This document shows, piece by piece, positions 1-10,615 of a stretch of 10,615 nucleotides of DNA. A program made the position numbers and the translations under genes. Under the pieces are notes generated by a model. The model saw nothing but the letters and a program-made list of their open reading frames with translations. It ran no database searches and was not told the origin of the DNA. Where the stretch lies: NCBI GenBank assembly GCA_037446215.1, contig JBBIJB010000041.1:1-10615 (forward strand), in the 5' to 3' direction. Each line of letters opens with the position of its first letter. Position 1 is the stretch's first letter. The DNA comes from Armatimonadota bacterium. Its GTDB lineage: Bacteria; Sysuimicrobiota; Sysuimicrobiia; Sysuimicrobiales; Humicultoraceae.

Positions 1-15
1 ACACGGCAGGTCGCT

Positions 16-23
16 GGGGAGGG
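16..23 (+). promoter_or_regulatory. Shine-Dalgarno site of first ompH
   Basis: GGGGAGGG ending 6 nt upstream of ATG at 30. Confidence 0.7.
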
Positions 24-29
24 TATGCG

Positions 30-479
30 ATGAAGGTAGATGCACGGAAGCTGGCCATAGTGGCCGGCCTCGCTCTGATCATCGTGGTCGGGGCCGGACT
101 GCTTCTGCGTCAGGCGCCAGTACTGGGTCAGTCCTTCTCCGTCGGGTACGTGGATATGCAGCGGGCACTGGATAGCCACCCCCGGAAGGTCAACTCGGAG
201 CGCGCGCTGCAGGAGTTCTTCCAGGCCAAGCAGCGGGAGTTCCAGGAGAAGAGCAAGGGGATGACGGCGTTCCAGCGGCAGGAGCTCGATCGCAAGCTGC
301 AGCAGGAGATCCTCGACAGGCGGAACACGCTCCTGGGAGGGCTCGACAAGGAGCTGCGCGCCGCGGTCGAGAGCGTGGCCAAGGACTCCGGGATGTCGGT
401 CGTGCTCGACCGGTCGGTGGTTCTCTACGGCGGTACCGACCTGACCGAAGCCGTCATCAAGCAGATCAAGGGAAGGTAG
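30..479 (+). CDS. skp: Skp/OmpH family periplasmic chaperone (149 aa)
   Basis: N-terminal hydrophobic signal/TM segment; OmpH N-motif VGYVDMQRALDSHP; helical Q/E/K-rich middle; C-motif AVESVAKDSGMSVVLDRSVVLYGGTDLTEAVIKQI; good RBS. Confidence 0.9.
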   Translation: MKVDARKLAIVAGLALIIVVGAGLLLRQAPVLGQSFSVGYVDMQRALDSHPRKVNSERALQEFFQAKQREFQEKSKGMTAFQRQELDRKLQQEILDRRNTLLGGLDKELRAAVESVAKDSGMSVVLDRSVVLYGGTDLTEAVIKQIKGR

Positions 480-480
480 C

Positions 481-1617
481 ATGCGGCGCACCCTCGCCGC
501 CTGTGCCATCCTGGCCGCGACCGCCGTGCTGGCGGGTTGCCGGCCACAGGGGGCCTCCCAGCCAATACCCTCACCGTCGCCGGTCTCCGTGGAGACACCT
601 GCGGGTTACAGCGTGGCCAGGGTGGACGTGGGCGAGGCGCTCAAGGCCCACAGGCGGTGGCCCGAACTGGAGGCGCTCAACAAGAAGATGGCGGCTCTAG
701 AGGCTCGTCTCGGATCCCCGCTTCCCCCGCCGGAGGTGCCCGACCTGGGCGCCGCGCTCGATGCGGAGCTGAAGGCGGAGGCGGAGCGTCTCCAGGCCCT
801 CTACAGGGGCGAGATGAAGCTGCTCGAGGAGCAGGCCAAGCAGCGCATGGAGGCGTTCGCAAACGACATCAGGGCCGAGAACGAGGCCAAGATCGCCGAC
901 AGGCACAGGGCGATAAACGCCGAGTTGCAGAGGGCCGTGGACGGCAAGAGGGACGAGCTCCAGAAGGAGCTGGAGCGGTTCGAGCTTGCGGCGATGGCCG
1001 AGTACCGGATCCCGCTCCTCAACCTCCGTCTCAAGGGAGACGTTGTGGGCCTGGCCAACGAGGAAGAGGCCAAGCGGATCACCGCTGAGGCCGAGCGATT
1101 CACCACGGAGCGGGACGGCAAGATCCGGGCCAAGTCCCAGTCGCTCGAGAAGGCGTTCCAGGAGTTCCAGCAGGCCAGGGTCAGCGAGGCCGAGGCCCAG
1201 CTGAAGACGATGGGGACGTCACTCAACGAGGATGCCGAGAAGCGCGTAGCGGCCAGGCAGCAGGAGATCCAGGCCGAGATGAAGGCCGCGGTCAAGTCCC
1301 GCGAAGAGGCGTTCCAGCGGGCGATGGAGGAGAAGAAGAAGATCCTCGCCGGTGGCGCCGAGGCGCAGATGAGGTCTCTGCAGGAGCGCTACCTCAGGCG
1401 GGTCCAGTCAGAGGCGGGGCGCTTCCAGCAGGAGCTCGGCGAGGTGGCTGAGCAGCGCTTCAGGTTGGAGTACAGCATGATCGCGGATGTCAGGATCGAG
1501 GTGGCCACGATCGCCCAGGAGCGGAGGTTCGACCTGGTGCTGTCACGGGCCGTCGCGGCCCCGGGCGCCGCCGATCTGACCAAGGATGTCATCGCCCGGC
1601 TCCGGGGATCCCAGTAG
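481..1617 (+). CDS. Extended Skp/OmpH-like lipoprotein with long coiled-coil insertion (378 aa)
   Basis: Lipobox LAGC (Cys20); OmpH-like N-motif VARVDVGEALKAH and C-motif EVATIAQERRFDLVL...DLTKDVIARL flank ~275 aa of mostly E/A/K/R/Q-rich helical sequence; starts 1 nt after upstream stop. Confidence 0.75.
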   Translation: MRRTLAACAILAATAVLAGCRPQGASQPIPSPSPVSVETPAGYSVARVDVGEALKAHRRWPELEALNKKMAALEARLGSPLPPPEVPDLGAALDAELKAEAERLQALYRGEMKLLEEQAKQRMEAFANDIRAENEAKIADRHRAINAELQRAVDGKRDELQKELERFELAAMAEYRIPLLNLRLKGDVVGLANEEEAKRITAEAERFTTERDGKIRAKSQSLEKAFQEFQQARVSEAEAQLKTMGTSLNEDAEKRVAARQQEIQAEMKAAVKSREEAFQRAMEEKKKILAGGAEAQMRSLQERYLRRVQSEAGRFQQELGEVAEQRFRLEYSMIADVRIEVATIAQERRFDLVLSRAVAAPGAADLTKDVIARLRGSQ

Positions 1618-1665
1618 CCCGGCGGTAGCGGACTCTCAGATGCCTACAGGTGGTGGAGTGTTGGA

Positions 1666-2091
1666 ATGAAGACGGTCAGGAAGACCCTGCTCCTGCTAGT
1701 GCCAGCGCTGCTGTTGCTCACGGTCGCGGGCTGTACCGCCGGTCGAGTCGGGCTGGTTGACAACCAGCGCATCCTCGGCGAGAGCGCCATGGCCCTCCGG
1801 TACCAGAAGGAGCTGGACGACCGCGAGCGCGCGATGGCCGCCGATCTGCAGCTGCTCGTCTCCCAGCTATCGAGGGAGGACCTCGAAGCCCGCCGGGTTC
1901 AGTACCTCCGCGAGCTGCAGGGGCTGCGCGCCGAGCTGGACACGATACTGAACCGAGAGGTCAGGGCCGCCATCCAGCAGGTCGCGAAAGAGAAGCGGCT
2001 GCGAGGCGTCATCGTCAAGGGTCCCGTCGTGTACGGCAGGCAGGGTGCCGTCGTCGACATCACCCAGGATGTGATAGACCGGCTGAAGTAG
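1666..2091 (+). CDS. skp: Skp/OmpH family lipoprotein (141 aa)
   Basis: Lipobox VAGC (Cys23); VGLVDNQRIL N-motif; AIQQVAKEKRLRGVI...DITQDVIDRLK C-motif; GGTGGAG upstream. Confidence 0.85.
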   Translation: MKTVRKTLLLLVPALLLLTVAGCTAGRVGLVDNQRILGESAMALRYQKELDDRERAMAADLQLLVSQLSREDLEARRVQYLRELQGLRAELDTILNREVRAAIQQVAKEKRLRGVIVKGPVVYGRQGAVVDITQDVIDRLK

Positions 2092-2118
2092 CCCTTGCCG
2101 GACGGTCGAGGGCGCCCG

Positions 2119-3159
2119 ATGAGACTCGCGCAGCTCGCAGAGATCGCGCGCGCCGAACTCCTCGGCACCGGTGACGTCGAGATCCGATCGGTCACCGACC
2201 TGGAGGACGCGCGGCCGGACTCCATAGTGATGATTGCCGACGCCCGCCGCCTCCACGACGCGGAGGCCTCACCCGCGGGCGCGCTCCTGGTAGGCGCCAC
2301 TCTATCTCCTGTCGCCAAGCCCGCCCTTAGGGCCGCGAATCTCAGGGCCGCTTTTGCCCGTCTTTTGGGCGCGCTTGCCGATGAGGCGCCCTCCTGGACG
2401 GGCATCCACCCGAGTGCCGTGGTGGCTCCCGACGCGGAGATAGGGCCGGGAGCGGCGCTGTCCGCGCTCGTGGCCGTCGAGCAGGGAGCTCGGATCGGGG
2501 AGAGGAGCCGCGTCATGGCGGGTACCGTCATCGGGGCCCGTTCGGCCATCGGCGCAGACTGCCTAATCTACCCGAACGTGACCATCTACCCCAACACCGT
2601 GATAGGCGATCGGGTGACGATCCACAGCGGATCGGTCATCGGCAGCGACGGCTTCGGCTACGCGACCGAGGACGGGATCCACGTCAAGATCCCTCACGTG
2701 GGGAGGGTGGTGATCGAGGACGACGTCGAGATAGGGGCCTGCGTGACCGTGGACCGCGCAACCCTGGGAGAGACGCGCATAGGCCGCGGGACGAAGATCG
2801 ACAACCTGGTACAGGTGGCCCACAATGTGAATATCGGCGAAGGGGTGTTCGTGGTCTCGCTCACGGGGATCTCGGGCAGCGTCTCCGTGGGGTCGGGAGC
2901 GATCCTTGCGGGCCAGGCCGGAGTCGCGGACCACGTCAGCGTGGGTGCACGGGCAAGGGTGCTGGGCAGGGCCGGTGTGACCCGAGACATCCCCGAGGGC
3001 GCGACCGTCTCAGGGTTCCCCGCCCGAGACCACCGCGAGGAGTTGCGCGTGATGGCGGCGATGCGCCGCCTGCCGGAGCTGCTCGAGCGGGTGCAGGCGC
3101 TGGAGTCAAGGCTCTCTGGCACGCCGCGCCGCGGCCGGCGCAGGCCCGGCGGAACATGA
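2119..3159 (+). CDS. lpxD: UDP-3-O-(3-hydroxyacyl)glucosamine N-acyltransferase LpxD
   Basis: N-terminal uridine-binding domain (MRLAQLAE...), hexapeptide repeats, [31 protein letters not shown] with catalytic His, C-terminal helix [10 protein letters not shown]. Start moved from TTG 2095 to ATG 2119 (GAGG upstream). Confidence 0.95.
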
Positions 3160-4952
3160 TCCGCGCCCTCTCGCTCTTCCTGGCGGCTCTCCTCGCGGCG
3201 GCCGCCGCGCAAGGGGCGGCCGCGCCTCCCTCGCATGCCCAATCCGGAGATGTGGTCGTCAGGGCGCTGCCCGGCGGCGGGGGCGGTGCCGAGATGCTGA
3301 TCCGCGGCAGGCCCGCGATGAAGCTGTCCGGGCCGGACGCGCTGCGCCGCCTTCGGCTCGCCGCGGGTAGGCTGACGCCGCTGCCGCTCAAGCCCGTGAA
3401 GGTGGCCGGCGAACTCCGCCCAGGCGCGGCGCACCTCACGGTGGATGGCGCGGTGGTGCTGACCCTGCTTCCCGATGACGCGAAGCGCTCAGGCGAGACG
3501 CTGCGGGGGATGGCGGCGAGGATGGCGCGCACGCTCGCGGCGTCTCTCGTGCCTCCGCCGCTTCTGGCCGCCCCCGGGGCCGTCGTGCTCTCGGTGGGCG
3601 GCACCGCAACCGTGCTGATCACGGCCTCCACGCCCGGCGCCACTACCGTGGGGGCCTTCGACAGGCAGGTAGTCGACGTCGCCAGGGCCGGAGACCTCCT
3701 CACGATCACGGGGATCAGGGTGGGCAGCACGGTCATCCGGCTCGCCCAGGGCAAGCACTCGGCTCAGGTCGCGGTCTCCGTCCGTCCTCCCGCAGGCGTG
3801 GTCCCGGAGTCGGTCGAGGTCTCGGTCACGGGTGCGCCGGCTCCGATCGAGTTGATGCGCGAGGCGGTTAGGCGGCGCCTTCAAGACGCGGTAAGGCTTG
3901 AGCCCGGCGCCTCGCTGGAGATAGGCGAGATCTCCCTGGAAGGGCCCCTTCCCCAGGGTGGCACCGCCTCTGCCAGGGTCAACGTGGGCGTGCGCAGTCC
4001 GTTCGCCGGCCCCGTGCATCGGTCGGTGGAGGTCCGCGTGGCCAACCTGCCCGTGGCGCTTGCCGAGCCCGATCTGCTCCTGGTCAGCAACAGGCCGGAG
4101 GTCATAACCGACAGCGGCCTCCTGTTCCATGAGACGCTCGACCGGGAGAAGTCGGCGCGCCTTCTCTACCACCACATGAACGGCGGCGAGGGGAAGGCGC
4201 GGGTCCTCAAGATCACCCTAGCCAACCCTTCGGGGTTCCGCGTCCTGGTGCACTACGCCAGCGGCATAGCCGGGCCCTCGCCCGACCCCGTGTTCGTCGG
4301 GTTCTCCTCAACCGCCAGGTTCCTCGAGAGGCTGGTCAATGGGCGGGGATACGTCGTCGAGGTCGCTCCTCGCGGCGCCGTGACCTTCAACGCCTACACG
4401 TTGGCGCCAAACGCGCTGGTCTCCGGGCTGATGCAGTTCCAGGTCATAGAGGGAGGGCCGGTGGAGCTGAGCGTGCATGTACGGCTCCCGTGGCTGCTGG
4501 ATCGCACGGTGACCACCGACCTCGGGCCCTGGGCCTTCCCGCATCCGCGGGGGACCTTTCCGGGGGCGCCCGTCGAGGTGGTCCGGGAGCTGCGCGCCGG
4601 TGAGCCGGCGCCCGTTGCCGACCTCGGCATCATGTCCGAGGCGCGCGACGTCCGGACCGGTGAGTCCCTGGTCGGCGACTACGGGATCCTGTACCGGCTG
4701 AGGCTCCGCGTCACCAACCCCACCGACCGTGAGGCCACCGTCTCGCTGGTCGCGCACGCCGCCGGGGGACTCGCCCGCGGCCTGTTCTACGTGGACAGAG
4801 AGCCGGTCGACATAGGGCTCCTCAGGCCCAGGGAGGAGCGCGTCGTGGGGGTCTTCGCGATACCCGCGGGGGCGGCGCGCGAGCTCCTGATCGTGACGAT
4901 GCCGGTGGCCGGATCGTACTACCCGGTGCGGCTCTCGCTGAGGCCCAGATGA
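3156..4952 (+). CDS. Uncharacterised secreted multidomain protein (598 aa): Ig-like segment plus C-terminal DUF3370-like region
   Basis: Ala/Leu-rich Sec signal peptide; ATGA overlaps at both ends; GC-rich third positions in this frame; motifs [19 protein letters not shown] and GDYGILY. The ORF is solid but the function is unknown. Confidence 0.8.
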
Positions 4953-5797
4953 CAGCCGTCGGGGTGCAGCGGACGATCACGCAAGCGGTTACCGTGGCCG
5001 GCACCGGGCTGCACTCCGGCGAGCACGCCACCGTCCGGCTGCTGCCCGCCCCGCCGTCCTCCGGGATTACCTTCCGCAGGACGGATCGGCCCGGCCTCCC
5101 TACGGTCCGGGCAAGCCTCGACGAGGTGGTGGCGACCGATAGGAGCGTGGTGCTCGGGGAGGGGGCGCGCATCGCCACGGTGGAGCACCTGATGTCGGCG
5201 GCGCGGGGTCTCGGAGTCGACAACCTGACGGTGGAGCTCGAGGGCGGGGAGCTGCCCTGCGGAGACGGCAGCGCGACGATCTACGTTGAGGCACTGCTCC
5301 GCGGCGGCCTCGTAGAGCAGGACGCGCCGCGCAGCCCCATAGTGGTCGGGTCGACGGCCTGGGCCGAGAGCGGCCCGTCCATCGTGGCGGCGTTCCCATC
5401 CGACGAGTTCCGCGTCACCTACGTGGCGACCGTGGATGGAACCGCCACGGCCCCGCAGATCGCCCACTTTCGGTCCTCGACGGAGGAGTATGCCTCTCAG
5501 ATAGCCCCGGCCCGCACCTGGGGCCGCGCCTCCGACGCCGACTCGCTTCGGGCCAGGGGGCTTGCACTCGGCGCCTCGCTGTCGACGGCCCTGGTCATAG
5601 GCCCGGACGGCTTCGTAAACGAGCCCCGGTTTCCCAACGAGGTGGCCCGCCACAAGGTCCTTGACATCATGGGCGACCTGGCACTGCTCGGCAGGCCGTT
5701 GCTCGGCCACATCGTGGCCGTCAGGGGAGGGCATGCCCTCCACCTAGCGCTGGCCCGCGTGATCGCCGCGAGGTTTGGAGGCGCCGATGGAGCCTAG
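4949..5797 (+). CDS. lpxC: UDP-3-O-acyl-N-acetylglucosamine deacetylase LpxC
   Basis: QRTI...GTGLHSG, TVEHLMSA, E.P..DGSA, IAPART, RFPNE.ARHKVLDIMGDL (Zn ligands), GGHALH; alternative GTG start at 4964. Confidence 0.95.
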   Translation: MTAVGVQRTITQAVTVAGTGLHSGEHATVRLLPAPPSSGITFRRTDRPGLPTVRASLDEVVATDRSVVLGEGARIATVEHLMSAARGLGVDNLTVELEGGELPCGDGSATIYVEALLRGGLVEQDAPRSPIVVGSTAWAESGPSIVAAFPSDEFRVTYVATVDGTATAPQIAHFRSSTEEYASQIAPARTWGRASDADSLRARGLALGASLSTALVIGPDGFVNEPRFPNEVARHKVLDIMGDLALLGRPLLGHIVAVRGGHALHLALARVIAARFGGADGA

Positions 5798-6284
5798 CCC
5801 CGCCCTGTGGGACGTAGAAGCGATCCAGAGGGTGATCCCGCACCGCTATCCCTTCCTCATGGTGGACCGGATAGTAGAGCTCGACCCGGGCAGGAGCATC
5901 ACCGGCGTGAAGAACGTGACAATCAACGAGCCCTACTTCGCGGGGCACATCCCCGGGCACCCCGTCATGCCCGGAGTGCTCCTGGTGGAGGCGATGGCGC
6001 AGGTCGGCGCCTGCCTGGTCCTGAACCATCCCGACCTGCACGGCCGGCTCGCCTATTTCGGGGCGATCGACCAGGCGAGGTTCAGGCGCAGGGTGGTGCC
6101 TGGAGACCAGCTCACGATACGGGTCGAGTTGCTACGGCTCCGGGGACGGTTGATCAGGGTCAGGGCCGAGGCCCGCGTCGGCGACGAGGTCGCGGCGGAG
6201 GGCACGCTGACGTTCTTCTTCGCCGAGAGCGGCCGGGCGGACCAGGCAGACGGGAACGGGAGGGAGAACGGTGCAGAGCCCTAG
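5787..6284 (+). CDS. fabZ: 3-hydroxyacyl-ACP dehydratase FabZ
   Basis: IPHRYPFLMVDRI, KNVTINEPYFAGH.PGHPVMPGVLLVEAMAQ, ARFRRRVVPGDQL; ATG 5787 preceded by GGAGG (5777-5781). Confidence 0.95.
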   Translation: MEPSPALWDVEAIQRVIPHRYPFLMVDRIVELDPGRSITGVKNVTINEPYFAGHIPGHPVMPGVLLVEAMAQVGACLVLNHPDLHGRLAYFGAIDQARFRRRVVPGDQLTIRVELLRLRGRLIRVRAEARVGDEVAAEGTLTFFFAESGRADQADGNGRENGAEP

Positions 6285-7101
6285 GCAGGTGCCCGCAGGC
6301 CCTGCAGTCCATCCGACCGCGGTCATCGCCCCCAGCGCGCGCCTCGAGGAGGGTGCCAGCGTGGGACCCTGTGCCGTGATCGGAGCGGACGTCATGGTCG
6401 GAAGCGGCACCACGATCGGACCCCACTCCGTGGTTCACGAAGATGTCACGATAGGCCGCGGCAACGCGATCGCCGCGCATGTGGTCATCGGCGGCCCCCC
6501 GCAGGACCGCGCCTACCGGGGTGAGCGCACGCGCGTGGTGATCGGCGACAACAACGTGTTCAGCGAGTTCGCCAGCGTGGACCGAGCGACCGGCGAGGGG
6601 CTCGAAACCTACATCGGCAGCGGCACCTACATTATGTCCGGAGTCAAGATCAGCCACAACTGCCGCGTGGAGGACGGCGCCATCGTCGTCAGCGGCTCGC
6701 AGATCGGCGGTTGGGCGCACATCGGGGAGAAGGCCTACGTCGGTGGGATCTGCGGGGTCCACCAGTTCGTGCGCATCGGCCGCCTGGTGATGGTGGCAGG
6801 GCTCTCGGCCGTTAGGCAGGACGTCCCACCCTACCTGCTGGTCGGCGGCTTCCAGACCCGCGCCTTTGGACTCAACAGGGTCGGACTCCAGCGCCACGGT
6901 ATCCCCCAATCCGACCGGAAGGCGCTGAGGAGGGTGTTCCGCGCGTTCTTCCAGATGGGCCTGCCCGCCGAAGAGGCGTTGCGCCTGGTCGAACAGGAGG
7001 CGCAGTCGTGCGAGCCGGCCCGCCACTTCCTTGAGTTCGTGCGGGAGGCACGCACGCGCAAGCGGGGTATCGTGAGATGGCAGGCTCAGACAGAGCCGTA
7101 G
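6271..7101 (+). CDS. lpxA: Acyl-ACP:UDP-N-acetylglucosamine O-acyltransferase LpxA (divergent active site)
   Basis: VHPTAVI hexapeptide start, GGPPQD, HQFVRIG, QDVPPY, GLNRVGLQR, C-terminal helical domain ending RGIVR; located after fabZ; GTG start with GGGAG upstream. Confidence 0.92.
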   Translation: MQSPRQVPAGPAVHPTAVIAPSARLEEGASVGPCAVIGADVMVGSGTTIGPHSVVHEDVTIGRGNAIAAHVVIGGPPQDRAYRGERTRVVIGDNNVFSEFASVDRATGEGLETYIGSGTYIMSGVKISHNCRVEDGAIVVSGSQIGGWAHIGEKAYVGGICGVHQFVRIGRLVMVAGLSAVRQDVPPYLLVGGFQTRAFGLNRVGLQRHGIPQSDRKALRRVFRAFFQMGLPAEEALRLVEQEAQSCEPARHFLEFVREARTRKRGIVRWQAQTEP

Positions 7102-7913
7102 GCCTGCTGGCCGGCAGTGGAGCGTTCCCCGAGGTGATCGCCGAGGCGGTCAAGGCGCGGGGGCAGCAGCTCGTCTGCGTGCAGGTTGCGGGACAGTCCG
7201 CCGTGCTCTCAGGGTTGGCCGACCACTACCGCCTCTGCGGGCCGGGCGCGCTGAGCGAGGTCGTCGCGACTTTCCTGACGCACCGCGTCACAGGGCTGCT
7301 GGTAGCGGGCCAGTTCCCTCGCGCCGAGCTTCTTGCCGAGGGCGACGCCCTGCGCGAGAGGCTGATGCAGACCGCGCCCGACCGGTGCGACGGCACGCTG
7401 TTCAACTCCCTTGCCGCGCTCCTGGCCGAGCATGGGATCAACCTCCTCGACCAGGCTCACTACGTGGGGGAGCTCCTGGCCCCGCCGGGGGTGATCACCT
7501 CGCGCGCGCCCACACCGGAGGAGACCGCGGACCTGGAGTTCGGACGATCGGTCGCGAGGCGCCTGGCCGACCTGGACGTCGGCCAAACCGTCGTGCTCAG
7601 ACGGGGAGTGATCCTCGCCGTCGAGGCCGCAGAGGGAACCGACCTGACCATCAGGCGCGGCGGGGCGATGGCCCGGGGCGTGGTCGTGGTGAAGGCCAGC
7701 CGCAACAACCAGGATCCCAAGTTCGACATCCCGGCCGTCGGGCCGGAGACAGTAGCCGTCATGCGCGAGGTCGGCGCCTCCGCGCTGGGTGTCGACGCCC
7801 GCCGGACGCTGCTCCTCCAGCGCGAGCGCCTCGCCGCATCCGCGGATCAGGCCGGGATCACGATCGTCGCAGCCGAAGCCCCGCCCCTGGGCACGCCGCT
7901 CAGTGTCCCCTGA
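7077..7913 (+). CDS. lpxI: UDP-2,3-diacylglucosamine pyrophosphatase LpxI (DUF1009)
   Basis: VGLLAGSGAFP, LDVGQTVV, LAVEAAEGTD.TIRR, VK.S..QDPKFDIPAVGPET; lies between lpxA and lpxB. Confidence 0.92.
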   Translation: MAGSDRAVGLLAGSGAFPEVIAEAVKARGQQLVCVQVAGQSAVLSGLADHYRLCGPGALSEVVATFLTHRVTGLLVAGQFPRAELLAEGDALRERLMQTAPDRCDGTLFNSLAALLAEHGINLLDQAHYVGELLAPPGVITSRAPTPEETADLEFGRSVARRLADLDVGQTVVLRRGVILAVEAAEGTDLTIRRGGAMARGVVVVKASRNNQDPKFDIPAVGPETVAVMREVGASALGVDARRTLLLQRERLAASADQAGITIVAAEAPPLGTPLSVP

Positions 7914-9078
7914 TAGGGGTTCCCGGCGCGTCTTCCTCGTGGCCGGTGAGGTCTCGGGCGACCTGCACGGCGCCGAGCTGGCCCGTGAGATCGCAGCACT
8001 GGCCCCAGGAGTGCGCCTGGAGGGAGTAGGGGGGGCCCGGATGGCCGCGGCGGGCGTGAGGCTCGTCGAGGAGAGCGGCGAGTGGGGAATAATGGGTTGG
8101 GTCGAGGCCGCCAGGCACGCCCGACCGTTCCTGCGCAGGTTGTCCAGCCTGACCTCCTACCTCCTCGCCGACCCGCCGGAGTTGCTGGTCCCGATAGACT
8201 TCCCGGGCTTCAATCTGGCTCTCCTGCGACGGGTGGGCGCCAGGATCCGGTCGGTCTACTACGTCCCGCCCATGGTGTCGGTGCGGCGCGGGAGCCGCGC
8301 GCGGCGGGTTGCCTCGCTGGGCGCCCGGCTGCTCGCAATCTTCCCCTTCGAGGCGGAGGCCTATCGGCGTGCCGGCGCGGACGTGGCATTCGTGGGCCAT
8401 CCTGCGGCAGGGCTGCGGGAAGAGGTGGAGCCGTGCGACTCCGTTCGCGCGCGCCTCGGCGTGCCCGAAGGCGCCGAGGTGGCGGGCCTGTTCCCGGGGA
8501 GCCGGAGGCAGGAGCTGGACAGCCTGCTGGGCCCGATGCTGGGCACCGCCCGTGCCATCTCCGCCGAGCGCCCCGGCACCCTCTTCCTCCTGGCCGTTGC
8601 CTCTCCACTCCTCCGGGGCCAGATCGAGGAAGCCGTGGCCTCTTCAGGCGTGCGCGTCGCGCTGGTCGACCGCTCGCTGGACGTGCTCGCGGCCAGCGAC
8701 GTGGTGCTGATCGCTTCCGGAACCGCGGCCGTCGAGGCGATGGTCCTGGGGGTGCCTATGGTCGTGGCGTACAGCGTGTCGCCGCTGAACTGGCTGATTG
8801 CGCGCCTCGCCCTCAAGACCAGGTTCGCCTCGATCCCCAACATACTCGCCGGGGAGGCGTTGGTGCCGGAGCTGCTGCAGGGGAGGGCCACACCCGCATC
8901 GATGAGCGGCGAGGTCCTGGCACTCCTGCGTAGTCCCTCGGCACGCGAGGCGATGCGTGCCCGGCTGCTGCGCCTCTCCGGGGAGTTGGGTTCGCCCGGC
9001 GCCGCACGGCGGGCCGCGCTCGAGGTGCTGGCCGCGCTCGGCGCGCCTGCCTTGAAGCCCGGCGGTGCAATCGAGTAA
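7903..9078 (+). CDS. lpxB: Lipid-A-disaccharide synthase LpxB
   Basis: AGEVSGDLHG, GVGGARM, IMGWVE, IDFPGFN, IFPFE, FVGHP, FPGSRRQE, ASGTAAVE, PMVVAY, SIPNILAG..LVPELLQ. Start inferred at GTG 7903 overlapping lpxI (exact start uncertain). Confidence 0.93.
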   Translation: MSPDRGSRRVFLVAGEVSGDLHGAELAREIAALAPGVRLEGVGGARMAAAGVRLVEESGEWGIMGWVEAARHARPFLRRLSSLTSYLLADPPELLVPIDFPGFNLALLRRVGARIRSVYYVPPMVSVRRGSRARRVASLGARLLAIFPFEAEAYRRAGADVAFVGHPAAGLREEVEPCDSVRARLGVPEGAEVAGLFPGSRRQELDSLLGPMLGTARAISAERPGTLFLLAVASPLLRGQIEEAVASSGVRVALVDRSLDVLAASDVVLIASGTAAVEAMVLGVPMVVAYSVSPLNWLIARLALKTRFASIPNILAGEALVPELLQGRATPASMSGEVLALLRSPSAREAMRARLLRLSGELGSPGAARRAALEVLAALGAPALKPGGAIE

Positions 9079-9099
9079 GGTGGTCTAGAGGACAGCGAC

Positions 9100-9735
9100 G
9101 TGACGGGTAATAGGGCTGAAAGCCGCAGGGGGTCTATCTCTCCGAGGGCAGGGCGCTGGATGGGCGCGGCGCTCGCCGCCGGCGTGGTCGCCCTGGTCAT
9201 CAGGACGCTGCTTCAGGCGCCCGCGCCGACGCCCGCCGGAACAGGATCGCCGCCGGGGAGCCAGGCCTCGACGCCCAGGCCTTCCCCGACCGCGACGATC
9301 GCCAGGGTGCCCCCCGTGGAGGTCAAGCGTACCGCCATCTCGACGGTTGACTCCGAGGGCCGCCTCCAGTGGGAGATCCGGGCCGAGACGGCCTCGGTGG
9401 ACAGCCTCTCGAGGACGGCCACCCTGACCCGCGTCGAGGGCACCTACTTCCACGAGGGCGGGCCCGCGGTCACCTTCGCGGCCCCGAAGGGCACCTTCTT
9501 CGTGGCGACCCGCAACATGACCCTCTCCGACGGCGTCAGGGCTCGCGCCGCCGGAGGGGAGACGCTTGAGGCAAAGGTCGTCCGCTGGGATCCGGGAAGG
9601 GCTCAGATAGAGGCCACCGGCTCGGTCGTGCTCCGGCAGGGAGGTATGACCGTCCGGGCGGACCGCCTCATGACAGACACATCCCTGCGCCTCTCCAGCA
9701 TGAGCGGGAACGTCCGTGTCACCGTGGATCGGTAG
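9100..9735 (+). CDS. lptC: LPS export periplasmic protein LptC
   Basis: Single N-terminal hydrophobic anchor, Pro/Ser/Thr linker, GRLQWEIRAE motif, four beta-jellyroll units; GTG start with AGAGGA upstream (alternative ATG 9160); precedes lptA-like and lptB-like genes. Confidence 0.82.
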   Translation: MTGNRAESRRGSISPRAGRWMGAALAAGVVALVIRTLLQAPAPTPAGTGSPPGSQASTPRPSPTATIARVPPVEVKRTAISTVDSEGRLQWEIRAETASVDSLSRTATLTRVEGTYFHEGGPAVTFAAPKGTFFVATRNMTLSDGVRARAAGGETLEAKVVRWDPGRAQIEATGSVVLRQGGMTVRADRLMTDTSLRLSSMSGNVRVTVDR

Positions 9736-10561
9736 CCGCCCCTCGGCGGCGGGCGCAGCCCTGGCGGCACTCCTCGTCCTGGCCTTCCTCTGTGCCCCGG
9801 CCGCCGGAGCGCCCGCTCCGACGCAGACCCGCTCCGATTCCATCGAGATCAGCGGCGCCACGCTGCTCGAGTACAGCGATGCCACGGGCAGGTGGACGGC
9901 CGAGGGAAGCCCAGTCGCGGTGACGCGAGGGCAGACGCGCCTCACCGCGCCCCGGATAGTCTATGAGCAGCGGGCAGGGACGATCACCGCCAGCGGCGGC
10001 GCGGCGCTGTCGGAGCCCGGCCTCTCGGTGCGCGCCGACGAGGCGCGCCTCCGCCTATCCGACGACACGGTACGCGCCCGGGGCAGCGTGCGGGTGATCT
10101 CCTCCAGGGATGGCCCGCCGATCGAGCTAGCCGCGGCCGAGGTCGAGGGGATGCTGCGGGCCCGAAGGTTCGCGGCGGGCGGGGCCGTCTCGCTCTCTAG
10201 AGGGGAGTGGAGGCTCTCCGGCGAGAGGCTCGACTACGACGACGCGGCGCGCGTGGCGCGGGTCACCGGGGGGCCGACGGCAGGCTTCGGCGAGGCGGTG
10301 ATGACAGCGGACGCCATCACCCTCTACGTCGCCGAGGAAGTGGCGAGGGGAGAGGGAGCGGTCAGGTTGCGGCGGGGCGAGCTCCTGGGTACTGCGCGCC
10401 GCATCGACATCGTGTTGAGGGAGGGAAGGGCGGTCCTGATGGGGAACGCACGGGTTGAGCGCGGCGCAGACCAAGTCTCCGCCGAGGAGATCGAGGTCGC
10501 CCTCGACGGGTCGTGGGTCTCAGCCCGCGGGGGGTCGCGCCTCATCCTCACGCCGCCCTAA
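9716..10561 (+). CDS. lptA: LptA/OstA-family beta-jellyroll periplasmic protein, about twice normal length (281 aa)
   Basis: Signal peptide, then about 8 repeats of a ~29-aa unit with pattern LxA.xIxY....xxAxGxVxxxxG; located between lptC and lptB. Confidence 0.78.
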   Translation: MSPWIGSRPSAAGAALAALLVLAFLCAPAAGAPAPTQTRSDSIEISGATLLEYSDATGRWTAEGSPVAVTRGQTRLTAPRIVYEQRAGTITASGGAALSEPGLSVRADEARLRLSDDTVRARGSVRVISSRDGPPIELAAAEVEGMLRARRFAAGGAVSLSRGEWRLSGERLDYDDAARVARVTGGPTAGFGEAVMTADAITLYVAEEVARGEGAVRLRRGELLGTARRIDIVLREGRAVLMGNARVERGADQVSAEEIEVALDGSWVSARGGSRLILTPP

Positions 10562-10572
10562 GCCGCCAAGAG

Positions 10573-10615
10573 ATGCTTGCGACGAGAGGTCTCTACAAGC
10601 AGTACGGTGGACGCA
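10573..10615 (+). CDS. lptB: 5' fragment of ABC ATPase, probably LPS export ATPase LptB (truncated by window edge)
   Basis: ATG 10573 gives MLATRGLYKQYGGR, matching the LptB-type start L...L.K.Y..R; synteny lptC-lptA-lptB; only 14 codons visible. Confidence 0.65.
   Translation, partial: MLATRGLYKQYGGR

Follow-up and report, generated by a model that had tools for sequence, protein, structure and literature searches.

The 10,615-nt stretch of DNA analysed here (the window) probably represents the core of a conserved outer-membrane biogenesis locus of CSP1-3 (Ca. Sysuimicrobiota), an uncultured phylum whose MAGs carry the NCBI label 'Armatimonadota'. In the explanation that we favour overall, and consider reasonably probable, this locus encodes a trimmed lipid A pathway with ordinary export. 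The earlier note had proposed an altered lipid scaffold on the basis of substitutions in the early Lpx enzymes. Judging from the absence of LpxK, WaaA and KdsA, a lipid A unlike that of E. coli is indeed likely. However, it is the gene content that provides the stronger evidence for this, and the substitution argument is the weaker one.

The lpx-lpt gene cluster

Genes were identified by Pfam and NCBIfam profiles with the NCBIfam equivalog cut-offs, and the genome counts take in two unpublished genomes (G015 and G024), on neither of which any claim hangs. All the genes of the window listed below lie on the + strand, and all ORFs of the window on this strand were intact. The cluster begins with three skp/OmpH copies matched by Pfam OmpH. 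The first, at 3..479, is cut by the window at its 5' end (E 5.4e-16), the second, at 481..1617, encodes a 378-aa protein that is greatly extended at its N-terminus (E 1.2e-9, residues 249-374), and the third is located at 1666..2091 (E 3.1e-11). They are followed by lpxD, encoding UDP-3-O-acylglucosamine N-acyltransferase (2095..3159; TIGR01853, 348 bits vs cut-off 242.5), the start of which had earlier been placed at 2119, and by the gene for a secreted protein of 598 aa, designated X (3156..4952). Next come lpxC for UDP-3-O-acyl-GlcNAc deacetylase (4949..5797; TIGR00325, 226 bits vs cut-off 187), fabZ for 3-hydroxyacyl-ACP dehydratase (5775..6284; TIGR01750, 179 bits vs cut-off 155), which was absent from the gene list of the earlier note, and lpxA for acyl-ACP:UDP-GlcNAc O-acyltransferase (6271..7101; TIGR01852, 257.6 bits vs cut-off 231). 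The product of lpxI (7077..7913), UDP-2,3-diacylglucosamine pyrophosphatase, passed the cut-offs of both Pfam domains (LpxI_N and LpxI_C) and aligned to Caulobacter LpxI (4ggm), but did not reach the NCBIfam cut-off (91.8 bits vs 400). The lipid A disaccharide synthase gene lpxB occupies about 7903..9078 (TIGR00215, 252.7 bits vs cut-off 190); the GTG at 7903 was taken as its start, the ORF being open from 7789.

Directly after lpxB, the lpt genes start with lptC (9100..9735; TIGR04409, 51.2 bits vs cut-off 38) and a gene for an LptA-like periplasmic jelly-roll protein of 281 aa (9716..10561; Pfam LptD_N/OstA, E 5.9e-12, two stretches). The 5' part of the lptB ORF, with an uncertain start codon, is present at 10455..10615 and continues beyond the window on contig C41 (L002:56-1006; ABC_tran, E 9.6e-35), where an lptF/G gene is next. 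Neighbouring genes within the cluster overlap by 4 to 25 nt, and sequence inspection of the window revealed no convincing promoter or terminator inside the cluster. The genes from the three skp copies to lptA, together with lptB and lptF, form one translationally coupled operon. Thus, the earlier description of lpxA, lpxC, lpxD, lpxI and lpxB as intact and coupled, with a secreted protein embedded among them and lpt genes after lpxB, was borne out.

Further downstream on the contig, lptB and lptF/G are followed by genes for a DUF3084 protein, a TonB-dependent receptor, TonB, a RuvX-like protein and an SLH protein, and in one relative (L025) BamA is encoded upstream of the skp genes. A genome search for lptD/F/G, proposed in the earlier note along with searches for lpxK, waaA, kds genes, gnnA/gnnB and msbA, found a second lptF/G gene, a gene for an LptA/LptC-like protein of 532 aa and a divergent LptD-like candidate ORF on contig C96.

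Protein X

X carries a signal peptide and lacks a lipobox Cys. Its alpha/beta domain at the N-terminus is followed by a Big_2-like Ig domain at residues 135-211, another domain at 215-300 and a tandem beta-sandwich spanning 300-598, and the motifs SNRPE and LLYHHxN are conserved. In profile searches, no Pfam or NCBIfam family matched above cut-off. The AF2 model reached a pLDDT of 89 overall and of 95 in its C-terminal part. The Ig domain matched SbsC in structure (Z 12.3), and the structural matches to the C-terminal part were generic jelly-rolls only (Z 8.3 or less). The C-terminal beta-sandwich is weakly alike to the uncharacterised Pfam family DUF3370, at 17.7 bits against the Pfam cut-off of 25 and over about 30 residues. 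Such weak matches were seen in 20 of the 58 X family members (best E 1.7e-5), and no mention of DUF3370 was found in a literature search.

The position of X is strictly kept: lpxC follows in 28/28 CSP1-3 loci, lpxD precedes in all 23 loci with upstream sequence, and X overlaps both neighbours by 4 nt. Since this order recurs in all these loci, the arrangement is not due to chance. We weighed whether X is a dedicated lipid A/LPS factor, for instance a modifying enzyme of the periplasm or a protein that works with LptD or BamA, in which case it would be a truly new component of the system. This agrees with the location and secretion of X, with polar residues that do not vary even among distant homologues (E315, H340 and N357, with S311, N312 and R335 nearly always kept), and with the link to DUF3370, which among the 14 control genomes occurs in Synechococcus only. 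However, full-length homologues outside CSP1-3 were near lpx, skp or lpt genes in 0 of 73 loci; their neighbours were MutS/MutL, GHL10-type glycosidase-like genes or MnmE. Homologues of the C-terminal part only were found in operons for flagellar export or next to GGDEF genes, and the fold matches of X are generic. A dedicated role is thus somewhat unlikely. Our best guess, of low confidence, is that the operon of CSP1-3 may have recruited X as an envelope factor that binds or processes glycans; X would be a multi-domain beta-sandwich protein of the periplasm or cell surface, produced together with the lpx enzymes.

Substitutions in the Lpx enzymes

As the earlier note had stated, the main catalytic residues are retained. 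In the alignments, LpxC kept E-H, HKxxD and the second H (Zn and catalytic residues), LpxA the catalytic H of 'SHNC', LpxD the catalytic His of 'AHNV' (aligned to P. aeruginosa LpxD), and LpxI 'EGTD' and the D of 'FDIP' (aligned to 4ggm). LpxB, aligned to E. coli LpxB (5w8s), kept GExSGD, DxPxFN, PGSR, SGTAxxE and PNxLAG. The claim that all three of LpxA, LpxC and LpxB have altered contact motifs stood for the sugar-pocket residues of the first two. In LpxB, the motifs of which are canonical, the sole altered stretch found was SVWAWR to MVSVRR, at most a putative substrate contact.

LpxA carries K76A, H99D, H122K, D126N, H144W and R205H, at positions identical in the four aligned reference enzymes except for a G at K76 in Leptospira. 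According to a table in PMC7072397, K76 and H144 belong to the GlcNAc pocket and R205 to the UDP pocket. In LpxC, TFGF is changed to TWGR, the phenylalanines of which (F192 and F194) sit in the hexose pocket (PMC10254716). H99D/E and H122K/R occurred in all 17 LpxA sequences of the window's group, and H144W in 16 of them, the remaining one having R. Residue 194 of LpxC was non-aromatic in 16/16 members of the group with LpxC data. None of these changes was seen in the eight deeper lineages. LpxA D126N (25/25) and LpxC F192W (28/28) were found in CSP1-3 sequences phylum-wide.

The earlier note had read such coordinated active-site changes as the mark of an altered sugar or acyl scaffold, and the alteration of pocket residues in successive enzymes, the co-occurrence within the window's group and the phylum-wide occurrence of D126N, F192W and a GnnA/GnnB-like pair (see below) are in line with this. 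Nevertheless, the LpxA 99/122/144 and LpxC 194 changes fall on one single shared branch, with no repeated events. Residues 99 and 122 covary perfectly, as D99-K122 (n=12) or E99-R122 (n=5), which looks like structural compensation by a salt bridge. Furthermore, LpxA enzymes with normal substrates vary at these sites (Glu at 144 in B. fragilis and His at 205 in H. pylori; PMC7072397), as does Leptospira with Gly76, and LpxA, LpxC and LpxB all still score above their equivalog cut-offs. The GlcNAc3N-specific LpxA of Leptospira retains H99, H122 and H144, so the LpxA changes do not point to GlcN3N. The branch-specific changes also do not follow the GnnA/GnnB-like pair, which occurs in 6 of the 7 families sampled and is thus not confined to the branch. 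Hence, an altered scaffold as the cause of these substitutions is unlikely.

Late steps of the pathway and comparison with known systems

In contrast to LpxB, which profile searches found in 41/41 relatives, LpxK (P-loop noise only) and WaaA were found in 0/41. In the 94 phylum genomes, which include the near-complete G014 (4 contigs, 97%) and G028 (100%), HMM searches found LpxK in one, WaaA in one and KdsA in none; such HMMs, here run on MAGs, would miss a kinase that is not homologous or a glycosyltransferase that does not depend on Kdo. KdsB and LpxL were not found in the window's own genome (91% complete), the sole one searched for them. In this genome, an LpxK match was rejected as a MoeA-MobB fusion and a KdsA-like match as a DAHP synthase. 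The LpxK and WaaA models matched in E. coli, Caulobacter and Bacteroides and thus reach across phyla, and the KdsA search was positive in four control genomes, including Synechococcus. The sole LpxK and WaaA positives share one contig (G078:C21) of a 65% complete genome, with waaA in three frameshifted pieces, and this contig is suspected to be mis-binned. A conventional Kdo2-lipid A, with the gaps due to incomplete MAGs or homologues beyond detection, is very improbable, since 93 of the 94 genomes have neither lpxK nor waaA, although the window's genome is in 149 contigs and HMM misses do occur, the Pfam LptD model having failed on its LptD and matched only E. coli and Caulobacter among the controls.

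In the trimmed pathway that we favour, LpxA, LpxC, LpxD, LpxI and LpxB would build a tetra-acyl disaccharide-1-phosphate, a structure deduced wholly from the gene content. As in Cyanobacteria and Dictyoglomi, it would never be 4'-phosphorylated and never be given Kdo. An LpxB paralogue was found in 38/41 relatives, and an MsbA-like exporter gene came after it in 13 of the 14 loci, the contig breaking off in the remaining one. Together with a GT2 enzyme, this coupled pair is a candidate to replace WaaA in the addition of the first core sugar and also to flip the lipid. The Lpt machine (LptB, LptF, LptG, LptC, LptA-like and the LptD-like protein encoded elsewhere) would then take the product to the outer membrane.

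A GnnA-like protein was found in 39/41 relatives, its best NCBIfam match being UDP-GlcNAc 3-dehydrogenase (242.8 bits vs cut-off 450 of an archaeal model). A translationally coupled DegT aminotransferase gene (GnnB-like) adjoins it in 12/12 loci. The pair stands alone, away from the lpx genes, and in G014 has housekeeping genes on either side and no other sugar genes. Such pairs also supply other amino-sugar glycans. The conservation of the pair makes a GlcN3N backbone possible: it may supply UDP-GlcNAc3N, and we tentatively predict, with slightly less than even confidence, a backbone composed in part or entirely of GlcN3N and carrying amide-linked acyl chains. In Acidithiobacillus and Leptospira, a known route by way of GnnA and GnnB leads to UDP-GlcNAc3N and to lipid A built on GlcN3N. 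CSP1-3 shares with this route a Gfo/Idh/MocA oxidoreductase and a DegT aminotransferase that are coupled and have no further sugar genes nearby, but the putative pair lies apart from the lpx genes and below the cut-off of the sole available model.

Compared with the Lpt bridge of E. coli (LptB2FGC-A-DE), LptB, two LptF/G genes, LptC, LptA-like proteins and an LptD-like protein are shared; however, the LptA-like proteins here are longer (281 and 532 aa), with several jelly-rolls, and the LptD candidate is very divergent. As described in the relevant part of Antunes et al. 2016 (PMC5007114), the envelope locus of diderm Firmicutes (Negativicutes, Halanaerobiales) holds BamA with three Skp, lpt genes, lpxA, lpxC, lpxD, lpxI and lpxB with fabZ and no lpxH, an SLH-domain OmpM-type protein, COG0816 (RuvX-like) and DUF3084. 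All of these have counterparts on this contig or in relatives. Since the whole locus matches, the supposed export bridge of its own is an ordinary Lpt system in an lpx-lpt-skp arrangement already published there, and the supposed undescribed system is the diderm-Terrabacteria envelope locus of that account. The Firmicutes locus adds lpxK, waaM, waaA and kdsABCD, whereas lpxK, waaA and kdsA were each present in at most 1 of 94 CSP1-3 genomes. X between lpxD and lpxC is a CSP1-3 feature, no such gene being described in that part of the paper.

The trimmed lipid A pathway is already known from Cyanobacteria and Dictyoglomi, for which the pertinent section of Opiyo et al. 2010 (PMC3087551) gives a four-gene pathway in an lpxD-lpxC-fabZ-lpxA-lpxB cluster, without lpxK and waaA and with an LPS reported to contain no Kdo, heptose or phosphate. 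Compared with that description, the CSP1-3 cluster adds lpxI and X and runs directly into lptC and lptA, and the GnnA/GnnB-like pair is conserved. KdsA, absent in CSP1-3, was found in the Synechococcus control, which makes the match to Cyanobacteria an imperfect one. Nevertheless, since no lipid A enzymes beyond the first five are kept, the endotoxin of CSP1-3 is probably a simpler, cyanobacteria-like one.

Gene content of the lpx cluster

All real genes of the window were located on the plus strand, and neighbouring genes either overlapped by 4 to 25 nt or were separated by gaps of no more than 48 nt. Three OmpH/Skp genes, assigned by family match (3-479, 481-1617, and 1666-2091), were followed by lpxD (2095-3159), the gene for the 598-aa protein X, which belongs to no assigned family (3156-4952), lpxC (4949-5797), fabZ (5775-6284), lpxA (6271-7101), lpxI (7077-7913), lpxB, whose ORF is open from 7789 and likely starts at a GTG at 7903, lptC (9100-9735), and an LptA-like gene of 281 aa (9716-10561). 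LpxD, LpxC, FabZ, LpxA, and LpxB scored above their NCBIfam equivalog cut-offs. Both Pfam domains of LpxI passed, and its score against the NCBIfam model NF047836 was 91.8 bits, under the cut-off of 400. Consensus scans of the cluster revealed no convincing internal promoter or terminator. An earlier note, made from the sequence by a model without database searches, had described the early lpx genes as intact and coupled, with a secreted protein embedded in the operon and lpt genes following lpxB. These observations held: the ORFs from 2095 to 9078 were joined by short overlaps and passed the family cut-offs (LpxI by Pfam only), X carries a signal peptide, and lptC and the LptA-like gene come next. 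The fabZ gene was absent from that note's gene list.

The window makes up the first half of its contig, which is 20.4 kb long and belongs to a metagenome-assembled genome (MAG) of 2.16 Mb, with 68% GC and 91% completeness. Downstream of the window, the contig continues with lptB and one lptF/G gene, and with genes for DUF3084, a TonB-dependent receptor, TonB, a RuvX-like protein (COG0816), an FG-GAP protein, and an SLH-domain protein (the last six at L002:2042-9960).

Some variation in the cluster was also observed. The second Skp copy (481-1617) is 378 aa long and has an N-terminal extension of approximately 250 residues without a family match. In one relative, an unassigned gene of 428 aa separates bamA from the first skp (L025:1465-2751). 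Among the 28 loci of CSP1-3 (Ca. Sysuimicrobiota, the phylum of the source organism) that contain X (L024-L051), fabZ was absent from the lpx cluster in nine; lpxI was flanked by two lpxA copies in one (L046) and preceded lpxA in another (L040).

Late lipid A steps and active-site substitutions

The search for lpxK, waaA, and kds genes that the earlier note had proposed was run on two sets, the own genome with 40 relatives and a phylum sample of 94 genomes, all of one order. Two unpublished genomes (G015 and G024) were counted in both sets, and dropping them altered no conclusion. LpxB was present in all 41 genomes of the first set, in which LpxK matched nothing but P-loop noise and WaaA never scored above the cut-off. 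In the phylum sample, a single strong LpxK match was found, on contig C21 of a bin that is 65% complete (G078), and the single WaaA match, in three frameshifted pieces, was on the same contig. This is the sole lpxK and waaA locus among the 94 genomes (G078:C21:9748-14339; L069, L145, and L146), and the contig is probably either mis-binned or a decaying acquired gene set. KdsA was found in none of the 94 genomes; the same search was positive in four control genomes, those of E. coli, Caulobacter, Synechococcus, and Bacteroides. Searches of the own genome (91% complete) detected neither KdsB nor the late acyltransferases LpxL/LpxM (PF03279). Two matches in the own genome were rejected, one to LpxK as a MoeA-MobB fusion and a weak one to KdsA as a DAHP synthase. 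Two genes of the Wzy_C/O-antigen-ligase family were found.

Within the scope of each search, the nine-enzyme Kdo2-lipid A pathway was thus incomplete, without LpxK, WaaA, KdsA, KdsB, and the late acyltransferases. Judged from this gene content, the most likely product of the locus is a glycolipid of the lipid A type that carries neither Kdo nor the 4'-phosphate. The phylum presents a clean genomic case, in which the five early enzymes are universally kept and the later steps were found in no more than one of the 94 genomes searched.

Two gene sets located away from the cluster may bear on the structure of this glycolipid. The search for gnnA/gnnB, which had been suggested together with that for msbA, located on contig C52 a DegT aminotransferase gene overlapping a Gfo/Idh/MocA oxidoreductase gene, on the minus strand and among housekeeping neighbours (L020:5336-7385). 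The best NCBIfam match of the oxidoreductase was UDP-GlcNAc 3-dehydrogenase (NF040723; 242.8 bits, under the cut-off of 450), a model that is not specific to GnnA. The oxidoreductase was found in 39 of the 41 genomes, and the aminotransferase adjoined it in all 12 loci examined; in a near-closed relative (G014), the pair was flanked by housekeeping genes, with no other sugar genes close by. By these features the C52 pair resembles the GnnB/GnnA pattern, which makes a lipid A backbone containing GlcN3N plausible, and the glycolipid possibly contains this sugar. A second DegT gene, on contig C13, was rejected as a GnnB candidate; it sits in an ordinary polysaccharide cluster.

The msbA search found an MsbA-like ABC exporter gene (587 aa) on contig C49, in an operon behind a 401-aa LpxB paralogue and ahead of a GT2 glycosyltransferase (L023:3494-7383). 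The paralogue was present in 38 of the 41 genomes, and in 13 of 14 loci the next gene was the exporter; a contig end cut the remaining locus. This operon is a candidate substitute for the missing WaaA step.

The earlier note had drawn its case for a changed lipid scaffold from altered substrate-contact motifs in LpxA, LpxC, and LpxB. As it had stated, the main catalytic residues were kept: alignment to solved structures found them in LpxA, LpxC, LpxD, LpxI, and LpxB. The residue numbering partly follows PMC7072397 and PMC10254716. LpxA carries the substitutions K76A, H99D, H122K, D126N, H144W, and R205H, at positions where four aligned enzymes had the usual residue, except for Gly at K76 in Leptospira. 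In a table of PMC7072397, K76 and H144 are assigned to the GlcNAc pocket and R205 to the UDP pocket. LpxC has TWGR in place of the TFGF of other LpxC enzymes, in which the phenylalanines line the hexose pocket (PMC10254716). The motif changes were therefore upheld for the pocket residues of LpxA and LpxC. For LpxB they were not; every checkable motif was intact, and the sole difference, SVWAWR to MVSVRR, is not tied to substrate contact.

The proposal that the substitutions map to the same branch was checked with the LpxA (n = 24), LpxC (n = 27), and LpxB (n = 20) sequences from the 28 CSP1-3 loci, together with the window's own. LpxA D126N (25/25) and LpxC F192W (28/28) were phylum-wide. The window's group was defined as the 17 sequences nearest the window, with an LpxA identity of at least 58%. 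Only in this group was H99 of LpxA replaced by D/E (17/17), H144 by W (16/17), and residue 194 of LpxC by a non-aromatic residue (all 16 with data); H122 was replaced by K/R in all 17. The eight deeper sequences had H/S/A, H/R, and H/F at LpxA 99, 122, and 144, respectively, and F/Y at LpxC 194. The changes at LpxA 99/122/144 and LpxC 194 do co-occur, and by this distribution they represent a single shared branch rather than a repeated event. Furthermore, LpxA 99 and 122 covaried perfectly in 17 CSP1-3 sequences (12 D-K and 5 E-R, against the usual His-His), a pairing that looks like a compensating salt bridge. Ordinary-substrate LpxA enzymes also vary at the same positions, with Glu at 144 in B. 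fragilis and His at 205 in H. pylori (PMC7072397). Sequence substitutions in LpxA and LpxC are weak evidence of a changed substrate, and gene content is the stronger evidence for a lipid A unlike that of E. coli. The altered-scaffold proposal is supported in part, and its argument from substitutions is weakened.

Protein X

X has a signal peptide and, as read from its sequence, no lipobox cysteine. Its AlphaFold2 model (pLDDT 89 overall and 95 for the C-terminal half) predicts an alpha/beta domain at the N-terminus, followed by a Big_2-like Ig domain, a small third domain, and a pair of beta-sandwiches. A Foldseek search with the whole model returned low-TM multi-domain noise only. In the VIA search with the whole X, the matches were filled by the Ig domain (versus SbsC: Z 12.3, rmsd 1.3 over 77 residues), and hence the C-terminal half was searched separately. 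Folded alone, this half matched generic jelly-rolls only (best Z 8.3, rmsd 3.5 over 102 residues); these matches, toxin and lectin domains among them, were rejected as evidence of kinship at Z of 8.3 or less.

The X family comprised 2536 representative clusters at E ≤0.001 and 638 at ≤1e-30 and has no family name; where members are named, they are hypothetical proteins from MAGs of 'Armatimonadota' or 'Firmicutes'. X scored 15.7 to 17.7 bits against DUF3370, under the gathering cut-off of 25. Since weak DUF3370 matches occurred in 20 of 58 X-family members, a remote kinship is possible. Among 14 control genomes, DUF3370 was found in Synechococcus only, and a literature search on this domain found no paper.

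In CSP1-3, lpxC lay directly 3' of X in all 28 loci, and lpxD lay 5' of it in all 23 with upstream sequence. Outside the phylum, no lpx, skp, or lpt gene was found within 5 kb of full-length X homologues in 73 metagenome loci (25-32% identity). Their neighbours, scanned in 18 loci, were MutS/MutL, GHL10/DUF4985 glycosidase-like, and MnmE genes, and GT9 transferases once. Homologues of the C-terminal half alone either neighboured GGDEF genes or occupied the fliP-fliR interval of flagellar export operons; two short ones of the latter kind came from low-GC MAGs (L055:3297-4253 and L056:5908-6891). Since the homologues outside CSP1-3 lack lpx neighbours, the link of X with lipid A genes is specific to this phylum.

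These candidates can be joined in one scheme, which we consider improbable as a whole: a Kdo-free and 4'-phosphate-free lipid A, largely amide-linked through GlcN3N, would receive its first core sugar from the MsbA-coupled LpxB paralogue in replacement of WaaA/Kdo, and the DUF3370-like X would be needed for periplasmic handling. If true, this would be a second, undescribed way of joining core sugars to lipid A, partly shared with cyanobacteria. The question bears on how Kdo-free bacteria attach the core to lipid A and on whether LpxK and WaaA, the usual essential steps, are required for lipids of this kind. Three concrete new candidates are X, the GnnA/B-like pair, and the LpxB paralogue coupled to MsbA. 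A lipid A without Kdo and with fewer phosphates may have low endotoxic activity; Opiyo et al. (PMC3087551) cite a report of lower toxicity for cyanobacterial LPS than for that of E. coli.

Lpt export and known envelope loci

The suggested search for lptD/F/G found two lptF/G genes. The second one, on contig C96, is followed by a gene for a 532-aa LptA/LptC-like protein with several jelly-rolls and by a 726-aa ORF (L022:1220-6071, minus strand). The N-terminus of this ORF is OstA-like, and its match to LptD is weak (NF003358, E 4.8e-6); PF04453 gave no LptD match in the own genome. The Lpt set found thus consists of LptB, LptF, LptG, LptC, and LptA, with LptD as a weak candidate only. The long jelly-roll proteins might reach across a wide periplasm. 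With these components, the canonical Lpt machine most likely exports the product.

The main text of the two CSP1-3 genome papers makes no mention of LPS, lipid A, the outer membrane, or a diderm or Gram-negative character. Chemoautotrophic enrichments are mentioned in the abstract of PMC11604079. For diderm Firmicutes, Antunes et al. (2016; PMC5007114) describe a conserved locus with BamA, three Skp, lpxACDIBK/waaM/waaA/kdsABCD with fabZ, lpt, and OmpM (SLH), and with the conserved unknowns COG0816 and DUF3084. As far as that description goes, the same linkage of BamA, Skp copies, lpx, fabZ, lpt, DUF3084, COG0816, and SLH/OmpM was observed here, whereas lpxK, waaA, waaM, and kds are lacking and X is added. 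For BamA, the linkage was read upstream of skp in L025, a relative, since the start of the window falls within skp. Since the contig and L025 together correspond to the diderm-Firmicutes locus, the lpt-after-lpxB order is, by gene order, an ancestral arrangement and not a private export bridge. The note's claim of an export bridge of its own fails on this order and on the ordinary Lpt components, and so does that of an undescribed system; its observation was confirmed in part, and a non-E. coli lipid A is retained as likely.

The cluster also has the gene order of the four-enzyme cyanobacterial/Dictyoglomi pathway, with X and lpxI inserted, as defined in PMC3087551. LPS of this type is described there as free of Kdo, heptose, and phosphate (Opiyo et al.). 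The locus is a variant of two known kinds, a Terrabacteria envelope locus and a trimmed cyanobacterial-type pathway, and with it the range of the ancestral Terrabacteria envelope locus grows to include CSP1-3.

Follow-up and report, generated by a model that had tools for sequence, protein, structure and literature searches.

What becomes of LpxA when the histidine taken to bind its substrate has gone? This enzyme is an antibiotic target, and His122 (E. coli numbering, used here for all family comparisons) is treated as its conserved substrate-binding histidine. The residue is missing from the lpxA product encoded in the window analysed here, a stretch of 10,615 nucleotides from a member of an uncultured Armatimonadota lineage. 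The reading that we favour, with a confidence that we place at about even, is that the gene codes for the sole and functional LpxA of its genome (acyl-ACP:UDP-GlcNAc 3-O-acyltransferase), whose substrate pocket appears to have been rebuilt in such a way that an R-3-hydroxyacyl chain would still be transferred.

The lpxA coding sequence occupies positions 6271-7101 of the forward strand, on which all the features described below also lie, and runs from a GTG start through 276 codons to the stop, which is included. Reading of the sequence reveals a GGAGG ribosome-binding site at 6259-6263, with the GTG 7 nt downstream. The product exceeds the equivalog cut-offs of the NCBIfam model NF003657 (281.2 bits, cut-off 226) and of TIGR01852 (257.6 bits, cut-off 231.05), and LpxD models reach only about 100 bits on it, so that the protein scores as LpxA and not as LpxD. 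Its Pfam domains (Hexapep and Acetyltransf_11) and an AF2 model (pLDDT 95.1), in which hexapeptide strands are followed by helices at residues 203-262, agree on a left-handed beta-helix followed by a C-terminal four-helix domain. The model matches solved LpxA structures from several species with TM scores of 0.88-0.97, as against 0.48-0.56 for LpxD, and resembles E. coli LpxA in particular (PDB 1LXA, 2QIA and 6P9P; TM 0.89-0.94, rmsd 1.3-1.4 Å, about 35% identity). By analogy with the rest of the family, it would form a homotrimer with active sites between subunits. The host genome contains no other LpxA above cut-off; a second, canonical copy was looked for, and the remaining matches were LpxD and two weak hexapeptide proteins (34 and 21.7 bits). 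Among 40 searched genomes with an LpxA match, 39 had one each and a single genome, G008, had two. Among the same-genus relatives of the host is a MAG that bears the label Ca. Nitrosymbiomonas sp.

The gene lies in an lpx cluster of the order lpxD-ORF-lpxC-fabZ-lpxA-lpxI-lpxB-lptC-lptA, which has its lpxD, lpxC, fabZ, lpxA and lpxB in the same order as G008 and shares with E. coli the placement of lpxA beside fabZ. Upstream are lpxD (2095-3159; TIGR01853, 348 bits), lpxC (4949-5797; TIGR00325, 226.3 bits, cut-off 187.25) and fabZ (5775-6284; NF000582, 182.9 bits, cut-off 113), whose match covers residues 13-147 and which in reality probably begins downstream of 5775. Downstream follow lpxI (7077-7913), which carries the LpxI_N and LpxI_C domains and scores below cut-off against NF047836 (91.8 bits, cut-off 400), and lpxB (7789-9078; TIGR00215, 252.7 bits, cut-off 190.25), matched from ORF residue 48. 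Given the LpxC, LpxD, LpxI and LpxB of this cluster, the acceptor of LpxA is limited to UDP-GlcNAc or its 3-amino analogue. Unlike the E. coli pathway, that of the host has neither LpxK, WaaA nor LpxL, all of which were searched for in its genome. In this respect it resembles the four-enzyme pathway of cyanobacteria (PMC3087551), which likewise has a conserved lpxD-lpxC-fabZ-lpxA-lpxB cluster and no lpxK, waaA or lpxL; the window protein also shares Asn126 with cyanobacterial LpxA. The window cluster differs from theirs by the addition of lpxI and of a 598-aa ORF, and cyanobacterial LpxA differs from the window protein by keeping Lys76, His122 and His144, mostly with Asn99.

We aligned the lpxA product to E. 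coli LpxA chain 6p9p_A with phmmer. The catalytic base and the oxyanion hole are present as H129 (E. coli H125) and G147 (G143), and all the UDP and sugar contacts formed in E. coli by Q73, D74, H160, Q161, N198 and R204 are retained as Q78, D79, H164, Q165, N202 and R208; of these, H164-Q165 (6760-6765) correspond to phosphate contacts, and the segment from N202 to R208 (6874-6894) holds the uracil/UDP contacts. In QDRAY (Q78 to Y82, 6502-6516), equivalent to Q73-D74-L75-K76-Y77, the glutamine (6502-6504), aspartate and tyrosine are kept, Leu75 becomes R80 and Lys76 becomes A81 (6511-6513). The arginine found at position 93 in most LpxAs is replaced by S98 (6562-6564), and D104 (6580-6582), followed by a conserved arginine (R105 for R100), stands in place of H99. 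K126 (6646-6648) replaces H122, S128 (6652-6654) replaces A124, and the catalytic histidine (6655-6657) is followed by N130 (6658-6660) instead of its Asp126 partner, so that the His-Asp dyad of E. coli is absent. Finally, in G147-W148 (6709-6714) the oxyanion-hole glycine precedes a tryptophan (6712-6714), located 19 residues after H129, where E. coli has H144. The window protein thus lacks both readers of the acyl 3-hydroxyl (H122, which contacts it directly, and H99, which holds a contacting water) and both of the sugar contacts K76 and H144. The original prediction had named the replacement of K76, H122, D126 and H144 and the retention of the H125, Q73/D74, H160/Q161, N198 and R204 equivalents, and the alignment bears out both, together with the codon positions and the spacing of the tryptophan; only the extent of a motif given as PQDRAY needs correction, because 6502-6516 encodes QDRAY and the preceding proline codon is 6499-6501.

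How unusual these replacements are differs sharply from site to site, as judged from the best 150 of about 980 family representatives at E <= 1e-30, a sample and not the whole family. Position 126 is Asp in 90 of these 150 and Asn in 57. Lysine occupies position 76 in 77 and is missing from 73, of which 18 have alanine, and 54 of the best 150 have no basic residue at either 75 or 76. By these counts, Asn130 and Ala81 are ordinary variants of the LpxA family. By contrast, position 122 is His in 149 and Asn in one, with neither Lys nor Arg; position 99 is His in 75, Asn in 55, Ser in 12, Glu in one and Asp in none; and position 144 is His in 124, Tyr in 18, Phe in three and Trp in none. Lys or Arg at 122, Asp or Glu at 99 and Trp at 144 are therefore, within this sample, rare and clade-specific changes. 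The catalytic histidine is invariant (150/150), and the oxyanion glycine occurs in 375 of the 376 sequences of a combined set. A pocket rewired at all four of the predicted positions is thus an overstatement: substitutions common among LpxAs account for 126 and 76, and only 122 and 144, to which 99 must be added, are exceptional. At 126 and 76, the outcome is thus the one that the prediction itself had named as refuting it. Most cyanobacterium-labelled loci (for example those of Synechocystis salina, Leptolyngbya sp. JSC-1 and Spirulina subsalsa) combine Asn126 with K76, H122 and H144, and, together with its frequency among the best 150, this implies that Asp126 does not define the family. Neither D126 nor K76 is suitable as an LpxA family marker. 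A literature search for LpxA variants of the H122K, H122R, H144W or D126N type found nothing.

Taken together, the rare states set apart a single Armatimonadota clade of 88 sequences, monophyletic with support 1.0, in which Asp or Glu at 99 is universal by definition and Trp occupies position 144 in 84 members. Read in the order 99/122/144, its members are DKW (62), ERW (13), DRW (8), DKR (3), DKH (1) and EKW (1). Position 93 is Ser in 85 of the 88, as against Arg in 250 of the 288 other sequences; position 76 is mostly Ala (68), otherwise Ser (9) or Thr (6), and position 75 is Arg in 67, Lys in 10 and Leu in 10. As these replacements recur in 88 related sequences, they are not due to chance or sequencing noise. 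Sister Armatimonadota groups (e.g., the MAG ‘Armatimonadetes bacterium RBG_19FT_COMBO_69_19’, L050) share with the clade a basic residue at 122 (Arg), Asn126, the loss of Arg93 and an acid beside the base; they differ in that this acid is D124, in the column of S128, and not D/E99, in having Ser at 99 and often in having His in place of D74. Position 144 is aromatic in these groups as well, with Phe, Tyr or His where the window clade has Trp. In the combined set of 376 sequences (Lys at 122 in 67, Arg in 51), 117 of the 118 sequences with a basic residue there also have an acid at 99 or 124, D124 occurs exclusively with R122 (29/29), and Arg93 is kept in 243 of 257 H122 sequences versus 6 of 118 with K/R122 (lost in 112 of them), all of these being counts over related sequences that amount to few independent events, about four parsimony changes at 122. 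Within the clade, D99-K122 and E99-R122 were considered as compensatory pairs and gave no usable signal, the E-R combination being confined to two basal groups and Lys/Arg flips occurring on an Asp background. The two lpxA genes of G008 are arranged in tandem and have different states at 122 and 144. Two potential stand-ins for lost sugar contacts were also considered. H150, two residues after W148, does not qualify for H144, its position being variable in the clade (His in 42 of 120, otherwise Ser, Arg, Asp, Glu or Gln); R80 could possibly substitute for K76 but is not required, as 10 of the 88 members have Leu there.

The published geometry of the E. coli enzyme suggests how such a pocket might work. 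According to PMC6286764, H99 (through a water molecule) and H122 both reach the acyl 3-hydroxyl, and the contacts made from positions 76 and 144 go to the ring oxygen and the 6-hydroxyl of the sugar. In the AF2 model, strand periodicity places residues 102-104 one rung under residues 126-128, in agreement with the H99/H122 geometry. Under the reading that we favour, His129 would act as the base and the amide of Gly147 would form the oxyanion hole; Q165, H164, N202 and R208 would hold UDP, while Q78 and D79 would bind the sugar. The H122/H99-water pair has given way to a basic residue at 122 beside an acid (D/E99, or D124 in the sister groups), with the accompanying loss of Arg93 and the change of H144 to Trp. 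A K126-D104 ion pair, a contact suggested by the geometry of the model, could together with Q78 still hydrogen-bond the R-3-hydroxyacyl chain, thereby replacing the His/water network that reads the 3-hydroxyl, and Trp148 might pack against, or hydrogen-bond, the 6-hydroxyl side of the sugar. The product would most likely be UDP-3-O-(R-3-hydroxyacyl)-GlcNAc, feeding a short, cyanobacterium-like pathway of LpxA, LpxC, LpxD, LpxI and LpxB. A comparable solution exists in LpxD, a homologous left-handed beta-helix acyltransferase with His-Asn instead of His-Asp (H239-N240 in E. coli), whose 3-hydroxyl is read, according to PMC6286764, by an acid (D232) together with a donor (Q236) that precedes the catalytic His by three residues. 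LpxD differs in being an N-acyltransferase, in carrying an additional domain at the N terminus and in drawing this Asp from the adjacent subunit. It counts against our explanation that, of the E. coli 3-hydroxyl contacts, all have changed except Q73.

PMC6408518 and PMC4322802 count H122, H144 and K76 among the residues that matter for the activity of E. coli LpxA. Losing all three at once could therefore alter how substrates are handled, or the gene might even be a decaying or catalytically dead relic. A relic would account for the absence of several residues termed essential in E. coli, but we regard it as very improbable. Close orthologue pairs have dN/dS values of 0.04-0.12 (pairs involving the window gene have a dN of 0.25 at a dS of about 1), far from the dN/dS near 1 and the unconserved sites expected of decay. 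In 24 orthologous coding sequences (20 distinct), the flagged residues are kept or undergo only D/E and K/R swaps, with synonymous codon changes at 99 (GAC/GAT, GAA/GAG), 122 (AAG/AAA, CGG/CGT/CGC) and 126 (AAC/AAT). At 53 positions, conservation among the 88 members of the clade is 97% or higher, and these include H129, N130, G147, H164, Q165, N202 and R208. With an intact catalytic His, oxyanion Gly and set of UDP contacts, a confident model of the LpxA fold, an above-cut-off score, a full lpx cluster and no other copy in the genome, these data reject a pseudogene and sustain the earlier claim of an intact enzyme. A changed acyl donor, in which loss of the H122 and H99-water readers would have led to a non-hydroxylated or differently substituted chain, deserves more attention, though we still think it improbable. 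Chlamydia LpxA is reported to use a non-hydroxylated chain (myristoyl-ACP). Here, H122 is otherwise near-invariant (in 149 of the 150 best-matching representatives among about 980), and LpxL, absent from the host, is found in only 2 of 41 relatives, implying that the 3-hydroxyl is not needed for secondary acylation; the tandem genes of G008, with their differences at 122 and 144, hint at diversifying specificity in the lineage. The H122 and H99 contacts to the 3-hydroxyl described in PMC6286764 are both replaced throughout the clade. Yet a hydroxyl could hydrogen-bond well to Lys or Arg, to Asp or Glu and to Q73 alike, and a buried charge pair beside a plain methylene would be odd. Moreover, the window LpxD, aligned to 6p83 (chain numbering native plus 2), conserves its 3-hydroxyl readers (the D232 and Q236 equivalents) as well as its His-Asn, fabZ adjoins lpxA as in canonical clusters, and cyanobacteria, described in PMC3087551 as four-enzyme organisms without lpxL, are represented by loci that keep H122.

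A changed acceptor is a stronger contender, although we still consider it doubtful: LpxA could use UDP-GlcNAc3N instead of, or besides, UDP-GlcNAc and thereby create an amide at position 3, as the enzymes of Leptospira and Acidithiobacillus do, a property that would then extend to the whole order and not be confined to the K122/W144 clade. On contig 52 of the host genome, a gene for a DegT-family aminotransferase (374 aa) lies immediately upstream of one for a Gfo/Idh/MocA dehydrogenase (318 aa) whose best NCBIfam match is UDP-N-acetylglucosamine 3-dehydrogenase (242.8 bits). A search at E <= 1e-40 finds the dehydrogenase in 39 of 41 genomes, the aminotransferase adjoins it in all 30 loci examined, and in three regions examined the pair is flanked by SRPBCC and AIR-synthase-like genes rather than by genes of a glycan cluster. 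This conserved gnnB/gnnA-like pair means that the acceptor might be a 3-amino sugar, and LpxD, an N-acyltransferase, likewise has His-Asn. The 242.8 bits are nevertheless far below the cut-off of 450, the aminotransferase matches are generic, and pairs of this sort take part in further routes to 3-amino sugars, for instance those of kanosamine and UDP-diNAc sugars. The gene sizes fit the gnnA (319 aa) and gnnB (380 aa) ORFs of M. loti, and in Bradyrhizobium and Brucella a gnnA/gnnB pair has been reported at a distance from the lpx cluster (both in PMC5644692). To our knowledge there is no sequence signature for a UDP-GlcNAc3N preference. The UDP-GlcNAc3N-selective LpxA of Leptospira interrogans (PDB 3HSQ) has a like fold (TM 0.88-0.94) and Gly, not Lys, at 76, but it retains H99, H122, D126 and H144, and that species has a route to the 3-amino sugar where the host has only a candidate one. 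According to PMC6286764, positions 76 and 144 do not contact position 3 of the sugar. A link of the gnnA-like gene to the K/R122 clade was also discarded: the gene extends to H122 genomes, and as the pair is equally present in relatives with H122 and H144, it does not explain the flagged substitutions.

Armatimonadota have few cultured members, and our literature searches on LpxA together with Armatimonadetes or Armatimonadota found no published lipid A structure for them. We think it unlikely that the clade-wide swap (R93S, H99D/E, H122K/R, A124S, H144W) reflects a true change of specificity leading to a non-canonical lipid A, made by an LpxA-C-D-I-B pathway accompanied by the gnnB/gnnA-like pair. 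Were this the case, the lipid might, for example, be built on a GlcN3N backbone and carry four chains in amide linkage, or bear at position 3 a chain other than a plain 3-hydroxyacyl, and uncultured Armatimonadota would possess an outer-membrane anchor unlike any characterised one. What sets the clade apart from LpxA as known from E. coli is that all of it does without H122 and pairs Lys or Arg with an acid instead. If activity is retained, the clade would offer a second way, resembling that of LpxD, to read the acyl 3-hydroxyl, and would mark which of the “essential” E. coli residues are truly family-wide; if specificity has changed, it would point to an uncharacterised lipid A in Armatimonadota.

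The protein encoded by the lpxA gene of the window (6271-7101, + strand, with a GTG start and GGAGG ahead of it at 6259-6263) is a real LpxA. Its scores against the two LpxA equivalogs of NCBIfam, 281.2 and 257.6 bits, exceed the cut-offs (226 and 231.05), it contains the Pfam Hexapep and LpxA domain-2 domains, and its AF2 model (47 sequences, mean pLDDT 95.1) matches solved LpxA structures with TM 0.88-0.97 and rmsd 1.2-1.4 Å, versus TM of just 0.48-0.56 for LpxD structures. It is also the sole match above the LpxA cut-off in its own genome (91% complete); 40 of 41 searched genomes of the order have an LpxA match, and only one of them, G008, has two.

According to the ORF listing and the NCBIfam and Pfam matches, the + strand of the window carries a lipid A/outer-membrane gene cluster. 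Three successive OmpH/Skp-like genes (30-479, 481-1617 and 1666-2091, together 30-2091) stand upstream of lpxD (2095-3159); the product of the middle one (378 aa) begins like a lipoprotein (LAGC) and has its OmpH match at the C-terminus only. Wedged between lpxD and lpxC (4949-5797) is an ORF of 598 aa with a signal-peptide-like start (3156-4952), which had no NCBIfam match and a sub-threshold Pfam match to DUF3370 (15.7 bits). Since a 634-aa ORF without any family occupies the equivalent place in G008 (locus L035, 10808-12712), this gene appears to be a conserved but unassigned part of the lipid A cluster. After fabZ (5775-6284) and lpxA come lpxI (7077-7913), lpxB (7789-9078), lptC (9100-9735) and an LptA-like gene (9716-10561), whose 281-aa product, roughly double the 142 positions of the LptA model, matches LptA/LptD_N at residues 154-262 and, weakly, LptC.

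Aligned to E. coli LpxA (6p9p_A), whose numbering we use with that of the window protein in the second place, the sequence shows K76 replaced by A81, H99 by D104, H122 by K126, D126 by N130 and H144 by W148, and it keeps H125 (H129), G143 (G147), Q73/D74, H160/Q161, N198 and R204. All the replacements named in the original prediction are therefore real and located at the right codons, its sole slip being the motif at 6502-6516, which reads QDRAY without the Pro. In E. coli LpxA, as described in PMC6286764, the acyl 3-OH is in contact with Q73, with H122 Ne and with a water molecule bound by H99, D126 is the pairing partner of H125, H144 touches the sugar 6-OH and K76 the ring O. K76, H122, H144 and H160 are named as important for the activity of the E. 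coli enzyme in PMC6408518 and PMC4322802, which also name a conserved Arg, numbered either R204 or R208 depending on the paper.

The frequency of these substitutions was tabulated on MAFFT alignments of three samples. Among the best 150 of about 980 50%-identity cluster representatives (E <= 1e-30, 34-48% identical to the query), position 126 is D in 90, N in 57, E in 2 and S in 1, and position 76 is K in 77, S in 20, A in 18, G in 12 and another residue in 23, with 54 of the 150 lacking a basic residue at both 75 and 76. In the same 150, position 122 is H in 149 and N in 1, position 99 is H in 75, N in 55, S in 12, Q in 4, C in 2, T in 1, E in 1 and never D, and position 144 is H in 124, Y in 18, E in 3, F in 3, G in 2 and never W. 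The 120 nearest 90%-identity clusters, query counted in, all have N126, with K (57), R (37) or H (26) at 122, W (69), H (25), F (14), Y (9), R (2) or Q (1) at 144, and D (64), S (29), E (15), H (7) or N (5) at 99. The third sample, 80 named genome loci, is biased, since a conserved pattern of the HQFVRIGR type served to select them. It has N126 in 67 loci, including most cyanobacterium-labelled records (for example Synechocystis salina, Leptolyngbya sp. JSC-1, Spirulina subsalsa and Nodosilinea), in which K76, H122 and H144 are otherwise present, and K/R122 in nine, all MAGs labelled Armatimonadetes, Ca. Nitrosymbiomonas sp. or plain “bacterium”. By these counts, N126 and the absence of K76 are ordinary in the family, and K/R122, D/E99 and W144 are rare. 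The claim that all four positions are rewired thus holds for 122 and 144, not for 126 and 76; of the three E. coli-conserved features that the window LpxA fails, only H122 is truly family-wide. Among open-access papers and bioRxiv, we found none on a K/R122-W144 LpxA variant.

Our phylogenetic analysis started from 389 sequences (both cluster samples, the named loci and the order genomes), 13 of which were dropped as exact duplicates or shorter than 230 aa. In the FastTree phylogeny (LG+gamma, query columns 11-270, midpoint root), all 88 sequences with D/E99 and K/R122 fall into a single clade (support 1.0), their states at 99/122/144 being DKW (62), ERW (13), DRW (8), DKR (3), DKH (1) and EKW (1). 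The nearest groups are Armatimonadota-like, S99-R122-N126, with F/Y/H at 144 and often His at 74. Parsimony on this midpoint-rooted tree needs 4 changes to explain K/R122, 5 to explain W144, 28 for N126 and 38 for K76, so that positions 126 and 76 flip often and 122 rarely. Across 39 LpxA genes from 38 genomes of the order (partial matches of G029 and G040 excluded), N126 is universal, D/E99 with K/R122 occurs in 19 (18 of them with W144), S99 with R122 in 4 and H122 in 16; these counts take in the unpublished genomes G015 and G024, and the picture is the same without both. The decay check proposed with the original prediction gave no sign of decay: among 24 clade coding sequences, reduced to 20 by removing 4 exact duplicates, close pairs have dN/dS of 0.04-0.12 (dS 0.10-0.27), pairs with the window lpxA have dN ~0.25 and dS ~1, and the key residues are preserved via synonymous codon changes. 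Across the 88 members, conservation reaches 97% or more at 53 positions, including H129, N130, G147, H164, Q165, N202 and R208. Purifying selection, the passed equivalog cut-offs, the LpxA fold and the sole copy together support the view of an intact enzyme. The window LpxA (D99/K122) shares 57-62% identity with the LpxAs of seven same-genus genomes (L031-L034, L036, L039 and L040), all E99/R122, and 68-69% with LpxA of another genus (L024 and L025). LpxI has no such skew, with 66-68% identity to either group. Exchange within the family, or rates that differ between its lineages, may be the reason.

An unbiased comparison of all positions between the clade and the rest of the 376-sequence set shows that the strongest clade-specific positions gather on two adjacent helix rungs. 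R93, present in 250 of 288 sequences elsewhere, is S in 85 of the 88 members, an invariant new His occupies the position of E. coli F65 (88/88), and T97 changes to S, H99 to D/E, H122 to K/R, A124 to S and H144 to W. Within the 376 sequences, an acid at 99 or 124 accompanies a basic 122 in 117 of 118 cases, Asp124 occurs exclusively alongside R122 (29/29), and R93 is present in 243 of 257 H122 sequences versus 6 of 118 with K/R122; these figures come from related sequences with few independent events and describe a pattern rather than a statistical test. By the strand periodicity of the model, strand 102-104 lies one rung under strand 126-128 and the 105-111 loop holds the extra residues, which places 99 and 124 in one stacked column, two residues along from 122. 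An acid at either position could thus pair with K/R122, and the positive charge would have shifted from R93 to 122. Neither the catalytic apparatus nor the UDP site is altered, and in the 3-OH pocket Q73 is retained while K/R122 adds a donor and D/E99 an acceptor. Trp at 144 extends an aromatic theme, because H, Y and F are tolerated there across the family.

LpxD offers a similar case, with His-Asn in place of His-Asp and the acyl 3-OH read, according to PMC6286764, by Asp232 and by Gln236, three residues before the catalytic His as is H122 in LpxA. The window LpxD retains the Asp232, Gln236 and His-Asn equivalents in our alignment, which suggests that 3-hydroxyacyl-ACP is still used in this lipid A pathway. 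Other enzymes of the cluster require the N-acetyl group (LpxC), the amine that is then free (LpxD) and the 6-OH (LpxB), which leaves UDP-GlcNAc and its 3-amino analogue as the acceptors that the cluster allows. Our best reading of the window LpxA, to which we give about an even chance of being right, is that its chemistry is canonical and its pocket rebuilt.

UDP-GlcNAc3N is a less likely but live alternative as the acceptor across the whole order, owing to a candidate 3-amino-sugar route on contig 52 of the same genome, where a DegT aminotransferase lies immediately upstream of a Gfo/Idh/MocA dehydrogenase whose best match is UDP-GlcNAc 3-dehydrogenase (242.8 bits, under the cut-off of 450). 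The dehydrogenase occurs in 39 of 41 genomes of the order (E <= 1e-40) and adjoins the aminotransferase in all 30 loci examined; in this genome and two relatives, the pair is flanked by SRPBCC and AIR-synthase-like genes rather than glycan genes, and gnnA/gnnB pairs are described as remote from the lpx cluster in other bacteria (PMC5644692). However, the pair does not track the K122/W144 clade, and the UDP-GlcNAc3N-selective LpxA of Leptospira carries the canonical histidines in our alignment. The conserved unit is exemplified by locus L125 (2585-7115, minus strand), with an SRPBCC protein, the aminotransferase (374 aa), the dehydrogenase (318 aa) and an AIR-synthase-related protein (462 aa), and an AIR-synthase-like gene follows the pair in 19 of the 30 loci. 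G008, of the same family, has two lpxA genes between fabZ and lpxB (L035, contig 12, 6886-9418, minus strand), one S99/R122/D124/H144 and the other S99/H122/W144, both above the LpxA cut-offs (273 and 299 bits) and with no lpxI seen between them. This tandem recalls the two-lpxA arrangement described for Capnocytophaga together with a hybrid GlcN3N-GlcN backbone (PMC3342949).

LpxK, WaaA and LpxL were not found in the genome that carries the window, the only one searched for WaaA; among the 41 searched genomes of the order (this one and 40 relatives), none has LpxK and two have LpxL. This agrees with the pathway of four enzymes that PMC3087551 describes in Cyanobacteria and Dictyoglomi, with LpxI in addition. 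As KdtA and LpxL are reported in other, marine Armatimonadota classes (PMC10290634), the short pathway is a trait of the lineage and not of the phylum, and its product would be a lipid A that lacks 4'-phosphate, Kdo and secondary acyl chains.
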